This document shows positions 1-64,000 of a stretch of 64,000 nucleotides of DNA, piece by piece. The notes beneath the pieces are model-generated. The model saw only the letters and a program-made list of their open reading frames with translations, ran no database searches and was not told the DNA's origin. A program made the position numbers and the translations under genes. How positions within the stretch are numbered: the first letter of the stretch is position 1; every line of letters begins with the position of its first letter. This stretch comes from Candidatus Bathyarchaeia archaeon (lineage in GTDB: Archaea; Thermoproteota; Bathyarchaeia; Bathyarchaeales; Bathycorpusculaceae). The stretch covers positions 32,978 through 96,977 of the forward strand of contig JBEKBM010000009.1 in assembly GCA_050015395.1 (NCBI GenBank), in the 5' to 3' direction.

Positions 1-437
1 TGTTGAGTTATTTGGCTGTATGTTCCGCCTTGCGTGGTTACTTTAATTGTAACCGTCTGTCCAGACGTTAACGAGGTTCCAGATGTTGGGTCGGTAATTA
101 TTGCAGTAGTTCCCGGGGCTAACGAAGTTGTTGGAGTTGTAGCACCTGCATCAAGCAAACCATTGACGTAAAGACATTGAGCGGGAACTATCGTGATAGT
201 AGTACTACCAACATTTTGTAGATATACAGTCGCGACTTTTTCAGTGGGGGACGTACCAGAGAAAACAACACTTTGAATTTGTACTGCATCGCCTGTCTTA
301 CCAGTTTGGTAGCCTATGTAACCCATTACCCAAGCGTAGACTACAAGTGAGGCTACGACTGCAATGGCAATCATCAATAGTACCGAAATTATTGGCGAGA
401 TCGCTTTTACATTTTTACGGATTTTACGAAAAATCAT
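1..437 (-). CDS. Archaeal type IV pilin-like protein (3' end runs off window)
   Basis: Manual translation MIFRKIRKNVKA|ISPIISVLLMIAIAVVASLVVYAWVMGY...: class III signal peptide plus hydrophobic helix and Thr/Gly-rich beta domain; absent from ORF track. Confidence 0.85.
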   Translation of the reverse strand, partial: MIFRKIRKNVKAISPIISVLLMIAIAVVASLVVYAWVMGYIGYQTGKTGDAVQIQSVVFSGTSPTEKVATVYLQNVGSTTITIVPAQCLYVNGLLDAGATTPTTSLAPGTTAIITDPTSGTSLTSGQTVTIKVTTQGGTYSQITQ

Positions 438-669
438 TTTAGAAAGCACTCCTTTCTTAAGGAAACTTTCGGGCGCTTGCTTAAAAAGCGGTATGCAACA
501 ATCTTCCACCTGAATTTTTATAAGACTAACAACGAAACATTGCTTAGAAGAGCCGACACTTACAGTAACTGTAATAAAAGTTTGGAGAAACCATAGATTA
601 TTGCGCCTTTGTTGCGGTTGAAAAAGGTTATAACTAAAATCGTTTAAAATATAGAGAAGGAAGCCAAGC

Positions 670-1320
670 ATGAAACTTGTTAAAACAGGAATCGCAGGTC
701 TCGACGAATTCTTAACTGGAGGTCTACCGCCTAAAATACTGCTTCTGACAGGCTTGCCTGGCTCGGGAAATGAAGTCTTTGCCAGACAAATCGCCTACGC
801 GCGAGCAAAGCAGATCGGGGTAACATACTTTACTGTAAATGTAAGCTCCGATAACGTGAAAGAAGATATGGCCGCCTACAACTGGGATATCGCACCGCTA
901 GAAGCCAACGGAAACTGGAAGTTCGAAACTTTAACAAAATCCGACAATCTGGTAGAAACCGTAATTGAAGAAGTGAGAGAACATCGAACAATCATTATAG
1001 ATTCACTTTCCGAAGTGCTCTTAACCCGGAAAATCGAAGAAGCCATCAACCTACTCACCGCAATGTCCCGTCAAAACAAAGACAGCGAAGAATACCACTT
1101 GCTTCTCTTAACTGAAGGGATGCAAGACCAAAAAGCTGAAACCGCAATGCAACACTTCGCCGACGGCGTAATATTATTCAACACAACCTGGACAACAGAT
1201 ACTACACATCGAGATATCATGGTAAAGAAGATGAAAGGCACCTTTGTTCCTTCACGAAGTCTGCCGTATACAATCGGCAAAAAAGGGTTTCTCATAGAAA
1301 CAGCAACTAGAATAACATAA
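670..1320 (+). CDS. KaiC/RAD55-like RecA-superfamily ATPase with degenerate Walker A
   Basis: KTGIAGLDEFLTGGLP start, GLPGSGNE (Lys missing), IIIDSLS, ADGVI, KKMKG. Confidence 0.85.
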   Translation: MKLVKTGIAGLDEFLTGGLPPKILLLTGLPGSGNEVFARQIAYARAKQIGVTYFTVNVSSDNVKEDMAAYNWDIAPLEANGNWKFETLTKSDNLVETVIEEVREHRTIIIDSLSEVLLTRKIEEAINLLTAMSRQNKDSEEYHLLLLTEGMQDQKAETAMQHFADGVILFNTTWTTDTTHRDIMVKKMKGTFVPSRSLPYTIGKKGFLIETATRIT

Positions 1321-1445
1321 CAAACCTGCCTTCAAAGCGCAAAATTCAAGATACCTACAATCATTAGCATAGATTCATAATGCTTTTATCAAGAAAATTT
1401 TATAAAGAAAAACAGTACATATCCCCCTCGGCGGATGGCAATACA

Positions 1446-1652
1446 ATGAAGGCAATTCATAGCAACTGGACCGAACTCTTCCAGGATTGCATGATGATAA
1501 TTTTTGTATGCGGAACAATCGGTATAGCGCTAAAATTCATAACATTTTTCAATCAATGGGTTTATTTCCCATCTTTCCCAAACATGCTGGATTCAGCATT
1601 CCTCATCTCCGCAGTTATGTACTTTACCTGGAAATCATTTAAACGCAAATAA
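1446..1652 (+). CDS. Small two-TM membrane protein
   Basis: Two hydrophobic segments; internal ATG (MKAIHSN) chosen as start. Confidence 0.5.
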   Translation: MKAIHSNWTELFQDCMMIIFVCGTIGIALKFITFFNQWVYFPSFPNMLDSAFLISAVMYFTWKSFKRK

Positions 1653-1717
1653 CCTCACACAGAAAGTTTAAAAACAACTTCAAGCATACTACCGTATAGA
1701 TATATATTCTACAAGCG

Positions 1718-2089
1718 GTGGAGCGCTTGAAAAGAGCCTTAATTTTTGAGAACAGAAGAAATCATCTACAAGTCTTATACGACATTCTTGAACTATGTAA
1801 AATGCCTCAGGCAAAAACCTACATTTTACGCAACACAAACACAAGTTTCAAGTTGCTTGAGAGCTACCTGCTACAACTTCAAACATCAGATCTTCTGGAA
1901 CTGCAACCTAAAACAAAAAAGTACTTGACAACCAAAGAGGGACAAAAATTTATTGAAGCATGGATAAAGCTTAAAACAATGCTTTATCCCCAAGAAATCC
2001 CTGTCCTCACCAAAAATAAAAAATGCACTATACACAACAATCAGTTCATCGCAGTACCGGCTAATAATACCAATTACGTGACCCATTGA
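1718..2089 (+). CDS. Winged-helix (HTH_45-like) DNA-binding protein
   Basis: RRNHLQVLYDILE...KTYILRNTN...YLTTKEG pattern. Confidence 0.75.
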   Translation: MERLKRALIFENRRNHLQVLYDILELCKMPQAKTYILRNTNTSFKLLESYLLQLQTSDLLELQPKTKKYLTTKEGQKFIEAWIKLKTMLYPQEIPVLTKNKKCTIHNNQFIAVPANNTNYVTH

Positions 2090-2186
2090 AAAAAGAAAAA
2101 GCTCTTGATTAACTTAATTTTCATAGTTTCATGGATGCTTAGAGCTATGAGCATGAATGGTCAGCGAAAGAAAAACCGTTTTTTGT

Positions 2187-2357
2187 TTATAGGAGGGTTT
2201 TTTGGTGCTGCCCTTTAACGGCGTCGTATACTTTTTTGGTTGTGTAGCCTGAGAAACTTAACAGATTAGCGGTCGAAGCATCTTTCGCGTCTTGGTTTAC
2301 GCCTTTCTCGATAAGCGGCATAGCTTTTACCCTGCGCTCACACCATTTATCTTCAGA
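2187..2357 (-). pseudogene. Displaced duplicate of the PolB2 3' end
   Basis: Direct repeat of 3923-4111 with an 18-bp in-frame deletion and scattered substitutions. Confidence 0.9.
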
Positions 2358-2362
2358 TTCAA

Positions 2363-3634
2363 TTACTTCAGAAACCATTTCCATGCGGGTGTCACCCTGA
2401 TGACTTTGCCGTTTCGTTCAATATTTTTCTCTTCATCGAAGGTTACCACGGTAAGGTTGCCGCAGGTCAGCTTCTCACTTGCCTCCAAAAGCGAATTAGT
2501 TTCTCTTGCGTACGTTTTTGGATCGTTTATGCTGTAGCAGACTTGGATGAGCTCACATGCCTTGTTTTCTTTAGTCAGCACAAAATCTATATCAGTTGAC
2601 TTAGTCTTATAGTAGTGAACGTTCTCTCGCCGTCTCATCAACTCTACAAGGACAGCATTTTCGAGCTCTTTTCCCTTGTCTGAGTCAAAAAGCCCTAATA
2701 TTCCAGAGTCTGAAACGTAGAGCTTTGGTTTGGTGTTTCTTTCTTTTATCTTTCTCGAGTATGGATATATCAGGAAGAAAAGGAATGCGGACTGTGCGTA
2801 ATTAAGATAATTGAGCGCCGTCACACTACTTATTTTTGTTCCCTGCGATTCAAACCAACCAACTATTGCGGGAATTGATACGTTTCTACAGGCTGAACCG
2901 AAGAGCGAATTTATGAAAGCTCTGAAGACAGCAGTTTTTCTTATGCCATACTTCTCTATGAGATCCCGCTGTATCACAGTAGCGTATAACTCGGAGAGCA
3001 ATATATGCTTCAAAACAGGATCCTCACTTTTTACAATCTCTGGGTACCCACCGAAGTCCAAGAACTCAGACAAAGCTCCAACGATCCTGCCAGTCTCACC
3101 TGCTTTCATGTATTCTTCTGGCGTTATTCTCTTTGACCTAAGGTACTCCCTGAACGAAAAAGGCAGAAGCAGGGTGTTAATAGCCCTACCGCGCAGTTCC
3201 GAAGGCAATTTGTCTAATGATAAATCCGAGGTTGATCCTGTTATAAAGATCTTGTATCTTCGTTGATCAAAGAGGGTCCTGAGCCACTTGGACCAGTTGG
3301 GAAAAGACTGTACTTCATCAATGAAGAGATAGATGCCCTTTGTCTCATCCGGTTTGTACACGCGATACATGACTTCTTCCAATCGGCTCAGATCATTTAC
3401 AGTTATTCCGACAAAATCTATGTCCTCACAGTTGACGAATACTTTGTTGCTTTTCTCAATGTCAAGACTCTTCATGTACAAAAGCATCAAAGATGTTTTG
3501 CCAGATCGTCTTGGTCCTATTATGGCATTGATAAAATTCCTCTCTCTCAAAATAACATCTCTCGCAACCAACTCGATGTTTTTTGAATAATCGACATATC
3601 TTACGAGCGCATTCTCTAAATTCATATTGATCAC
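2363..3634 (-). CDS. AAA_14 + DUF4143 ATPase (COG1373-like)
   Basis: GPRRSGKT, LFIDEVQ, ITGS, GGYPE, KLYVSDSG, ENAV, DIDFV...IQVC. Confidence 0.9.
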   Translation of the reverse strand: MINMNLENALVRYVDYSKNIELVARDVILRERNFINAIIGPRRSGKTSLMLLYMKSLDIEKSNKVFVNCEDIDFVGITVNDLSRLEEVMYRVYKPDETKGIYLFIDEVQSFPNWSKWLRTLFDQRRYKIFITGSTSDLSLDKLPSELRGRAINTLLLPFSFREYLRSKRITPEEYMKAGETGRIVGALSEFLDFGGYPEIVKSEDPVLKHILLSELYATVIQRDLIEKYGIRKTAVFRAFINSLFGSACRNVSIPAIVGWFESQGTKISSVTALNYLNYAQSAFLFFLIYPYSRKIKERNTKPKLYVSDSGILGLFDSDKGKELENAVLVELMRRRENVHYYKTKSTDIDFVLTKENKACELIQVCYSINDPKTYARETNSLLEASEKLTCGNLTVVTFDEEKNIERNGKVIRVTPAWKWFLK

Positions 3635-3922
3635 GACCTCAATTATCTAAGCTACTACTTTATTATTTTATTTAATTAACTAATTAGTAATTTCCTATTT
3701 ATAAGATTTAGGAAAATAATTAGGCAGAAATCTAACAGCATCGTTCACCAAGAGCAAATGAAGCACATCAGTACATATGGGTTTCAACGAAGAGACAAAA
3801 TCGATTTACAGAAACATAACCGTGAAAAAGTAGACCCAAAAAACAACACCACATCAAATCAACCGAACGATTTGGACTACATGCTACCACGCAAGAGTAT
3901 TTGCCCCAAGAAAACTGTTTGT

Positions 3923-6223
3923 TTATAGGAGGGTTTTTTGGTGCTGCCCTTTAACGGCGTCGTATACTTTTTTGGTTGTGTAGCCTGAGAAGCTTAACAG
4001 ATTAGCGGTTGAAGCATAAAGCAGTAGCAGGTATTTTTTCGCGTCTGGGTTTACGCCTTTCTCGATAAGCTGCAAAGCTTTTACTCTACGGTCATACCGC
4101 TTAGCTTCAGAGTTAGTAAAAAGGAATTTCACGTTGTTGCCCGCATGAACTTCCACACCTTGCTTAATTAGTTGCTGAGCTACGATGACTTGGCTAACAT
4201 GCTGTTTATAGTTTTTCGGCTGTTTAGACAGATGCTTAGTAACTATTAAGTCACATACGGGAACTTCGCCATTAAGTAACCGTTGCCTGTAAGCTTTTAA
4301 AACTTTTAATGCCTCAGGAATTTTCCGGTGAAGTTCCACTGAATTATTCGCTGAGGCTAATAAGTTGATCATTTCGGTTTGGGCATCAAAAATGAACCTT
4401 GGAGTATCCCTACGCCGCACTTCTAAGCCCCTAATTTTAACCTTACCGTTCTCCATGACTCCGAAATAACGGTTTAAAACACTAATACGCGGATGCAGTT
4501 TGGAAGGCAGAAAAGCTACCCATTTGTAGCGTCCCTCAAAGTTTATGGGAACACCTATTTCCTTAGTAATTACTCGGCATAAGGCAGTGTATTCCTCTAT
4601 GGTTGCTTCTTTCTTTTTGAGCCACAACGAATCGACAATACCGTGAACAACCTCAAAACCTTGATCTTCAGCAATGTGCGCTGCCTTAAGAAAAGCTTCT
4701 CTGCCAAAAGCGCAAACGCCAATGTGGCCGTCAACGGTGCCGAATTTTGAGTTTTTGAAGCCTAAGTAGCCGAAGCATGTGACTAAAATCCATTTTAACG
4801 CTGTCTGACGCTTATCGTACGCTTGTTTTAGCTGTTTGTCGCCTGTTTCGTCTCTTAGGCGTTTGTAATGCAGTCGTTTGGTTAAGGCTAAATTGATAGT
4901 TTTAGGCACTATTCCAACCCGTTTTGTACAGATATGATAATTCAATTCTGGAATCCGCAGCGGCGAATCAGGGCAGCATTTGCAAAGCACTGTTTCAGCT
5001 GAAATGTTGTTTTTAGCCATTAGGCTTGGATACATGGAAGAAAAGTCTAATTCTCCTATCGAATCGTGTACTCCTAGGCGGGGCTCAAAAATTAAGCCTC
5101 CACGGTCGCCAACGAGCAAGTCAAGGGCTGATTTGAAGGCTTCGGGAATCCTTTTGTTTCGGGGCACTAGGATGTCGTCTTTTATGGCTTGGTAGAGCTG
5201 CATTGAAGACATGCTTGAGCCTATCGAGAATCGTGCAGCCGTGTGTAAAGGTACTCTACAGGTTCGCGCTATCTCAATGAAGCCTTCGAAACCTGCTTCT
5301 TTTATGATGAAGGTGTTGTTTTCGTCGATGTGTATTCTTCCATACAACCGCACGGTGCCTGCCCTGTAAAATGTGCGACCATAGGAAAAGTAGGTGTTGC
5401 CCGCTGAAATTTTACGGTTAAAAGGCTTGTTATCTCTGCTTAAGAGGAACTTGTCTAAAACGTTGTTTACGGTTGCTCTGTAGATTAAGTAGGGTAAAAG
5501 GTACGAGTCGCCAGCGGTTGTTAAGATTATGTCAGGGTCTAACTCGTTTATTGCGTAAACAAGCTGTAGCAGCTTTGTGGCTTCGTCACCATAATCAATG
5601 GCAATCTCCTCTTTGCCCTCTTGCTTTAAACATATTTTATTGATGGCATCATCAAAATTAGCAATAATCCCCCTCTTAGCAACTTCCACTTCAAGCTTTA
5701 TTACCTGCAATTTAGGAATAACGTAGTCGGTGCTTTCAACCGAATCCAAAAGCGTGTAATCCAAGCCTGATTTTGTCGCTTTTAACTCCACAAATGCAAG
5801 CGGAAACAAGTCACGGCTAAAAAGGTATGAACGATCATTCTGCATGTCGCAATTGTGAATTTCATAACGCAAGAAATCTCCGATTCTTAAAATTTCAAGC
5901 GTTAAAGAAGGAATTTGCCTGCAATCCTTAACAGTTATTTCCAGTACCCTTGACTTTTCAGTATCCGTGGCTTGAGCGTATTTTTGCACGAACTTTAATG
6001 AAGCGATTTTTTGATTGCGAAATAGTCGGCTGATTAAGCGTTCAAGGTCGTCTTGTTTGCCCGAGACGTAAATGCAGGGTTGAAACGGGTCAGTGAACCT
6101 GATTCTTTCGCCTTTTTCGCTTATCACCCAAACCGCGACTTTGCCAGGGTCAGAAGGGTAAACATCAAGTAGCCATCCTTTAACGCAATTAGGAGCCGCC
6201 GTGCTGCTTTTGCTTGAGGTCAT
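3923..6223 (-). CDS. polB2: Family B DNA polymerase, PolB2 group
   Basis: Motif A DFSSMYPS, motif B KWILVTCFGYLG, motif C HGIVDS (variant of YGDTDS), RGLEVRRRD. Confidence 0.9.
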   Translation of the reverse strand: MTSSKSSTAAPNCVKGWLLDVYPSDPGKVAVWVISEKGERIRFTDPFQPCIYVSGKQDDLERLISRLFRNQKIASLKFVQKYAQATDTEKSRVLEITVKDCRQIPSLTLEILRIGDFLRYEIHNCDMQNDRSYLFSRDLFPLAFVELKATKSGLDYTLLDSVESTDYVIPKLQVIKLEVEVAKRGIIANFDDAINKICLKQEGKEEIAIDYGDEATKLLQLVYAINELDPDIILTTAGDSYLLPYLIYRATVNNVLDKFLLSRDNKPFNRKISAGNTYFSYGRTFYRAGTVRLYGRIHIDENNTFIIKEAGFEGFIEIARTCRVPLHTAARFSIGSSMSSMQLYQAIKDDILVPRNKRIPEAFKSALDLLVGDRGGLIFEPRLGVHDSIGELDFSSMYPSLMAKNNISAETVLCKCCPDSPLRIPELNYHICTKRVGIVPKTINLALTKRLHYKRLRDETGDKQLKQAYDKRQTALKWILVTCFGYLGFKNSKFGTVDGHIGVCAFGREAFLKAAHIAEDQGFEVVHGIVDSLWLKKKEATIEEYTALCRVITKEIGVPINFEGRYKWVAFLPSKLHPRISVLNRYFGVMENGKVKIRGLEVRRRDTPRFIFDAQTEMINLLASANNSVELHRKIPEALKVLKAYRQRLLNGEVPVCDLIVTKHLSKQPKNYKQHVSQVIVAQQLIKQGVEVHAGNNVKFLFTNSEAKRYDRRVKALQLIEKGVNPDAKKYLLLLYASTANLLSFSGYTTKKVYDAVKGQHQKTLL

Positions 6224-6461
6224 CTAATTCCTTCTGCAGCCGTTGCAAGCGGATTTGCTGTGAGACCAGCATTGACATTATCATTGGTTCAAAAGGTAAC
6301 GGTTGAGTGGCGTTGCTTCCTGCCGACGCGTAGCTTCTGCATGCATCTATCAGTATGTCGAAGGCTTCTCTGTCTTCTTTGCGGAGTGCTTTTGCGAAAC
6401 CGTTCCAGCGGCGTATTTCGTCTTCAATTGCCATGCGGTATGATTCAACTGTTTTACCCAC
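6189..6461 (-). CDS. Small PolB2-associated protein (arCOG07300-like)
   Basis: MGKTVESYR...W..F.KALRKEDREAFD signature; overlaps polB2 start. Confidence 0.8.
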   Translation of the reverse strand: MGKTVESYRMAIEDEIRRWNGFAKALRKEDREAFDILIDACRSYASAGSNATQPLPFEPMIMSMLVSQQIRLQRLQKELDDLKQKQHGGS

Positions 6462-6462
6462 G

Positions 6463-7182
6463 TCAAGCGCCCATGAAGTCAGTTAGTGTCAGGTTTTCGG
6501 ATGGAAGTTCAGCGGTGCCTAAAACGAAAAATGGATGCTTCTCTAATGTTACTTCTCGTGTGTAGGTGGTTTTGCTGAAGGATAATACCGTGTTTGCTTT
6601 TGCGCAGGTTATTTCTTGAAGTAAACTGTTTCTTCGGCTGTCAGAGTAGGGAAGGTAAGTTGCGATTAGGACTATTTGGTGTTTTTTTGCAAAGCTTGAA
6701 AGGTAACTGATGATTTGGCTGTAGACTCTTCGGGCTTCTTCATGTGGAACGTCATTGTCTAAAAACAACCCTGCTATGTCTGAAATAACTACGAGTTTGG
6801 CATCGCAGTTTTTTATGGTTTCTTCAAGTTTATCGAGTATAAGAGAAGTTAACTGGTAAGCTGTGAATGCTCTTGAAATAAAGATGCGTTCAAGCACTTG
6901 CCTTGGGTTAAGCTGGTGAAGTTGGGCTAAACGGGCGATTTTGTAGAGTCTAAACGTGTTTCCGCCGTCAATAAAGACAACGCTGCTTCCTAAGCCGCCG
7001 AGCTGCACTGGCAACTGCGCTCTTATGCAGAGTAGAGAAGTTAATGAAATAACTGATGGTGACCCATAAAGCACGGCGAAGTCGCCTGGCGCAAATCCTG
7101 GAAAAAGCTCGTCTACATCTGGCATGTTTAAAGAAAATAGTGGTTGAGCCATGGTAGGTTTGACAATTAAATTTTGAGACAT
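6463..7182 (-). CDS. Inactivated RadA/Rad51-like protein of PolB2 operon
   Basis: QLPVQLGGL, FIDGGNTF, ISRAFTAYQL; Walker A degenerate (YGSPSVIS). Confidence 0.85.
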   Translation of the reverse strand: MSQNLIVKPTMAQPLFSLNMPDVDELFPGFAPGDFAVLYGSPSVISLTSLLCIRAQLPVQLGGLGSSVVFIDGGNTFRLYKIARLAQLHQLNPRQVLERIFISRAFTAYQLTSLILDKLEETIKNCDAKLVVISDIAGLFLDNDVPHEEARRVYSQIISYLSSFAKKHQIVLIATYLPYSDSRRNSLLQEITCAKANTVLSFSKTTYTREVTLEKHPFFVLGTAELPSENLTLTDFMGA

Positions 7183-7303
7183 TCTATTTTGCTCTCCCTG
7201 TTCATAGACGAAGCAACAAGTACGCTTCTAACCCTTTTTAAATCATCGTAGAAACGACATTGCGGAACAGGGGAGGGTAGAGTGAAAGTGAAAAGCGTAA
7301 GTT

Positions 7304-7510
7304 TTAGGCAGTAGGCTTGGTTTCTTTTTGTTGCCTTAGAATTTGGGTTGCCAATGTCATTAGGAAGATTATCGAGAACACTATTACCGCTATGCCTACC
7401 TTGTACATGATGTTTATGCCAACATAGAAAAGCCCAAAAACAGCCACAATCATTAACGCTAAAATAAACACTTCTTGAACACCACTAAAGACTTTTGTTC
7501 CAAAACTCAA
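7304..7510 (-). CDS. Small two-TM membrane protein
   Basis: Two hydrophobic helices, GGTGA RBS upstream. Confidence 0.6.
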   Translation of the reverse strand: MSFGTKVFSGVQEVFILALMIVAVFGLFYVGINIMYKVGIAVIVFSIIFLMTLATQILRQQKETKPTA

Positions 7511-7758
7511 TTTACGTCACCAATGTTTCCTAAACCACTGCACATGCGTCTAATATTAATTTTCTGCCATAGTTTCTCAGAAATCCCTGTTAAACTTGCA
7601 GGCTGAATTCATTTTGAGTATGCCGTGAATTGTAATGCACGTAGTATCGGAATGCTTCCGTTTAGTTTCGTTGAAAAAAGCTATCATATCCGCTCGAAAG
7701 CTTATATAACAAATGATTCAGAGTCACTAAAGACAGATGAAAATAACTCCAGCTTTCG

Positions 7759-8682
7759 GTGACCGTAGTGATTGACACAGAAAACCTTACAAAAAAATTC
7801 GGAGACCTAACAGCCGTAGACAGCCTCACACTGCATGTTAACGACGGCGAAGTTTTCGGCTTCCTCGGACCCAACGGTGCAGGAAAAACCACCACCATAA
7901 GGATGCTTTGCTGTCTAATATCAAAGACCAGCGGCTCTGCGAAGATAGGAAATTACGAAGTCGGAAACAGAGCTGATCAACAGAAGATAAGAAGAATGAT
8001 CGGCCTGCTGACTGAAAATGTCGGTCTCTACGAGGAACTGAGCGCCTATGATAATCTCGATTTTTACGGTCGATTCTACAAGCTCGACGAACAGAAAAGG
8101 AAAGAGCAAATAGAATACTTTCTCAAGATGCTGGGGCTGTGGGAAAAGAGAAACGAAGCGGCAGGAACGTTTTCCAAGGGGATGAAGCAAAAACTCGCAA
8201 TAGCCCGCGCCCTCATCCATGACCCACAAGTTCTATTCTTGGATGAGCCAACTGCAAGCCTCGATCCCGAAGCTTCTAAGACGGTTAGAGACTTCATCCT
8301 CGAGCTGAAAAAGGAGAAAAGAACAATCTTCCTTAACACGCATCTTCTGGATGAGGCTGAAAAGATCTGTGACCGGGTAGCGATACTGAAAACTCGACTA
8401 ATTGCGATAGGCACCCCGCAAGAGTTGAGGCGTTCGCTATCTGGCAGGAAGATAAAAGTTCAGCTTCAGCGTGTGGATGATGTAATTGTTGAAGCGGTCA
8501 AGAAAATCGGATTTCAAATTTCAGAGATAACCGATAATAGCCTTCTTATCGATGTCAGCGACCCTGAGAAAGAGAATCCAGCAATTTTAAAGGCGATTGA
8601 AGCGGCGGGCGGGCACGTGCAATTCGTAACAGAGGTCGGGTCAACTCTAGAGGATGTGTACCTGAAACTAGTGAGGGGATGA
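7759..8682 (+). CDS. ABC-2 type exporter ATP-binding subunit
   Basis: GPNGAGKTT, FSKGMKQ, FLDEPT. Confidence 0.95.
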   Translation: MTVVIDTENLTKKFGDLTAVDSLTLHVNDGEVFGFLGPNGAGKTTTIRMLCCLISKTSGSAKIGNYEVGNRADQQKIRRMIGLLTENVGLYEELSAYDNLDFYGRFYKLDEQKRKEQIEYFLKMLGLWEKRNEAAGTFSKGMKQKLAIARALIHDPQVLFLDEPTASLDPEASKTVRDFILELKKEKRTIFLNTHLLDEAEKICDRVAILKTRLIAIGTPQELRRSLSGRKIKVQLQRVDDVIVEAVKKIGFQISEITDNSLLIDVSDPEKENPAILKAIEAAGGHVQFVTEVGSTLEDVYLKLVRG

Positions 8683-9428
8683 AAAAAATGGATTTGCAAA
8701 GCGCTTGGGCAGTTGCCGCAAAAGACTTCAAGATCTTCAAACGGAAGAGTACAGTCATCTATTTGAGCACTGTTTATCCTCTTGCTGTCGGAATAGCGTT
8801 CCCATTGATTGTGCAATATGCACTGCACATTGGCAAAGGCCATGGAATAACCGCCTTAACTCTTCCCAGATTCATGGACGCTTTCTCGATATGGTTTCTC
8901 ATAGGCGCAGCCGTATTTCCCACTGCTATAGCCTCCTACAGTTTAGTGGGAGAGAAGATCCAAAAGAGCTTGGAACCGCTTCTGGCAACGCCAATGACCG
9001 ACGGTGAAATCCTGCTGGGCAAAACTATTTCAGGGCTCGTCGTGCCTTTAGGGGCGATCTATGCCGGTTCAGTGATATACATGTCGCTCATGGATTTGGT
9101 GACGCAAAGCACACTGGGTTATCTTTACTATCCTAACTGGCATATTGGGGCGATCTTGCTTGTGGCGCCATTCATATGTCTTGTCAGCGTTGAACTAAAT
9201 ATCATTATCTCATCCAGACTAAACGATGTGCGAACAGCACAACAAGCAGGAATGCTGGCCGCATTCCCCTTCTTTGGAATATACATAGCATCTGAGATTG
9301 GATTGTTTGCACTCAACGACACGAATCTACTGATTTTGGCAGGTGTTATCTTAGCAATAGCTGTTGTTCTCTTCTTTGTCAGCAGGGTTACATTCCAGAG
9401 GGAGGAAATACTGACTAAGTGGAAGTAG
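8679..9428 (+). CDS. ABC-2 type permease
   Basis: SLVGEKIQKSLEPLLATP...ILLGK, multiple TM helices. Confidence 0.9.
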   Translation: MKKMDLQSAWAVAAKDFKIFKRKSTVIYLSTVYPLAVGIAFPLIVQYALHIGKGHGITALTLPRFMDAFSIWFLIGAAVFPTAIASYSLVGEKIQKSLEPLLATPMTDGEILLGKTISGLVVPLGAIYAGSVIYMSLMDLVTQSTLGYLYYPNWHIGAILLVAPFICLVSVELNIIISSRLNDVRTAQQAGMLAAFPFFGIYIASEIGLFALNDTNLLILAGVILAIAVVLFFVSRVTFQREEILTKWK

Positions 9429-9456
9429 CAAAGTTGGAAGCGCCGGGGGTGGAAGA

Positions 9457-9651
9457 GTGGACTGGAGGATAAAGGGAAGACTTCTCGTGGTGGGCTGCAT
9501 ACTGATTGTTTTAGGGCTTGTCCTCTTTGTTGCAAGAGGTGTTGCCGCTACGCTCGGATTAGCCGGTGTCGGGGTAGTTTTGCTCATCGTTGGGATTGTT
9601 TATAAGCCGAAGCAGAAAAAGGTGGAAGTAGAAGGAAATGCGGAGAATTGA
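9457..9651 (+). CDS. Small two-TM membrane protein
   Basis: Hydrophobic hairpin directly after permease. Confidence 0.65.
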   Translation: MDWRIKGRLLVVGCILIVLGLVLFVARGVAATLGLAGVGVVLLIVGIVYKPKQKKVEVEGNAEN

Positions 9652-9746
9652 ATTTCAACGTATTTGGGCAAATTAGTTTATGCTTAAATAAATAAACCGT
9701 AGAAAATGAAAATAAACCCGAAAACATCCAGCAGCCGCGAAGGTAA

Positions 9747-10748
9747 ATGGCAGATAAAGAAAACTCTATGGCGGACGAGAACAAACCCAGTTTGACCATG
9801 GAAAACCTGAATCAAAAAATCATCATCTCAGTTGATCGGCTGAGCAAACGGTACGGTTCTTTGATGGCTGTGGATGATGTTTCTTTCTCTATTGCTGAGG
9901 GCGAGATTTTCGGCATCATCGGCCCAAACGGCGCAGGCAAAACCACGACGGTTGAATGCATCTCTGGGCTGAGGGCTCCAGAGTCAGGCTCCACGGCAGT
10001 TTACGGGTTAAGCCCACGGCAGAACCGCGATAAACTGCGAAGAATCGTTGGGGTTCAGCTTCAGGAGAGTTCCCTGCCTCCCCGCATCAAGGTTCAGGAG
10101 GCTCTTGACTTGTTTGCGTCTTTCTACCCAGACCCACTTGATCCAAATGAGTTACTGGAGTCGCTTGGAATCAGCGAAAAACGCAACGCTCAATTCAAGA
10201 AACTGTCCGGAGGACAAAAGCAGAGGCTTTCAATCGCGCTGGCACTTGTTGGGAATCCAAAGATTGCCATTTTGGATGAATTAACCACGGGACTTGACCC
10301 TGAAGCCCGACGTGAAACCTGGGGGCTTATCGAGCGTATCAGGGATCGCGGCGTAACAGTGATCCTTGTAACTCACTACATGGATGAAGCCGAAAGACTC
10401 TGCGACCGAGTAGCGTTGATAAATCATGGGAAACTAATTGCTCTCGACACTCCTGCAGCCCTTGCGACCAATGAGGGCGGCGGTGTTCGCATGCAGTTTG
10501 TGCCTTCAGGATCTGTGGATGACAAGGTTCTAGCTGCCTTGCCAGGTGTAACTTCGGTTGAGCGCAGGGGAAGCCGGGTCATTGTTGCTGGCTCAGGCGA
10601 CTTGACTACCCGAGTACTTTATGCGCTACTAAAGATTGGCGTGAATGCGTCGGATGTTCAGGTGAAAAGCGGCAATCTGGAAGACGCCTTCGTCAAACTT
10701 ACAAAGACAGACGATAAAACCATAAAAGTCGAGGCGGGCAAGCAATGA
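9747..10748 (+). CDS. ABC-2 type exporter ATP-binding subunit
   Basis: GPNGAGKTT, LSGGQ, ILDELT; start may be a later Met. Confidence 0.95.
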   Translation: MADKENSMADENKPSLTMENLNQKIIISVDRLSKRYGSLMAVDDVSFSIAEGEIFGIIGPNGAGKTTTVECISGLRAPESGSTAVYGLSPRQNRDKLRRIVGVQLQESSLPPRIKVQEALDLFASFYPDPLDPNELLESLGISEKRNAQFKKLSGGQKQRLSIALALVGNPKIAILDELTTGLDPEARRETWGLIERIRDRGVTVILVTHYMDEAERLCDRVALINHGKLIALDTPAALATNEGGGVRMQFVPSGSVDDKVLAALPGVTSVERRGSRVIVAGSGDLTTRVLYALLKIGVNASDVQVKSGNLEDAFVKLTKTDDKTIKVEAGKQ

Positions 10749-11521
10749 GTACTCAAGATTCTGAAGTCACGATTCAAAGATCCCGCAAGGCTTTCTGGGA
10801 ACTTGTCAAGGTCGAGGGGAAACTCGCGTTGAGAGAGCCAGTCGGCGTAATATTCGGCATAGGGCTTCCAGTATTCTTGCTAATTATATTCGGCAGCATT
10901 CCTGCGTTCAGAAATACTGTTCCGGGCACGTCGTTATCCGCCTTCGAGGTTTACATCCCGATTCTTATGGTAACTATGCTGATATTTATCGGACTATTTG
11001 GTTTGCCCATTCCAATAGTGCGTGACCGTGAGATTGGTTGGCTAAGGCGAATCTCCACCACACCCGTGTCGCCGACCAAGCTGTTGACTGCACAGGTGAC
11101 AATCAATCTTATTTTTGCAGCAGTAGCCTTCGCAATACTTGGCGCTGGAAGTGTCTTAATCTTCGGGGTAAAGGTAGCGTTTGAGATTCCTGGACTCGCT
11201 CTCTCAATAGTGCTGGCAACGATTGCAATGTTTTCTTTAGGGTTACTTATTGCTGCGGTCGCACCGTCCCAGGGGGTTGCTGTAGGTATGGCGCAAGGGC
11301 TTCTATATCCGCTGTTATTCTTCGCGGGAATTTACATTCCCATCCAGTTCCTCCCGGGCTACCTGCAAACAATAGGCAATTTTACTCCAGTTGGAGCAGC
11401 AGTTCAGGCTCTTGATAGTTCCATGCAGGGAACATTTCCTTCTGTTGTACCGCTGCTCGTGATGGCTGCTTATGCGGTTTTCTTTGGCTTTATCGCCATT
11501 CGTTATTTTCGCTGGGAATAA
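10745..11521 (+). CDS. ABC-2 type permease
   Basis: RDREIGWLRRISTTP, C-terminal RYFRWE. Confidence 0.9.
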   Translation: MSTQDSEVTIQRSRKAFWELVKVEGKLALREPVGVIFGIGLPVFLLIIFGSIPAFRNTVPGTSLSAFEVYIPILMVTMLIFIGLFGLPIPIVRDREIGWLRRISTTPVSPTKLLTAQVTINLIFAAVAFAILGAGSVLIFGVKVAFEIPGLALSIVLATIAMFSLGLLIAAVAPSQGVAVGMAQGLLYPLLFFAGIYIPIQFLPGYLQTIGNFTPVGAAVQALDSSMQGTFPSVVPLLVMAAYAVFFGFIAIRYFRWE

Positions 11522-11543
11522 TGTGCATCAAAAAGTGAGGAAA

Positions 11544-11775
11544 GAATTGAGAGCGTTACTACGTCAGGAAGAGTTAGTGAGGTGCATGCTGCAAACGATT
11601 GTTGGTCTTACGCTTACGCCATGATTATTTACATTGCAAGCGAGATAGGCCTGATAACACTCAACGCAGAGAAACTGCTGATCATCTCCAGCGCCATTCC
11701 GGCTGCTGATTTGCTCTATTCTTCTTCAGCGTAGCCACTTTCCGCAGGGAGGAGACACTGACAAAATGGAAGTAA
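11544..11775 (+). pseudogene. Frameshifted 3' fragment of an ABC-2 permease paralogous to 8679-9428
   Basis: Translates to ...IYIASEIGLITLN...TFRREETLTKWK* versus IYIASEIGLFALN...TFQREEILTKWK*. Confidence 0.8.
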
Positions 11776-12126
11776 ATGAGCAACAGGCGTTTTCATACTC
11801 ATTGCCCCTCAACAATCTTCAATTGGGGGTTTTTCAGCGGTTACCTGTAAGGGGATAGAATCTTTTTATTAATAAATTTCTCTAGTAAAAAGTATACCCC
11901 CTCCCCCTAGCCGGGAGCATTTTACACGATTGTTTGAGTGTAAAATAAGGGTTCCCTTTTGATTATTCACTGGTTTCACAGTGAACTGACGTCTTACAAG
12001 AGAAAACAAGATGATTTTACAATGTAAAAGTATAAACTCAGACCAAATGCTATAAGCTTTTATACGTATGTTGATGAGATGTTAAAATAATATAATATAC
12101 ACGCTTCCTGTGAGGATAAAGGCTAA

Positions 12127-15100
12127 ATGCCCTACATAAAAAAAATCGAGATAAAAGGCTTTAAGTCTTTTGGGCCGCAGACCATCAAGGTAACTTTAGA
12201 TAAGGGTTTCACAGCCATAACTGGCCCAAACGGAAGTGGAAAAACCAACATTATGGATGCAGTGCTTTTCTCGCTTGGGGAATTAAGCACAAGAAGGCTC
12301 CGTGCTGAAAACGCAGCTAAACTAATCTTTCGCGGCTCAGAAAAACTAGGGCAAGAAAAAGTCAAAATGGCCAAGGTTGTCATACAATTTGATAATTCCG
12401 ATGGCACAATGCCAGTTGACACGTCCACTGTTACGATTTCACGTGAAGTTTACCAAAATGGGCAAAGCGTTTACCGCTTAAACGGCAGAAGAATGTCACG
12501 AGGGCACATTATAGAAACTCTCTCTATGGCTTCAATAAGCAGCATGAGCCAGAACATTATCCCTCAAGGAACAATAACTAGGTTAACAGAAATTACCCCT
12601 CTTGAACGCCGAAGAATCATCGAAGACCTCGTTGGAATAGCCCAGTACGACGCGGAGAAGGGCGACGCAGAAGAAAAACTGCGAACTGCTGACATTTCAA
12701 TCCGCACAGCCATGGGTAGAATAGATGAGGTACAGAAGCGCGTAGATGATTTGGAACGTGAACGCAATCAACTTTTACGCTATAATTTCATCCAGAGTGA
12801 AACTAAAAAGTTCCAAGCAGTTAAAATCTCAAACGACATAACGCAATTAAACGGTAAAATTAATGAAGCGACTAGCCAAACTGAAAAAGTTAAAGCCAGA
12901 GTTGACAAATTAAAAGGGCAACGCGACTTGCGCAGATCAAAACGGCATGGTATTGAAGGCGAATGGCGAAAACTCAGCGGCGAAAACCTTGAAGAAGGCG
13001 GTTCAGAAGTTCTTAAGGTTCAAATAACCATTGGCGAGCTAAAATCTAAACTAACTGAGTTATCAACAAAAATAAGTTCTGGGCAAGCTAGCTTTGAAAG
13101 CTTAAAGCGCGTAAGAGAAAACAATCTTGCTCAGCAAGAAAGTATAAGAAACGAGATACGAGAAAACCGTTTAAAAATCCGAGTTTTCCGCAGTCAACAT
13201 GAAAAAATCAAGGACCAAATGACTCAAAAAGAGTTGGAACACGATGCGCTGGCAAAAGAAACCGCCCAGCTTTGGGAAGGGCTCGGCGATAACAACCAGC
13301 AAATACGAGCGATGGAAGCCGAAATCGCAAATAATGTTAAACGACTTGCGTATTTACGCTCAGAATACACAAAAGACAAATCGGCACTGAGGCTCTGCAC
13401 TGGGAGAATCAAAAACTTAAACGTGCGAAAAGAAAGATTCCTCACGAGCCTAGTCGAAATCGAAAAGTCCCTATCTGAGCTGGAGCAGGTTCAAAAGGAC
13501 CAGAAAAACCAGTTTAAAAATCTTGAACACACAATCGAACGCAAAAAAATTCAAAAAGAAACCGCTGAAAAAGAAGTCACGGAAGCAGAAAGAATAGCCA
13601 GTTCAGCTAAAGACGCCGTAATTGAATTTGCTACTCAAAGAGACCTTGCCGCAACCATAGCTACTGAAGAAAAAGCTCTAAGAAGCATAGAGGAAATGGG
13701 CATTGTCGGCGCAATAAGTGGAATCCACGGCAGACTACGCAACCTAATAAAAATAGACAAAAACTACAAGAAAGCCATAGAAGCAGCGGCAACAGGTTGG
13801 CTTGATGCTTTAGTTGTAGCCAACATAGACTCAGCCTTCACATGTACCGAAACGCTTAGGCGCATGAAACTGGGCAGAATAAAAATTATTCCACTGCAAG
13901 GCGCAATCAACCTTAAAAACAAGGAAACGCCCAGCCGAGACGGCGTAGTAGGCGCCCTTTCAAGCTTCATGAAATATGAAAGCACCTTTGAGATGGCTGT
14001 TAACTATGTTTTCGGAGACACAGTAGTGGTCTCAAACGATAAAACAGCCTTTGCCCTTTCAAACGAGGGTTACCGCGCGGTTACAGTTAACGGTGACTTG
14101 TATGAGCCGGGTGCTTTTGAAAGCGGCTATTACCGTGCGCCAATAGATTTTTCAACAATTATTCCAAGCGAAAATGCATTAAAAAGTTTAGACGAAGCAG
14201 TAAACGCTCTCCAGACGCACCTCACTCAAAGAGGAACTGACATTACGGGTCTTGAAGAAGAAATTGAGCGAAACAAAATTGAAATTACACGGCTTTCAGA
14301 ATTCATCTCCACTTTAGACAGGGAAATAGTGAGAATTAAACGAGGCGTTAAAAGAACACAATTCAACATTCGGCATACGGAAAAATACGGCGGCAAACTT
14401 GACCGCGAAGCTGCAGCTTACAAAGGCCGCATGAGCATGTACATGAATGAGCGGAATTCTATCCAAAAAGCGCTCCAGAAACTGCATGCAGACATAGCCA
14501 ATTTAAGATTGAAAACTGATGTGGCACACATTCAAGAGCTTGAGGTTCAACGGGAAAAACTTGGGGAAGAAGTAAACACGCTTCGCCAAAACTCAGGCTC
14601 TACTCAAACGGAAATTTCAACCTACCAATCACAATTCGACAGAGTCCTTAGAAACGGCTACAAGAATATCAAGATACAGATAGCTAAGGTTGAGCAACAG
14701 CAAAGAAAAATAGAGAAAGAAGTTGCCGAAGCGCAAGCGGAACGTGAATCAATCAGGAAAGAACTAGATGAGCAAGAGAAAAGCCGTGTGGAACTTTCAA
14801 AGGCTGTTTTTTCTGCACGTGAAGAATCCAAAAAGTTCACTTCACAAATAGATGTTATTGATGCTGAGGTACGGTTGCTTGATTCAGAATATGAACAGGC
14901 AGAAAGGCTTCTGAACCAGCTGCAACTGGGCATGGAAACTAGCCAACTTCGTCTTCAGCAACTTCAAAGCCAACTTCGCCAGTTTGGCTATGAACAACCT
15001 TTAGAAACAAGCCAGAAGCAGGTTGAGGAAGCAGAAACAACCATTCGCATGATGCAGTTTGAACTTGAAAGAATAGGCGCCATAAACCAGCTTGCCCTTT

Positions 15101-15678
15101 CCCATTACTCAGACCAGATTTCACGGTACAGAGAATTATCTGTTCGCTTAAATGAGTTGGAAAGAGAAAAACAAGCCATCGTACAGTTCATGGATGAGAT
15201 TGAAGCTAAAAAACGCAAGGTTTTCATGACCGCTTTCGAAAAAATCAACAGCAGCCTCAAGGTTTACTTTTCCAAACTTACTGGCGGGGGAGAAGCCACG
15301 CTTAAGCTTGAAAATCCTGATGACCCCTTCGCTGGCGGCATAGACATGGTTGTGCAGTTCCCAAATAAACCCTCGATTATTGTGAGCGGGGCAAGCGGCG
15401 GCGAACGTTCAGTTTCAGCAGTCAGCTTCATATTTTCACTAAAAGAGTTTACGCCTGCATCATTCTACATTCTCGATGAAGTGGATGCACACTTAGACGC
15501 TTTCCATACTGCAAAGCTAGCTGAAGTGCTACTTGAGGAAGCTGGAAAAATCCAGTTTATAGTAATCAGCTTGCGGCCTGAAATAGTTAACAAAGCACAG
15601 AAAGTCTACGGAGTCTACGAACTCAACGGAGTCTCCAACGTTGTGACCGCCAAGTTCCCAGCGGAGGCACCGAGCTAA
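12127..15678 (+). CDS. smc: Chromosome segregation protein SMC
   Basis: GFKSF, GPNGSGKTN, coiled coils, hinge, ASGGE signature, ILDEVDAHLD. Confidence 0.97.
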   Translation: MPYIKKIEIKGFKSFGPQTIKVTLDKGFTAITGPNGSGKTNIMDAVLFSLGELSTRRLRAENAAKLIFRGSEKLGQEKVKMAKVVIQFDNSDGTMPVDTSTVTISREVYQNGQSVYRLNGRRMSRGHIIETLSMASISSMSQNIIPQGTITRLTEITPLERRRIIEDLVGIAQYDAEKGDAEEKLRTADISIRTAMGRIDEVQKRVDDLERERNQLLRYNFIQSETKKFQAVKISNDITQLNGKINEATSQTEKVKARVDKLKGQRDLRRSKRHGIEGEWRKLSGENLEEGGSEVLKVQITIGELKSKLTELSTKISSGQASFESLKRVRENNLAQQESIRNEIRENRLKIRVFRSQHEKIKDQMTQKELEHDALAKETAQLWEGLGDNNQQIRAMEAEIANNVKRLAYLRSEYTKDKSALRLCTGRIKNLNVRKERFLTSLVEIEKSLSELEQVQKDQKNQFKNLEHTIERKKIQKETAEKEVTEAERIASSAKDAVIEFATQRDLAATIATEEKALRSIEEMGIVGAISGIHGRLRNLIKIDKNYKKAIEAAATGWLDALVVANIDSAFTCTETLRRMKLGRIKIIPLQGAINLKNKETPSRDGVVGALSSFMKYESTFEMAVNYVFGDTVVVSNDKTAFALSNEGYRAVTVNGDLYEPGAFESGYYRAPIDFSTIIPSENALKSLDEAVNALQTHLTQRGTDITGLEEEIERNKIEITRLSEFISTLDREIVRIKRGVKRTQFNIRHTEKYGGKLDREAAAYKGRMSMYMNERNSIQKALQKLHADIANLRLKTDVAHIQELEVQREKLGEEVNTLRQNSGSTQTEISTYQSQFDRVLRNGYKNIKIQIAKVEQQQRKIEKEVAEAQAERESIRKELDEQEKSRVELSKAVFSAREESKKFTSQIDVIDAEVRLLDSEYEQAERLLNQLQLGMETSQLRLQQLQSQLRQFGYEQPLETSQKQVEEAETTIRMMQFELERIGAINQLALSHYSDQISRYRELSVRLNELEREKQAIVQFMDEIEAKKRKVFMTAFEKINSSLKVYFSKLTGGGEATLKLENPDDPFAGGIDMVVQFPNKPSIIVSGASGGERSVSAVSFIFSLKEFTPASFYILDEVDAHLDAFHTAKLAEVLLEEAGKIQFIVISLRPEIVNKAQKVYGVYELNGVSNVVTAKFPAEAPS

Positions 15679-16383
15679 ATGTCCACAACGCCAATCAGAA
15701 GGCCCTTTTACCTTCGACCGCCGTGGAACATACTGTTTGAATTAAATAAACTTGAGAAGCTTACTCCGTGGAACGTTAACATAGCTTACCTTCTACGGTC
15801 TTTTCTCACTGAAATGGAGAGGACAGACAAAGTTGATTTCCGAGCCTCAGGCGTCGCGTTGGATTCTTCCGCTTTAATTTACTTAATGAAGTCTAAACTG
15901 CTGCTTACCTTGCAAGAGCCGCCTGTGCCGCCTAAAGGTCCGCAGGATTTTGTTCCACCACCCTTGTTCTTGCCGTTGAGGCATGAGTTAACATCAACAA
16001 CCATTCAGCATTTGCTTGAAGTCTTAGACGACGTGTTGAAGGGTGAAAAAATGCTTCATCTTGACCATGTTGTTGAGCAGCATCCTATTCTTCCAGCGGT
16101 TTCAGATTTGATGCCGCAGTTTGACAAGTTTATTACTGAGCTTAAGTTGCAGACTGATAAGTTGTACGCAATTTTATGCGAAAAAGTGAAGGGTGCAGGA
16201 ATAATCGATTTCTCAACCTTATCGAAAGACGCAACTAGAATTGAAGCATTAAGAATGTTTATGTACCTCTTGTTTTTAGCACAGGATGACAAAGTAAGCT
16301 TATGGCAGAATGAAGAAACAGAAGAACTATACATTGCCGTGGGGAAACTCAACGTTGGAAAAGCCGAAGGAACAACCAGTTAA
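15679..16383 (+). CDS. scpA: Kleisin ScpA
   Basis: PWNVNI, LMKSKLL, FMYLLFLAQ...LWQ; directly follows smc. Confidence 0.85.
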   Translation: MSTTPIRRPFYLRPPWNILFELNKLEKLTPWNVNIAYLLRSFLTEMERTDKVDFRASGVALDSSALIYLMKSKLLLTLQEPPVPPKGPQDFVPPPLFLPLRHELTSTTIQHLLEVLDDVLKGEKMLHLDHVVEQHPILPAVSDLMPQFDKFITELKLQTDKLYAILCEKVKGAGIIDFSTLSKDATRIEALRMFMYLLFLAQDDKVSLWQNEETEELYIAVGKLNVGKAEGTTS

Positions 16384-16954
16384 TTCAAACCCTGATGCAG
16401 AGCAAGCGCAGGATGCCGAACGGAAAGCTCATTGCTTAGCACTGCTAGAGGCTGCACTGTACGTGGCTGGTCGCCCATTAGACCTCAACGAGTTATGCCA
16501 AGTTATAGGCAGCCGCTCAAAGAAGAAAGCCCAAAAATACGCTGACACGCTAATACAAGAATATGCTGCAAGGAACACGGCGCTTGAAATTTTAGCGTTA
16601 AAAGATGAACGTTACGTTCTGCAGGTGAAAGCAGACTTCACACCGTTGATTAAGAAACTTGTGAACAGACCTCTGCTAACTTCCGGACCTCTCAAGACGC
16701 TTTCTTACATTGCTTACCGGCAGCCTGTTTCTCAGAAACGCGTGATTGATGTCAGGGGACAACACGCTTACGGTCACGTGAAGCTGCTGAAGGATATGGG
16801 GTTGATTGCGGCTGAAAGAAGCGGGCGTTCAATGATTTTAAAGACTACCGATTATTTTGCGGATTACTTCGGATTAACGCATGATGCGAGCATGATGAAG
16901 AAAGAGTTAAAACGCATCTTCGGCGACGCATTGAAGGACTACGAACAAACTTAA
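16355..16954 (+). CDS. scpB: ScpB
   Basis: LEAALYVAGRPL, LKTLSYIAYRQPV, TTDYFADYFGL; TTG start assumed. Confidence 0.92.
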   Translation: MEKPKEQPVNSNPDAEQAQDAERKAHCLALLEAALYVAGRPLDLNELCQVIGSRSKKKAQKYADTLIQEYAARNTALEILALKDERYVLQVKADFTPLIKKLVNRPLLTSGPLKTLSYIAYRQPVSQKRVIDVRGQHAYGHVKLLKDMGLIAAERSGRSMILKTTDYFADYFGLTHDASMMKKELKRIFGDALKDYEQT

Positions 16955-17029
16955 ACGGATACGTTTATATGGAAATTAACGGTTTTACTGACTACTCGAA
17001 TTAGATATCGAAAAAGGGAAATGTAGATT

Positions 17030-17425
17030 ATGTCTTCGCATAGCAGTTTACGCAAAAGAAAACTCACAGGCGGCAAAAAAAGAGCCTACAGATCAAAGAA
17101 AAAGTATGAGCAAGGCGGATACCCTGCAGAAACAATTCTCGGTGAACCCAGAAGGAAAATTTCCAGAGGCTTAGGCGGCAACACAAAAGTCAAGGTCTTA
17201 AGCGATAAATACGCTTCAGTAACCGATCCTAAAAGCGGCAAAACACAAAAAACCGAAATCACCCGTGTAGTTAGAAACGGCGCTAACGTTGATTATAACC
17301 GAAGAGGCGTAATAACTAAAGGCGCAGAAATAGAAACCACGTTGGGGCTTGCAAAAGTTACCAGTCGCCCAGGCAACGACGGCATAATTAACGCTGTCTT
17401 AATGGCTGCTAAAGAGAAAAGCTAA
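17030..17425 (+). CDS. rps8e: 30S ribosomal protein S8e
   Basis: KRKLTGG, GVITKGA, VTSRPG. Confidence 0.97.
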   Translation: MSSHSSLRKRKLTGGKKRAYRSKKKYEQGGYPAETILGEPRRKISRGLGGNTKVKVLSDKYASVTDPKSGKTQKTEITRVVRNGANVDYNRRGVITKGAEIETTLGLAKVTSRPGNDGIINAVLMAAKEKS

Positions 17426-17428
17426 ACT

Positions 17429-17731
17429 TTACTGCGGTTTTGCAGGCACGCTTTTAATCTTCACTAATTGTTTTGCAATTTTCTGTATTATCTTTTCTTT
17501 TGCTTCTTTCTTTTCAACAAGCAACATTCCTGTCTTAGCCCAAGGCATCTTGGGAAAATGAGCTTCAAGGTTAACTTCGTTTTTGAGACCTAATTTGTCA
17601 ACTGCTTCTTTAAGTTCTGCGATTTTTGGAGATTGGACCGCCAAGTTTTTTGGGACTCGGCGTCCTTTTTTTCTGGTTTTAGAAGCGTCGAAGTAGATTG
17701 GCCAAATTATTGCTTTATCGAGTTTTTTCAT
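17429..17731 (-). CDS. srp19: Signal recognition particle protein SRP19
   Basis: IWPIYFD..KTRKKGRRVP. Confidence 0.95.
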   Translation of the reverse strand: MKKLDKAIIWPIYFDASKTRKKGRRVPKNLAVQSPKIAELKEAVDKLGLKNEVNLEAHFPKMPWAKTGMLLVEKKEAKEKIIQKIAKQLVKIKSVPAKPQ

Positions 17732-17744
17732 GTTTATTCATCTC

Positions 17745-19496
17745 TTATTTGTGAGCGTAATAAGCGATTAGTTTCTGGTTTACTTCGTTTATGCGTGTGA
17801 ATCCGAAGCGTTCAAACTGTATTATAGCGTCTGGCTTTAACTTTTTGCATGCGCTCTCAGCATAACCCTCGGTAACTGAGGCGTCTGGCATGACCACTTG
17901 GCATGGAAACTCTTCGCCTTTCGGTATCCACTGGATAAGCTGGGCTTTGATTTTTCTAACGTCTTCATAGGATTCGCTTGAGAATGTTGCAGTCACTGAG
18001 TTGCCTGTTTTGTTTTCGATTTTGATGTTGAAGAGTTCCATGAGCCTAACTATTTTTTCTGGCTCCGTTGCTTCAGCATCTTTTCTTGAAACCCAAAAAA
18101 TTACCTTTTTCTCTTCATCTTCTGGAGTTACCGTATATTCCCTAAAACCCCGCTCAGGCTTGTCCGGATGCAAAGGAAGTTTGGCATGGAAAGTTTTCGG
18201 CACTTGCAAAACCTTCAGTTCAACAGGCTCGGGCACGAAGAAGTACCTGTTGCTTGCGGCGTCAAGGATTTTGCGGTTGTACGAGTACAGGTTTTCCCAG
18301 CTCAAGGTCACGTCATTTGATTTTGTTCCTACATCGATTATCATTTTCTTGATGGCTTCAGGCGTGATTCCCCGTTTTCTTAATGCGGCGAAAGTGCCTA
18401 GGCGTGGGTCATCAAAGCCAGGGTAGGTGCCTTCTTTTACGCCTTGAATAATCTTTGATTTGCTTAGGAAAGTGCCTGTGATTTTTAGTCTGCCGTAGTG
18501 GATGGCTTCGGGGTATGTCCAGCCTAAATGCTCATACATGTATTTCTGGCGAACCATGTTGGTGTAGTGCTCTTTGCCGCGGATGATGTGCGTCATGCCC
18601 ATTAAATGGTCGTCTAAGCCGGCGGCTAAATTGTAGAGGGGCCAAACGATGTATTTGCTTCCAACCCGTGGATGCGGATACTTCTTTGTATCAATAATTC
18701 TCAGGGCTGGCCAGTCTCTGACCGCTGGGTTGGGATGTTCCAGTTCAGTTTTGACGCGGACTACTGCTTGTCCTTCCGTGTAACCGCCGCTGAGCATGCG
18801 TTTCCAGCGTTCCAAGTTCTCGGCTGCTGACAGGATTCGGCATGGGCAAGCTTGTTTGGCTATGGTTTTTTTTCTGAATTCTTCAGGTGGGCACTCGCAA
18901 ACATACGCGTTGCCATCCCGCATTAGCCGCTCGGTATAGTCGTAGTAAATTGGCAATCGGTCGCTTTGGATGTATTCCTCGTCAACTTTGCAGCCTAGCC
19001 ACTTCAAATCATGCCTAATGCTATCATAAAATATCAGCGACGGCCTTTTCACTTTAGGGTCTGTATCTTCGAAGCGCAAAATGAATTTGCCGTTGTACAT
19101 GCGGGCGTACTCGTGGCTCAGTATAATGGCTCTTGCTGAACCCAAATGCAGAACACAGTCAGGGTTGGGAGAGAACCGTGTCACTATCTGAGAATACTTA
19201 TCCGCGTTAGGTAATGGCGGTAAGCGTTTTTCTTCAGCTTTCTCTTTCTTCTGCGTTTCGGGCCAATTTTCCTCAACAATAGCTTTCTGCTCTGCAATGG
19301 AGAGGCTGTTTACTTCATTTACAATGGTGTTAATTAGGGTTGAGAGCTCTTTTACCTTGGTTCGCAGATCTTGTCTTTCGCCAAGAATTTTGCCTACTAG
19401 GGCGCCTGCTTGAGCTTTGCCGTCATGCGAAACCGCATTAAGCAGTGCAGCTTTGCGAATAAGCTTTTTAAGTTCAGGGTCATTTTCAAGTGTCAA
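17745..19496 (-). CDS. gltX: Glutamate--tRNA ligase
   Basis: TRFSPNP, HLGS, RFEDTDP, LSKS, QFERFGF. Confidence 0.97.
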   Translation of the reverse strand: MTLENDPELKKLIRKAALLNAVSHDGKAQAGALVGKILGERQDLRTKVKELSTLINTIVNEVNSLSIAEQKAIVEENWPETQKKEKAEEKRLPPLPNADKYSQIVTRFSPNPDCVLHLGSARAIILSHEYARMYNGKFILRFEDTDPKVKRPSLIFYDSIRHDLKWLGCKVDEEYIQSDRLPIYYDYTERLMRDGNAYVCECPPEEFRKKTIAKQACPCRILSAAENLERWKRMLSGGYTEGQAVVRVKTELEHPNPAVRDWPALRIIDTKKYPHPRVGSKYIVWPLYNLAAGLDDHLMGMTHIIRGKEHYTNMVRQKYMYEHLGWTYPEAIHYGRLKITGTFLSKSKIIQGVKEGTYPGFDDPRLGTFAALRKRGITPEAIKKMIIDVGTKSNDVTLSWENLYSYNRKILDAASNRYFFVPEPVELKVLQVPKTFHAKLPLHPDKPERGFREYTVTPEDEEKKVIFWVSRKDAEATEPEKIVRLMELFNIKIENKTGNSVTATFSSESYEDVRKIKAQLIQWIPKGEEFPCQVVMPDASVTEGYAESACKKLKPDAIIQFERFGFTRINEVNQKLIAYYAHK

Positions 19497-19516
19497 ACTT
19501 TTTGCGCTCGTTTAGG

Positions 19517-20587
19517 TTACTTGTTTCTTTTAATCAAGAATTCGGCGAACTGTTTTAATTTTTCCTTAGCTTGGGGTGTCGGCAAAAGCTTTTCAGTTTC
19601 ACTCCAGCTTTCTTGGACTATTCGCTCTGCTGTACGCTTAACATGTTCTATGGCATGGTATTTCTGCATCAAAACGATTGCCTCGTCTCTTAAGGCTTGG
19701 TCGGAAGTGTGCATGTTTAGTATTTCAAGTAGCCGCTTCTTGTCAGCGCTATTCGCCTTTTTCAGCGTATAAATAACCATTAAGCTTCTTTTGCCCTCAG
19801 TAATATCTTGCCCAACGCCGCCTTTCTTCTTGGCGAACTCCACGCCAGTTACATCTAAAATGTCATCCTGCATTTGGAAGGCAACTCCTATGCTTTCCGC
19901 GAAACGTCCAAGTTTTTCCACCAGTGGCTTGTTGGCGCCTGCTAGCACAGCCGCTATTTTGGCTGCCATACGGGCGAGAGTGCCTGTTTTGTAAGCGCAC
20001 ATCTGCAAGTAATCCTCTTCGCCTAACTTGTCCGCGTTGGCGATGCCCCTGTGCCATGCAATGTCCATGGCTTGTCCCATGCTGAGGTTAATCATTTCCT
20101 GCACGTAAACCTCGTATATGTCCCGTTGCATTTCAGGTGTAAGCTTTGCTTTTTGCGCCATTAACGGAAGAAGCGGCAGGTAATACATGGCGTTTCCAGC
20201 GTTAACAGCGATGTCGGTTTGGAAGATTTTGTATGTGCATGGTTTGCCTCGACGCAGTTTTGAGGAATCTTCGATGTCGTCGATAACCAGCGTTCCGTTA
20301 TGGATGACTTCGGGGATAATGGAGAAGTCTAAACAGTAATCTGAGTCTTTACCTAACGCTTCGCAAATCAGCAGGAAAAGCGCTGGGCGCCACCTTTTTC
20401 CGCCACGGTCCAGCATGTCCCAGATGGGCTCTGCAACTGCTTTGTTTAAGGGTTCTAAGTTGTAACTGTACATTGGCGGATTAACCTTGAAGAGAACCGA
20501 GTCTTTGCTGAACTTTCGCGGAATGTACTTTTCAATAGCTTTGTCGATTAGGGGTGCTTTTTCTTCAAGAAACCTTTCAATATTCAA
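19517..20587 (-). CDS. idsA: Geranylgeranyl diphosphate synthase
   Basis: GGKRWRP, DDIED..LRRG, GQAMD, FQMQDDILD. Confidence 0.92.
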   Translation of the reverse strand: MNIERFLEEKAPLIDKAIEKYIPRKFSKDSVLFKVNPPMYSYNLEPLNKAVAEPIWDMLDRGGKRWRPALFLLICEALGKDSDYCLDFSIIPEVIHNGTLVIDDIEDSSKLRRGKPCTYKIFQTDIAVNAGNAMYYLPLLPLMAQKAKLTPEMQRDIYEVYVQEMINLSMGQAMDIAWHRGIANADKLGEEDYLQMCAYKTGTLARMAAKIAAVLAGANKPLVEKLGRFAESIGVAFQMQDDILDVTGVEFAKKKGGVGQDITEGKRSLMVIYTLKKANSADKKRLLEILNMHTSDQALRDEAIVLMQKYHAIEHVKRTAERIVQESWSETEKLLPTPQAKEKLKQFAEFLIKRNK

Positions 20588-21674
20588 ACGTTAACGTACT
20601 CCTCTGCGCATACTTCACTGTGTCGAAACCTCGGATGTTCAGCCACTCTGCAGTTTTTCCAGTAACCACCACAGGCACCTTCGCTAAGGATTCAAGGTTC
20701 TCAGCGCCCACAAGAAACATAACATTACGCAACTCATCAATTAAACAAGAAAGCAATTCCTGTGTTTTCTTTGCCCCTTTAACTGCAGCTTCAAGCACAG
20801 GCTGAGAAACACTGGCTAAATTTGCATTTAACGCTAAAGACTTAGCTATGTCTAAGCCGCTTCGGACTCCGCCGGAAGCAATCACTGGAATCTTCACGGT
20901 CTGAGTCGTTTCAATCAGGCTTACGGCTGTGGGGATGCCCCAGTCCCAGAAAGCTTCACCCATATTGTTTGGGCTTGTTGAACGGTAATATTCAACCGCT
21001 GCAAAACTTGTTCCGCCAACACCGCCGATATCGATGGCTTTTACGCCTGCAACTTCAAGCGCTTTTGCATCTTCTGCTGAAATACCGCAGCCGGTCTCTT
21101 TAACAATCAAGGGCTTGTCAAGTTCACCTGCGATTTCACTGATTTTCGCTAAGACGCCTTTGAAGTTGGTTTGTCCTTCAGGCTGAAGTGCTTCCTGCAT
21201 CGCGTTCAAATGAACAGCAACTGCATCAGCATCTATCATTTCCACGGCTTTCTTGACTTCTTTTAAGCCGTATCCGTGGACAAGCTGTATTCCGCCTATG
21301 TTGGCGATTAAGAAGGCAGTTGGCGCTTTTTTGCGTGCTATCTTGTAGGTTTTTTCGAGTTTTTGGTCTTCGATGGCTGCTCTTTGGCTTCCCACACCCA
21401 TGCCTAAACCAAGTTTTTCCACGGCTTCGGCTATTGAAGCATTTATTTTTGTTGCTTCTTCTGTTCCGCCAGTCATGGCGCCAACAATTAGGGGTGCTGA
21501 GAATTTTTTGCCTAAGAAAGATGTTGATAGGCTGATTTTTTGTCTGTCAACTTCTGGCAGGGCTCGGTGGACCAGTTGGATGTCTTCGAAGCCTGCGGTG
21601 GCTTTTCGGGCTTGGGCTTTTTGTTCCAAGCAGATTTTAATGTGTTCTGCTTTTCGTTTCTCGGTTTCAGTCAT
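20577..21674 (-). CDS. fni: Type 2 isopentenyl-diphosphate isomerase
   Basis: RKAEHI, AMTGG, GSQR, HLN..QE..QPEG, VKETG. Confidence 0.97.
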   Translation of the reverse strand: MTETEKRKAEHIKICLEQKAQARKATAGFEDIQLVHRALPEVDRQKISLSTSFLGKKFSAPLIVGAMTGGTEEATKINASIAEAVEKLGLGMGVGSQRAAIEDQKLEKTYKIARKKAPTAFLIANIGGIQLVHGYGLKEVKKAVEMIDADAVAVHLNAMQEALQPEGQTNFKGVLAKISEIAGELDKPLIVKETGCGISAEDAKALEVAGVKAIDIGGVGGTSFAAVEYYRSTSPNNMGEAFWDWGIPTAVSLIETTQTVKIPVIASGGVRSGLDIAKSLALNANLASVSQPVLEAAVKGAKKTQELLSCLIDELRNVMFLVGAENLESLAKVPVVVTGKTAEWLNIRGFDTVKYAQRSTLTFEY

Positions 21675-21675
21675 C

Positions 21676-22491
21676 TTACGCCTTCTCGATTTCAGTGCCT
21701 AACACACTTTGGTCTATTAGTGCCCTGTAAATAGATAACCCTTTTGTGGCGCCTGTAATAGTAACGCGAACGCCTTGTTCAATGGCTGGGATAAGCTCAG
21801 CTACTTTGCCTGCCATGCCGCCTGTAACGTCTGTGCCTGCGGCCTTGCCGAGTTTAGGCTGAATCTGCTTGAGTTCTGCCAATGTTAAGTGTTTGTATGG
21901 TTTAGCGTTGAGGTTAGTTTTCGGGTCACAGTCAAACAAGCCGTCTGTGTCAACGCCTAACACGATTTTTGAAGCCTTGTACTTGATTGCTAAGTAAGCA
22001 ACCAGCTGGTCGCCGGAGAGAATTGTGAAGCCTAATTTATCGTCTAAAACTGCATCGCCGTACATAACAGGGGTAAACATCATTTTCTCCATTGCCTTGA
22101 GTACGGTTTCGTCAAAAAATTTAACCTTGCCGTTCTCAGTTATGATGCAGGAGGATGGCGCGATGCTTACGGCGGGAATTTCATGCCAAATAAGCGCGTC
22201 CATAACTAAACCGTTGAGCATGGTCATGACGTGGTGAGTTTCTGCGAAACCGAGTTTTTGTGTTGGCTCATTTTTGTAGCCGTCTTTTATGCCATACTTC
22301 GCTGCGGTCGGGTGACCAAAGCTTCCGCCGCCATGCACAATAATCAAGTTATCAAGATCCGCCCGCTTGATTTCCTCCGCTAAGCGGTTTATCACTTCTG
22401 TTTTCGCGGCTAATTCCCCTGTTTTGTCGGTGATGGCTGAGCCGCCGATTTTAAGGATTACTGGTTTCGCCTCGTTCAACTTTCTTTGCAC
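21676..22491 (-). CDS. ipk: Isopentenyl phosphate kinase
   Basis: KIGGSAIT, HGGGSFGH, SGD, DVTGGM. Confidence 0.93.
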   Translation of the reverse strand: MQRKLNEAKPVILKIGGSAITDKTGELAAKTEVINRLAEEIKRADLDNLIIVHGGGSFGHPTAAKYGIKDGYKNEPTQKLGFAETHHVMTMLNGLVMDALIWHEIPAVSIAPSSCIITENGKVKFFDETVLKAMEKMMFTPVMYGDAVLDDKLGFTILSGDQLVAYLAIKYKASKIVLGVDTDGLFDCDPKTNLNAKPYKHLTLAELKQIQPKLGKAAGTDVTGGMAGKVAELIPAIEQGVRVTITGATKGLSIYRALIDQSVLGTEIEKA

Positions 22492-22620
22492 CTTTACATT
22501 TGATATTATAGCACTTATTGAAAAGCATTACCAAGAACAACATAAAAGCCCCACTCTTGAGATAGCGAAAATTTGGTAACTAATTAAAATTTAATCCAAC
22601 CAACCAAAACCTACTCGGCA

Positions 22621-23121
22621 GGACCTTCTGGACTATCACGCTAAAGGTGAGGAGGCAGCTGTTTTTCCCGCTGTTGACAATGTGGGGTTTTTGTAGCTAA
22701 GGCTTACTTCATGGATCATCGTGAGCTTGACACCATGGTTAGCAGGCTGGAAGCAATGAGGAAATCACCTGATCCTCTTGCAACGGCTAGAGCAACAGCA
22801 GTCCTAACTTTGCATCTCCGGATTCATTTGGACAAGGAAGACGCTCACTTGTACCCGATTCTCAGAGAGCGAACAACAGAGAGCGAGCAGGCATCCATTG
22901 TTGACCTAATGTCAAAAAAAAGTGCCACCTACAGATTTCCCACTATAGTTCAATGGTTTTCCCTTTACTCGACCTTGAAGAGCAGTTTGTGGTTACGAGG
23001 GGTTGGATGACTTTGATGCCGCCGCAGATTTTTTGCTGGTCTCAAAACGTTAATAAAAAAGACCGTTGCTGAAGACTGGGGCGAGCTGATTCGGCGAATC
23101 CCAGAACTATATGACAATTAA
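22621..23121 (+). pseudogene. Hemerythrin/HHE-domain protein pseudogene
   Basis: HAKGEEAAVFP, DHRE, HLDKEDAHLYP spread over several frameshifts; 5' end missing. Confidence 0.75.
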
Positions 23122-23348
23122 ATTCCTACACGACCGAGAGATATGTGGTTTTTGTATAAACCCTAGCTCCAATTTGGCCAACGGAAGATTTGAACCCCTG
23201 CCGAAGTGGAGACGTACCCACAACCCCATTACAATTACATATAATTACATAAAAAAGAGCATGCATGTGCGTTGAGGCTATGTCGACTTTCAAAAAAGCT
23301 TATATTATAATAAATCTGATAAGAGTGAAAAGGGGGATTTGGGAAAAA

Positions 23349-23663
23349 ATGAAAGGAGCAATAGTGTTCTTAGCAGTGTTTGTAGTCGTCTTCTTAATAT
23401 GCATAGGTGTAACTTCGATTCCTCCGGGACAGGCTTTGTATAACATGCTTAAGCTACCCATTCAGACAACGACGTACAAGGTAGGTGGCGCAATCTACGG
23501 TGACGTTCTGATAAAGGCTATCTTCAATGCGGTGGTCTATGGGGTCATCGTCTGGCTAGTCTTCACAATAGTGACATATAGACCTGGAAAAAAAACTCCT
23601 CAGAACATTCAGCAAAACGTAACAGTTAACGTCGGAGACAAAGACGCCAAAGTAGGCTCATAG
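23349..23663 (+). CDS. Small membrane protein
   Basis: Two TM helices (MKGAIVFLAVF...). Confidence 0.65.
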   Translation: MKGAIVFLAVFVVVFLICIGVTSIPPGQALYNMLKLPIQTTTYKVGGAIYGDVLIKAIFNAVVYGVIVWLVFTIVTYRPGKKTPQNIQQNVTVNVGDKDAKVGS

Positions 23664-23940
23664 CGCGTTTGTGAAGTGAAAAAAGTAGTGACTGACTTTT
23701 TGTTGCAGGACATGTTACGCTACTGAAACACGCCTTTTATTATACTCCAAGTTTTTTCTATTTTTTTGTTGGGGAAGGGACAGACATTCTTCGACAGACG
23801 CCTCAACAGACTCATTTTTCAGTCGTTTCAAAGAATTCTACACAACCCTTTAAGTCTCACACAAGATGTCTAAGGCAAAAGCCAAGAGGTAAATATACAC
23901 TTGACGCACTAAAGCCGCCAAATCTTGGAAAATGCCAATT

Positions 23941-24327
23941 CTATATTATGCAAATGGTATCGTTTTCTATGTTAACTGTGTCGCCAGTTTTGATCTTTGA
24001 GATGTCAATTTTGTCAACGCAGGGGATTTCGCTGATTATGGCGCCGACGGCAACAACGGTTTCGCATTCCTTGTTAATCATGCCTGCTGGTGCGGTTCCG
24101 TTCTTTTTCATACGATAAAGTGTATAGGAGCCTACGGTTGAGCCTTTGCCAGTTGGGAACACAAGGATTTTGCCCTTGACACTTTGTCCCTGAAGCTCAT
24201 GCCCTTTTTCGATGACGACGCCCGTGTTCGGGTCTACACCGCCATAGAACGAGATAGGCTGAGAAGTAACAAGCGCTTCGCCTTCGCCTTTGCCTTTGGA
24301 AATTAATCTGCCCTTTAACTGCTCCAT
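23941..24327 (-). CDS. Phosphomevalonate dehydratase small subunit (AcnX swivel domain, DUF126)
   Basis: ISFYGGVDP.TG, GKGSTVGSY. Confidence 0.9.
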   Translation of the reverse strand: MEQLKGRLISKGKGEGEALVTSQPISFYGGVDPNTGVVIEKGHELQGQSVKGKILVFPTGKGSTVGSYTLYRMKKNGTAPAGMINKECETVVAVGAIISEIPCVDKIDISKIKTGDTVNIENDTICII

Positions 24328-25514
24328 TTTCCAGTCACCGCCGCCTCTATGCATTCCTCTACGCTGCCCATTTTAGTTTTCATGCCGTTCTGCCTTGAAT
24401 AGAAGCAGCCTTTCGCCGAGGTTGTTGCCAACGACTTAAACCTGCCCTTCAACGGTGCAACTGCCATGCATGTGTCGCAGGCAAACTTGGCTCCAGCTGC
24501 TTCGATGGTTTGGGTGTAGCCTCGTTTGTCGGCGAGTTGTTTGGCTGTTCTTGAAGTGGCAACCCAAAACTCGGTGCCCTCAGCCACCTTTTTGCCTTTA
24601 AGCAACTCAGCAACCTTAGCGATTTCGTTAATTGAACAATGCGGACAACCAACACATACCAATTCTATGTCGCTTACTTCATCGTTGATGTTGTCGTAAG
24701 CGTTTTTGATGTCTGCTTGTTCGATTGTAACTGTTTCTTTTGGTTTGAGTTGCTGCTCTGATGCGGGCGTTATGCCTTTAATGTAAAAAAGCGGTTTTGC
24801 GCCGTAAGTTACCACGGAAGCACAGAACGATTTGAGTTCGTCTAAGTCGGCTGTTTTTATGCCTGTGATGTAGGGGATTTTGTTTTCGGCTTTTTTGCCA
24901 ATCGCATAGCCCAGCGCTCCCCAATCTGAAAGCTTTGTTAATTCAGTGTTCACTTGCACGTGGACGTCGGGGACTCTGTTCTCATCCAAATGCAATCCGT
25001 AGCAGGGTGTTTTGCCCACAAATGCCGCCGCCAATGCGGAGGGTCCGCCTTCTTTGTTTGTTTTTGCGCCAATTACCGAGTTCGCGAAGGTGACGGCTGA
25101 GCTTTCGGACCATGCGACGTGTTCGCCGTAAAGCGGCAAGTTACCAATCAAGTAGGGTGTGCATGTGCAACTGACAAGTATGCCCATTTTTTTGAAGGCG
25201 TCTATTACGAGGTTTTGTTTCTCAGCGAACTCTGGGCTTATGCCAAGGTTGCGCCAGTTTTCCAAGTCCATTCCTGCAGGGTTCAGAGTGGTTAGAACGC
25301 GGACTCTGCCGTCTTTTGCCAACTCGTTTAAAAATTCTAAGCCTGCGTCGCCAAGGTTGTTGTAGGATACTCCTGCCACTTGGACGCTGCCAACTTTGAT
25401 TAGGCTTTTTGCGCCGTAAATGTCGCCGAGGGCAACGAGGATTTCCATGCTTTTTTGTACAGCGTAGCCTTCAGCGCCATCTAGCATTCGTTGTTCTTTT
25501 TCTGTCAGATACAT
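24315..25514 (-). CDS. Phosphomevalonate dehydratase large subunit (AcnX, DUF521)
   Basis: CTCTPY, WSESSA..FANS, GCPH, DTC. Confidence 0.92.
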   Translation of the reverse strand: MYLTEKEQRMLDGAEGYAVQKSMEILVALGDIYGAKSLIKVGSVQVAGVSYNNLGDAGLEFLNELAKDGRVRVLTTLNPAGMDLENWRNLGISPEFAEKQNLVIDAFKKMGILVSCTCTPYLIGNLPLYGEHVAWSESSAVTFANSVIGAKTNKEGGPSALAAAFVGKTPCYGLHLDENRVPDVHVQVNTELTKLSDWGALGYAIGKKAENKIPYITGIKTADLDELKSFCASVVTYGAKPLFYIKGITPASEQQLKPKETVTIEQADIKNAYDNINDEVSDIELVCVGCPHCSINEIAKVAELLKGKKVAEGTEFWVATSRTAKQLADKRGYTQTIEAAGAKFACDTCMAVAPLKGRFKSLATTSAKGCFYSRQNGMKTKMGSVEECIEAAVTGKWSS

Positions 25515-25519
25515 GCTAA

Positions 25520-26830
25520 TCACATGAACTTGCTCAGGTCAACTTTTCGGTATTGTTCTTTCGTGAAGCTTTTATCTGTTTTTCCGAAGGGGATTGTAGC
25601 GTCTAACCCCATCTTGCAAGTGGTTGCCTTTTTGCCTTCAGTCAAATCTCCCGACGGATCCAAAGACGACCCAGGCTGGTTCGGCAAAATCACTACGTTT
25701 TTGTCCGCTTGGAATCTCATTGCGATAGCCCATTCAACATCGTGAGGATTATAGATGTCTATATCGTCGTCTACAATGACGCAGTGCTTCAGCGACTTGT
25801 GCCCTTCAAACGCGGCGCTGATGGCTTTTTTTCCGTCATCTTGATTTTTCTTCTTTATTTGCACAACTGCATGGAGCCAACTGCATCCGCCGGGTGTTAT
25901 GTAAACGTCTTTGCATTCGCAGACTTTGTTCACTTCATTGAAGATTGTAGGTTCTTTAGGCATACCCATTAAGAATTGATGTTCCCTCCTTCCTGGAAGT
26001 AAGGTTTGATAAATAGGCTTTTCTCGGTGAGTTACGCATTTAATTTCAATTATTGGTTGCTGTCTTATCCGGTCAATGGTTCCTGTTGTGTCCAGAAATG
26101 GTCCTTCAGCCGTTTTTCCCTTTGTTATTCTTCCTTCTAACACTATTTCGCAGTCTTTGGGCACTTCAAGATCAATGGTCTTACACTTCACTAATGCTGT
26201 TTCCTCGAGCGCATTAGCCATTCCCAACTCGTCAACACCCATCGGCATGGATGTGGCTGCGGATAGAAGAACAGCGGTTGAGTTACCTATGCAAATGGCA
26301 ACGTCTAGTTCTCCGCCAGCCTTCTTAAGGGCTACGTCTGTTCCCCTATTCTCAACGATTCTGGCTACAAACCTGTTCTTGTCCAACAGCATTAGTCTAT
26401 GGAAGCACATGTTCCGAGTACCGAATTCAGGGTCTTTTATTATGGAAACGGCGGACGCAATGTATTTTCCACCGTCCTTCTCCGTGTACCGCATTATTGG
26501 GAGTTTGGTTAAGTCAACATCGGTTTCTACTGTTTCTTGGCATTCGCCTTTTTCAGCTACTTGCGGCGGCACAGGATGCTCAATGGCACTGGAAAGCTTA
26601 GGTAGCAACTTGTCTTTTGGTATTCCCAACGCTTGGGAGATTAACTCTTTTGAGGACACAAGTCCCGCCACAACGGGATAACTTGACTCTTTCACTTTTT
26701 CAAAATAAACTGGTTTCTCGCCGAGAGCGTTTATTATACCAGCCAACTCGTACTCAGTAGAGACTGGTTTTGTGATTCTTGTTAATTCGCCCTTTTTATC
26801 CAGCGCTTCTATAAAGTTTCTAAAGCTCAA
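25520..26830 (-). CDS. UbiD-family decarboxylase, probable anhydromevalonate phosphate decarboxylase
   Basis: DGGKYI, EIVLEG, EGPF, VDDDID, SSLDPS; flanked by mvk and AcnX. Confidence 0.88.
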   Translation of the reverse strand: MSFRNFIEALDKKGELTRITKPVSTEYELAGIINALGEKPVYFEKVKESSYPVVAGLVSSKELISQALGIPKDKLLPKLSSAIEHPVPPQVAEKGECQETVETDVDLTKLPIMRYTEKDGGKYIASAVSIIKDPEFGTRNMCFHRLMLLDKNRFVARIVENRGTDVALKKAGGELDVAICIGNSTAVLLSAATSMPMGVDELGMANALEETALVKCKTIDLEVPKDCEIVLEGRITKGKTAEGPFLDTTGTIDRIRQQPIIEIKCVTHREKPIYQTLLPGRREHQFLMGMPKEPTIFNEVNKVCECKDVYITPGGCSWLHAVVQIKKKNQDDGKKAISAAFEGHKSLKHCVIVDDDIDIYNPHDVEWAIAMRFQADKNVVILPNQPGSSLDPSGDLTEGKKATTCKMGLDATIPFGKTDKSFTKEQYRKVDLSKFM

Positions 26831-26841
26831 GTTGCTCCAAC

Positions 26842-27783
26842 CTAGTATTTTTCAACGCCTATCTTTGTACTAAGCACTTCAAAGCCTAAGCTTTTGATGG
26901 CGCTTAGAACTTTTCCCTGCAAATCTTTACCCGGCGTTAATGCAGTCATGCATCCGCCGCCGCCTCCGCCTGTGAGTTTTGCGCCAAAAGCGCCTTGTTT
27001 TCGGGCTAAATCGACCAGCATGTCGAGTTCTTTGCTGGACACGCCGATTTCTTGGAGCAGACGGTGATTTTCGTTCATGAGTTCCCCTACTTTTTTAAGG
27101 TCATAATTTTCCAGCGCCTTCCGTCCTGCGAAGGCTACATTTTCAGCTTGCTTAAAAATTGGGTCGTATTTTGCCGGGTTCTTCTTTTTGCGTTCGGCGA
27201 CGCCTTCCACCATGACTTTAGTGTTTGCGACTTTGCCCGTGCTGCCGATGACAATTTCGATTGGCCTGCGCAAATGCAACTTTTCAATCTTGGCTGGTCC
27301 GCCAGCCACGTCTTTTTTAAACCACATTAAGCCGCCGTAAGTTGCAGCGGTGTTGTCGATGCCTGAGGGATTGCCAGCATACGCTTTCTCCGCCTCATAG
27401 GCGATTTGATTAATTTTTTCATCAGAAATTTGCATGCCAAGCTCTTGCGCGATGGCTCTTGCGATGGCAACGCTGCTTGCTGCAGAAGCGCCCAAGCCGC
27501 TGAAACCCGGTAGAGTTCCGCCGATCCAAATGTCCAATGAAGTTTTGGGGTTGATGCCCATGGCTTTTAGCATTCTCTCGATTGATTCGATTTGCTGGAG
27601 CCGTTTTTCTTCGCTGTAGCCTTTAGCAGTTTTCCGCTCGTCTTTAACGTTGATTCCTTTTGACGCCTTTTTCACTTCCGCATCAGTTGTGAAATCAATC
27701 GCGGAAACAATGCCCGGTACGCCATGAACAATGAAGTGTTCGCCGAACAAAATTACTTTTCCGTAACCTGACCCTTTACCCAT
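26842..27783 (-). CDS. mvk: Mevalonate kinase
   Basis: GKVILFGEH, GLGASAA, PSGIDN, KLTGGGGGG; ATG 27783 preferred to ORF-track start. Confidence 0.93.
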   Translation of the reverse strand: MGKGSGYGKVILFGEHFIVHGVPGIVSAIDFTTDAEVKKASKGINVKDERKTAKGYSEEKRLQQIESIERMLKAMGINPKTSLDIWIGGTLPGFSGLGASAASSVAIARAIAQELGMQISDEKINQIAYEAEKAYAGNPSGIDNTAATYGGLMWFKKDVAGGPAKIEKLHLRRPIEIVIGSTGKVANTKVMVEGVAERKKKNPAKYDPIFKQAENVAFAGRKALENYDLKKVGELMNENHRLLQEIGVSSKELDMLVDLARKQGAFGAKLTGGGGGGCMTALTPGKDLQGKVLSAIKSLGFEVLSTKIGVEKY

Positions 27784-28240
27784 TACTGTAGCACCTTGAA
27801 AGGTAGCTATTACACCAACCAGATAAAAACATTCTTTTGCTAGATAGGCAATACAAGTCGAAAGTTTCTTTGGGCTAATAGGCAAAATAGTGTTAGGTAG
27901 GTCAAGCCATTCGCTAATATAGATAAGGCGTAGAAAGGCTGATGGCAAGATACCTTACCTTGTATTAGCAGCCAGACCGCCCAACTGTTGCTGGCTATCT
28001 TGCGTTCTTTTCTCGGCAACCTGCTTACGCTTTTACAGAATATAAAATAATGCTGTAACAAATTGAAGCAACAACCGCTTGGTTATTAAAGCAATTTCCG
28101 CTTGATTAGGTCTTTCATTTTAACCCTTACTCTATGTTCATGTGCAAAGTCATGAAAAATTGAGCAAAAATGAATTAATAATTCAGAAATCTTTTATGAG
28201 CATTATAGAAATATGCAGGTGTGATAGAGGTCGTTTGCTT

Positions 28241-28894
28241 GTGAGCGAAGAAATAGACCTTTTAATTGAGAGAAAAGAAGCTGAGCTTTTGCCTTTTCGC
28301 TCACGCATGGAAGAGCTAAGAATAGAGTTTACCAAAGAAACAGTTCGCTTTGCAGCTGATTGGTATAGGAAAACCGCGAAAGAATATGTCTTGAAGTATC
28401 ATGAAGTCACCCTAAGAATGGGTGCGGAAAAAATAGCTGTTATGAAAGCTAAAGTCGATGAATTGGTTAGAAATACTGAAAAAAGAGTCAGAGGAGAGTT
28501 GGATAATCCTGAATTGTGGTGGCATCAAAAGCCACATCTCCATGACTCCATCGAGCAGTACAAGCAAGTAGCTGATAGGTACCCTGAAATTCTTGACCGA
28601 GCAGTAAGACGCGCCATAGGGTACTTAGGTATAATACTGGAAGAATCTGGATTCCATGTCACTGCCAGCGGCAACACAGGTACATATGGTGAGTTTTGGT
28701 TTGAACGTCCAGTAGTAGGCACGCGGCCAGTTCCGAGTTATCCGCATCTTCTTAAATGGTCAGAGACCATGCAAGACATTATTCGAGAATACGATGCACA
28801 ATTCGAAGAAGCAATTATATTGTATACTGAGATTCATCAGCTTAAAGAAGAAAAGAAAAAGCAAGAAGCCCTCACACTATGGGACTCAATATAA
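28241..28894 (+). CDS. Hypothetical helical protein inserted against superoperon direction
   Basis: Long ORF, no recognised motif; GTG start assumed. Confidence 0.6.
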   Translation: MSEEIDLLIERKEAELLPFRSRMEELRIEFTKETVRFAADWYRKTAKEYVLKYHEVTLRMGAEKIAVMKAKVDELVRNTEKRVRGELDNPELWWHQKPHLHDSIEQYKQVADRYPEILDRAVRRAIGYLGIILEESGFHVTASGNTGTYGEFWFERPVVGTRPVPSYPHLLKWSETMQDIIREYDAQFEEAIILYTEIHQLKEEKKKQEALTLWDSI

Positions 28895-28912
28895 AGCTAG
28901 CTTTCCAAGCGC

Positions 28913-29767
28913 CTATTTTTTGAAGTTTACCGCCGCATATCCTACTACGCTTGAATGGTCGCCTGTTATGTCGCCGCTGTTGTGGTAGCTTAAGAGTTTG
29001 GCTTCTTTCGCGTTGACTCCTTTCGCGTAAGTGATTAGGGCTGTTATTGGCGCGTAACCGCAAGCTGTGATGTTTTGTGTTTCGACTGTTTCATAGAAGC
29101 GTTTTGCGTCCATGTCTGTGACCGCTTTAAGCGCAGCATGGTCTTTTGCGGCTGCTGTTTTTGCTGGTTCATAATGCGTCATGTCAGAAGAAGCGATGAC
29201 TACTGTGTTTGTGGCATCTAAAACTTTTTCAAGCGCCCTTCCCACCTCAACAGCGGAATCATAATCCTGCATTAGGAAGCAGATTGGCACAATCTTGAAG
29301 GTGTTGCCGTAGAGGAACTGCAAAAAGGGCAACTGAACCTCGATAGAATGTTCATAACGGTGAGCGAGTTCGTCTACGTCGATGACGCTGGTTTCGCGGG
29401 TTATCCCGTTTGCCATTTCAGTGTCGATTTCTACGTCGCCAAGCGGTGTACGCCAAACGCCTTCACGCATAAGGCTCAAAGCGCTACCGTAACCCGTATG
29501 ATTTGGACCCATAAGCACTACTGTGTCAGGTTTGCCATCCAAGGCTAACTCGTAAAAAGCTGATGCTGCCACAGGACCAGAATACATGTAGCCTGCGTGG
29601 GGACAAATCATGCCAACTATGTTTCTGGGGTGAATATGCAAGTTTACAGCGGGAAGTTTTTTTGGACCTAGGTCATGGAGGAAACAGTTTTTAATTTGTA
29701 CTCTAAGCGCTTCAGCGTCGCCTTCATAAAATTGACCTGCCACGGTTGGACGCCGAATCGTCGGCAA
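28913..29767 (-). CDS. MEMO1 family protein
   Basis: RRPTVAGQFY, PHAGYMYSG, EHSIEVQLPFLQ, SSDMTHY. Confidence 0.95.
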   Translation of the reverse strand: MPTIRRPTVAGQFYEGDAEALRVQIKNCFLHDLGPKKLPAVNLHIHPRNIVGMICPHAGYMYSGPVAASAFYELALDGKPDTVVLMGPNHTGYGSALSLMREGVWRTPLGDVEIDTEMANGITRETSVIDVDELAHRYEHSIEVQLPFLQFLYGNTFKIVPICFLMQDYDSAVEVGRALEKVLDATNTVVIASSDMTHYEPAKTAAAKDHAALKAVTDMDAKRFYETVETQNITACGYAPITALITYAKGVNAKEAKLLSYHNSGDITGDHSSVVGYAAVNFKK

Positions 29768-29771
29768 CGGT

Positions 29772-30503
29772 TTAGGGTTCCTCCTCTTCTTCCCTTGTAA
29801 CCTTCGCTTCGAAATCCTCTATGGTTGCTGGCGGGTCTTTGTCTGCGGCTAATTCGCCTCTTTCACGAAGGACCTGCCTTGTTAGAAGCCAGAATACGAC
29901 GGCTAATGCTCGTCTGCCCTTGTTGTTTGTAGGAATAACTAAATCTACGCCTGCGAACTCGTTGTCTGTGCTGCATAACGCAACGATTGGAATGCCAACT
30001 TTTGAGGCTTCTTTTACTGCCTGTGCATCTGCTCTTGGGTCTGAAACAAGTATAATTTCAGGGTCAATTCTGCCTGGATACTGCGGATTGGATAGTTGCC
30101 CAGGGATGAAGCGGCCAACTAGCGGTGTTGAACCTGTTAGCTCGCAGAATTTTTTGACTGGTTCTTGAGCATACAGCCTTGTTGCTGCCACTGCTACTTT
30201 TGCGTGCTCGTAGTGTGAGAGGAATTTTGCGGTGACTCTTATTCGGTCGTCTGTTTTTTTAACGTCAAGTACGAATAATCCGTCTGGTCTAACCCGGTAG
30301 ATGAAGGGTTCCATGTCAAGGGTTTTCGTTCTTGTTCCAATGTGGATGCCTGCGGAAAGCAGGGTGTCTCTTGGTAAGAGGAGCTCCTCTGCAGGCGGGG
30401 CTTCCTTAGACTTCTCATCTGCTACTGCGGGTTGTTCCTTTTCGATGGGTTCCTCTTGGTTTTCCTCTTCTGGTTGATTCTCTTTATTTTCGTCTTCTGA
30501 CAT
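29772..30503 (-). CDS. rps2: 30S ribosomal protein S2
   Basis: AGIHIGT, GRFIPG, IPTNNKG. Confidence 0.97.
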   Translation of the reverse strand: MSEDENKENQPEEENQEEPIEKEQPAVADEKSKEAPPAEELLLPRDTLLSAGIHIGTRTKTLDMEPFIYRVRPDGLFVLDVKKTDDRIRVTAKFLSHYEHAKVAVAATRLYAQEPVKKFCELTGSTPLVGRFIPGQLSNPQYPGRIDPEIILVSDPRADAQAVKEASKVGIPIVALCSTDNEFAGVDLVIPTNNKGRRALAVVFWLLTRQVLRERGELAADKDPPATIEDFEAKVTREEEEEP

Positions 30504-30518
30504 TTTTTCATCTTCTGT

Positions 30519-31787
30519 TTAGCGTATTTTTAAATCAGCCATTTTGGCTCTGTCACCAAGGAAATGCTCAATCCTTATTAGCTCGTTAAGTTTGGCTATG
30601 CGTGCGCCCTCAACTACGCCTGTCTTGATTAGGGGGCACTTGTAAGCCACAGCCAAATGAGCAATGTGCCAGTCGCATGTGTCTCCTGAACGATGCGACA
30701 CGACTGGGTCGTAACCATATCGCTGTGCAGTTTCAATCGTTTGAGCTGCATCGGACAGGGTACCTATCTGGTTGACTTTTATTATGATGGCGTTTCCAGC
30801 GTTAATCTTTATTCCATTATTTAACCTTTCAGTATTTGTTGTGAACAAATCATCCCCGCAAATCAAGCAGTTTTTAGCTTTCCGAGTTAACGCAGCGAAA
30901 CTTTCAAAGTCTTCCTCATGGAATGGGTCTTCCACGTAAGCAAGATGATATTTCTCGATTAATTCAAGCATGAATTCGAGCTGTTCAGCTGTGTCACGTT
31001 TTTTACCTTCAGTCTCGTAAACGTATTTTTCTTCCTTAGGCTTCCAAAGCGAGGAAGCAGCAACATCAATGCCAAAGCCGCATTCAAAATCCAACTCGTT
31101 ACCAACCTCTTCGCATGCTTTAGCGATGACGTCGAACGCGTCAACAGTGTCAATGTTGGCTATCCATGCGCCTTCGTCGCTTTTTCCACCGTTAAACTGG
31201 CTATTTTTCTTTTTTAAAGCTTCACCAATTTTGCGGTGAATCTGAGTGTTGGCTGTTTGAGCTTCAAGAAAAGTTTCAGCACCATGCGGCAACGCCAAAT
31301 ACTCTTGAATGTCAGGCGCTTTACCCCTTGCATGTTGACCGCCGCTTATGCAGTTGCCAAGAGGATAAGGCAGCGTTGTTGCGGCGTTTCCGCCCATAAA
31401 CTGGAATAAGAGTAAACCATGAGAGTTTGCCGCTGCTTCGGCATTGGCCATAGAGATGGCGCATGCGGTGTTTCCGCCGATGTTTTTGAAGTCTGTGCTG
31501 CCGTCCAGCTCGTGCAGCGTATTGTCAATTTCTTCTTGAAAATCAGAGTTTAATCCTGCAAGTTCAGGAGCGATTAAATCATCAACTTTTTTTACGGCTT
31601 GCTCAACTCCGCCTTGCGGGTAATAAACCACTTCAGCTTTTCCGCGGCTTTTTCCTGCAGGAGCAGATGCTCTTCCGAAACCACCAGTGGTGATTACGTC
31701 AACTTCTATTGTTTCTTCTCCGCGATTGTTGAAAATTTTTCTTGCAATGAGGTCCTCGATGATGGATGACACGCTTTTAAACCTCAA
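30519..31787 (-). CDS. eno: Enolase
   Basis: DEG, EDP, GDDL, IKVNQIG, SHRSG, IKTG. Confidence 0.95.
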   Translation of the reverse strand: MRFKSVSSIIEDLIARKIFNNRGEETIEVDVITTGGFGRASAPAGKSRGKAEVVYYPQGGVEQAVKKVDDLIAPELAGLNSDFQEEIDNTLHELDGSTDFKNIGGNTACAISMANAEAAANSHGLLLFQFMGGNAATTLPYPLGNCISGGQHARGKAPDIQEYLALPHGAETFLEAQTANTQIHRKIGEALKKKNSQFNGGKSDEGAWIANIDTVDAFDVIAKACEEVGNELDFECGFGIDVAASSLWKPKEEKYVYETEGKKRDTAEQLEFMLELIEKYHLAYVEDPFHEEDFESFAALTRKAKNCLICGDDLFTTNTERLNNGIKINAGNAIIIKVNQIGTLSDAAQTIETAQRYGYDPVVSHRSGDTCDWHIAHLAVAYKCPLIKTGVVEGARIAKLNELIRIEHFLGDRAKMADLKIR

Positions 31788-31896
31788 ATGGCTATAATTT
31801 TGTTACGAGCTTATTTTAGGTTTCGGAACCACAAAAATACGCATTCAATAACCAATAAGTATAATAGCCGCACGCTTAATTTTGGAGCAAAAATCT

Positions 31897-31980
31897 GTGC
31901 TATGGCATTAGCCTTGACTACTAGGTCGAAACCGCACCTTAACGGATGCTGATAATGCCTACCAACAAAATAAGGTAGGT
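31897..31980 (+). promoter_or_regulatory. Fluoride (crcB-class) riboswitch with RBS-sequestering hairpin
   Basis: GCTA-TGGCAT-TAGC P1, AAACCGC, P3 ending GCTGAT, AATGCCTAC pseudoknot partner of GGCATT; CCTACC/GGTAGG hairpin covers the RBS; directly upstream of crcB. Confidence 0.85.
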
Positions 31981-31984
31981 AAAC

Positions 31985-32371
31985 ATGAAGATGATTGAAT
32001 TCGTACTCTTAGCGGTTGACGCAGTAGTTGGAGTTTTTCTGCGTTACATAATTATTGATTCGCCAAAAACCATCGGCGGACTCCCAGTCAATGTTTTAGC
32101 GGTTAACGTTATTGGCAGCTTTACACTTGGATTATTTTCTGTCTTAGCGGTTGCTTTAAACTTGGATGCAAATTATACGCTGCTTGTGGCCACTGGATTC
32201 TGCGGTTCATTCACAACCATGTCCTCGTTCGCTCTTGAAACCAGCAACTTAATGGATGGCAACCGCTTTAACCTCGTAATACTAAACATACTAGCAAACG
32301 TGGGATTGTCTCTGGGTGCCCTCATGAGTGGAAAAGTTATCGGCAACGCCGTAATGTCGAGGATATTATAA
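31985..32371 (+). CDS. crcB: Fluoride channel Fluc/CrcB
   Basis: G..LRY, VNVIGSF.LG, GFCGSFTTMSSF; first glycine motif slightly degenerate. Confidence 0.92.
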   Translation: MKMIEFVLLAVDAVVGVFLRYIIIDSPKTIGGLPVNVLAVNVIGSFTLGLFSVLAVALNLDANYTLLVATGFCGSFTTMSSFALETSNLMDGNRFNLVILNILANVGLSLGALMSGKVIGNAVMSRIL

Positions 32372-32682
32372 TGCGGATGAAGATGTGGAGCGTCACGATA
32401 AGAATAAAAAAGAACGATGAGATTGGCGGCAAACGGCTTGCGCCCCTGATAATGGATTTTCTAATTAAGGCTGGAGTCAGCGGCGCCACGGTTTGTACAG
32501 GCGTGGACGGGTTTGGGAAACGCGGCAAATCAACATTGAAACTTGAAGGCGTCACGGTTAACATGCCACTGATAATAGAAGTGATTGATGAGCAATCAAA
32601 GCTTGAACCGCTTCTTCCAGAACTAAAAAGAATAGTTGGGGACAACGGTTTAGTAACCATACAAGACACCTATGTAATATAA
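32371..32682 (+). CDS. DUF190 PII-like protein
   Basis: GVSGATV..G..GFG, PLIIEVID; typical crcB neighbour. Confidence 0.9.
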   Translation: MRMKMWSVTIRIKKNDEIGGKRLAPLIMDFLIKAGVSGATVCTGVDGFGKRGKSTLKLEGVTVNMPLIIEVIDEQSKLEPLLPELKRIVGDNGLVTIQDTYVI

Positions 32683-33037
32683 AACCAAACCATAGTTTTA
32701 GCGAAACCTTCCAGCAAATACTTCGTCGTTATGGCTTTACTTGTTGACTTTAAGTATTAGCTGTCGACTAGATGAGCTGTGCCGTCTGGACAAAAAACTT
32801 TCTCGCCTAAAGAAACCTGGGCAAAACGACGTTTACACTCAAAAAGCTGTCTTTCGCATCCGTCACAATCACGAGATAGCATCTTATACACCTCACTTTT
32901 CAAAATATGAATTCGTAGTAATGGTCACATCAAAGAATTAAGTATTTGCTTCTTCGCCATTACCGAGTACATCACACCCGCTAAGGCGGATTCTAAAACA
33001 AAAAAAGGAGTTGAAAAAGTTGTCTGTGCCGTTATTA

Positions 33038-33244
33038 TCAGTCTACTGCTGTTATGAAAACGACGTTTTTCCTAGTCTTGGTCGAGGGAACAACTGTCGC
33101 ACCATATTTGGATTCTGGTCTGCTCGCTTCCCTGTGGCTTCTATGGCACTGCACACCCATTGTTTTCTTGTCTTGCGAGACCCAAACCACAGAACCTATG
33201 GTTTCACATTCAGGACACTTTCTTGGGTCACCGACATTAACCAT
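33038..33244 (-). CDS. Small zinc-ribbon protein
   Basis: CPEC...CHRSH. Confidence 0.6.
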   Translation of the reverse strand: MVNVGDPRKCPECETIGSVVWVSQDKKTMGVQCHRSHREASRPESKYGATVVPSTKTRKNVVFITAVD

Positions 33245-33549
33245 AAATTGAATCCCCCGTTTTTGCTACTTGTTCTTTGCGAGAACGTTCTCGCTTATTT
33301 TCTTTCTGAGCCGATGCTCCGCTCTTAATGTACATGTGTTTTTAACCTTCTTGTAGTTGTATTCGAAAAGAATCAGTGACTCAACAGGGTTAAGCCCAGA
33401 GAACAAAAGAAGCTCTTCAGCTACATGAAGAAGCCTCACGCTTATAAAGGCAAGCAAAAACGCATTTCTAACCCGACACTCCAAAACTTTTTGCAGCTTT
33501 GTTCAAACAAGCATAAACTTTTGGGTATGGGAATAAAGGATTAAAAGCG

Positions 33550-34314
33550 CTAAAATTCTTTTATCAGATTGTCAAAAAGAGCTTTGCTTCTTGCGATTTG
33601 TTCTATGGGAGTATTATGTTCCAGCTCCAGCGTTATTGGTCCATCATAGTCATAATCATGCAGTTTAGTGAGGACCGATGTTAGTTCTGGTTTTGGCGCG
33701 GTGAAGGGTTGGTAGGATTTGTTGGCCATATGAACGTTGCAGATGCGCTTGCCGTATTTTTCTAGGAGATTGTCTGTTTGTTTTGTTTCTAAGGCATGGC
33801 AAAAATCAAATGTTATTCCCATGCTGCCATCATCTATGATTTTTAGGATTTCTTCAAGCTGTTCAACGTTTTTGCCGAAACCCGTCGATGTATAAGACAA
33901 GTTCTCCAAAGCCAATTTAATGTTCAAGCTCTTAGCATACGCGTTGATTTCCTTGAATATTTCTGCTAAGCACCTGTCTCTGACTGGTTGCGGCAGCTTT
34001 TTTGAAATGTCCGAGTGCACGGTCATAATTGGCGCCGAAAGCCTTCGGGCAAACTCAAGCGAAATTTTGCCATAATAAACCGCTCGATGAACCTCAACCT
34101 CATCCTTCACATGCAAAGTTGCAGAATGAAGCGTTAAACACTTCAGTCCAGAAGCATCCAAAAGTTTTTTTGCAGCATAAACAGCAGTATCATTCTCTTT
34201 CCTCACCGTCTTCATGTTAAACTCAATGTTTTCAAAACCAAGCTCCTTAACAGCAGCAAAATTCTTCTCCAAGCATAGGTTGCTAAAGATTCCGTTAGAC
34301 AAACTTAACTTCAT
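33550..34314 (-). CDS. Sugar phosphate isomerase/AP endonuclease 2 TIM-barrel protein
   Basis: ALEN, FDFCH, NVH, ITLE metal-site pattern. Confidence 0.85.
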   Translation of the reverse strand: MKLSLSNGIFSNLCLEKNFAAVKELGFENIEFNMKTVRKENDTAVYAAKKLLDASGLKCLTLHSATLHVKDEVEVHRAVYYGKISLEFARRLSAPIMTVHSDISKKLPQPVRDRCLAEIFKEINAYAKSLNIKLALENLSYTSTGFGKNVEQLEEILKIIDDGSMGITFDFCHALETKQTDNLLEKYGKRICNVHMANKSYQPFTAPKPELTSVLTKLHDYDYDGPITLELEHNTPIEQIARSKALFDNLIKEF

Positions 34315-34458
34315 TCGCCAAAACCTTCGCGCCTTATTTGTCTCCACTTATGTTAAATTCTTTCTTTCTAAAATTCTTACTTCATTCACACTTTATCAGA
34401 AGCGGGGTAATAGTTAATTTCCACAATTTTCCTATAAATAACCTGACGGTGCCAAACA

Positions 34459-34752
34459 GTGGAAGTTAAAGTTCGCTTCTTCACTAATCTAAGAGAAATC
34501 GTAAACAAAAGAGAACAAACCTTAACGTTTACTGAGGGTGAGAAGGTTACTGTTGACTTGGTTCTTAAAACGCTATCTCAAAAATACGGAAACCCCTTCA
34601 TTGAATACGTTTACAATGGCAAAACAGGGCAACCTAAAAATTTTCTTCAGTTCCTCGTTAACGGAAACAGTACATCAACACTAAACGGGTTAGAAACAGA
34701 ACTCAAAGACGGTGATGTTTTAGCTATTCTTCCCCCTGTAGGCGGCGGCTAA
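34459..34752 (+). CDS. MoaD/SAMP ubiquitin-like protein
   Basis: VKVRFF, LVNG, LKDGD..AILPPVGGG terminus. Confidence 0.92.
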   Translation: MEVKVRFFTNLREIVNKREQTLTFTEGEKVTVDLVLKTLSQKYGNPFIEYVYNGKTGQPKNFLQFLVNGNSTSTLNGLETELKDGDVLAILPPVGGG

Positions 34753-34881
34753 GGAAAATTATCGTTTTATCGGCATGACTGAAAAGCAAATCCTCTAAGA
34801 TACACGCACTTAAAGAGAAAGAGGTCAAAGCACCACTTCTCTACGCCTCAAAATACTTATACAGAAAGTAACAATCAATGT

Positions 34882-35100
34882 CTAAGCTGTTGCAGCTATT
34901 TTTTCTGTGTTAATAATTTTAGTTAATAGTTCTTTGCCTAAGTTCTTTGAAGCATCTAAGACCCCTATGCCTATGATGCGCCCATTTTTGTCTAAGTCAA
35001 TGATTACGTTTTCGGCAAGTTCTTCGCTTATGTCGTATTTGGCTTTTCTTAGCCAGATGTACATAGCATCGGCTTTTTGATCGTATTCTACTTGCACCAT
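34882..35100 (-). CDS. DUF2283 family putative antitoxin
   Basis: YDQKADAMYI...IIDLDKNGRIIGI.VL. Confidence 0.85.
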   Translation of the reverse strand: MVQVEYDQKADAMYIWLRKAKYDISEELAENVIIDLDKNGRIIGIGVLDASKNLGKELLTKIINTEKIAATA

Positions 35101-35104
35101 AAAG

Positions 35105-35137
35105 TCAGGGTCTCCTCGTCCAGTAAACTGTAATAAC
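35105..35137 (-). pseudogene. 3' stub of DUF4258-like toxin gene
   Basis: VITVYWTRRP* immediately upstream of DUF2283, cut exactly at the inverted repeat. Confidence 0.55.
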
Positions 35138-35248
35138 GGGTTCTGTTAACTCTTAGGGTGGTTGTTTTCCCTGTTAACTGTCGGGTGGTAAAAAGTTTAA
35201 ATGCAGAACTGGGATACTACTGAATTAAGAAAATGGAGTTAGGATAGA

Positions 35249-35353
35249 ATGAACATATCGGCTCAAAAGTTTTGTTTCATCCTTTTTGGAGCTTACGTTT
35301 TCTTGTTATCTTACGGTTTTCTAATAGCCTTTTTAATGGGCGCTAAAATATGA
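35249..35353 (+). CDS. 34-aa single-TM peptide coupled to glycosyltransferase
   Basis: MNISAQKFCFILFGAYVFLLSYGFLIAFLMGAKI*; its TGA overlaps the next ATG. Confidence 0.5.
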   Translation: MNISAQKFCFILFGAYVFLLSYGFLIAFLMGAKI

Positions 35354-36084
35354 AACCTTTTGATTTATTTATGCCTACATTCAATAGTGCTAAACTTTTG
35401 CCTATTGTTTTGCCAAGAATTGAAAAGGTTATTTCGACTTCAGCGATTAACAAAAAGTTCATTGTCGACGATTTTTCAAGTGACGACACTTGTAAAGTTG
35501 CTGAAAGTTTAGGATGGACCGTTGCCCGTAACAAAGTCAAAGGATTGAATAACGCTCAGAAATATGGTTTTAGTTTGGTTGAAACTGAATGTTGTGCGGT
35601 ATTCGAGCATGATGTTTTTCTTGCTGAAAATTGGTTCAACACCATTCCAGCTTTAGTATATTCTGGAAAGTATGATGCGGCACAAGGTATTAGGGTAAGA
35701 AATCTTAGAGGTTTTAAAGAAGCAGACCTTTATGACTATGACAACCGATTTATCAGAACAGAGGATAACACGTTTTACCGTATGGGAAAAAACGCTTTAC
35801 CCCAATTCTGGAATACCTACAACTTTAAGAAGTATTGTATTAGGAAAGACGTTTGCTCTATTCACCTGAAAGGTGATTTAACTACTTGTTTGAGGCACGA
35901 TTATTTTATTTCCAGAACATTTAATGGTGAAAGCCTTTTACATCTTTTGAAAGGATTTCTACATTCACCTTTTCTATCGCTTAAAGTATTTAAGAAAAAT
36001 GGTGGCTTATCTGTTTTGTTTGTTTATCCCATGGAAAGATTGCTTTATTTCAGTGGCGGATTAATTAAGAAAAGCATACGCTAA
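35350..36084 (+). CDS. Family 2 glycosyltransferase-like protein
   Basis: FMPTFNS, IVDDFSSDDT, EHD at the DxD position. Confidence 0.8.
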   Translation: MKPFDLFMPTFNSAKLLPIVLPRIEKVISTSAINKKFIVDDFSSDDTCKVAESLGWTVARNKVKGLNNAQKYGFSLVETECCAVFEHDVFLAENWFNTIPALVYSGKYDAAQGIRVRNLRGFKEADLYDYDNRFIRTEDNTFYRMGKNALPQFWNTYNFKKYCIRKDVCSIHLKGDLTTCLRHDYFISRTFNGESLLHLLKGFLHSPFLSLKVFKKNGGLSVLFVYPMERLLYFSGGLIKKSIR

Positions 36085-36155
36085 AATAAACGGTTAGTTT
36101 TTACCACCCGATAGTTAACAACCTTCTACACCACCCACAGAGTTAACAGAACCCT

Positions 36156-36350
36156 GAGGGCAAATACTTAAAATTCGCCTTCGAAACCCTAAAAGAAAAC
36201 AACCTCTTAGAAACCCGCGCCGCACAATTAAGCAGCAATATCTGTCCAAAGTGTGACATGAAACAACTATGCATAAAACAAGACAGTGAAGGAGAACTGT
36301 CGCCTTTCTGCATTGACGGCATGTTAACTCTATGCTTCAAAAAAAGCTAA
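36156..36350 (+). pseudogene. 3' fragment of an unidentified Cys-containing gene truncated by the cassette
   Basis: Open frame EGKYLKFAFETL...CPKC...C...FCIDGMLTLCFKKS* beginning at the right repeat, no plausible 5' end. Confidence 0.55.
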
Positions 36351-36353
36351 AAG

Positions 36354-38138
36354 CTAAACTCCGCCCCAAAACAGCGTTTTCTTTCGCATAAGCACTATGT
36401 ACTCTTTTAGCACTTCTTGTTCTTCCGCCGTTAAATCATCTGAATGTGCCGTCAACAGTGCTTTCGCATCCTTTTCAGGCACTTTTACAAATAACACGTC
36501 CTTCTCAAACACGTGCCTGCCCACAATTGGCTTATCCATCGAAATTGCCACCTGCATGCCAACCTTAGCCTCTGGCATGGCTTTGCCTTGGTCCTGAATC
36601 TGGTCAACTTCGCCTAAATCGCTGCCGTCCAAAGCTCGCATAAGCCCGTACTTTGGCTTTAATCGGCCGCCCAGCACCTCCACGCCAAAAATCGCTGGCT
36701 TAGCCCTGCGGAAAATGCAATTGGGCAAAACCGTAACTTTCCCAGGCTTCACAAGCGCCTCAAATTCGGCCTCGCTCTTCGTTTCACGCTTGTTTTTAGC
36801 CCACTGCAAATATGCGTCAATCAAATTGTAAATGATTGGCTGGTTAAAAATCGGGATACCGTTAGCCGCAGCTTCCTCCGCAGCGTCAGGCAACGTCTTC
36901 ACCCCAAACGCCAAAACTGCCCCAACCAACGGCTCACGCGTCTTCACCACAGACGCCTCAATCACGTCACGCTTACTAATGTCACCAACATCAGCGATGC
37001 GCACCTGCACATTGTTAGCCTTCAAAATTTCAGCCATCGCCTCCAACGAGCCAAGCGTGTCAGCCTTAACAATAACACCCTCAATCTCCTTAGCAATCCT
37101 GATTCTACCTATCTCTTCAGTGATAAGCTTAGCATACTTTGCAGGGTCTTCACCAGCCGGCACAGCGAACAACGGCGCACCAGCCAAAGCACCCTCCAAA
37201 CCAGGCGCAACCACCTTAACACCCGCACTAGCAAAGACACAATCAACCGAAGTAAACTTGTCCCGCGGATCCCTCATCTCATCCAACGGCTTAGGCACCA
37301 AAATCGCTCGTACTCGAGCCGAAATCGCCCCATCTCGCCCACCAACAACAATCAAATCATCCTTACGCAACGTGCCATCATAAACAATCGTGTTCAATGT
37401 TAAACCTAAACCAGGCTCCTCCTTCACCTCTAACACCGAGCCCTTAGCCGCACCCTCCGTTGTCTGCAAACGCTTCTTAAGGAACTGCTGACTTAACCCA
37501 ACCAAAACCATAACCAGTTCCGATAAGCCTTCGCCGGTTTTTGCACTAGTCGGCACCAAAGCCACGTTAACCGTGAAATCCCGAATATGGTCAAACCGGT
37601 CAGTCTTAAAACCTAATCGGCTGAACTCGCCCATAACGTGGTACAAACGGTTATCCAACTCCTCACGCACAAAACTAGACTGGGAAGCATAAGACTTCAA
37701 AAAAGGCGTTCCCCGCTGAGCCGTCCAACCTGGAATGCGATCAATCTTGTTAACCGCAACGATAAAGGGGGTTTTGCGAGCTTTCAGAATTTCGATGCAC
37801 TCAAAAGTTTGAGCTTCAAAACCCTTTAGAACATCCACTACAAGAATCGCTATGTCGGCGACGCTTCCGCCTCTGCGCCGAAGGTTAGTGAATGCTTCAT
37901 GACCAGGTGTATCTACAATTAGTAAGCCGGGAATTTCTATGCCTGATTTGAAGTTGGAGAGTAATGGTCCGATGAGTTGTTTGAGTGTTTCAACGGGGAA
38001 GAAGCTTGCGCCAATGTGCTGTGTCATTCCTCCTGCTTCACGCGCTTGCACGCTGGTTTTTCTCAGCTTGTCGAGGAGTGAGGTTTTTCCTGCGTCTACG
38101 TGTCCTAATACGCATACTATTGGTTGGCGTGTGGGCAT
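36354..38138 (-). CDS. infB: Translation initiation factor aIF5B (IF-2)
   Basis: RQPIVCVLGHVDAGKT, TQHIGA, DTPGHEAF, NKID. Confidence 0.97.
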   Translation of the reverse strand: MPTRQPIVCVLGHVDAGKTSLLDKLRKTSVQAREAGGMTQHIGASFFPVETLKQLIGPLLSNFKSGIEIPGLLIVDTPGHEAFTNLRRRGGSVADIAILVVDVLKGFEAQTFECIEILKARKTPFIVAVNKIDRIPGWTAQRGTPFLKSYASQSSFVREELDNRLYHVMGEFSRLGFKTDRFDHIRDFTVNVALVPTSAKTGEGLSELVMVLVGLSQQFLKKRLQTTEGAAKGSVLEVKEEPGLGLTLNTIVYDGTLRKDDLIVVGGRDGAISARVRAILVPKPLDEMRDPRDKFTSVDCVFASAGVKVVAPGLEGALAGAPLFAVPAGEDPAKYAKLITEEIGRIRIAKEIEGVIVKADTLGSLEAMAEILKANNVQVRIADVGDISKRDVIEASVVKTREPLVGAVLAFGVKTLPDAAEEAAANGIPIFNQPIIYNLIDAYLQWAKNKRETKSEAEFEALVKPGKVTVLPNCIFRRAKPAIFGVEVLGGRLKPKYGLMRALDGSDLGEVDQIQDQGKAMPEAKVGMQVAISMDKPIVGRHVFEKDVLFVKVPEKDAKALLTAHSDDLTAEEQEVLKEYIVLMRKKTLFWGGV

Positions 38139-38298
38139 AAGTGAATTCACTTTCCGCTATAAGTTATCTATGTGTGTAAGGGTTTTTTGGTTTATAAATG
38201 CTGGTGGGCACGTTTTTTTTTATTGTCTTGGTTGCGGTCTCTTGGCGGGGGTTTGTTGCTAATTATTATCTTGCGGTTGATAGAAAAGAGTAAAAGTG

Positions 38299-38508
38299 CT
38301 ATTCAGATGCTCTAACGAGAAGTAGGAAGAGGCCGATAACTACCATGATTACGCTTAGTACGCCGAAGAATGTAATGAATGCGCCAAGACCGCTTGGACC
38401 GCTTGTTGTTGCTGTGAGATAGAGCATTATTGCCCCGATTATAACTAAGATTAACCCTAAGAATTTCTCGGCAAGGTTTACAAAGAATGTGTCTCCTTCT
38501 TCACTCAT
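38299..38508 (-). CDS. Small two-TM membrane protein
   Basis: Two hydrophobic helices. Confidence 0.65.
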   Translation of the reverse strand: MSEEGDTFFVNLAEKFLGLILVIIGAIMLYLTATTSGPSGLGAFITFFGVLSVIMVVIGLFLLLVRASE

Positions 38509-38663
38509 AGCTGTTTACGCCCTGTCTCTCCGTGTTAATGGCTACATTAAACAAGAGGGGTTATTTTAAATTATTTGTTCTTTGCAATGTTCTGCTAAGC
38601 AAAGCCGCAAACTTAATGAAGGATATATTGAAAACCATCGAAGCTTCACAAGACAAGAGCTCA

Positions 38664-38948
38664 CTAAAGGTTTGAGAGGCTTTGAATAAACTGCCTATCT
38701 TCTTGGATTTTCTTATCCAATGTTGCTCTATTTTCATAATAGTATGACAGGACATCGTGAACTTGTTCAAGTTTCAAATGCGGATGAGCATTAATTATTT
38801 CATCTGGCGAACTATTAAGATACTCATGTTCAATAGCTATATCTACAATTCTGACTCGGGTTCCCGCCACCACTGGGCTCCCGCCACAAATTTTCGGATT
38901 AATCTCAACATAAGGATGTTCCGTTTTGGTCTGCAAATTCCAGTACAC
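38664..38948 (-). CDS. DUF433 family putative antitoxin
   Basis: INPKICGGSPVVAGTRV...PHL..EQV...LSYY. Confidence 0.85.
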   Translation of the reverse strand: MYWNLQTKTEHPYVEINPKICGGSPVVAGTRVRIVDIAIEHEYLNSSPDEIINAHPHLKLEQVHDVLSYYYENRATLDKKIQEDRQFIQSLSNL

Positions 38949-39156
38949 TTCTTTCTCAGGTTAACGATGTGCTTTAGAAACTCAACTTTTATTGTATCCT
39001 CACAAAGTAAAAGGTTGCAATTTACTGGGATTCGCTTTTTTCAGACCTTTTGTAAGATGCAAGGGCTTAATTTCCCGCTAAAAAGGTATGTTGATGTAAC
39101 GGCACAGTCACATAGACATAAATCATTTCATCGGATTTTATGCAATGGTGTTTTTA

Positions 39157-39576
39157 ATGGAAAAGAAAGAAATGTTAGCTGAAATAAAAGAGAAAACCAA
39201 CGCTGTAATCATAAAAGAATTCAGCCAAGATGGCGCAATGATACAATACAATTCGACTGGAGAAGTTAAAGGAAAATATCATGCAAATCACGTTGAAACG
39301 ACTGATGTCAAGATGAAGATGGATGGAACAAACGAGTGGGAAAGTCGTGCCATGGAAATGACCAAAGAAGGCGATGTAGTCATGGTAACTGGCAAAGGCA
39401 CCGGACAACAAAACAACTTCATGGGCGAAGTCACATACATGACAAACTCACCAAGGCTCAGCTGGCTAAACAACACTAAAGCCAAGGTTGAAGGCATGAC
39501 TGACATGAAAAACAATGAAGCAACAATAAAAATTTACCCAGAAAAACAGGCGACAGTTGTAGCGCCAATGATGTAG
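39157..39576 (+). CDS. Hypothetical beta-rich protein
   Basis: Clean ORF with coding-like composition; no motif recognised. Confidence 0.65.
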   Translation: MEKKEMLAEIKEKTNAVIIKEFSQDGAMIQYNSTGEVKGKYHANHVETTDVKMKMDGTNEWESRAMEMTKEGDVVMVTGKGTGQQNNFMGEVTYMTNSPRLSWLNNTKAKVEGMTDMKNNEATIKIYPEKQATVVAPMM

Positions 39577-39580
39577 TTAC

Positions 39581-40663
39581 TTAACTTTTGAGTTTTGTTG
39601 GTAAATACTCATCGACAATGTAGGTTAAACCGTATCGGCTGAATGCTTCTTGCTCAGCCTTCCTCTTTATTTTTAGAAATAGCTTTATCTCTCTCTGCCA
39701 CAGAGGGTCATTTTGGTACCTTGGATCCTTCTGTAACTCATATAAACGTTTAATGTCCACTTCGTCCAACGGGTCAGTCGGCAGCTTGTACTCAATAATG
39801 TCCGAAGCCCAAACTCCGCTCCAAACAGCGTCAGGCGTGTTTAGCTCTCTTAGGTGCGCAGCATTCGCCGAGCCAGAAATAATGACTTGGGCGATGTGCA
39901 TTCCCCATGGATCACCATCAGTCAAAATATACACAGGCAGATTCAACTCGTCATGCAGGCGGCGGATGAAACTTCGGGTTTGTCTTGGCGCTTGTCCACC
40001 GCACGAAATCAACAAAGCCTTATGCTTGTTGTGCACGTTTTCTTCGATGAATCTTGTAAACAGGGCGCCTTTCTCTATGGCGATGACTTTGTCGGCTTTT
40101 GTGTCCATGAACTCGGCTGAAGTCAGAGCTGGCCCAATCAACACGCCGTCTGGGTGGCTGGTTAAATTCAACGTTTTACCCTCATAACCAGGGACTGTGT
40201 AGCCGATGGTTAAATCGCCAAAAATTGCGCTACGTTCTTCTGGGAAAATGTTGAAGTCTTCTCGGGCAAACCCTGTTAATGTTTCTAGGTCGGTGATGAT
40301 GTTGTTAGATTCCTGCTGGTCTGTGAAGGTCATCTCGTATGCTTGTGCCGAGTAGTAAACATCTCTGAGCGTGCTGGTTTTGCGTTGGCTTGTAAGTTCG
40401 TTGCTAAACATTGCTGCCCAAGCAAGCTGCGTGAACGGTTTGATATGTCGGATGTTGCGGGCGCTGCGACTAACGCTTTTCTCCCCAAGAATGAACTGGC
40501 GAAGCGTAGGGTCGTAGTTAATGTTCTCGGTGGAACGGCTTGGCATGTTAATGGTTGGGAAAACGCCTTGGTCTAGCTGATTGTAGATTTGGGTGCCAAA
40601 AGCCTGAAGACCATTGATAACCTCGTTTCTTTTTTCAACTATCTTAACTTTCTTCTGCTCCAT
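39581..40663 (-). CDS. top6A: DNA topoisomerase VI subunit A
   Basis: TLRDVYY, IEK, GQAPR, DGDPWG, KAEQEA. Confidence 0.97.
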   Translation of the reverse strand: MEQKKVKIVEKRNEVINGLQAFGTQIYNQLDQGVFPTINMPSRSTENINYDPTLRQFILGEKSVSRSARNIRHIKPFTQLAWAAMFSNELTSQRKTSTLRDVYYSAQAYEMTFTDQQESNNIITDLETLTGFAREDFNIFPEERSAIFGDLTIGYTVPGYEGKTLNLTSHPDGVLIGPALTSAEFMDTKADKVIAIEKGALFTRFIEENVHNKHKALLISCGGQAPRQTRSFIRRLHDELNLPVYILTDGDPWGMHIAQVIISGSANAAHLRELNTPDAVWSGVWASDIIEYKLPTDPLDEVDIKRLYELQKDPRYQNDPLWQREIKLFLKIKRKAEQEAFSRYGLTYIVDEYLPTKLKS

Positions 40664-42269
40664 ACTTCTGCACACTCTTCAATAACTTATCTATATCTGG
40701 CACACGTTCTTGCCCAGCCAATGTTGTCGAGAACTGGGCGATTTTGGGCAGATACTTGCTGAAAATTCCCAGCCGCTTCTTCTCCATATGCACGTGTTCT
40801 TGTCGAGAAAGAAAATGCTGCAATTGACGCGCAACCTCACGCAGAGCATTTGCCACTTCACGGCGTATTTCAGGTCGGTCAGCGATGAATTCTTTTCCAA
40901 CCGTCTTATACGGCACTTTGGTGCTGCAAATGTGCACTACGATGGCGATAGGCATGTCGGGAGCGACCTTGTAGCGTCGCCAGTTCATGGCGGAGATTAC
41001 TCGGTAAGAAACGTCGCTTGCCTCATCATACAATAGGGGAATTTTGTTGGCGAATCGGTAAATTACAAAGCAGCCGCGCTTGGGCACTCCGCCGCCATAT
41101 GCGATTGCCATTTCAATTATGAAGGGGTGACCCGCATAAGTGGATGGTTTACGCTGGTGAACAACAAGGTATTCAGGGTTTAACTCCTTCATAATGCCCG
41201 CTTTAAGCAGTTCCTCGCCTAAAGGTGAGAGGCAACTGGCGTCTGGCGGTAAGAAATCCTTGTACTTCTTGAGGTTCTGCATCAACCGCACAATTTCCTC
41301 GTGAGACAACCGTTTTGGATTCTTGGAACTAGATTGTGCTTCCTTCCCACATTGAGGGCAAATTGCTCGGTTATCAATCCACTTTATTTGGTCATACGCT
41401 AGTTTACCATGCTCATTGCAAGAAAATGAAATCAAGTTAGAGAAAATCAAAAATTTGACAGCTGTTATGTCGCCGACACGGTGAAAGTGACCTTTCAAAA
41501 ATTCAGCCATGTTATTGTAAGTTGTGATTTGGATTAGGCGTTGTAGCAGTTCCACGTCTACACCGTATGGATGCGGACACGTTTCTTTGGGGGGTTCAGG
41601 CATATCGGTGGTGCCACGGATAAACTTGTAGAGCCTGCCTTTGGGGTCAACAAATGTTAAATTAGCGTACGGGTTGACCATGGCGGTTTGCTTGAAGTAA
41701 TCAAGAATTTTCGGCATTGCCCTAAGATAGTCGCCTTCCAGAGCAAACTCGACGATGGTTCCGCGCCAATTATCCTTGTTGATTAGGACTTTGCGGTCTA
41801 AAATTATTGGACGATTCCTTTGGATATCAATCATTAATTTGAAACTGTAAATTTTCGCTTGCCCCGTACACGAGGTCACGAAGGCTGGCTGATGCGTAGT
41901 GATTTGCCCATAAAGAACAGCCATTTTTCCGCCTAAACCGAAGGTGCCACGCGTCTGCTTTAGCTTGTATTTGCTGCCGAAGAGGACTTGCCCGAAAGCT
42001 GAGGGAATAAACCGAGGCTGAATTCCACTGCCGTTGTCTTCTACACGGAGCTTGTAGATTTGTGTATCCTTGCTGGCTTCTCCCTCGAAAGATAAGCGTA
42101 CATAAATTTCCGGCACGATTTTTTGGCTTTCAGCAGCATCCAAAGAGTTTTCCACTAGCTCGCGGATTGCCGCGAATATCGCTCTAGACGGGTTTGTGAA
42201 ACCTGCAATGTCTCTATTTCGATAGAAAAAATCAGAAGCGCTAATCTCTTCAAAGGTTGCTTGAGCCAC
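40644..42269 (-). CDS. top6B: DNA topoisomerase VI subunit B
   Basis: ELVENSLDA, EDNGSG, QTRGTFGLG, PHPYG, RFANKIPLLY. Confidence 0.97.
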   Translation of the reverse strand: MAQATFEEISASDFFYRNRDIAGFTNPSRAIFAAIRELVENSLDAAESQKIVPEIYVRLSFEGEASKDTQIYKLRVEDNGSGIQPRFIPSAFGQVLFGSKYKLKQTRGTFGLGGKMAVLYGQITTHQPAFVTSCTGQAKIYSFKLMIDIQRNRPIILDRKVLINKDNWRGTIVEFALEGDYLRAMPKILDYFKQTAMVNPYANLTFVDPKGRLYKFIRGTTDMPEPPKETCPHPYGVDVELLQRLIQITTYNNMAEFLKGHFHRVGDITAVKFLIFSNLISFSCNEHGKLAYDQIKWIDNRAICPQCGKEAQSSSKNPKRLSHEEIVRLMQNLKKYKDFLPPDASCLSPLGEELLKAGIMKELNPEYLVVHQRKPSTYAGHPFIIEMAIAYGGGVPKRGCFVIYRFANKIPLLYDEASDVSYRVISAMNWRRYKVAPDMPIAIVVHICSTKVPYKTVGKEFIADRPEIRREVANALREVARQLQHFLSRQEHVHMEKKRLGIFSKYLPKIAQFSTTLAGQERVPDIDKLLKSVQKYGAEES

Positions 42270-42419
42270 TTCCTGCTTACACCACTTATCCTTGTTTTAT
42301 TATTGCAGATTGTTTTAGTATATTTGCTGCTTGTTCTTTAAGTTAACGCCTCGCGTATTCGTAGGTAGTTTACAAATTTTTTAAAAAACTTTGGTTTTTA
42401 GCTTTTAGCATTTAAACGT

Positions 42420-42593
42420 TTATGTCAATTTTATTATTAAAGTTTTTGTTGCTGCATCGTAGCTTTGAATGACTGCTTTTGTCTTTACGTGGCCGCTTTT
42501 ACCGTTTGGCAACGTTGCTTCTTTGATGCCAACTGCTTTCATAACGTCTGCAGGTACGCGCATGAATGAGCGCGCTTTCTTAAGGTCTACCAC
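42420..42593 (-). CDS. Small basic protein, possibly AbrB-like; start uncertain
   Basis: Manual translation VVDLKKARSFMRVPADVMKAVGIKE...YDAATKTLIIKLT*; under ORF-track cutoff. Confidence 0.45.
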   Translation of the reverse strand: MVDLKKARSFMRVPADVMKAVGIKEATLPNGKSGHVKTKAVIQSYDAATKTLIIKLT

Positions 42594-42642
42594 TTCGACG
42601 GCAAATGTCCTGGTTTTCGGAGCCTATTTTTTTGTTTTGAAC

Positions 42643-43560
42643 TTACTTGTTGAGGAATCTCCAGGAAAGGATTATGCCAACCGTGGTCAACGTTGCAGCG
42701 AATATTGCGACGTATGCGAAGTCAAATGGAGGGCTGAATGGAAATTTGCCCATACCATTGCTGAATATCATTAGCCGTCTGACCGCGTCTGTCGTGTACG
42801 ACATGGGGTTTACCTTCGCTACTACCTGCAACCACCCAGGCATTAGGTTTATTGGAACGAATGCGTTACTGGCAAACATAAGAGGCAGAGTTATCAGGTT
42901 CATGACGGCCTGAGGAGTTTCAATTCTTGTTGCTCTCAAGTTAATCGCGATGAAGAGCGATGACAAGCCCATGCCGATTAAGAAGACAATCGCAAATACT
43001 CCGAACACGCTGAAGACAGTGAAGTTCGTACCGAATTTTAGGCCAAAGACAATCGCTACAAACACAACGATTGCAGCTTGGAAAATAGATCGCAGCGCCG
43101 CTGAGAAAACCTTCGACAATATTATGACTGACCTTGAAACAGGAGTGCTTAGAACCTTGTTCAAGAAGCCGAGGCGACGATCCCAAACTACCGACATACC
43201 ACTGAAAGCAGCTGTGAAGAGCGTGACGAACACAACCATGCCCATAGCCATGTAGGAAAAGTAATCAGTGACACCAAATGTATTAGTCATTATGCTTGAG
43301 GATAAACTTTGGAATGCAGTGTTTAATTGACCAAGTTGGGATGCCGTGAGCGGCGGGTTAAACGCTATCACCGGTATTTGACTGGAGCTGAATATCGCAC
43401 CTATGTTCATTGATTTCCCCAGCAAACCCATCCAAATTATCGGCTGAATTATGGTCAGTAAGAAAACTATAGGAGCTTTGTACCATTTTTTCAGTTCGCG
43501 GTTTGTCAAAGCCCAAAGACCATGGAGCCTATTTTTTGAAACTTTTCCGTTTTCACTCAT
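42643..43560 (-). CDS. ABC-2 type permease (DrrB-like)
   Basis: DRRLGFLNKVLSTP, PLMFASNAF, NPMSY. Confidence 0.9.
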   Translation of the reverse strand: MSENGKVSKNRLHGLWALTNRELKKWYKAPIVFLLTIIQPIIWMGLLGKSMNIGAIFSSSQIPVIAFNPPLTASQLGQLNTAFQSLSSSIMTNTFGVTDYFSYMAMGMVVFVTLFTAAFSGMSVVWDRRLGFLNKVLSTPVSRSVIILSKVFSAALRSIFQAAIVVFVAIVFGLKFGTNFTVFSVFGVFAIVFLIGMGLSSLFIAINLRATRIETPQAVMNLITLPLMFASNAFVPINLMPGWLQVVAKVNPMSYTTDAVRRLMIFSNGMGKFPFSPPFDFAYVAIFAATLTTVGIILSWRFLNK

Positions 43561-44558
43561 GTTCTCGCCTTCCCAAGGGTAGTCCTCTGCGCCATAACTG
43601 CTTCCCTGGATTCTTCGGTGTCGCGCAGAGATTTCCCAGTGTATTGCAGGTAAACCTCGTTCAACGTCGGCTTTGTGAGCGAGAGCCTAATTACAATATG
43701 CCCTTCCCTGCGCAAGGCTTCAATAATTAGAGGCGCGGTCACTTCACCGTTTTCGGACTTTATCAAATAGGCTCCATTCTCTTTCTTAACGTCCACAACG
43801 TGTTCAATTTTTCTCATCAGCTCTGTGATATCTATGTCTTTCTGGATTGCAAGCGTTATTATGTCGCCGCCTAAACTTTCTTTCAACTCTTCAGGAGTTC
43901 CTACAACAACGATTTTTCCATGGTCAATTATGGCTATGCGGTCGCAAAGGGCGTCAGCTTCTTCAAGATAATGGGTAGTCATGAAGATAGTCATGCCGAA
44001 CTCTTTTTTCAGCATTCTAACATAATTCCATATTGCAGCTCTGGTTTGAACATCCAAGCCCAGCGTTGGCTCGTCCAAAAAAAGAACTTTAGGTCTGTTG
44101 ACTAAACCGCACGCAAGTTCTAACCTGCGGCGCATACCTCCTGAGTATGTTTGTACCCTTTTGTCTTTAAATGGTGCGAGATCGACAAGATTCAGTAGGT
44201 CTAGTCCCCGTTTTTTGGAAACTGTTTTGGGAATTCCATACAAATCAGCGCATAACAGTATGTTTTCGTATCCGGTTAAGTCTTCGTCAGCGGTGTATTC
44301 TTGCGGAACGAAGCCGATGGAGCTTCTGACGTCAACGTTTTGTTTGGCAATGTCGCTGCCCAGTATCGATGCTTTCCCTTCCGTTGGTCTTAGAAGCGTA
44401 ATGAGCATGTTTATGGTTGTTGTTTTTCCAGCACCGTTGGGTCCCAAGAACCCGAAGATTTCGCCGTGTTTGACGCTGAAATTTATGTGATCAACGGCAA
44501 CTAGACTGCCGTTGAAGACTTTGGTAAGACCCTCGACCTTAATTACATCTTCACTCAT
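43557..44558 (-). CDS. ABC exporter ATP-binding subunit (DrrA-like)
   Basis: GPNGAGKTT, YSGGMRRR, LDEPTLGLD. Confidence 0.95.
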   Translation of the reverse strand: MSEDVIKVEGLTKVFNGSLVAVDHINFSVKHGEIFGFLGPNGAGKTTTINMLITLLRPTEGKASILGSDIAKQNVDVRSSIGFVPQEYTADEDLTGYENILLCADLYGIPKTVSKKRGLDLLNLVDLAPFKDKRVQTYSGGMRRRLELACGLVNRPKVLFLDEPTLGLDVQTRAAIWNYVRMLKKEFGMTIFMTTHYLEEADALCDRIAIIDHGKIVVVGTPEELKESLGGDIITLAIQKDIDITELMRKIEHVVDVKKENGAYLIKSENGEVTAPLIIEALRREGHIVIRLSLTKPTLNEVYLQYTGKSLRDTEESREAVMAQRTTLGKART

Positions 44559-45102
44559 GCTTCTCACCTTTTAGTTTTTTATCAAGCTTTTCAAGTTTTT
44601 TTGTTGCTTCATTTAAAACACATATAACTTCGTCTAAGGCTTGGTCAGAGAAGTTGTCCTGTAGAGTGTTGCTTAGTTGGAAGAACGTTATGGCTAGACG
44701 TCTAATGGATTCGCGAATTTCCACGGTTTTTTCTGGGGATATTTTGAAGAGGAGCCCTTCAAAGAATGGAGCTGGCAGGAAACCGACCTCTTCTCTGAAC
44801 TTCGTTCTTATTTTTGCTTGTTCTTCAAGGAGTGATTTTCCACTTTCTGTCAGTTCATAACGTTTCAATCCGTTTTCAGTTGGCAACTCATGTATATATC
44901 CATTATTCTGTAGCCAAGATAGTAGCGGATAGATAGAGCCAGGACTCGGCCTCCAAAAACTGCTTGTGTTCTTTTCGATTTGGTTCATGATTTCGGATCC
45001 TGACATCGGTTTTTCGTTCAGGGCTTCGAGCACGCGAAAACGTATAAAGCCTTTTGGAACCATGGCAGTGTGTCGTGCCCAGTTTTTCTTGGGGGTTAAC
45101 AT
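44551..45102 (-). CDS. PadR family transcriptional regulator
   Basis: WRPSPGSIYPLL, YELTESG; GATATC palindromes around the start may be operators. Confidence 0.9.
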   Translation of the reverse strand: MLTPKKNWARHTAMVPKGFIRFRVLEALNEKPMSGSEIMNQIEKNTSSFWRPSPGSIYPLLSWLQNNGYIHELPTENGLKRYELTESGKSLLEEQAKIRTKFREEVGFLPAPFFEGLLFKISPEKTVEIRESIRRLAITFFQLSNTLQDNFSDQALDEVICVLNEATKKLEKLDKKLKGEKHE

Positions 45103-45325
45103 TGATATCACTATTGACATTAATGGCGATATCAAATATGATATTTAAGCTTGATGCCCAATAAACAGAACACATACACACTAATACTAATCCACTATTG
45201 TTCTCCCAGCAGTTTTTTTCAGCTCAAGTCGGAAAGGTTATTTAGTCTGCCCGTGTGCCCCCTTGAGTAAAAATGCAAACGCTAAGTGAACTCATGTTTG
45301 AATACTACGAACATCGAGGAGTTGC

Positions 45326-45970
45326 CTACAACGCTATGAAGAGTTGGGCCAACAGAGCCGCGGACAGTGGGATGGTGAGGTTGTCGTAGTAGTATTTCAT
45401 GGGCAGGGATTCTAAGAGCGCAGACACCGAGGCGATTAAGAGGGAGACCACAAAGAGTTTAGGGAGAGCTACTGGAACGAAAGCTAGCACGAAAGCTGTC
45501 GTGGCGAAAGCCACAATCGCGAAAGCAGCCGTGCCCTCCCAGTGCTTTCTCTCGTTGTAGCCTATCGAATGCTTTGGACGGGCTTTGCCGACAATGGATG
45601 CCGCGGAGTCCGCGTAGGAGAGAACCATTATCCCGACAAGGGCAGCATGTAGTTCAAGAAACGATACTACGAGCAAACCAGAGAGGCAGATGAACATGCC
45701 CCCCAGCATGGTTTTGTTCTCCAACTCATATCCGTTTGCCATAATCTTGTAGGCTTTTGAAGCGAAGGGAATGTTCCAGTTTCTTCCAGTCCTGAGAGAA
45801 AACTCAAGCAGAACGAAGAGGATTAAGAAAACACCATAAAGTCCCATGCCCAAGGCACGAGCCAACCAAGCATTAGAAATGCCTAGGACAATCAGAGGAG
45901 CAATCGTTCCCGTTATGAGCGCGTGAATGCTCTTTCGTTTAATTTCGATTCTCACTTCGGAACTCAGCAT
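45326..45970 (-). CDS. CTP-dependent lipid kinase (dolichol/phytol/Dgk1 family)
   Basis: RKSIH, DSAASIVG, KHWEG, DNLTIP; multi-TM. Confidence 0.8.
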   Translation of the reverse strand: MLSSEVRIEIKRKSIHALITGTIAPLIVLGISNAWLARALGMGLYGVFLILFVLLEFSLRTGRNWNIPFASKAYKIMANGYELENKTMLGGMFICLSGLLVVSFLELHAALVGIMVLSYADSAASIVGKARPKHSIGYNERKHWEGTAAFAIVAFATTAFVLAFVPVALPKLFVVSLLIASVSALLESLPMKYYYDNLTIPLSAALLAQLFIAL

Positions 45971-46473
45971 CAGTAAGGAACCTCCTTCAAACCAAATTTG
46001 TGGTCTGCGATGTTGGACAACAGGTGAAGTGGCGGCGTCAAAACAAAGATTATGATAAGCCCGACGAGCGTGGGCGTTTCAACTGCCGCGGCGAAAACAA
46101 GTCCCCCAACTACAAAGTCCAGTTGGTCAAACGGAAACCAAGATTTTCCCGGGGGTATTCCGCGCTGCCTCTTGAAAAAAGACTTCACGGCGTCTCCCGT
46201 CATAGCGCCAAACCCCAGAAGCACACCCAGCAGGAACCCGTCGGGCTTGCCAAAAACAAACTGCTGTATACCGCCAAGAAGAGTCCCGCACAATGCGCCG
46301 CCCACGAAGCCCCTGACCGTTTTGGAGGGACCAAAGATCGGCTTGCTTCTGAAAGTCCGCCCGAAGTCCAAAGGCGTTTTTCCTCTTAGCCTGAACCAGA
46401 CGGGGCTTATGCTGGCAAAATACGCTGGAAGAATGAACCACAAGGCACCCAGAAACTCACTCAAAAGGTCCAT
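45970..46473 (-). CDS. carS: CDP-archaeol synthase
   Basis: PAY, PLDFG, GPSKTVRG, GDAVKSFFKR, DQLDF, LKEVPY. Confidence 0.92.
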   Translation of the reverse strand: MDLLSEFLGALWFILPAYFASISPVWFRLRGKTPLDFGRTFRSKPIFGPSKTVRGFVGGALCGTLLGGIQQFVFGKPDGFLLGVLLGFGAMTGDAVKSFFKRQRGIPPGKSWFPFDQLDFVVGGLVFAAAVETPTLVGLIIIFVLTPPLHLLSNIADHKFGLKEVPY

Positions 46474-46477
46474 AGGA

Positions 46478-47035
46478 TCATGCCTCTTTCACGGTCTTGA
46501 AGAACAGGCTCAGAGATTTGGCGAGGGAAAGTGGCATCAATACGAAGGCGGCGATGAGAAACACAAAGTTTAGAGGATAAAGTCCAAGAATATAGGAAAC
46601 CTCCATAGCGAAGAACACAACGAACGTGGCTTTCCCAAATGCTGTCGGAGGCACAAACCTCAAACCCCTCGCCATGAGGTACAAGTTGTATGTAACCATG
46701 ACTAACTCGCGACTCACAATAAGAACTAACCCCCACCAAGGAAAGAGCCCCACCACAAACAAGCTTCCCAACAAGGCCACAAGGTTAACCCTATCAGCTG
46801 CAAAGTCAATCAGCCTGCCGAACTCGCTTGCCTGTTTGAGGAACCGCGCTATCCTGCCATCCGCCACATCTGTACAGAAAGAAACCGTAACCAAAACCGC
46901 AGCCGCCAACATATCTCGCGTCAAAATCTCATAAACTATAGGTGCTACAAGCACGAGTCTTGAGAAACTGAGCAGGTTTGGCACAGTAAGGTATTTGATT
47001 TTTCTTTGAGTGGGCGCATCATGAATGCCATCCAA
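46478..47035 (-). CDS. CDP-alcohol phosphatidyltransferase (PgsA-like)
   Basis: PNLLSFSR, DVADGRIAR...SEFG..ID..ADR. Confidence 0.9.
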   Translation of the reverse strand: MDGIHDAPTQRKIKYLTVPNLLSFSRLVLVAPIVYEILTRDMLAAAVLVTVSFCTDVADGRIARFLKQASEFGRLIDFAADRVNLVALLGSLFVVGLFPWWGLVLIVSRELVMVTYNLYLMARGLRFVPPTAFGKATFVVFFAMEVSYILGLYPLNFVFLIAAFVLMPLSLAKSLSLFFKTVKEA

Positions 47036-47513
47036 GCTGTTGTACCAACCAATGCCTCTAATTTTGGGGTTTTAGTTAAAATGCTTTTCCAAATCAAAAA
47101 GGGTAATGCTTCAAAATAAGCTGCCGGCGGAGAAGTGTCTACGAAAAAACGTCCAAACCCGCACTTGTCTGCGGATGCCAAGTCAGGCACAAAGAACAAT
47201 TGGTTCTCGGCAATAAATGATCCTCCAATTATGCAAACTGAGACCAATCGAATCAATAGGGTAACCCACCATAATGTTGTTGGTAAAATTAGCCCTAATC
47301 GATTCAGCCGTTTCTGTTCCGATTGCAGAGGCGTCAATTTCAATTCCTAGAAGTCTCAATAGAGTGCTTTTCCATTTGCCCGTGTATCCTGCTTGAGCCT
47401 TTTCCAACTTTGCTGCTGAGTACGTTAAGACTTGCCTAATTAAAAATTTGATTGAAAATCAAATCGCCTAACTCTTTCGCAGTAATTTGTTGAGGAAAAA
47501 AAGAAAGGGTACA

Positions 47514-48227
47514 TTAGAAGTTGATTTTGACGCTGCGTGAGAAGTATCCGAAGGGCATTTTCACTCTTTCGCCGTAGACCTGTTTCAGTAGCTTGATGTA
47601 GTCGTCTCTCTCATCCATTGTGAACTCATACTTTCCTTGGGAAGAGTGTATTTCCATTTCAAATTCGGAACGATACACTTGTCCGTTGCTCATTATGTCT
47701 TTGCTTTTGATTTTTACTTCGCTTGTGACATTGTTATCCACAGCAAAGTTGCCCGGGGTCTCGGTGAGTATGACTGAAGGCGGCATAGAAAAGTACCTTT
47801 GCGCGAAATTGAAGGAGACTTTCAGTTGGTCAGACCATTGGCCCAAAAAACCCTTTCCTTCGGCTTTTGCTTGGTCTCTCGCCATTTGCACCGCCTGCTT
47901 TACCATATCGCTGGTCATCTGGGCAAATATCATCCTCTGATTTGTCACTACGCCTGTAAAGCTGTCATATCTGCCAAGCGATTTAGGTTTCCTAAGCACC
48001 AGTACACCTAAGACGTTTTCGCCCGAAACAATCGGCGGTGGAGCTTGGACTGGAGTTGCCTGTGGCGCCAGCGGTGCAGGGGCAACTGGTTGAACAGGTT
48101 GAGGGGGCGTGCTCGTTGGTGCACTTGCTGACAACGGGATAGACACATTTGATTGGGCTGCTCCACAGTTTTTACAGAACTTTGCTGTTGAGCTAATTTC
48201 TAATCCGCAATTTTCACAATAGGGCAT
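47514..48227 (-). CDS. Zinc-ribbon protein with Pro-rich linker
   Basis: YCENCG...AKFCKNCG, Pro/Gln-rich linker, C-terminal globular domain. Confidence 0.85.
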   Translation of the reverse strand: MPYCENCGLEISSTAKFCKNCGAAQSNVSIPLSASAPTSTPPQPVQPVAPAPLAPQATPVQAPPPIVSGENVLGVLVLRKPKSLGRYDSFTGVVTNQRMIFAQMTSDMVKQAVQMARDQAKAEGKGFLGQWSDQLKVSFNFAQRYFSMPPSVILTETPGNFAVDNNVTSEVKIKSKDIMSNGQVYRSEFEMEIHSSQGKYEFTMDERDDYIKLLKQVYGERVKMPFGYFSRSVKINF

Positions 48228-48282
48228 ACTAAATCACTATGAGCAGATTCCGATGAGGATGTTTAAAAATTTTGCTGTCTAA

Positions 48283-48606
48283 CACGATATACAGACTAGA
48301 ATCAACTCTATCTGCAGTAAACACACGGCCACATTTCTGCAAAGGTTCAAAGAAAAAACTGGAGCAAGATGCAGAGAAATCTGGACCTAAGATGGGACGA
48401 TGTGGACTTCGAAAGCAAAATAATCAACTTAACTGCCGAAAAAGCCTCAACGCCTATATGTTCAACTAGATGAAGCATATTTTCAAGGCGAACAGGACTG
48501 CATCTCAAAGTATCTAAATAAGAGAAAGATATCTGCACGTTAATGAGAGCAAAATTTGGATTCGTTACCGAGTTTGAAGACGAAAAAATCTTCAGAAAAG
48601 AGAAGC
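48283..48606 (+). pseudogene. Tyrosine recombinase/integrase remnant
   Basis: KTGARCREIW(frameshift)DLRWDDVDFESKIINLTAEK and a C-terminal GFVTEFEDEKIFRK; heavily deleted. Confidence 0.7.
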
Positions 48607-48675
48607 TTTAATGTGCAAAAAAGCCCGAAAAACAAGAAAAATCGACAACGATGTCCCCGGCATATTTACTTATAT

Positions 48676-48701
48676 TGGTGCAGGGGGTGGGATTTGAACC
48701 C
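48676..48701 (-). other. tRNA 3' fragment (att-like, probably tRNA-Leu)
   Basis: Reverse complement GGGTTCAAATCCCACCCCCTGCACCA; no 5' half upstream; next to integrase remnant. Confidence 0.7.
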
Positions 48702-48983
48702 CCAATAAGCGGTCGTTATCGCCAATTTTCGCTTTCTCCGCAGCCCCTTCCCTTTTCCTTTTTTGATTGTTGCAATCGCTTGTTTGGCGGGTCCTATGGG
48801 ATGCATTTAATTACGCAGTGAAAGCTATAAACTATTATGTTGCACGCTTGTTCTTTAGGTTAACTGCACTTTGCGGGGAAAACCTTTGATTCTGGAACGG
48901 GCTGTGGCTTAGAAATGTTGATTTTTGCTTTAAACTTGTATAAATAGAGGAGATTGGGTTTCTGGGGATGCGAAATAATTAAT

Positions 48984-50783
48984 TTATTTTTTGGCTGTTT
49001 CGGGCTTCATTTTGGTGTAGTAGTATTCGCCGATTCCTTTTTGGAACATGTCCATTTGTGAAGCTTCCTTGTTTACTCTGGGTCGCATTGTGATTGAGTC
49101 TCTGCGGAAGGTGATGTTCATTTCTTTGAGGAAGGTGTTCATGCCTTTTCGTAGGCTGGTTGGCGGATTAGCTAAGCCGCTTACGCCTGGTTCGCCGTTG
49201 AAGACCATTAGGCGGTCGGCCATGAAGTCTTGGGTGACAACGTCGTGTTCAACTACGAATGCTGGTATTCCATGCGCTTCAACAACCCGCCGCAATGTTT
49301 TAGCCATGTTCAATCGTTCTTCAACATCTAAGTACGCGCTTGGTTCGTCAAGAAGATACAGGTCGGGTTTGCGGCTTAGGCATGCGGCTATGGCGACTTT
49401 TTGCAGTTCTCCACCGCTAAGCTCCATCACGTTTCGGTCCATCAAAACCTGAAGTCTCAGTGGCTGGGCAATCTCGGTTTTGTACCAGCTGGATGTAAAG
49501 TTTTCTTTAGCCACACTCATAAGCAGTTCTTGAACCGTACCCGTATAGTCAGATGCAATGTACTGGGGCTTATAGCTGACGGTTAACTCGCCAAGCTTCT
49601 GTTTCTCATCAGTCTCTTCAAGTCCAGCAAGAATTTTTACGAAGGTGGTTTTTCCGATACCGTTGGCTCCTAGGATACCGACGATTTCGCCTAGTTTAAT
49701 CTCGCCTGGTTCAATGGTAAGTTTGAAGCCCTTGAAAGTTTTCGTCATGCTGTCCCATTTCAGCAGCGGCTCGCTTAGGTTGGTGCCTGCGGTCGGCGGC
49801 TTCTCGTGGAAAACGATGGATTCCTTGCGGAACATTATGTTTTCGTCAGGAATGTAGCCTTGCAAGTAAATGTTAATGCCTGTTCGGACGCCATGCACAT
49901 GTGAAACAACACCGTAGACGCCTGGTTCACCGTAGAAGAGACAGATTTGGTCAGACAGGTAATCAATGATGGCTAAGTCATGTTCAGCCACGATTATGGT
50001 TTTTTGCTGTTCTTTGAGGCTGCGTATGGTTCTTGCGACAACAAGCCGCTGCTTCACGTCCAAGTAGCTTGAGGGCTCGTCGAAAAGGTAAACATCTGCT
50101 TCGCGGCTAAGCGTTGCAGCAACCGCCACACGCTGAAGTTCCCCACCGCTAAGCACTTCTAAAGGTCTATCCCAAACTGTTTTGAGCTCAAGCTCCTCCG
50201 AAAGCGCGTCAAGCTGCCGTCTCTCATCAACCTTTTCTAGCAAATCGCCGACCTTGCCACTGACCGCTTTGGGAATCTTATCAACGTACTGCGGTTTGCT
50301 GCTGACCTTGAGTTTTTTTTCACTCATCTTCTGGAAGTAATCTTGAAGGCTTGACCCTCGATAGTACTGGATTATTTCAGGCCAATCAGGCGGATTATCG
50401 TATTTGCCAAGGTTGGGTTTGATTTCGCCTGAAAAAACCTTCAGCGTAGTAGTTTTGCCAATGCCGTTTTGCCCGATCAAGCCTAGCACCGTTCCTGGCG
50501 AAGGCATGGGTAAACGGAAAAGTTTGAAGCTGTTTTCGCTGAAACGGTGACTGCAATCTTTCTCCAGCTCGTCGGGCAGGTTGACGATGCTGATGGCTTT
50601 GAAGGGGCATTTTTTGACGCATATTCCGCAGCCGCTGCAGAGTGTTTCGGATATGACTGCTTTGTTTCCTTCAACTCTTATGGCTTCGACTCTGCTGCGA
50701 ACCATAGGGCAAAAGCTAACGCAGACTTGGTTGCATTTTTTAACCTTGCATTTATCTTCGTTAAGTACAGCTATTCGTGTCAT
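48984..50783 (-). CDS. rli: Ribosome recycling ATPase ABCE1/RLI
   Basis: N-terminal Fe-S Cys motifs, two ABC domains with LSGGELQ. Confidence 0.97.
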   Translation of the reverse strand: MTRIAVLNEDKCKVKKCNQVCVSFCPMVRSRVEAIRVEGNKAVISETLCSGCGICVKKCPFKAISIVNLPDELEKDCSHRFSENSFKLFRLPMPSPGTVLGLIGQNGIGKTTTLKVFSGEIKPNLGKYDNPPDWPEIIQYYRGSSLQDYFQKMSEKKLKVSSKPQYVDKIPKAVSGKVGDLLEKVDERRQLDALSEELELKTVWDRPLEVLSGGELQRVAVAATLSREADVYLFDEPSSYLDVKQRLVVARTIRSLKEQQKTIIVAEHDLAIIDYLSDQICLFYGEPGVYGVVSHVHGVRTGINIYLQGYIPDENIMFRKESIVFHEKPPTAGTNLSEPLLKWDSMTKTFKGFKLTIEPGEIKLGEIVGILGANGIGKTTFVKILAGLEETDEKQKLGELTVSYKPQYIASDYTGTVQELLMSVAKENFTSSWYKTEIAQPLRLQVLMDRNVMELSGGELQKVAIAACLSRKPDLYLLDEPSAYLDVEERLNMAKTLRRVVEAHGIPAFVVEHDVVTQDFMADRLMVFNGEPGVSGLANPPTSLRKGMNTFLKEMNITFRRDSITMRPRVNKEASQMDMFQKGIGEYYYTKMKPETAKK

Positions 50784-50845
50784 AGGTAACGTCCATAATA
50801 AAATTAAACTAGTAAGTTATAAATTTAAGACCCAAAAAGAAGTGA

Positions 50846-51280
50846 TTACACGTAATCCTTAAGATGTAACACTCTAAACTGCCCTTTTGCTTTTTCGTAA
50901 AGCTTTGTATCAGACGTTATAAATTGCGCTCTTATTTTATCGGACAAGAAAACGTAAGCAGCATCATAAATTGCGATATCTAACTCGCATGCTATATCAA
51001 GCACTTCAGACGCCTGAGGCCAATCCAGTTCATAAAGCGTTATTGTAGTATCGCCAAGGGTCTTGAGAGCTTCCTGTGAATCTTCCTTCGAAAGTCTCTT
51101 CAGCTTTACCGCTTTCCAAAGAGCATTTGTGACCTCTAATGGAAGAATTGTTGGCGCGAAAAGGTTAGCTATTCCTGAAACTTGGTCTTGTTTTAACTTG
51201 AAGGCATTTTCCTGATAAGTTTCGATGGGTAAGACCCATTTGGCAATGACACTTGCGTCAACTACGTAATTCCTGCTGAT
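50846..51280 (-). pseudogene. vapC: VapC PIN toxin lacking a canonical start codon
   Basis: Open 144-codon frame (ATC)SRNYVVDASVIAKW...LEVTNALW...IYDAAYV...ITSD; in-frame TAG just upstream. Confidence 0.8.
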
Positions 51281-51507
51281 CTCTCTCTACCCTCTCTTAT
51301 CCAAGATAATAATTCCTCTTCAGACACAGGTTTACTGCGTTTCCGAATCTCATCCAGTTTTTCAGATGCAGCTCTCATTTTTTCTTGATCGATTTTCTTT
51401 TGAACGCATTCTCGGATGTATTGGCTCCAGTTCACTTTAACTTGCTTCATTTGCTTCTTTAGTTCGCTCGGAACTTTAACGGTGATAACATCTACTTGCT
51501 TCACCAT
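51262..51507 (-). CDS. RHH-type VapB antitoxin
   Basis: ITVKVPSELKKQM...VNWSQYIR; upstream of PIN frame. Confidence 0.8.
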   Translation of the reverse strand: MVKQVDVITVKVPSELKKQMKQVKVNWSQYIRECVQKKIDQEKMRAASEKLDEIRKRSKPVSEEELLSWIREGRERSAGIT

Positions 51508-51720
51508 ATACATCAGTGGACTATACTGGCGAGTATTACTAATAAACATTACACTGCAGCTAAGAGATTTAGAAAAAAAGTTATAAGATTGAAAACAAAA
51601 AACAAACAAAAATAAAATGTTGCGAAGGCTTTTCATCGGTTCTTCAAATACGCACAAAGTAACAATTTAAGGGTAAAATAAGCTGTTTTAAATATCCCTT
51701 TTTTTAAAGAGGCTCTTGGT

Positions 51721-51794
51721 GGGCAGGTAGTGAAGACTGGTATCATGGGCGCCTATCAAGCGCAAGTTCTCGGGTTCGAGTCCCGACCTGTCCA
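51721..51794 (+). tRNA. Atypical tRNA: Ala-type acceptor (G3:U70, A73) with ATC anticodon
   Basis: GGGCAGG TA GTGA AGACTGGTA TCAT G GGCGC CTATCAA GCGCA AGTTC TCGGG TTCGAGT CCCGA CCTGTCC A; TATA-like TTTTAAATA at 51686-51694. Confidence 0.75.
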
Positions 51795-52070
51795 CTATAA
51801 CAAACTTCAAAAAGTTTTAAATGAAACCCGTTCATCTTTACGGATATCCCGGGTTCTCATCTCGTGTGTGAAGACTGGTATCATCACAGCTTTTATCCGT
51901 GATTACACAATCACAGTATTTGTTAATAAGTGTTACTTTTTGTTACCTTGATAAAGTAACAATATACGTTAATGTTCCATGCATGGTTGTGTCTTCAAAA
52001 AGTTAACCTCAAAAATCAGAGCAAAATTAGCTTAAAAGAAAGATTAAAATTTTAGTTTAGGGGTTTGTGT

Positions 52071-52139
52071 TTACCATTCTTCTTCTTCCCATTCTTCATC
52101 TTCGCCTTCTTCCCATTCATCTTCCTCTTCGAATATCAT
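52071..52139 (-). CDS. 22-aa hyper-acidic Trp-repeat peptide
   Basis: MIFEEEDEWEEGEDEEWEEEEW*; GAGGTGA RBS 9 nt upstream. Confidence 0.6.
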   Translation of the reverse strand: MIFEEEDEWEEGEDEEWEEEEW

Positions 52140-52436
52140 ATCTCTTTTTCACCTCGCATAAGACGTTTAAAATTACCCTATCCCTGCGGCAGTTTAAACA
52201 TTTAGATTCGTCAAATGACGTTAATCTTGAGCAATGTACCCAGAATCAAACATGCTTCATGCACCGATTTTGTACTAATCTTCCTGCACAATAATAGCTA
52301 GTTCACTGTTATTGTGCAGTTCTGACCTAAAATTTTGGAGCCTAAAACTGTGAGCTCCGATGATAAGGAGGCAGGCAGGAATTCGTGGCGCTGCCCAACA
52401 AAATAGATAAATTCTCCAAAGACCCATTTAAGTCTC

Positions 52437-52500
52437 GGGATGATGTGAGGCGACGGCTTCGAGCCCTAAGCTGTGAGAAATCGTCAAATATCGCTGACCC
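52437..52500 (+). ncRNA. Candidate box C/D sRNA
   Basis: GGG/CCC terminal stem, C-like ATGATGT, D'-like CTAA, C'-like TGTGA, D box CTGA. Confidence 0.45.
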
Positions 52501-52532
52501 ACAAAAACCCGCAATTTCTCCAGCCTTAATTT

Positions 52533-52763
52533 TTATTCTTCTCGGAGTTTTTTCTGGTATTTAACTGGTTCTCCGAAGACGCCTTTTCCAAGCCCCTTCA
52601 ACTCAGCTACTGGATTAAACGGTTTTAAAAGCAAGCCCTCTTCTGTTTCCTTAATTTCTATTATAATTCCATTTTCAATGTTGAATTTCTTGCGAAGCTT
52701 TTTTGGGATAACTACTTGTCCGCGCATGCCAACTTTTACTTTTACAGACAAATTATTCATCAT
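52533..52763 (-). CDS. AbrB/MazE-family antitoxin-like protein (orphan)
   Basis: VGMRGQVVIPKKLRKKFNI. Confidence 0.85.
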   Translation of the reverse strand: MMNNLSVKVKVGMRGQVVIPKKLRKKFNIENGIIIEIKETEEGLLLKPFNPVAELKGLGKGVFGEPVKYQKKLREE

Positions 52764-53025
52764 CAGATAAATATTTGATCAGAGAAATAAAATTTCTTAC
52801 TCAGGTGAAGTCAGCCTGATTAGCCGAATACCACAATAACAGAAGGCGGGTTACAACCAACACACCAGCCCATTTTACTAGCCAAGAAGCTATCGGATAA
52901 ACAAATAGGCTATAAACAGACAAAAAATTCCAGAAAATTCAATGATTTTTCTTGGAACAAACTATGCACGTTTTTCTGAAAAGATTTATCTCCATACTAC
53001 GAATATGTATTTGTCTGTGAAGTAA

Positions 53026-53332
53026 ATGGCGAAGGCCAAACTGGATGAAAATGGCAAGGTTCAGATTCCGTTAGAAGCATTAAAGAAACTCGGGTTGAAA
53101 AGCGGCGCCGAGTTTGAATTGAAACAGGACGACGGCGTTTTGGTTTTAAAGCCAATTCTTCCAGAAAAATCAAGGGTTAAGAGTTCTCCTTTGTCTGCCT
53201 CTGAAAAAAATGGAAATAGAAGAAAGCGAAAGAGAATTCGCTGGGCAGACAACACAAGTTTATGACAATGCATCTGACCTTCTTGATGCGTTGCATGCTG
53301 AAAGGGAAAAAGCACAAGCGTACAATCCTTGA
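53026..53332 (+). pseudogene. AbrB-family protein frameshifted in an A7 run
   Basis: LDENGKVQIPLEALKKLGL; removing one A at 53204-53210 restores MEIEESERE...DLLDALHAER. Confidence 0.6.
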
Positions 53333-53652
53333 GAGACTCCCCCTTATTTTCACTTTCACCGACCCTCTACTTATTGAAAATATCTTTCTGCGATGGTTCA
53401 TTAGGCGAAAACAGCGCATCCTGCAATTCTCAGTATGTTGAAAAAGCACCATTTCATGTTGAAAGTGCGGGGATTAATTCTATGTTGAACTATGTTGAAT
53501 CATAGTTGGAGCCTAATAGAAGCATCTAGTAGACTAGGGAGTAGCTTGTGCACACACAAACGTCCTAAGACAAAAGCCATGAGCTAAACATGCCATTATA
53601 AGGTAAAGCAAAAATAACCTGTCTGCATCTTTCTCTTCTGAGAGAACTTGGT

Positions 53653-54180
53653 ATGATTAACGGCTTTAACCTTTTAGCTACCACTTCGCGCGGGAACGAG
53701 CGACCAATGTGCAATGAACTGCATTACCTGCTCAAGGAACAGTTAGGTGATGCTGAAGCGCAAGTGAGCAAGACCAAAATCAGAGGCTTAATTGTCGGCA
53801 AAACAACGCTGGACCCCTGTGTAATTATAGAGAAATTGCGTGCTATCCTAAAAGAGCGCCCATACGAGTTCCGCTACGCCCTTCGCATCTTGCCCATTGA
53901 AAGGGTTGTGCCAACGGATTTGGAGGAAATTAAACGCGTAACTGCTGAGTTGGCCGCCAGAATCGGCGAGAACGAGACTTTCAGGGTTACGGTTGAAAAA
54001 CGTTTCACTGCACTTCACTCAAAAGACCTCATCGAGGCAGCGGCATCAGATATCAAACGCAAAGCAGATCTTGAGAACCCAGACCGCATATTGCTTATTG
54101 AGGTTCTTGGAGCTTTAACAGGCGTGTCACTGCTTAAACCCAGCGATATCTTGGCGGTTGTTAAAGAGAAAATGCTTTAG
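53653..54180 (+). CDS. THUMP domain RNA-binding protein
   Basis: FRVTVEKR, DLENPD..LLIEVLG. Confidence 0.9.
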   Translation: MINGFNLLATTSRGNERPMCNELHYLLKEQLGDAEAQVSKTKIRGLIVGKTTLDPCVIIEKLRAILKERPYEFRYALRILPIERVVPTDLEEIKRVTAELAARIGENETFRVTVEKRFTALHSKDLIEAAASDIKRKADLENPDRILLIEVLGALTGVSLLKPSDILAVVKEKML

Positions 54181-54182
54181 GC

Positions 54183-54749
54183 TCAAAGTTGAGTTGCCAG
54201 TAGGGCTACTCGCTCGATAACCAAGTTAACCACTGCCTCTGTTCGGTTTTCGTTTTTCATGACAGCCTTTAGCTCTTGGTCTGTAATCTGAAAGGTTTCG
54301 ATAATTTTATGTTCCTTAAATTTCGAGATTTCTAATACTTTCTCGTCAGGTTCCACGCCTACATAGGTGCTGATTGCCTGAAGCATGGTTTTGAGTTGGG
54401 TTGGGTCTTCGCCGATTATTATAATTGCCATGCTTGTGGTTTCGGGCTTGATGCCGCAGCGTTGGATAGCTTTTTGTATTTGCCGTTGCGCGGAAGCGTA
54501 AAGCATTGCTTCCATGGCTAAGCTTTTAGAAATATTTGTTTTGTTTCGGAAAGCTTGCAAAGCGTTTAAGGCTGCGAAGTACAGGTGCTCTTGTGTAGCA
54601 ATTAAGCTGGCGTCAAAGAATTGCAAATCAACGTTTTCTTGGGTTCCTTTTCGGTTTTCTTTCAGGAACGCTTCTGCCCTGGCGAATTTTATGTTTCTAT
54701 ACCCTGTTATTTCCGCGTATTTACTGTATTCTTTTAGGTGATACAGCAT
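54183..54749 (-). CDS. cgi121: KEOPS subunit Cgi121
   Basis: QFFDA, HLYFA, E.MLYASAQRQI..AI. Confidence 0.9.
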   Translation of the reverse strand: MLYHLKEYSKYAEITGYRNIKFARAEAFLKENRKGTQENVDLQFFDASLIATQEHLYFAALNALQAFRNKTNISKSLAMEAMLYASAQRQIQKAIQRCGIKPETTSMAIIIIGEDPTQLKTMLQAISTYVGVEPDEKVLEISKFKEHKIIETFQITDQELKAVMKNENRTEAVVNLVIERVALLATQL

Positions 54750-55342
54750 TATTGGCTCCTATTGCCAGCTTTCAGCAATTTTTCAGCCAACTGTCTTGGC
54801 AAGCCCGCTTTTACAAGATTTGCGATTTCCTTGCTCGTGGCACGTTTGCCTTCCGCTTTTTGCATTATTCTTGCCATCGTTTCTTTGGCTTCCCACGGAA
54901 AAACTATCCAGTGGCTTGTTTCTTTTTCAAAATAATCCGGCGTGGTTATGGTCCCGGGTTTGCAGTACACGGTAGCTATTCTGATTTCCTTTGCGCCCTG
55001 TTGTTCCAGATGTTTTTTTGCAAGCTGCAAGCTCCTGCCACCGTCAGAGACATCATCTACCAACAGGACTTTTTTGTCCGGCAGCTGCGTGTGGAGGCAT
55101 TGCTTTAAAACTGGCTCTTTGCTTTTCTGGGCGATGCCAACGTAATATTCTATTGTGATTATTGCGAAATCCCTGGTTTCCAAAAGGTCTGCCAAGATAC
55201 GTGATGGAACTAACCCGCCCCTTGCGATGCCGACAATAATGTCGGGTTTGTAGCCGTCGCTTTGGATTTTTTGGGCTTGGGCAAGCAGCATGTCGTATAT
55301 TTGATTCCATGTTGGAACTTCATATTGAGTGTCGGCAGCCAC
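54749..55342 (-). CDS. Purine phosphoribosyltransferase
   Basis: GIARGGL, VLLVDDVSDGG, WIVFPWE. Confidence 0.9.
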   Translation of the reverse strand: MAADTQYEVPTWNQIYDMLLAQAQKIQSDGYKPDIIVGIARGGLVPSRILADLLETRDFAIITIEYYVGIAQKSKEPVLKQCLHTQLPDKKVLLVDDVSDGGRSLQLAKKHLEQQGAKEIRIATVYCKPGTITTPDYFEKETSHWIVFPWEAKETMARIMQKAEGKRATSKEIANLVKAGLPRQLAEKLLKAGNRSQ

Positions 55343-55712
55343 TTTTTTAGCCTCTCTAGATTGGTAATTTGTTAGGCTTTAATAGTTAAAGTTTAGGTTT
55401 GTTAAGTCTTTTGTTTTCGGCATACAACAGCGGCTTTAAGGCAGGTTGCCAGAAAAAGCCTTTAATTCCATTTGACTTCAGCCAACTAATTTTAAAAATT
55501 TTACATATTTATTGATTTTAATACCATTTTTAAGCCATATTGCTTATTTTTCTAACCTTTTCTTTGCTTGCTTGGTAATTATTTATAAAGGAGTTTGTTG
55601 ATAATTGATTTCGGGAGATAGGCGTCTGCAGATATGTTTCGTGATTCGTAATATGGTTTAAAAGCTTAAGACGCCAATTTTGATTAATAATAAATGAAAG
55701 GTGTTTAAAAAA

Positions 55713-56045
55713 ATGGCAAAAAATAACGACGAGAAGATTAAGCATGTGCTAACTGACCCAAAGTTGTCCGCTATTAAAGCGATGCTTGAGAAGGACCACG
55801 CTATTGACTGCCTGCTGCTGCTTCATGTTGGCCGCGGCAAATGGAAGGAGGCTAAAGATTTTATGCGCAAAAATAAGCTTACACTAAGCGACGGCACTTT
55901 CAGGGCTAGGATGATTGAGATTGAATCGTTAGGTTTAGCTAAAAGCGAACGTATCGATCCACTCAAGAAATACTACCTCAAAACCGAGTTCGGCGAAAAA
56001 GTAACAAAGCTTCTTCTCGAGCTCTTCGACGAGCTTGAAACTTAA
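55713..56045 (+). CDS. Winged-helix DNA-binding protein
   Basis: LSDGTFRARM.E...LGL, YLKTEFG. Confidence 0.7.
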   Translation: MAKNNDEKIKHVLTDPKLSAIKAMLEKDHAIDCLLLLHVGRGKWKEAKDFMRKNKLTLSDGTFRARMIEIESLGLAKSERIDPLKKYYLKTEFGEKVTKLLLELFDELET

Positions 56046-56266
56046 AAACTCCGTTTCCAACAGTTTTTTATTTTTTTAGCTTCTCTATCTTTTTGATTTG
56101 CATTTACGTTGTACAAGTTTTGACTATTATTTGAATTGCGTTTGGGTTATGTCTTTGTTGTATTTGCGTTGAACGGGTATATAGTATTGTATATTGAGTC
56201 ATAATATTTATTAAGGCAAAAAACAGAAAGACATTCAGCAAACCAAAATGGAGAGAAAAAAAATAA

Positions 56267-56710
56267 ATGAACTTCAGAAAATTTAGAAAATTTAAGAAAA
56301 ACGCAAAAGCCCTAAGCCCCGTAATCGCAACAATCATACTCATAGCCGTCACAGTCGCAGTCAGCGTCGTCGTAGCCGCATGGATGGGAGCCCTCACCAT
56401 AGGATTCATGGGAAACGCAGAACAAGCATCAATAACAAATGCCGTTTACGTCAATAGCACAGCTGTCAACATTACTGTCCAAAACACAGGAAGCGCTAAA
56501 GTAACCATAAACAGCGTAACCATTGATGGAAACGCCACTACCACTAACCCAGCAACACCATTCAATGTCGCTAAAGGAACTTCGGCAACCGTTACTATCG
56601 CTTTCAGTGGAGCAAACGACCAGTTTACTAATAGTGCACAATACACAATAAAACTGCAAACTGCGAAAGGTAACACAATCGCCTACACATACACGTACAG
56701 CGGACCATAA
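56267..56710 (+). CDS. Archaeal type IV pilin
   Basis: KKNAKA|LSPVIATIILIAVTVAVSVVVAAW; VQNTGS; several N-x-S/T sequons. Confidence 0.9.
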   Translation: MNFRKFRKFKKNAKALSPVIATIILIAVTVAVSVVVAAWMGALTIGFMGNAEQASITNAVYVNSTAVNITVQNTGSAKVTINSVTIDGNATTTNPATPFNVAKGTSATVTIAFSGANDQFTNSAQYTIKLQTAKGNTIAYTYTYSGP

Positions 56711-56813
56711 ACTCAGTTTCCACAATCTTTAGACCTTGAAATTCGGGGGTAAGGTGAAAAACGAACCACCAATTTTCCCTTTCTCTTATTTCCTCTTTTG
56801 GAGGCACAAAAAA

Positions 56814-57239
56814 ATGGTTGTCCAATTAAAAGAATATACATCAGCACAGGCAATAGCTGAAGCTCTAGACAAGGATTTATCCGAAACCAAAAGCTTACTA
56901 GGCGAATATCTGCGGCGCTTAGATGAAATTCGCTCGTTAGCGGAAAAATCAAAAAAAATCCGCGACGTCGTCATGAAGCTCGCAGGCAAGAAAGCTCCAA
57001 CTGAAAATACGGGCGAAGTAACAGTAGGCACGTTAAACATCATTTTAGATGCTAATCCATTCCACGAGTTAACAGCCATAGAAGCTGTTGTACGCAGCCA
57101 CCAAGAACGGCTCTTAGTCCTGCAAAAAGTGCGTGAAGCATTAAAATGGCTAGACCAACTCGGCGACACCGAAGGCCTCAAGTACCTAGTGCTGGAAGAC
57201 GAAGGCATCCCACAGCGCATCCTATTCAAAATATCCTAA
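56814..57239 (+). CDS. Hypothetical coiled-coil protein
   Basis: GGAGG RBS; helical heptad pattern. Confidence 0.7.
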   Translation: MVVQLKEYTSAQAIAEALDKDLSETKSLLGEYLRRLDEIRSLAEKSKKIRDVVMKLAGKKAPTENTGEVTVGTLNIILDANPFHELTAIEAVVRSHQERLLVLQKVREALKWLDQLGDTEGLKYLVLEDEGIPQRILFKIS

Positions 57240-57264
57240 ACCGCCGAGCTGGCAGGAGCAAAAA

Positions 57265-58113
57265 GTGACCGAAAACTATTCAACCGCACTGCAAACAATC
57301 ATAAATGAATTCAAAAACATAACCCCAGAAATAACAAACACTTTCATGTTCAAAAAGAACGGCGAAATCATAGCCAGCACCGAAACCACCACTGAAGACC
57401 AAAACAAAAAACTGATCGCCGCCTTCAACGACATAGCTGACCTAGCTGAAACCATCGGCGGCATAGAAACCTTAACCATACAAGGCGCAGATAGCCAATT
57501 AAGCATTACATCCATGAACAATCGTTACTTGGTAAATGTTTCTTCACGTGCGGCAGACGAAAAAATCGTTAAAACGTTAACCCGCGTTATTGTTCCAACC
57601 GTTGTGAAGCTTGTAGATCAAATTCCTGAACTATCAGGCAACGAGTTGCCCCAAGCCAAAAAGCCTGAAGTTAAACCGATTGAAGAAATAGTTCTGCCAG
57701 ATGAGCAAGCAACGCATAGTGAATCAATCCCCGACGTGTCGGCATCGTTTAGTTCTGAACCGATGCTTCCGGAACCGCCTGTAAACCAGTTCATGATAGA
57801 AAAAATCGGAGGCTTACTAGTTCCCTGTGACATTGTGCGAGTAGATAGCGAAGTAATCGCAAAATGGCACGATATCTATGGTGACAAGGAAATCACGCAG
57901 GTACATATCGAAACCTTAGAGGGCAAAGCAATCATATGCAGATTCAAACCCATCAAAGAAACAAGCCACAACGCCAAAGGCATAATACAATTTCCAGAAA
58001 AAGTACTGCAAGCCCTGCAAACTAGCAAAGGCAAACTCGTAATAGTTAAACCAGTAATCACATGCCAAGGAGAAAAAATTGTTGCAGCAAAAAACAAGCG
58101 CCAACGCAGCTGA
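57265..58113 (+). CDS. Roadblock/LC7-like N-domain, acidic linker, C-terminal beta domain
   Basis: FMFKKNGEIIAS...IETLTIQG pattern; C-terminus resembles a double-psi barrel. Confidence 0.65.
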   Translation: MTENYSTALQTIINEFKNITPEITNTFMFKKNGEIIASTETTTEDQNKKLIAAFNDIADLAETIGGIETLTIQGADSQLSITSMNNRYLVNVSSRAADEKIVKTLTRVIVPTVVKLVDQIPELSGNELPQAKKPEVKPIEEIVLPDEQATHSESIPDVSASFSSEPMLPEPPVNQFMIEKIGGLLVPCDIVRVDSEVIAKWHDIYGDKEITQVHIETLEGKAIICRFKPIKETSHNAKGIIQFPEKVLQALQTSKGKLVIVKPVITCQGEKIVAAKNKRQRS

Positions 58114-58486
58114 AACAACGTTGACTAACGAAGTTGTCATAACATCGGTTGATGGTGAAAACTCTGCTTTCGCGAGCCTAAGCGCAAGCCTCGCCGAAAT
58201 ACGTAAACTCAAAGGCGTCATAGGCTACATTCTTAGAAGCAACACCTCAGCCATACTAGACTTAACCGAACCCGACAAAATTACTCAAAAAGTTATCCTA
58301 TCGTCTCAAATCCATGATTCTTGCCAGGAAATCGGAAAACAATTCAATCTTGGCGAAATGGAAAGCGTGCTTGTTGAAGGCGAAAACGTTAAAGTGCTTT
58401 GCATGAGCATTGGCGAAAACAAGATAAGCGTATTCATGGAAAAAAACGCCACCCACTCATGGATAATTAAAAGAATTTTAATTTAA
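58079..58486 (+). CDS. Roadblock/LC7 (MglB-like) protein
   Basis: IRKLKGVIGYILR...LGEMESVLVEG...ISVF. Confidence 0.75.
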   Translation: MLQQKTSANAAETTLTNEVVITSVDGENSAFASLSASLAEIRKLKGVIGYILRSNTSAILDLTEPDKITQKVILSSQIHDSCQEIGKQFNLGEMESVLVEGENVKVLCMSIGENKISVFMEKNATHSWIIKRILI

Positions 58487-58725
58487 AAAATTAAGCTTAA
58501 GCTTGGATAGTTTTCAAGCTACCCGTTCTTTACTAGTCCCTCACTCGGACTAGTGAAGATATAAAAATACATTTTACCATTTTATAAATGCCAACAAAGC
58601 TGCAATGAACACTGGCGCAAACTTACAAAAAAGCGTTCCAAGAAACGAAGAATTCTCGATTAAGTCGCCTTCATAACGTTGCAGCTAAAAAACGGTTTCT
58701 CAAAGAGAAAGGAGAAAAACCATTT

Positions 58726-59079
58726 TTGCAGAGTACACAAACCCTTCCAAGTTTGTTTCTAATCTTTATGGGCTCCGTGGATTGCTTAACCACGGTTATA
58801 GGAAGCCTATACTATGGCACACGGGAGCTCAACCCCGTATTAGCAGGCTTAGTCAACTCAAACCTTCCAGCTTTTGTAATCGTAAAATTAACTGTAACCG
58901 TTTCCGTGGGTTTGATTTTTATTTTAGCACAAAAAACACTCATGAGATCTCCAGACAAAAACTCGGCATCGTTCAAAATTGCGCTTCAAATACTGAGAAT
59001 TACCTATTTTAGCACACTATTATTCCTTGCTATAGTCGTGACAAACAACCTCTTGGTCCTATTCAACAGTCTACTGTAA
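58726..59079 (+). CDS. DUF5658-like membrane protein
   Basis: DCLTT..G...G.RELNP...VKL...VVTNN. Confidence 0.7.
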   Translation: MQSTQTLPSLFLIFMGSVDCLTTVIGSLYYGTRELNPVLAGLVNSNLPAFVIVKLTVTVSVGLIFILAQKTLMRSPDKNSASFKIALQILRITYFSTLLFLAIVVTNNLLVLFNSLL

Positions 59080-59145
59080 AAATTTTTTCGCTTGAACAGA
59101 TTTAGTTGGAAAGCGCTTTAAGGAAAGTTCGCATAGCACTAAACT

Positions 59146-59724
59146 GTGACCGTCTTGCCTAGAGAATTCATCTTGTTCTCACGTTTGGGAAAAACCAACT
59201 CAGCATTCAGCAACCTGCACGATGCAGGAAGATTAGATATTGTCTACGAATGCGTAGTTACCAGCCTTTTCCTTTCACATGGCATACGCAGAGACGTAAC
59301 TTTTCATGCCATGTTGAACGGTCCGCCAAATCCGCCGTTACACATACGAATCGACGGCAGCAGCCTCTATGACGTGCGAACGGACGTGGATACATGGCAG
59401 CAAATTCTGAGAAAAGTAATCGCAGGCAAGTCCCACCCTGGCATCAGCGTAGACAAGACAAGTTTTGAAGCATTACTTAAAAAAGAAGCCCAAAGCCACA
59501 ACGTGTATGTTTTGGAAGAAGGCGGAAAAAACATAGCTGAAACAGAACTTGCTGACAATGCTATCTTTGTGCTCGGTGACCATGTTGGTTTGCCTAAAAA
59601 AGCAGAAATGTTCGCTCTCAGGTACGGCGAAAAAATCAGTTTAGGCAAACAGCCCTACTTAGCGGCTTCGTGCATTACAATAATCAATTACTTGCTGGAC
59701 TGCCAAGCTAAATCTCACTCTTGA
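59146..59724 (+). CDS. trmY: tRNA pseudouridine-54 N1-methyltransferase
   Basis: AGRLD, LSHGIRRD, FVLGDHVG, SLG...LAASCI. Confidence 0.93.
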   Translation: MTVLPREFILFSRLGKTNSAFSNLHDAGRLDIVYECVVTSLFLSHGIRRDVTFHAMLNGPPNPPLHIRIDGSSLYDVRTDVDTWQQILRKVIAGKSHPGISVDKTSFEALLKKEAQSHNVYVLEEGGKNIAETELADNAIFVLGDHVGLPKKAEMFALRYGEKISLGKQPYLAASCITIINYLLDCQAKSHS

Positions 59725-60733
59725 AATGCTCCCAGCCGCGGGCTTCGATAACACGTTTCTTGCCGTCAACGTCCAGAAGCATCTGCGTATCCTTTGTGAC
59801 TTTTCCAATAGGCAAAATGCATCCGCCGACCGCTTCAACCGCGGCTTCGGCATCAGCCCACGCTTTAGGCTTAATTGTTACCACAAGCTCGTATTCTTCT
59901 CCGCCGTAAAGCGCCAGCTCTAAAGGGTCAAGATGGTTAAACTCGGCAAATCGTCTAACTTCGTCGGCAACGGGGACACTGTTAACTAGGAAGCCAACGC
60001 CACTCATTTTCCCTATTTCATGCAGGCTCCAAGCTAAACCGTCACTGGAATCAATGGAAGCCGACACTGCGCCTGAGCGGCTGAGTGCTAAGCCTTCCTT
60101 TAGCCTAGCTTTAGGCATGCAAACTGCACCCGACAGCACGTTACGCAGGTCCGCTGAAGCTGAATAGTTATCCAAAAGCAAGCGTAAGCCAGCAGCGGAT
60201 TTGCCGAAGAAACCTGTAACAGCCAAGATATCGCCTGGCTTAGCTCCATTACGCAGCATTAGTGCTGCTTTTTCGGCTGTGCCGTAAAGCGAAACTGAAA
60301 TGATAAAGTCTGAGGCTTCACCTGTGTCGCCTCCAATAACGTAAGCGCCGTATTCTCGTGCTCCCGCATTGAGTCCACGGGCAATTTCTTCGATGTCTTT
60401 TCGCATAAGACCTCTGGGTAACCCGAGCGACACAAGAGCTGCCGTGGGCTGGACGCCTTTAGAAGCAAAATCGCTTACGTTCATAACTATCGCTTTGCGC
60501 GCGGCTTGCCACAGGCTCATGTTTGGAGGTACGTCGGTTTTACCTACAAGCATATCTGTTTTCAATACGGCGACTTGTTTTTCGTCCAAGTTAACAGCGG
60601 CAACGTCGTCTCCGAAGGGCACGGGTGAATTAGGCATGGTTTCAAGGTGGTGGGCGATGATTTCGATTATTTTTCGTTCACCTATGTCTGTGCTTGTTTT
60701 GTTCGGATAGCCGCCAGTTTTATCGTTACCCAT
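59708..60733 (-). CDS. thiL: Thiamine-monophosphate kinase
   Basis: GDDVA, NVSDFAS, GGDT, DSSDGL, GGEEYEL. Confidence 0.95.
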   Translation of the reverse strand: MGNDKTGGYPNKTSTDIGERKIIEIIAHHLETMPNSPVPFGDDVAAVNLDEKQVAVLKTDMLVGKTDVPPNMSLWQAARKAIVMNVSDFASKGVQPTAALVSLGLPRGLMRKDIEEIARGLNAGAREYGAYVIGGDTGEASDFIISVSLYGTAEKAALMLRNGAKPGDILAVTGFFGKSAAGLRLLLDNYSASADLRNVLSGAVCMPKARLKEGLALSRSGAVSASIDSSDGLAWSLHEIGKMSGVGFLVNSVPVADEVRRFAEFNHLDPLELALYGGEEYELVVTIKPKAWADAEAAVEAVGGCILPIGKVTKDTQMLLDVDGKKRVIEARGWEHFKSEI

Positions 60734-61162
60734 ACAGTCATCTCTCCGCTAAAACTACAGGTTAAAACATTAAGTTGCTTAAGCCTTTTAAAACTGACGC
60801 TTATGTGCAGTAGATCCGTAGGTGGATTAGCTTTTGTGTGTGCTCTCTCAGCTACCTCCTGGTAGGTCAAAACATATACGTTTTTCATATACGTTTGTAT
60901 ATACGTGGGGGTTAACGGTGGAGTGTGAGTGGTATGTGGGTATGGTTACTTTAGGCTTCTGCAAGTGAACACTCCCCTATGTCATTAGATGCTTTCAAGG
61001 AGCCTTGAACTGACTTGCAGACCTACTTTATGGAGCGGTTAGCTTGGCTTTCAGCCTTTGATTTGTGTGTGAAAGACAACTTTATGAGTGTATGCTTGAG
61101 GGGTTGTGTCGCTATTTACTTGGCAGGTTGATTGTAAATAGTAGATAGCGGGTGGATGCTTG

Positions 61163-61216
61163 CGCTGTGATGAGGCAAATCAGAAAGGGAGGGGCTAAAT
61201 TATTGATGCTGAAGTG
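61163..61216 (+). ncRNA. Candidate box C/D sRNA
   Basis: GTGATGA (61167) ... CTGA (61209), short terminal pairing, TATA-like motif about 25 nt upstream; internal boxes weak. Confidence 0.3.
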
Positions 61217-61268
61217 GACGGTCTTACTAACATTTAAAAACTTGGGTTTCACTGATTAGCAAATGGAT

Positions 61269-61345
61269 GCCCCGATGGCTCAGCCTGGTAGAGCGGCTGC
61301 CTCGTAAGCAGCAGGCCGCGGGATCAAAGCCCGCTCGAGGCTCCA
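61269..61345 (+). tRNA. tRNA-Thr(CGT), CCA encoded
   Basis: Cloverleaf with GCTGC CTCGTAA GCAGC; T73; T-loop ATCAAAG; C4-A69 mismatch. Confidence 0.9.
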
Positions 61346-61363
61346 ATCTTTTAATCAAGCAAG

Positions 61364-61768
61364 CTATATGTGTTCGACATCTTTTATGTGAATGGCGCAC
61401 TTGCATTTCTTAAGTAGATCTAGATCTTCAGTAACTAGTTTCATATTCTCCTTTTCGGCAAGGTATGCGTATGAGGCATCATAGAAAGTAAGGTTTGTCT
61501 CTATAGCGATTGCCAGGACGTTAACAATAGAGTCGATGATGATCTTACGCAATTCAGCTATGCTTTCTGTGAAAATTTCTGCTATCCGTTTCGGGTCGTC
61601 CAGTTCCTTTTTCTTGTTTTCTTTCCAAAGAATATTTCCAATTTCGTATTCTGTTAGAGATGAAACTGCGTATTCTTCAAAGTTGAAGGGATTTCCTGAA
61701 ATAAGCATCGGATACAATGCGGATGCATCTATGAGATATTTACATTTCGTGTCTTGTCTCTTTGACAT
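61364..61768 (-). CDS. vapC: VapC PIN-domain toxin
   Basis: YLIDASA, YEIGN, LTFYDASY, LVTED. Confidence 0.9.
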   Translation of the reverse strand: MSKRQDTKCKYLIDASALYPMLISGNPFNFEEYAVSSLTEYEIGNILWKENKKKELDDPKRIAEIFTESIAELRKIIIDSIVNVLAIAIETNLTFYDASYAYLAEKENMKLVTEDLDLLKKCKCAIHIKDVEHI

Positions 61769-61961
61769 CCTGTATCCACTCTTCCGCGCTGACATGCATT
61801 AGCTTTTGGAGTTCTTTTGCACGCTGCTGCGCTTTAGCTTTCTTCTCGGCTACGAGTTCCTCAAGAAGCCCTTCAACAGCGGCTTTCAAGTCGATTCCCA
61901 TCTTTTCAGCCTCGTCTTTGAGGCTTTTCTTGACTCTTATGGACAAAACCTCTGTTTCCAA
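61740..61961 (-). CDS. RHH/CcdA-like antitoxin
   Basis: VLSIRVKKSLKDEAEKMGID; overlaps vapC; TTG start with GGTGA RBS. Confidence 0.85.
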   Translation of the reverse strand: METEVLSIRVKKSLKDEAEKMGIDLKAAVEGLLEELVAEKKAKAQQRAKELQKLMHVSAEEWIQDVKETRHEM

Positions 61962-62227
61962 ACAACTCACCCCGTATACAATTACCAAAATATGTATACA
62001 AGGGATATAAGGTTACCGACCACAAATATGCTATTTAGTTAACTATCCTATGAAAAAAAAGGTAGCTTGCTTCTCAAAAGATTTGCCTGTAGGTGTGATC
62101 CTTGCATCGGCGGTAGCTTATTGGCTTTTGTTGTATTTGTGTTGTGCTGTTATGCGGTGGATGGTGTTTTGTGGAAACGTTTATTAAATATTGCTATACT
62201 CGATGTGTTAGTGTAATTAGGGAGGCG

Positions 62228-62566
62228 ATGGAAGTGCAGCTTTTCCACGGGCACGACGAAAAACTTAAATGCCCCTACAAGGGATGCGAAAAACAATTTG
62301 ACAAGCCGACCGTCATAACAGACACATCCATGATTCCCAGACAAACGCATTACGCTTGCCCCTACTGCATGTCCAAACTCGACATAGTAACTGAAAACAC
62401 CAAAATAATAAGCATCAAACCAACCGAATACCCCATGGTCTTCGATTCACCCGCTAAATGCGCTCACTTCAGCGGACTCCTACATGCACCGGGAGAAAGC
62501 ATGCTTACACAGGACGAATGCTTAATCTGCCCCAAAGTCCTCCAATGCGACAAACGCAAAAAATAG
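62228..62566 (+). CDS. Cys-rich zinc-binding protein
   Basis: CPYKGC, CPYC, CAH, ECLICPKVLQC; GGAGG RBS. Confidence 0.75.
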   Translation: MEVQLFHGHDEKLKCPYKGCEKQFDKPTVITDTSMIPRQTHYACPYCMSKLDIVTENTKIISIKPTEYPMVFDSPAKCAHFSGLLHAPGESMLTQDECLICPKVLQCDKRKK

Positions 62567-63202
62567 ACGCGCTTCAGCTTGTTGCTAATTCGATTGGTTT
62601 GTGTTAATTTCTGCTATCTTGCTATCATGGCGACGGGTCTGGTTTTTTCGGGTCTGTTCAGTCTTAAAGCTATCACTGCCGTCAGAAGCATGGCGATCAT
62701 GCAGAGCAGCGCATGTATTGCGAGCGGGAATCCCCATTCAGCCGTGGGAGTGTCAAAACTGGCATTATGATTTTGCCCAAACCAACCAAACTGCTTCTAA
62801 ACTGCAGGTAGCCAAACACTGCCGTTGAGCAAGCTTACAACGCTGTTTTGTGGAATTTGAGGTTTCTACGCCTTGAGACTGAACTGATTGTTAGCCTGGC
62901 ATGTTGCCTGATTATTCTGCGGGTGGAAAAATGGAAGCAAATATCATATTATGCAGGTGTATATAATACACGGGTTTTGCAAAAAGTTGTTGTTACGTTT
63001 TTACCGCTTAACCTGAAATTCCCTTCTTGGCTGACTTTCCATTTTTGAAACAGTTTTCGTGACAAAATTTTGAATATTGTTTAAAAAATTTGCCGTGATA
63101 ATAATAACATGAGCTCAACAAAACTGACCTCATAAAAGAAATAATCAGTAACGATGCCGAAGGTGCCCAAATCGGAAACAAACATGAAAGGATGAAAAAA
63201 AC

Positions 63203-64000
63203 ATGAAAAATCTACAAATCCTAATAATTGTATTTTTCATTTCGTTAGCAATTTTCGCGTTAACTAACATCCAAGTTCATGCCGACGGCGTGACCCAGCC
63301 AATCAAGGTGACCATGAGCGATTCAGCTCCGTCTGCCACAGTTACCATAACTGACCTCACCAACCCCGGTGCTCCTTCACCCAGCACTTTCTCATCGGAT
63401 GGAAGTGTGTATTTGATCAACGGCATGAGCAGCGGAGATTCCTTTACTTTGTCTTTCTCTAACGACGCTGGCAGTACTCAAGACGGCTTTAGCGTGTCAA
63501 GCGTCTTCTCATCAACTTCAATCACGTACTCGGTTTCAGGTAGCGAACTCGATGTGACGGCGTATGAGCAGGTGTCGAATAATTTCACTGTGACTGGGCT
63601 TTCAGGCGCTGATTCTGTTACTTTGGCAGGCACTTACTTGGGTGTTGATTCATCGCCTATTGTGATTCTTAATACTGCTAATGATTGGAACGCTTCTGCT
63701 TGGAGTGATTATGGTTATGCGGTTACTTTCCCAGCTTCCTCAGCATCTAGTACTGGAACTGAGCGTTGGTCTATTGGAAGTGAGTACTCTACGGGGGCTT
63801 TGACTGCTGGCGGAGGCTCTTATTCAGAGGCGTATGTTCACCAGTTCTATTTGACGGTGACTTCTGCTCATGGCAGCCCAACTGAGAGTTCTCAGTGGGT
63901 TACAGCTGGCACCGACTTCACCGTCTCAGTGACGGCTCCAGACATAGTTACCTCTGGCTCTGAGCAATGGAACTTAACTGGCCTGATAGTTGACAGCTCA
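63203..64000 (+). CDS. Secreted Ser/Thr-rich cell-surface protein (runs off window)
   Basis: MKNLQILIIVFFISLAIFALTNIQVHA signal peptide; open frame to the window end, QFYLTVTS repeat-like motif. Confidence 0.8.
   Translation, partial: MKNLQILIIVFFISLAIFALTNIQVHADGVTQPIKVTMSDSAPSATVTITDLTNPGAPSPSTFSSDGSVYLINGMSSGDSFTLSFSNDAGSTQDGFSVSSVFSSTSITYSVSGSELDVTAYEQVSNNFTVTGLSGADSVTLAGTYLGVDSSPIVILNTANDWNASAWSDYGYAVTFPASSASSTGTERWSIGSEYSTGALTAGGGSYSEAYVHQFYLTVTSAHGSPTESSQWVTAGTDFTVSVTAPDIVTSGSEQWNLTGLIVDSS

Follow-up and report, generated by a model that had tools for sequence, protein, structure and literature searches.

A mobile three-gene cassette in a Bathyarchaeia genome is a candidate pathway for re-activating ether-lipid cores

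Described routes of lipid activation and the cassette

In the canonical archaeal route to polar lipids, DGGGP is activated by CarS (CDP-archaeol synthase) to CDP-archaeol, which is then the substrate of an AGP, AIP or AS synthase. The cassette described here resembles this route in that its second gene passes the CarS equivalog cut-off and its first carries the motif of a CDP-alcohol phosphatidyltransferase (CAPT), but its CarS is a second copy from a separate clade, joined in an operon with a gene of a kinase family. Moreover, its CAPT belongs to the bacterial ClsA/PgsA type, whereas that of the canonical route is of the archaeal inositol-phosphate or serine type (PMC9385802). The logic that we propose for the cassette, namely phosphorylation with CTP, CDP activation and head-group transfer, is also that of the yeast route from Dgk1 through Cds1 to Pgs1, Crd1 or Pis1, in which Dgk1 is a CTP-dependent diacylglycerol kinase that feeds phosphatidate into the CDP-DAG pathway (PMC2459266). 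Unlike in yeast, where the genes are dispersed, the three genes of the cassette lie in one mobile operon, and the substrates would be isoprenoid ether lipids activated by CarS rather than by Cds1. The kinase domain of Dgk1 is a membrane domain of the cytidylyltransferase type, and the third cassette protein is too diverged to match the Pfam model PF01148.

Sec59/DOLK and the kinases of plant phytol salvage use CTP, and the known members of this kinase family act mostly on prenols such as dolichol, phytol and farnesol. Judging by automatic names, Sec59/DOLK and the phytol salvage kinases VTE5 and VTE6 belong to the same superfamily as the third protein; their products are prenyl phosphates, destined for tocopherol or glycan carriers, and their genes, unlike that of the cassette, are not linked to those of a CDP-lipid synthase and a CAPT. 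That sedimentary archaea recycle or re-functionalise old core lipids is a long-standing suggestion from isotope-probing work, and to our knowledge no enzymes have been assigned to this process. Our search of the literature on CarS and CDP-archaeol with lipid-alcohol kinases, and on Bathyarchaeia, yielded no published description of such an operon, and nothing was found under archaeol kinase, digeranylgeranylglycerol kinase, or archaeal lipid salvage or recycling. The words "salvage" and "recycl" are absent from a 2022 review of archaeal phospholipid synthesis, and a passage of a 2026 preprint (10.64898/2026.05.15.725266) still lists core-lipid recycling by archaea as unresolved.

Layout and gene identities

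The window, i.e. the whole stretch of 64,000 nucleotides that was analysed, contains the cassette at positions 45326-47035, where three co-oriented minus-strand ORFs abut one another:

46478..47035, minus strand: gene 1, transferase (CDP-alcohol phosphatidyltransferase, CAPT), 185 aa, PF01066
45970..46473, minus strand: gene 2, cassette carS (second CDP-archaeol synthase copy), 167 aa, PF01864 and NF003114
45326..45970, minus strand: gene 3, putative core-lipid kinase, a 214-aa membrane protein assigned at the superfamily level

Four nucleotides separate the stop of gene 1 from the start of gene 2, the stop of gene 2 overlaps the start of gene 3 by 1 nt (TGATG), and the three genes are translationally coupled. 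The original prediction had described three adjoining GC-rich genes here, and ORF coordinates, GC and GC3 all agree with this. GC is 0.478, 0.530 and 0.499 for genes 1, 2 and 3 and 0.50 for the cassette, compared to a genome value of 0.426 and a window value of 0.438, and in 300-nt windows it peaks at 0.56 within the cassette versus 0.39-0.44 immediately outside. The GC3 values of genes 1, 2 and 3 (0.548, 0.607 and 0.591) are the top three among the ORFs of the window and fall at the 96.7th, 99.4th and 99.1th percentiles of 1808 mechanically called genome ORFs of at least 160 aa, some of them spurious. The predicted identities of the three genes fared unevenly: that of CarS held, that of the CAPT held but below all equivalog cut-offs, and that of the third protein held at the superfamily level only.

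On its sequence, the transferase is a ClsA/PgsA-like CAPT at the family level. It matches PF01066 with 91 bits (cut-off 22, E 1.3e-25), residues 17-167 corresponding to positions 2-150 of the 152 in the model, and its translation contains the CAPT signature, Dx2DGx2ARx8Gx3Dx3D, as DVADGRIAR-FLKQASEF-G-RLI-D-FAA-D. A "hallmark CAPT-motif" is referred to in review PMC9385802. The best NCBIfam models are ClsA NF053678 (83.2 bits, cut-off 240) and pgsA TIGR00560 (56.6 bits, cut-off 109.1); the transferase fails both equivalog cut-offs, as do its orthologues at two other loci (L026 and L066). A PDB sequence search gave no match to the transferase, and the closest proteins beyond its own clade are from Mycolicibacterium, where they are named "cardiolipin synthase" or "PGP synthase" (36-39% identity). 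The described enzymes to compare are therefore, by best model and by nearest names, the CMP-forming, CAPT-type cardiolipin synthases of actinobacteria and eukaryotes; one of the Mycolicibacterium ClsA/PgsA proteins (P0212) scores 218 bits on NF053678, while the cassette transferase falls far under the cut-off, belongs to an archaeal host and would use CDP-archaeol as its donor. The cardiolipin synthases known from archaea belong to the PLD type, according to PMC9385802. Since the only other CAPT of the host genome is archaetidylinositol-phosphate-synthase-like, the cassette would add a new head group for this host.

Cassette CarS matches PF01864 with 120 bits (cut-off 22, E 1.5e-34) and narrowly passes the equivalog NF003114 (151 bits, cut-off 148), on which the native copy scores 179.8. 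Residues 6-167 align full-length to residues 13-174 of A. pernix CarS (5GUF, E 2.3e-15), and K51, T52, G55, G93, D94, K101, R102, D116 and Q117 are invariant in 19 CarS sequences, canonical ones included. The original prediction had proposed looking for a second, native carS, and this was found on another contig of the host genome (C5:63751-64239), with a product 40% identical to cassette CarS. The cassette CarS clade comprises 33 clusters at 90% identity, and the next sequences are at most 53% identical.

The third protein is putatively a member of the CTP-transferase-fold kinase superfamily, as suggested by the PF01148 matches of its relatives, its predicted fold and the names given by JGI and the ESM Atlas. 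The protein itself had no Pfam match even at E 10 and no NCBIfam match, and a PDB sequence search with it found nothing. Of 28 distant relatives, 6 matched PF01148 at E <=0.01 and two of these exceeded its cut-off of 24 bits, so the link of the third protein to this family is only transitive. Eight of 32 homologues bear the JGI name "dolichol kinase", and in the ESM Atlas the neighbours carry the name "diacylglycerol/polyprenol kinase family" (score 0.96). The top match of the AF2 model (pLDDT 92) among 48,161 chains in VIA-align was TmCdsA (4q2e; Z 9.0, rmsd 5.6, 177 residues), in a range where fold Z is not decisive for helical bundles (below about 13) and where Z 9 is reachable by chance. 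Against CarS 5guf, Z was 5.9 and rmsd 3.2 over 103 aligned residues within residues 106-214. Foldseek against the PDB gave no match at E <=0.001, with 4q2e_B at rank 7 (E 0.52), and hhalign of two kinase-family profiles against the CarS profile gave non-significant probabilities of 3.6% and 12%.

Five residues of the third protein (D121, G128, G146, E187 and D196) are invariant among 30 diverse relatives, with G128 lying seven residues past D121, and the motif Dx2Ax3GK...Kx2EG...E...DNxxxP is conserved over thousands of relatives. We take this pattern to be that of the kinase branch and not the CdsA signature. In Dgk1, R76, K77 and G184 are reportedly essential. The conserved Asp D177 in the CTP-transferase domain of Dgk1 is essential (PMC2459266), and D121 of the third protein would be its equivalent.

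Co-inheritance and horizontal transfer of the cassette

A survey of the three-gene synteny, also proposed in the original prediction, covered 17 loci carrying a third-gene orthologue, 15 of which were assessable. All three genes were kept together at 14 of these 15 loci (12 of 13 without the two loci identical to the window), the one exception being a decayed copy, while the flanks of the cassette differed in at least six ways. The clades of the three proteins are similar in size, with 28, 33 (CarS) and 27 clusters at 90% identity and a clear gap beyond each, and across loci the identities of the three proteins to those of the window rise and fall together. The three genes are thus co-inherited, and all three are under purifying selection, with dN/dS of 0.05-0.15 in the 9 pairs with unsaturated dS.

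The cassette is rare, being present in 3 of 120 genomes of the genus and in 2 of 401 in a sample of the class, and it is decaying in one congener, which together argue that its function is dispensable. The sequencing runs listed for this DNA comprised 24 DNA runs labelled peat or wetland metagenome, from which it may itself derive, and no RNA run. Native CarS and GGGPS are also present in every cassette host examined; that the cassette brings its own CarS and kinase on top of these suggests a substrate beyond the reach of the native route. We also considered whether DPANN hosts lacking lipid synthesis rely on the cassette and rejected this, as the 1.1-Mb genome labelled "Micrarchaeota" (G061) encodes a GGGPS of its own as well as a second CarS. 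The genome labelled "Nanoarchaeia" (G062) carries GGGPS and CarS 70-77% identical to those of the host of the window (G000), which identifies it as a relative of that host.

The cassette was acquired horizontally and moves between distant archaea as one unit. Its copies in a distant "Micrarchaeota" MAG share 77-90% identity with it, compared to 39-46% for that MAG's own lipid genes, and it lies within a 6.5-kb insert that is missing from the closest congener, G003:

42329..42347, no strand: left copy of a 19-nt direct repeat, GCTTGTTCTTTAAGTTAAC; homology with G003 breaks exactly here
42643..45135, minus strand: PadR regulator with an ABC-2 (DrrA-type) exporter ATPase and permease (Pfam)
47514..48227, minus strand: zinc-ribbon protein (PF13240, E 1.1e-06)
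48313..48605, plus strand: decayed tyrosine-integrase gene, from tblastn against an intact 311-aa protein of the congener G030
48676..48701, minus strand: att-like remnant of a tRNA-Leu gene, comprising its 3' part (T arm, acceptor stem and CCA) and equal to the last 26 bases of the tRNA-Leu(cag) of G030
48846..48864, no strand: right copy of the direct repeat, identical at 18 of 19 bases

The insert-free site of G003 has a single copy of the 19-nt repeat. The integrase remnant consists of four collinear tblastn pieces in two frames, which match residues 120-166 and 261-311 of the G030 protein; residues 167-260 are missing and there is one in-frame stop. The name integrase is our own reading of the sequence and was confirmed solely against the intact G030 gene: a 50-aa fragment had no Pfam match, no phage match by tblastn and no other copy in its own genome. 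The intact G030 protein adjoins the tRNA-Leu(cag) gene, so that the decayed integrase and the 26-nt tRNA-Leu 3' end of the insert are arranged like the intact pair. The tRNA fragment also matches the 3' ends of the host genome's own tRNA-Leu genes, and ARAGORN and Rfam found no whole tRNA at this position. The insert therefore shows the marks of an integrated element (an integrase gene, a tRNA-derived att, direct repeats and an empty site in a relative), in a degraded form and with a direct repeat distinct from the tRNA fragment. Taken together, the identities to the MAG, the high GC3, the empty site and the decayed integrase uphold the earlier claim that the cassette was acquired horizontally beside an integrase remnant.

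The PadR and ABC-2 genes were considered as further members of the cassette and rejected, since they stand beside it solely in copies identical to the window; at one locus, L092, a different ABC-2 pair lies near the cassette. Elsewhere the zinc-ribbon gene adjoins the cassette solely at L081, which is 100% identical to the window, the same gene at L002 being the window's own DNA.

Proposed re-activation of ether-lipid cores and its alternatives

The cassette probably turns free ether-lipid cores back into polar membrane lipids. In the form that we tentatively favour, by analogy with the three protein families, it would be a mobile accessory pathway running on CTP that takes an ether core alcohol to its phosphate, then to a CDP-lipid and finally to a polar lipid. 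By family analogy and gene linkage, the third protein would be a lipid kinase with archaeol as its substrate and the three steps would be consecutive; this order, the kinase activity, its substrate and the head group are what we infer. In the first step, the 214-aa protein would use CTP to phosphorylate a glycerol ether core lipid at its free hydroxyl. This lipid could be archaeol, digeranylgeranylglycerol or perhaps a tetraether, and it may come from head-group loss, glycolipid metabolism or outside the cell. Cassette CarS would then turn the archaetidic-acid-type lipid into its CDP-activated form, and the ClsA/PgsA-like transferase would add a glycerol-type head group to give archaetidylglycerol phosphate or a cardiolipin-like lipid. 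CarS activity strongly favours unsaturated DGGGP over saturated archaetidic acid, a preference that was measured in crude membranes and for which the review that reports it calls for confirmation (PMC9385802), so saturated cores, if these are what is recycled, would require a dedicated CarS. It counts against this pathway that the cassette carries no enzyme producing free core lipid.

Alternatively, the third protein could be a prenol kinase similar to VTE5, FOLK or Sec59, which would recycle isoprenoid alcohols (geranylgeraniol, phytol, polyprenol or dolichol) for the synthesis of ether lipids or glycan carriers; its linkage with CarS and the transferase would then reflect a shared role in lipid synthesis, its product not being a CarS substrate. 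This is a live rival, because a native paralogue of the third protein in the host genome lies directly after a DGGGP-synthase-like UbiA prenyltransferase gene, an arrangement that fits geranylgeraniol or phytol salvage equally well, and at L092 the cassette itself is beside a DGGGP-synthase-like UbiA gene. The automatic names "dolichol kinase" and "diacylglycerol/polyprenol kinase" point the same way, as do the geranylgeraniol and geranylgeranyl-phosphate kinase activities of Sulfolobus (Ohnuma 1996, cited in PMC9385802). We nevertheless consider a prenol kinase rather unlikely, because a prenyl monophosphate is no substrate of CarS or a CAPT and yet the genes are coupled and stay linked in unrelated neighbourhoods, the host paralogue is already available for that job, and the cassette has no second kinase for the prenyl phosphate.

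The two other alternatives are less probable. If the third protein were not a kinase and catalysed another reaction of the CTP-transferase fold, such as cytidylyl transfer to a different lipid phosphate, no salvage step would be involved and the product of the cassette would be a new CDP-linked lipid or head group. TmCdsA, its top hit by fold, is a cytidylyltransferase, the protein matches no curated kinase model, and the superfamily includes both cytidylyltransferases and kinases (PMC2459266), but the cassette already has a cytidylyltransferase in CarS, the JGI and Atlas names are kinase names, and the conserved pattern is presumably that of the kinase branch, which makes this reading improbable. 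It is highly improbable that the cassette acts on bacterial-type lipids, with scavenged diacylglycerol converted through CDP-DAG to phosphatidylglycerol or cardiolipin, so that a peat archaeon would contain ester phospholipids. The actinobacterial ClsA/PgsA-type proteins closest to the transferase clade would fit such a role, this G3P-type CAPT group being described in PMC9385802 as absent from archaea, as would the substrate of Dgk1, diacylglycerol (PMC2459266); in addition, among the more distant CarS homologues, 6 have an NCBI name that gives an organism, and 2 of these come from bacterial MAGs. However, gene 2 scores above the CarS equivalog cut-off, the purified CarS of A. fulgidus strongly discriminates in favour of DGGGP and against bacterial phosphatidic acid (PMC9385802), and all known hosts of the cassette are archaea with GGGPS.

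Under the favoured reading, that of ether-core re-activation, the cassette would provide the first candidate genes for the long-suspected recycling of archaeal lipids, in a concrete and compact mobile set suited to expression and assay. Should archaeol or GDGT cores prove to be substrates of the kinase, this enzyme would be the first core-lipid kinase from archaea; the interpretation of intact polar lipids as markers of living biomass would be affected, and archaeal lipid engineering would gain a tool. A bolder version, which we regard as unlikely, is that peat and sediment archaea with the cassette acquire relic ether cores (archaeol, perhaps GDGTs) from the environment or from cells nearby and re-functionalise them into their own phospholipids, with a CarS tuned to saturated or tetraether phosphatidates. 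If this were true, the cassette would supply the missing enzymology behind the "archaeal lipid recycling" of isotope-probing studies, and transfer between a Bathyarchaeia lineage and the "Micrarchaeota" MAG would spread the ability to take up and re-functionalise relic lipids. Whatever the biochemistry, the cassette clearly exemplifies the movement of lipid-pathway genes among distant archaeal lineages and the recruitment of a bacterial-type, ClsA/PgsA-like transferase to what would be CDP-archaeol chemistry.

The favoured reading is also supported by an independent setting in which distant homologues of the third protein occur. At ANME-1-type loci, the homologue is lined up with genes for a flippase-like protein and an archaetidylserine-synthase-like CAPT, an arrangement seen at 5 of the 46 distant-homologue loci scanned.

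Identity and layout of the three cassette genes

The original prediction described three abutting genes richer in GC than their flanks, which was borne out by open reading frames at 45326-47035 with GC contents of 0.478, 0.530, and 0.499 (genes 1, 2, and 3, respectively) relative to a genome-wide 0.426. No other window ORF reaches their GC3 (0.548, 0.607, and 0.591), which lies between the 96.7th and 99.4th percentiles of G000, the window's own genome, when ranked against 1808 mechanically called ORFs of at least 160 aa. Four nucleotides separate the gene 1 stop from the gene 2 start, while the gene 2 stop and gene 3 start overlap in TGATG.

Genes of the cassette, with the basis for each assignment
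46478-47035, minus strand: gene 1, CDP-alcohol phosphatidyltransferase (CAPT), 185 aa; PF01066
45970-46473, minus strand: gene 2, CarS, 167 aa; PF01864 and NF003114
45326-45970, minus strand: gene 3, putative lipid kinase, 214 aa; fold, distant relatives, and automatic names

The 478-nt gap upstream of the cassette (47036-47513) contains only ORFs of 132 and 74 aa, neither with Pfam support. Of the runs listed as containing the window's stretch, all 24 bear a peat or wetland metagenome label; the source sample may be one of them, and no RNA run is recorded.

Gene 1 scored 91 bits against PF01066, and its product carries the full Dx2DGx2ARx8Gx3Dx3D pattern; by sequence, it is a CDP-alcohol phosphatidyltransferase. 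We describe it as ClsA/PgsA-like without naming an equivalog because its top NCBIfam models, ClsA (83 bits, cut-off 240) and PgsA (56.6 bits, cut-off 109), both scored below cut-off, and it passed no NCBIfam equivalog cut-off. Its closest relatives beyond its own clade are Mycolicibacterium ClsA/PgsA proteins (36-39% identity). The only other CAPT in G000 is archaetidylinositol-phosphate-synthase-like (176.6 bits, cut-off 180).

Gene 2 is a predicted CarS, scoring 120 bits against PF01864, narrowly passing the NF003114 equivalog (151 vs 148), and aligning along its entire length with A. pernix CarS (5GUF, E 2.3e-15). The G000 assembly (2.59 Mb, 42 contigs, 98.9% complete) also encodes the second, native CarS whose presence the original prediction had left to be checked: it lies at 63751-64239 of contig C5, is 40% identical to the cassette CarS, scores above it on both models, and has housekeeping-looking neighbors (names read from translations alone). 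The cassette CarS belongs to a separate clade of 33 clusters, outside which identity falls to at most 53%. Two of the six distant CarS-family matches with an NCBI name and organism were assigned to bacterial MAGs ('Patescibacteria group bacterium' and 'Ktedonobacter sp.'; 40-44% identity to the cassette CarS).

The evidence that gene 3 encodes a member of the CTP-transferase-fold lipid kinase superfamily is good but not decisive. Searches with its product gave no match to PDB sequences, to NCBIfam, or, even at E 10, to Pfam. A word-seeded search returned 32 homologues, 28 of them at 55-100% identity and four distant, with eight of the 32 carrying the JGI name 'dolichol kinase'. At E <= 0.001, a profile built from 23 sequences retrieved 11,868 proteins from a set of 1.84 billion representatives; clustering at 50% reduces the close clade to one cluster, beyond which the first match has an E of 6e-41. 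PF01148 (CTP_transf_1) was matched at E <= 0.01 by 6 of 28 sampled relatives, two of them above cut-off. Foldseek found no match in the PDB for the AlphaFold2 model (pLDDT 92). All-against-all VIA-align comparison gave the CDP-DAG synthase TmCdsA as best match (Z 9.0, 177 residues), and A. pernix CarS matched the C-terminal half (Z 5.9). Profile-profile comparison of the gene 3 family with CarS was not significant. ESM Atlas neighbors are named 'diacylglycerol/polyprenol kinase family protein' (score 0.96), and residues D121, G128, G146, E187, and D196 are invariant in 30 diverse relatives.

Conserved linkage and movement between lineages

The three-gene synteny proved to be conserved. Among 17 further loci with a gene 3 orthologue of at least 57% identity (two from species genomes, two from congeners, and 13 from metagenomes), CarS is the immediate upstream neighbor in each of the 16 assessable loci, and all three genes occur together in 14 of 15 (12 of 13 without two window-identical loci). 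The exception is congener G026, in which the kinase gene is frameshifted and CarS is reduced to a 34-aa remnant; in congener G091, the CarS frame is intact with no canonical start codon. The flanks vary by locus and include lipoate genes, ribosomal proteins, and a tRNA-Lys; Alba with toxin-antitoxin genes; shikimate kinase; radical SAM genes; and UbiA with an ABC-2 transporter. For all three genes, dN/dS was 0.05-0.15 wherever dS was unsaturated (9 of 14 pairs computed).

Of 120 genomes of the genus, 3 yielded a gene 3 orthologue, as did 2 of 401 in a class-wide sample of 131 genera.

Identity to G000 of cassette genes (transferase/CarS/kinase) and native genes
G061 (1.1-Mb MAG titled Micrarchaeota): 86/90/77%; GGGPS 46%, native CarS 39%
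G062 (MAG titled 'Nanoarchaeia'): 86/90/84%; native genes 70-77%
G091 (congener): 65/75/58%
G026 (congener): decayed kinase about 59% and CarS remnant only; GGGPS 88%, native CarS 82%

Across these four genomes, cassette identity is highest where native genes differ most and lowest within the same genus; the ribosomal-protein region adjoining the G061 cassette is 38-60% identical to G000 (tblastx). Because cassette and native-gene identities are incongruent, the comparison shows that the cassette moves between lineages. This agrees with the predicted horizontal acquisition near an integrase remnant, pieces of which lie at 48313-48605. The title 'Candidatus Nanoarchaeia archaeon' of G062 (2.1 Mb) looks doubtful, given the 70-77% identity of its GGGPS and native CarS to the G000 proteins; two native-type CarS genes, each partial and at a contig end, suggest redundancy in this bin.

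In G003, the closest congener (88-91% nucleotide identity), nothing separates the topoisomerase VI B and ABCE1 genes, whereas in G000 they are 6,498 nt apart (42348-48845). This insert is bounded by the 19-nt repeat GCTTGTTCTTTARGTTAAC, present in one copy in G003. Besides the cassette, the insert carries a 57-aa ORF, PadR and ABC-2 exporter genes, a zinc-ribbon gene, and two remnants.

48313-48605: tyrosine-integrase gene remnant, four collinear pieces
48676-48701: tRNA-Leu remnant, last 26 nt

An intact 311-aa copy of the integrase gene abuts a tRNA-Leu(cag) gene in congener G030, the same arrangement as in the insert. Recombination between the repeats could have deleted the segment from G003 and produced the same picture, and the topoisomerase VI B/ABCE1 junction is variable among other congeners. 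Insertion into G000 is nevertheless the better reading, given how rare the cassette is, its outlying GC3, and the leftover integrase and tRNA sequences.

At 45251-48036 of G000 contig C3, a paralogous operon of PadR and ABC-2 genes, sharing 33-57% amino-acid identity with the insert's copy, adjoins sequence resembling the tRNA-Leu 3' fragment; it may be a further relic of this type of element. At 51721-51795 (plus strand), the window encodes the sole tRNA-Asp that ARAGORN found in G000, with anticodon ATC (A34); a tRNA-Ile with anticodon AAT is likewise listed. A34 tRNAs are uncommon in archaea. The G000 tRNA set is incomplete, since ARAGORN found neither tRNA-Tyr nor tRNA-Trp.

A candidate lipid salvage route

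The cassette would constitute a three-step route powered by CTP, in which the kinase would turn a lipid alcohol into a lipid phosphate, CarS would convert this to a CDP-lipid, and the transferase would yield a polar lipid. The precedent is yeast Dgk1, which shares the domain type of gene 3's kinase family and is a CTP-dependent diacylglycerol kinase feeding the CDP-DAG pathway (PMC2459266). Since the mobile unit brings its own CarS though every host examined has a native one, its substrate may be one that native CarS handles poorly. A review describes CarS activity, on the basis of crude membranes, as strongly preferring unsaturated DGGGP over saturated archaetidic acid (PMC9385802), which fits re-activation of mature saturated cores.

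In 5 of 46 distant-homologue loci scanned, of ANME-1 type, genes for a flippase-like protein, an archaetidylserine-synthase-like CAPT, and a gene 3 homologue form a row, an independent context that supports a role for the kinase family in polar-lipid metabolism. Pointing the other way, the native G000 paralogue is placed after a DGGGP-synthase-like prenyltransferase, a position that suits prenol salvage just as well. On our analysis, salvage of free ether-lipid cores is the best-supported explanation of the cassette, offered tentatively as a reading that falls a little short of probable.

All three enzyme families are already known; what is new is their union in one mobile archaeal operon, the second CarS clade dedicated to it, and a transferase of bacterial, ClsA/PgsA-like type. 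Neither an archaeol kinase nor the three-gene operon turned up in the literature searched, most subscription journals lying outside its coverage. A preprint presents the recycling of relic archaeal lipids as a hypothesis for which no enzymes are known (bioRxiv 10.64898/2026.05.15.725266).

The ANME-1 row may represent another uncharacterised lipid head-group module:

L038, 5821-9228 ('Methanophagaceae' MAG; also L096, L097, L102, and L109): kinase-family homologue (202 aa), flippase-like TIGR00374, PssA-like archaetidylserine synthase, and radical SAM/SPASM protein

The native paralogue (contig C13; locus L024, 319-2467) is a 238-aa protein with no Pfam match, directly adjoining the UbiA prenyltransferase before it and a thymidylate-kinase-family gene after it. 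A 435-aa protein from a genome of the same order (L005, 763-2070) combines a HAD-family phosphatase N-terminal half with a kinase-like membrane domain in its C-terminal half; comparable open frames, 412-482 aa long, occur elsewhere in the order and in the genus.

What the first reader, a model, noticed from the sequence alone, without database searches (positions are those of the whole stretch)
51686..51794. tRNA with alanine identity but an AUC (Asp-codon) anticodon
Seen: a full 74-nt cloverleaf with paired acceptor, D and T stems, a TATA-like box, G1-C72, G2-C71, G3:U70, A73 and anticodon loop CT-ATC-AA. Known: G3:U70 with A73 specifies AlaRS regardless of anticodon, tRNA-Asp needs GUC and G73, and A34 tRNAs are essentially absent from archaea. 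Inference: either a natural mistranslator inserting Ala at GAU codons, or a dedicated Ala donor or decoy RNA outside translation (it sits beside a VapBC locus). This is my best candidate for an undescribed system. A G27-A43 mismatch keeps a pseudogene reading open.
Basis: partly seen in the sequence, partly recalled or inferred. Interest (0 to 1): 0.8.

Follow-up and report, generated by a model that had tools for sequence, protein, structure and literature searches.

The report
Mobile alanine-type tRNA reading an aspartate codon
A well-formed tRNA gene that should carry alanine but pairs with the aspartate codon GAU sits on a tiny 343-base jumping element in a peat archaeon, and similar alanine/AUC tRNAs turn up rarely in other microbes.

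Summary
Window 51721-51794 (+) is a full tRNA (Rfam 53.8 bits) with G1-C72, G2-C71, G3:U70, A73, loop CUAUCAA (anticodon AUC) and a G27-A43 mismatch. In this genome G3:U70 occurs only in the three tRNA-Ala genes and this one. An ordinary intron-bearing tRNA-Asp(GUC, G73) exists elsewhere.

The gene is cargo of a 343-nt insertion (51649-51991) bounded by TCTTCAAA repeats.
- It is absent from the same site in 7 of 7 congeners examined.
- A 94.5%-alike copy sits at a different site in a metagenome contig, and that site is empty in another congener.
- Adjacency to VapBC is therefore incidental.

A census of 401 genomes of the class found two uninterrupted Ala-acceptor tRNAs with a non-Ala anticodon. 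Both are AUC with the same loop. The second lies in a 3.35-kb strain-specific island. Five bacterial records carry the same combination.

Best reading (0.42): a mobile, AlaRS-chargeable missense tRNA able to put Ala at GAU. Rivals are an inert passenger or a non-translational tRNA-like RNA. The closest known kinds are bacterial allo-tRNAs with G3:U70 and tRNAPro mistranslators.

The parts
51641..51648 (.). Left copy of the boundary repeat TCTTCAAA (target or core sequence)
   Evidence: Sequence. Empty sites in congeners read CATCGGTTTTTCAAAAAGTTAACC. The same 8-mer bounds the second copy in L051.
51649..51991 (+). 343-nt inserted element with no protein gene
   Evidence: Absent at the orthologous site in 7 of 7 congeners compared. 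Single copy in its own genome. A 94.5%-alike copy sits at another site in L051, whose empty site is seen in G083.
51656..51669 (+). Left-end motif AAAGTAACAATTTA, repeated directly near the right end
   Evidence: Repeat family D14. The same motif follows the core in G016 and, as GTGACA, in G130.
51683..51698 (+). Archaeal promoter-like box (AAGCTGTTTTAAATAT) for the tRNA
   Evidence: Sequence. Position and type match those upstream of the genome's own tRNA genes. Not tested for activity.
51721..51794 (+). tRNA with an alanine-type acceptor stem (G3:U70, A73) and anticodon AUC
   Evidence: ARAGORN; Rfam 53.8 bits; G3:U70 census.
51755..51757 (+). Anticodon ATC inside the loop CTATCAA (51753-51759)
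   Evidence: Sequence. The loop is identical in G280/L260 and in five bacterial records. L051 has C at position 33.
51809..51823 (+). Second promoter-like box (AAAAAGTTTTAAATG)
   Evidence: Sequence only; kept in L051 with one change just after the box. Function not shown.
51868..51884 (+). Exact 17-nt repeat of the tRNA's D arm (first copy at 51730-51746)
   Evidence: Repeat family D7; kept in L051. No second tRNA and no fold signal, z +0.14. Unexplained.
51930..51991 (+). Right-end module: GTTAC, hairpin TGTTACC/GTAACA, ACGTTAATGTTCCAT
   Evidence: Shared with G130, G020 and G096 (66-71 bits) and more weakly with G016, G080 and G113. The hairpin covaries in G130 (TGTCAC/GTGACA).
51992..51999 (.). 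Right copy of the boundary repeat TCTTCAAA
   Evidence: Sequence. All related right ends finish in TTCAAA.

Best explanation
This is an intact tRNA gene whose acceptor end is that of tRNA-Ala and whose anticodon AUC pairs with the aspartate codon GAU. It is carried as the only recognisable gene of a 343-nt, protein-less element that inserts at YTTCAAAAA sites.

Shown:
- The cloverleaf and its identity nucleotides are present.
- The element is an insertion, with two insertion sites and their empty counterparts.
- The same Ala-acceptor/AUC combination recurs in another archaeal family and in bacteria, in strain-specific or mobile settings.

Inferred:
- It is transcribed from its own TATA box.
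- It is trimmed and given CCA.
- It is charged with alanine by the single AlaRS, which reads G3:U70 and not the anticodon.
- It is ignored by AspRS, because it has A34, A38 and A73 instead of G34, C38 and G73.
- It then decodes a share of GAU codons (21.7 per 1000 codons) as Ala, in competition with tRNA-Asp(GUC).

It would thus be a mobile missense-decoding tRNA. A34 rather than G34 is what such a tRNA needs to escape AspRS and to be mild enough to persist. Who benefits (the element, the host under stress, or neither) is open.
For: - Rfam 53.8 bits and all tertiary positions are canonical.
- G3:U70 with A73 occurs only in the three tRNA-Ala genes and this gene, 4 of 51 calls.
- A separate tRNA-Asp(GUC, G73) exists.
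- There is one full AlaRS and no second full copy.
- The promoter is host-like.
- The insertion has clean empty sites at both loci.
- The tRNA keeps 73 of 74 bases between the two copies, while the whole element has 13 mismatches and 6 gap positions in 348 columns.
- In the census of 401 genomes of the class, the only two uninterrupted GGG...UCCA tRNAs with a non-Ala anticodon are both AUC with loop CUAUCAA.
- The second one (G280) has the body of its own genus' tRNA-Ala(UGC) with the anticodon arm exchanged, and lies in a 3.35-kb stretch missing in G370.
- Five further bacterial records have G3:U70, A73 and AUC.
- Over the 8 sequences, 94.5% of stem cells pair and 15 of 21 pairs show changes on both sides.
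- In yeast, tRNA-Ala anticodon variants do mistranslate, and in two-codon families including Asp the A34 form is milder than the G34 form (PMC10543346, passages).
- G3:U70 allo-tRNAs are charged by AlaRS in E. coli (PMC5389517, passages).
Against: - There are no data on transcription, CCA addition or charging.
- It is single copy in this genome. No full-length copy of the element turned up in any of 119 congeners, and a BLAST with the 74-nt tRNA alone hit none of 40 relatives, 24 of them congeners. It is therefore dispensable.
- The second copy has C33 in place of the near-universal U33, which should hurt decoding.
- G27-A43 is unpaired.
- A34 tRNAs are not a normal part of archaeal decoding (recalled knowledge).
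- Asp to Ala at 2% of codons should be costly.
- The covariation set was picked by a pattern that fixed the loop, the T loop and UCCA, and then by a cloverleaf filter. It shows tRNA shape, not common descent or function.
- No control scan with other loops could be run on the full genome collection, so the excess of AUC rests on two archaeal cases.
Confidence: 0.42

Rival explanations
1. Inert passenger. A tRNA-Ala-derived sequence was caught in, or is part of, a small mobile element. It is not used in translation, either because it is silent or unprocessed, or because it is made but harmless and A34 decodes poorly. It will decay.
For: It is lineage-specific, single copy and dispensable. The other copy has U33C. 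G27-A43 is mismatched. It is only 65-71% identical to the host's own tRNA-Ala genes, so it is not a recent host duplicate. Mukai et al. found many allo-tRNA(UAU) inactive or broken beside transposons (PMC5389517, passages).
Against: Every conserved tertiary position, all other stem pairs and a host-type promoter are intact. There is 1 change in 74 nt of tRNA against 18 changed or gapped columns in the rest of the element, although this difference is not significant. The same odd anticodon loop was found again on a different tRNA-Ala body in G280 and in bacteria, which neutral decay does not predict.
Confidence: 0.25
2. Non-translational tRNA-like RNA serving the element or the cell. It could be a decoy or spare substrate for tRNA-cutting nucleases (PIN/VapC-type or other anticodon nucleases), an Ala donor for a transferase, or a processing or recombination signal of the element.
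For: A PIN gene lies next to it in the window and 490 nt from the Patescibacteria example L253 (PF01850, E 7.6e-18). Allo-tRNA genes are often beside toxin-antitoxin systems (PMC5389517). A U33C copy is tolerated. The D-arm 17-mer is duplicated exactly inside the element, hinting at a use other than decoding.
Against: The L051 copy has no toxin-antitoxin neighbour on its contig. The G280 island ORFs have no Pfam hit. PIN genes number 37 in this genome and also sit beside ordinary tRNA genes, so adjacency is weak evidence. A role outside translation does not explain why the same anticodon loop recurs, unless a partner reads it. No transferase or nuclease travels with the element.
Confidence: 0.22
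3. An extra aspartate tRNA: it is charged by AspRS and reads GAU by a Watson-Crick pair.
For: ARAGORN names it Asp by its anticodon. Its G10:U25 pair is also present in the genome's tRNA-Asp.
Against: A34, A38 and A73 replace the G34, C38 and G73 that AspRS systems rely on (established identity rules, recalled). It has G3:U70. A normal tRNA-Asp(GUC, G73) already reads both codons.
Confidence: 0.03

Closest known systems
Allo-tRNAs with G3:U70 (Mukai et al. 2017, Nucleic Acids Res, PMC5389517; passages read)
   Same: They are natural tRNA genes whose acceptor identity (Ala by G3:U70, or Ser) disagrees with the anticodon. They were found in soil, peat and sediment sequence, often beside toxin-antitoxin genes or transposon remnants. 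The G3:U70 ones were charged by AlaRS in E. coli once given a CUA anticodon.
   Different: Allo-tRNAs have 8/4 or 9/3 acceptor/T-stem geometry and are bacterial, with anticodons GCG or UUA. This one is a standard 7/5 cloverleaf in an archaeon with anticodon AUC, on a defined 343-nt insertion with mapped empty sites.
tRNAPro mistranslators with non-proline anticodons in bacteria (PMC10404621; search listing and abstract only)
   Same: They are naturally encoded tRNAs that put one amino acid at another's codons.
   Different: As far as I recall, some of these come with a dedicated ProRS paralogue. Here there is one full AlaRS and no second copy, the identity is Ala, and the host is archaeal.
Engineered and human tRNA-Ala anticodon variants (PMC10543346; passages read)
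   Same: The mechanism is the same: AlaRS ignores the anticodon, so anticodon variants insert Ala. A34 variants of two-codon families are milder than G34 ones.
   Different: Those are point variants of resident eukaryotic genes, where A34 can become inosine. This is a separate gene, only 65-71% identical to the host's tRNA-Ala genes, and it rides a mobile element.
Small non-autonomous mobile elements (MITEs, IS200/IS605-derived PATEs) and integrase attP/attB systems
   Same: It is short, has no transposase and has fixed ends. It inserts at a recurring short sequence that then flanks it on both sides. Its right-end module with a covarying hairpin is shared with other loci of the genus. A joined right end-core-left end form exists in G130 and G016.
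   Different: It has no terminal inverted repeats and only one copy per genome. The ends are unlike this genome's IS605 copies. No recombinase has been identified. No MITE or PATE known to me carries a complete tRNA gene with its own promoter (recalled; one paper search, listed none among the 12 of its 479 matches that I saw).

Membership tests
tRNA (Rfam RF00005) | Covariance-model score above the gathering threshold over the full model | tested here: met
   53.8 bits against 29, model positions 1-71.
tRNA (Rfam RF00005) | Conserved tertiary nucleotides (U8, A14, G18 G19, A21, U33, T54-Psi55-C56, A58, G53:C61) | tested here: met
   Read from the sequence. The L051 copy has C33.
tRNA-Ala (by synthetase identity) | G3:U70 wobble pair with A73 and G2:C71 | tested here: met
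   Sequence. In this genome the pair occurs only in the three tRNA-Ala genes and this gene, 4 of 51.
tRNA-Ala (by decoding) | Anticodon NGC | tested here: not met
   The anticodon is AUC.
tRNA-Ala (by synthetase identity) | Aminoacylation by AlaRS | not testable with these tools
   One full AlaRS gene is present.
tRNA-Asp | Anticodon GUC, C38 and discriminator G73 (AspRS identity set, recalled) | tested here: not met
   It has A34, A38 and A73. The genome's real tRNA-Asp has GUC and G73.
Allo-tRNA | 12-bp acceptor branch split 8/4 or 9/3 | tested here: not met
   It has a 7-bp acceptor and a 5-bp T stem.
Allo-tRNA | Identity/anticodon disagreement and a toxin-antitoxin or transposon neighbourhood | tested here: met
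   G3:U70 with AUC; PIN and MazE-type neighbours; mobile insertion.
Mistranslator tRNA with dedicated synthetase (tRNAPro type) | A second, specialised synthetase gene | tested here: not met
   PF01411 gives one full-length match plus one 73-position fragment in a 279-aa frame.
MITE | Terminal inverted repeats | tested here: not met
   The ends share only CACAA/TTGTG.
MITE | Many copies per genome | tested here: not met
   Single copy in G000. No full copy in 119 congeners.
IS200/IS605-derived element (PATE) | Ends shared with an autonomous IS200/IS605 copy; subterminal hairpins at both ends | tested here: not met
   Two TnpB loci and one TnpA locus were found. The flanks of the TnpB copies and the TnpA region show no such module. 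A hairpin is seen only at the right end.
Integrative element using attP x attB | The same core at both junctions, and a contiguous right arm-core-left arm form elsewhere | tested here: met
   TCTTCAAA is at both junctions at two loci. The joined form is in G130 and G016.
Integrative element using attP x attB | A recombinase that acts on it | not tested
   There is none inside the element. Five weak-to-moderate tyrosine-recombinase matches occur in the genome. In G020 an archaeal phage integrase ORF lies 470 nt from a related right end.

The most novel reading that the evidence does not exclude
Alanine-accepting tRNA(AUC) genes are a recurrent, horizontally moving class in archaea and bacteria that deliberately turn a share of GAU codons into alanine. 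In this archaeon the gene travels on a 343-nt protein-less site-specific cassette. That would make it a mobile modifier of the genetic code whose selective use (stress-induced proteome diversification, conflict with viruses or with tRNA-cutting toxins, or plain addiction) is unknown.
Probability: 0.2. Interest if true: 0.85.

Novelty: new variant of a known kind. Interest (0 to 1): 0.62.

Why it matters
Natural tRNAs whose amino-acid identity contradicts their anticodon are the rare cases where cells, or their parasites, rewrite the code on purpose. So far they are known from bacteria (allo-tRNAs, tRNAPro variants), a few eukaryotes and human variants.

An archaeal case offers four things:
- a standard cloverleaf;
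- mapped insertion and empty sites;
- independent recurrence of the very same anticodon;
- a small, cloneable object of 343 nt that carries its own promoter.

Such an object could be used to test whether mistranslation is selected, how A34 is read in archaea, and how a gene-sized RNA cassette moves without a transposase of its own. If it proves inert, it still documents a new kind of tRNA-bearing mini-element. It also warns annotators that a tRNA-Asp(ATC) call can hide an alanine tRNA.

Tried and rejected
1. **Only tRNA-Asp of the genome.** Rejected. ARAGORN's 'tRNA-Phe(gaa)' at G000:C4:38400-38502 is, read by eye, tRNA-Asp(GUC) with a non-canonical intron.

2. **Recent duplicate of a host tRNA-Ala.** Rejected. 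Matches are 49-55 of 75-77 columns.

3. **IS200/IS605-derived element.** The flanks of this genome's TnpB copies and its TnpA region show nothing like the module.

4. **Viral origin.**
   - The 17-mer gave 2 hits in IMG/VR, both inside coding-looking sequence.
   - A looser right-end pattern gave 119 or more stretches. The best of these scored E 0.0029 with the right-end profile and lies in a coding-looking region.

5. **Second tRNA or structured RNA in the second half of the element.**
   - Rfam at E up to 10 found none.
   - ARAGORN at 90% and 80% thresholds found none; at 70% it gave three implausible calls.
   - The fold z-score is +0.14.

6. **Direct repeats around the G280 island.** They are only weak and patchy.

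8. **Other dead ends.**
   - The multi-locus Rfam one search returned nothing even for L051, which holds the tRNA, so I do not use it as a negative.
   - No SSU rRNA is in the assembly. The archaeal assignment rests on ABCE1/RLI, the non-canonical tRNA introns and the tRNA types.
   - Supplements of the cited papers were not seen. The per-anticodon values for AUC(Asp) in PMC10543346 are probably there.

Full report
**1. The observation**

ARAGORN finds two tRNAs in the window, one at 51721-51795 called tRNA-Asp(atc). Rfam's tRNA model matches 51721-51794 end to end at 53.8 bits (gathering score 29). A permissive scan of 51400-52300 finds nothing else of note.

Read directly from the sequence:
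- The acceptor stem is GGGCAGG/CCTGTCC, giving G1-C72, G2-C71, G3:U70, then four Watson-Crick pairs.
- The discriminator is A73 and CCA is not encoded.
- The D stem is GUGA/UCAU.
- The anticodon stem has four pairs under a G27-A43 mismatch.
- The loop is CUAUCAA.
- The T arm is UCGGG-UUCGAGU-CCCGA.
- All usual tertiary positions are canonical.

A TTTTAAAT box lies 26-33 nt upstream, as it does upstream of the genome's own tRNA genes.

**2. The genome's tRNA set**

The window is G000:C9:32978-96977, in a 2.59-Mb, 42-contig assembly of 42.6% G+C rated 98.9% complete. I take it to be archaeal, for three reasons:
- It has ABCE1/RLI.
- Its tRNA introns sit at non-canonical places.
- Its tRNA types are archaeal.

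No SSU rRNA is assembled.

ARAGORN lists 49 tRNA genes and Rfam 45. Two are seen by Rfam only: a tRNA-Ala(GGC) with a T-arm intron and a CAT tRNA with two introns.

No tRNA-Asp(GUC) is called. However, ARAGORN's 'tRNA-Phe(gaa)' at C4:38400-38502 contains an intact arm UGCGG-CUGUCGC-CCGCA, G73 and CCA. By eye it is tRNA-Asp(GUC) with an intron after the anticodon arm. The candidate is therefore an extra gene, not the cell's Asp decoder.

G3:U70 occurs in 4 of 51 calls: tRNA-Ala TGC, CGC and GGC, and the candidate. All four have A73. One full AlaRS gene is present. GAT makes up 21.7 per 1000 codons and 46% of Asp codons in 697 long ORFs.

**3. It sits on an insertion**

The 74-nt sequence has no BLAST match in 40 relatives, 24 of them congeners.

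I fetched the region upstream of the neighbouring ABCE1 gene from seven congeners whose ABCE1 is 92-98% identical.
- In G042, G003, G019 and G016 the flanks join as CATCGGTTTTTCAAAAAGTTAACC (or nearly so).
- The window reads CATCGGTTCTTCAAA, then 343 nt, then TCTTCAAA-AAGTTAACC.
- None of the seven has the inserted DNA. In G021, G044 and G052 the site is more diverged or holds other DNA.

The element (51649-51991) is single copy in its own genome. No full copy exists in 119 congeners.

**4. A second insertion**

One scan of metagenome contigs with the D-arm 17-mer plus a T-loop word returned three loci.
- L049 and L050 are the window's own locus, with identical flanks.
- L051 carries the same element in other surroundings: a DUF362 gene on one side and a membrane-protein start on the other.

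The two elements share 329 of 348 aligned columns (13 mismatches, 6 gap positions). The tRNAs share 73 of 74 bases. The one change is U33 to C.

L051's flank is 83-89% identical to congeners. In G083 the two flanks are contiguous, reading ...GCTTCAAAAACTAAG... In L051, TCTTCAAAAAC stands on both sides of the element.

So there are two independent insertions, each with an empty site, both at YTTCAAAAA. This also shows that the VapBC-like neighbours in the window are incidental. Those neighbours are a PIN frame at 50846-51250, Pfam E 5.3e-6, without a usual start codon, and MazE-type ORFs further on.

**5. How it may move**

There are no terminal inverted repeats. The last 70 nt consist of GTTAC, a hairpin TGTTACC/GTAACA, ACGTTAATGTTCCAT and TCTTCAAA.

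A profile of this module finds it in 12 of 119 congeners at E up to 0.01.
- Three matches are strong: G130, G020 and G096, at 66-71 bits.
- Three are weak but alignable: G016, G080 and G113.

In G130 the hairpin covaries (TGTCAC/GTGACA). All copies end in TTCAAA.

In G130 and G016 the module is followed at once by a sequence like the element's left end (AACTCAC..AGTAACA.TTTAAG). That is the order a circle junction or an attP site would have.

In G020 a related right end lies 470 nt from an ORF matching 'archaeal phage integrase' (PF16795). The start of that ORF overlaps a tRNA 3' fragment on the opposite strand.

I infer site-specific recombination through a joined form, by an enzyme supplied in trans. 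This is inference only. None of these other loci has a tRNA beside the module (ARAGORN). The flanks of the genome's TnpB copies and its TnpA region show no such module. No IMG/VR contig holds it.

**6. The rest of the element**

After the tRNA comes a second TTTTAAAT box and then an exact 17-nt copy of the D arm (51868-51884). Both are kept in L051.

No tRNA is found there. The predicted fold is no better than shuffles, with z +0.14. I cannot explain this half.

**7. Recurrence of the same chimera**

A pattern for loop TATCA, a standard T loop and a UCCA end was run over 401 genomes of the class. It hit G000 and one other genome, G280, which belongs to another family.

The G280 gene is GGGCTGG...CCAGTCCA, with G3:U70, A73, a perfect arm CCGCT-CTATCAA-AGCGG and a TTTAAAT box about 30 nt upstream.
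- Its acceptor, D arm, variable loop and T stem equal those of its genus' tRNA-Ala(UGC).
- The whole anticodon arm and two T-loop bases differ.
- In 29 other genomes of that genus, the best match is an ordinary tRNA-Ala.
- The gene lies in 3,353 nt (G280:C2:6366-9717) that G370 replaces with 77 nt. That stretch holds ORFs without Pfam hits.

Two wider patterns asked for any GGG...UCCA tRNA with a non-Ala anticodon in the same 401 genomes.
- With position 35 not G, 70 genomes matched. Apart from G000 and G280, these were register-shifted tRNA-Ala(UGC), A3:U70 tRNA-Ile or tRNA-Val, or non-tRNA.
- With G35 and position 36 not C, one artefact matched.

So both true cases are AUC with loop CUAUCAA, and both have G57 where the class's tRNA-Ala mostly have A57. 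The census cannot see intron-bearing genes or unusual T loops.

**8. Across all species representatives**

The loop-specific pattern found 33 records, all titled bacterial.
- Many are tmRNA 3' ends.
- Eight have 7 of 7 acceptor pairs with G3:U70.
- ARAGORN calls tRNA-Asp(atc) in six of them.
- One of the six (L260) is the same DNA as G280:C2, identical at 2,940 of 2,940 bases, so I count it once.

The five others are:

| Locus | Source | Neighbour |
|---|---|---|
| L243 | Gammaproteobacteria MAG | 24 nt from a peptidyl-tRNA hydrolase gene |
| L249 | Bacteroidota MAG | 75 nt from an IS1595 transposase |
| L251 | not determined | none noted |
| L253 | Patescibacteria | 490 nt from a PIN gene, E 7.6e-18 |
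| L262 | Parcubacteria | promoter and terminator |

I aligned the eight distinct sequences. 94.5% of stem cells pair, 15 of 21 pairs change on both sides, and G3:U70 is in 8 of 8.

The caveats are plain. The pattern fixed the loop, part of the T arm and UCCA. I then kept only cloverleaf-shaped hits. The result shows that such genes exist repeatedly as good tRNAs. It does not show that they share descent or function.

**9. Reading**

By established identity rules, AlaRS recognises G3:U70 and does not touch the anticodon. AspRS needs G34, U35, C36, C38 and G73. Both rules are recalled knowledge. The AlaRS rule is echoed in PMC5389517 and PMC10543346 (passages read). By these rules the RNA should be charged with Ala and not Asp.

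In yeast, tRNA-Ala anticodon variants mistranslate. In two-codon families including Asp, the A34 form is milder than the G34 form (PMC10543346).

Bacterial allo-tRNAs with G3:U70 and GCG or UUA anticodons accept Ala in E. coli. Their genes often lie by toxin-antitoxin systems or transposon remnants, and some are inactive or toxic (PMC5389517).

My best explanation is a mobile, Ala-charged tRNA able to read GAU (0.42). The rivals are:
- an inert passenger (0.25);
- a tRNA-like RNA used outside translation (0.22);
- a true Asp tRNA (0.03).

Transcription, maturation and charging are untested. 23 DNA runs from peat and wetland metagenomes hold the stretch, and one RNA run holds 0.04 of its words.

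**10. Novelty**

Identity/anticodon-mismatched tRNAs in mobile or toxin-antitoxin settings are known in bacteria. New here are:
- the archaeal host;
- the ordinary 7/5 cloverleaf;
- the 343-nt protein-less carrier with mapped empty sites;
- the repeated appearance of AUC.

My paper searches listed no description of an Ala-type tRNA(AUC) or of a tRNA-bearing mini-element in archaea. These searches cover open-access text only.

Noticed in passing
G000:C4:38400-38502 (-), outside the window: ARAGORN calls this tRNA-Phe(gaa) with an intron. By eye it is tRNA-Asp(GUC) with G73, encoded CCA and a non-canonical intron between the anticodon arm and the T arm. A true tRNA-Phe was not looked for.
   Followed up: partly
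G000:C4:23170-23275 (+) and G000:C13:22560-22686 (+), outside the window: Two tRNAs are seen by Rfam but not by ARAGORN: tRNA-Ala(GGC) with a 31-nt intron in the T arm, and a CAT-anticodon tRNA with two introns.
   Followed up: partly
window 52066-52135 (-): A short, very acidic reading frame (MIFEEEDEWEEGEDEEWEEEEW, then stop). Its 3' end is conserved in all seven congeners compared, next to the insertion site.
   Followed up: no
window 50846-51250 (-): A PIN-domain frame (PF01850, E 5.3e-6) has no ATG, GTG or TTG before its last 52 codons. It may use an unusual start or be decaying. The region is only about 70% identical to the closest congeners, while the flanks are 88-92% identical.
   Followed up: partly
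L037 (G044) about 7200-7700, same intergenic site as the window's insertion: This congener has about 400 nt of repeated GAAGAAGAAG-rich hairpin units in place of the element. The site is a hot spot for different insertions.
   Followed up: no
L284 (G004) about 1050-1500: At the very TTCAAAA site where L051 has the tRNA element, G004 has a different insertion of about 450 nt. Its reverse strand reads like a small nucleotidyltransferase (by eye; not scanned).
   Followed up: no
L041 (G020) 170-1030: An ORF matching archaeal phage integrase (PF16795) starts inside the 3' half of a tRNA whose acceptor end reads like this genus' tRNA-Gly(CCC), on the other strand. This is the layout of an integrated SSV-type element.
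   Followed up: partly
L196/L260 (G280:C2) 1165-1279 (-), just downstream of its AUC tRNA: A second hairpin carries the same loop word (GGGGAG-CTATCAA-ATCCCC) and an end like ...GCAGTCCA. The fold z-score is -1.98. ARAGORN's 'tmRNA' call here is probably an artefact of the Ala-type acceptor.
   Followed up: partly
L052 (G000:C20) 1-140: A head-to-tail array of a 23-nt unit (TATCCAAATCGTGATTCCGTTTG) lies at the contig start, just upstream of a TnpB-like ORF.
   Followed up: no
window 61269-61345 (+) and 61406-61723 (-): The window's other tRNA, tRNA-Thr(CGU), also has a PIN gene within about 60 nt. Several other PIN genes of this genome lie beside ordinary tRNA genes.
   Followed up: partly
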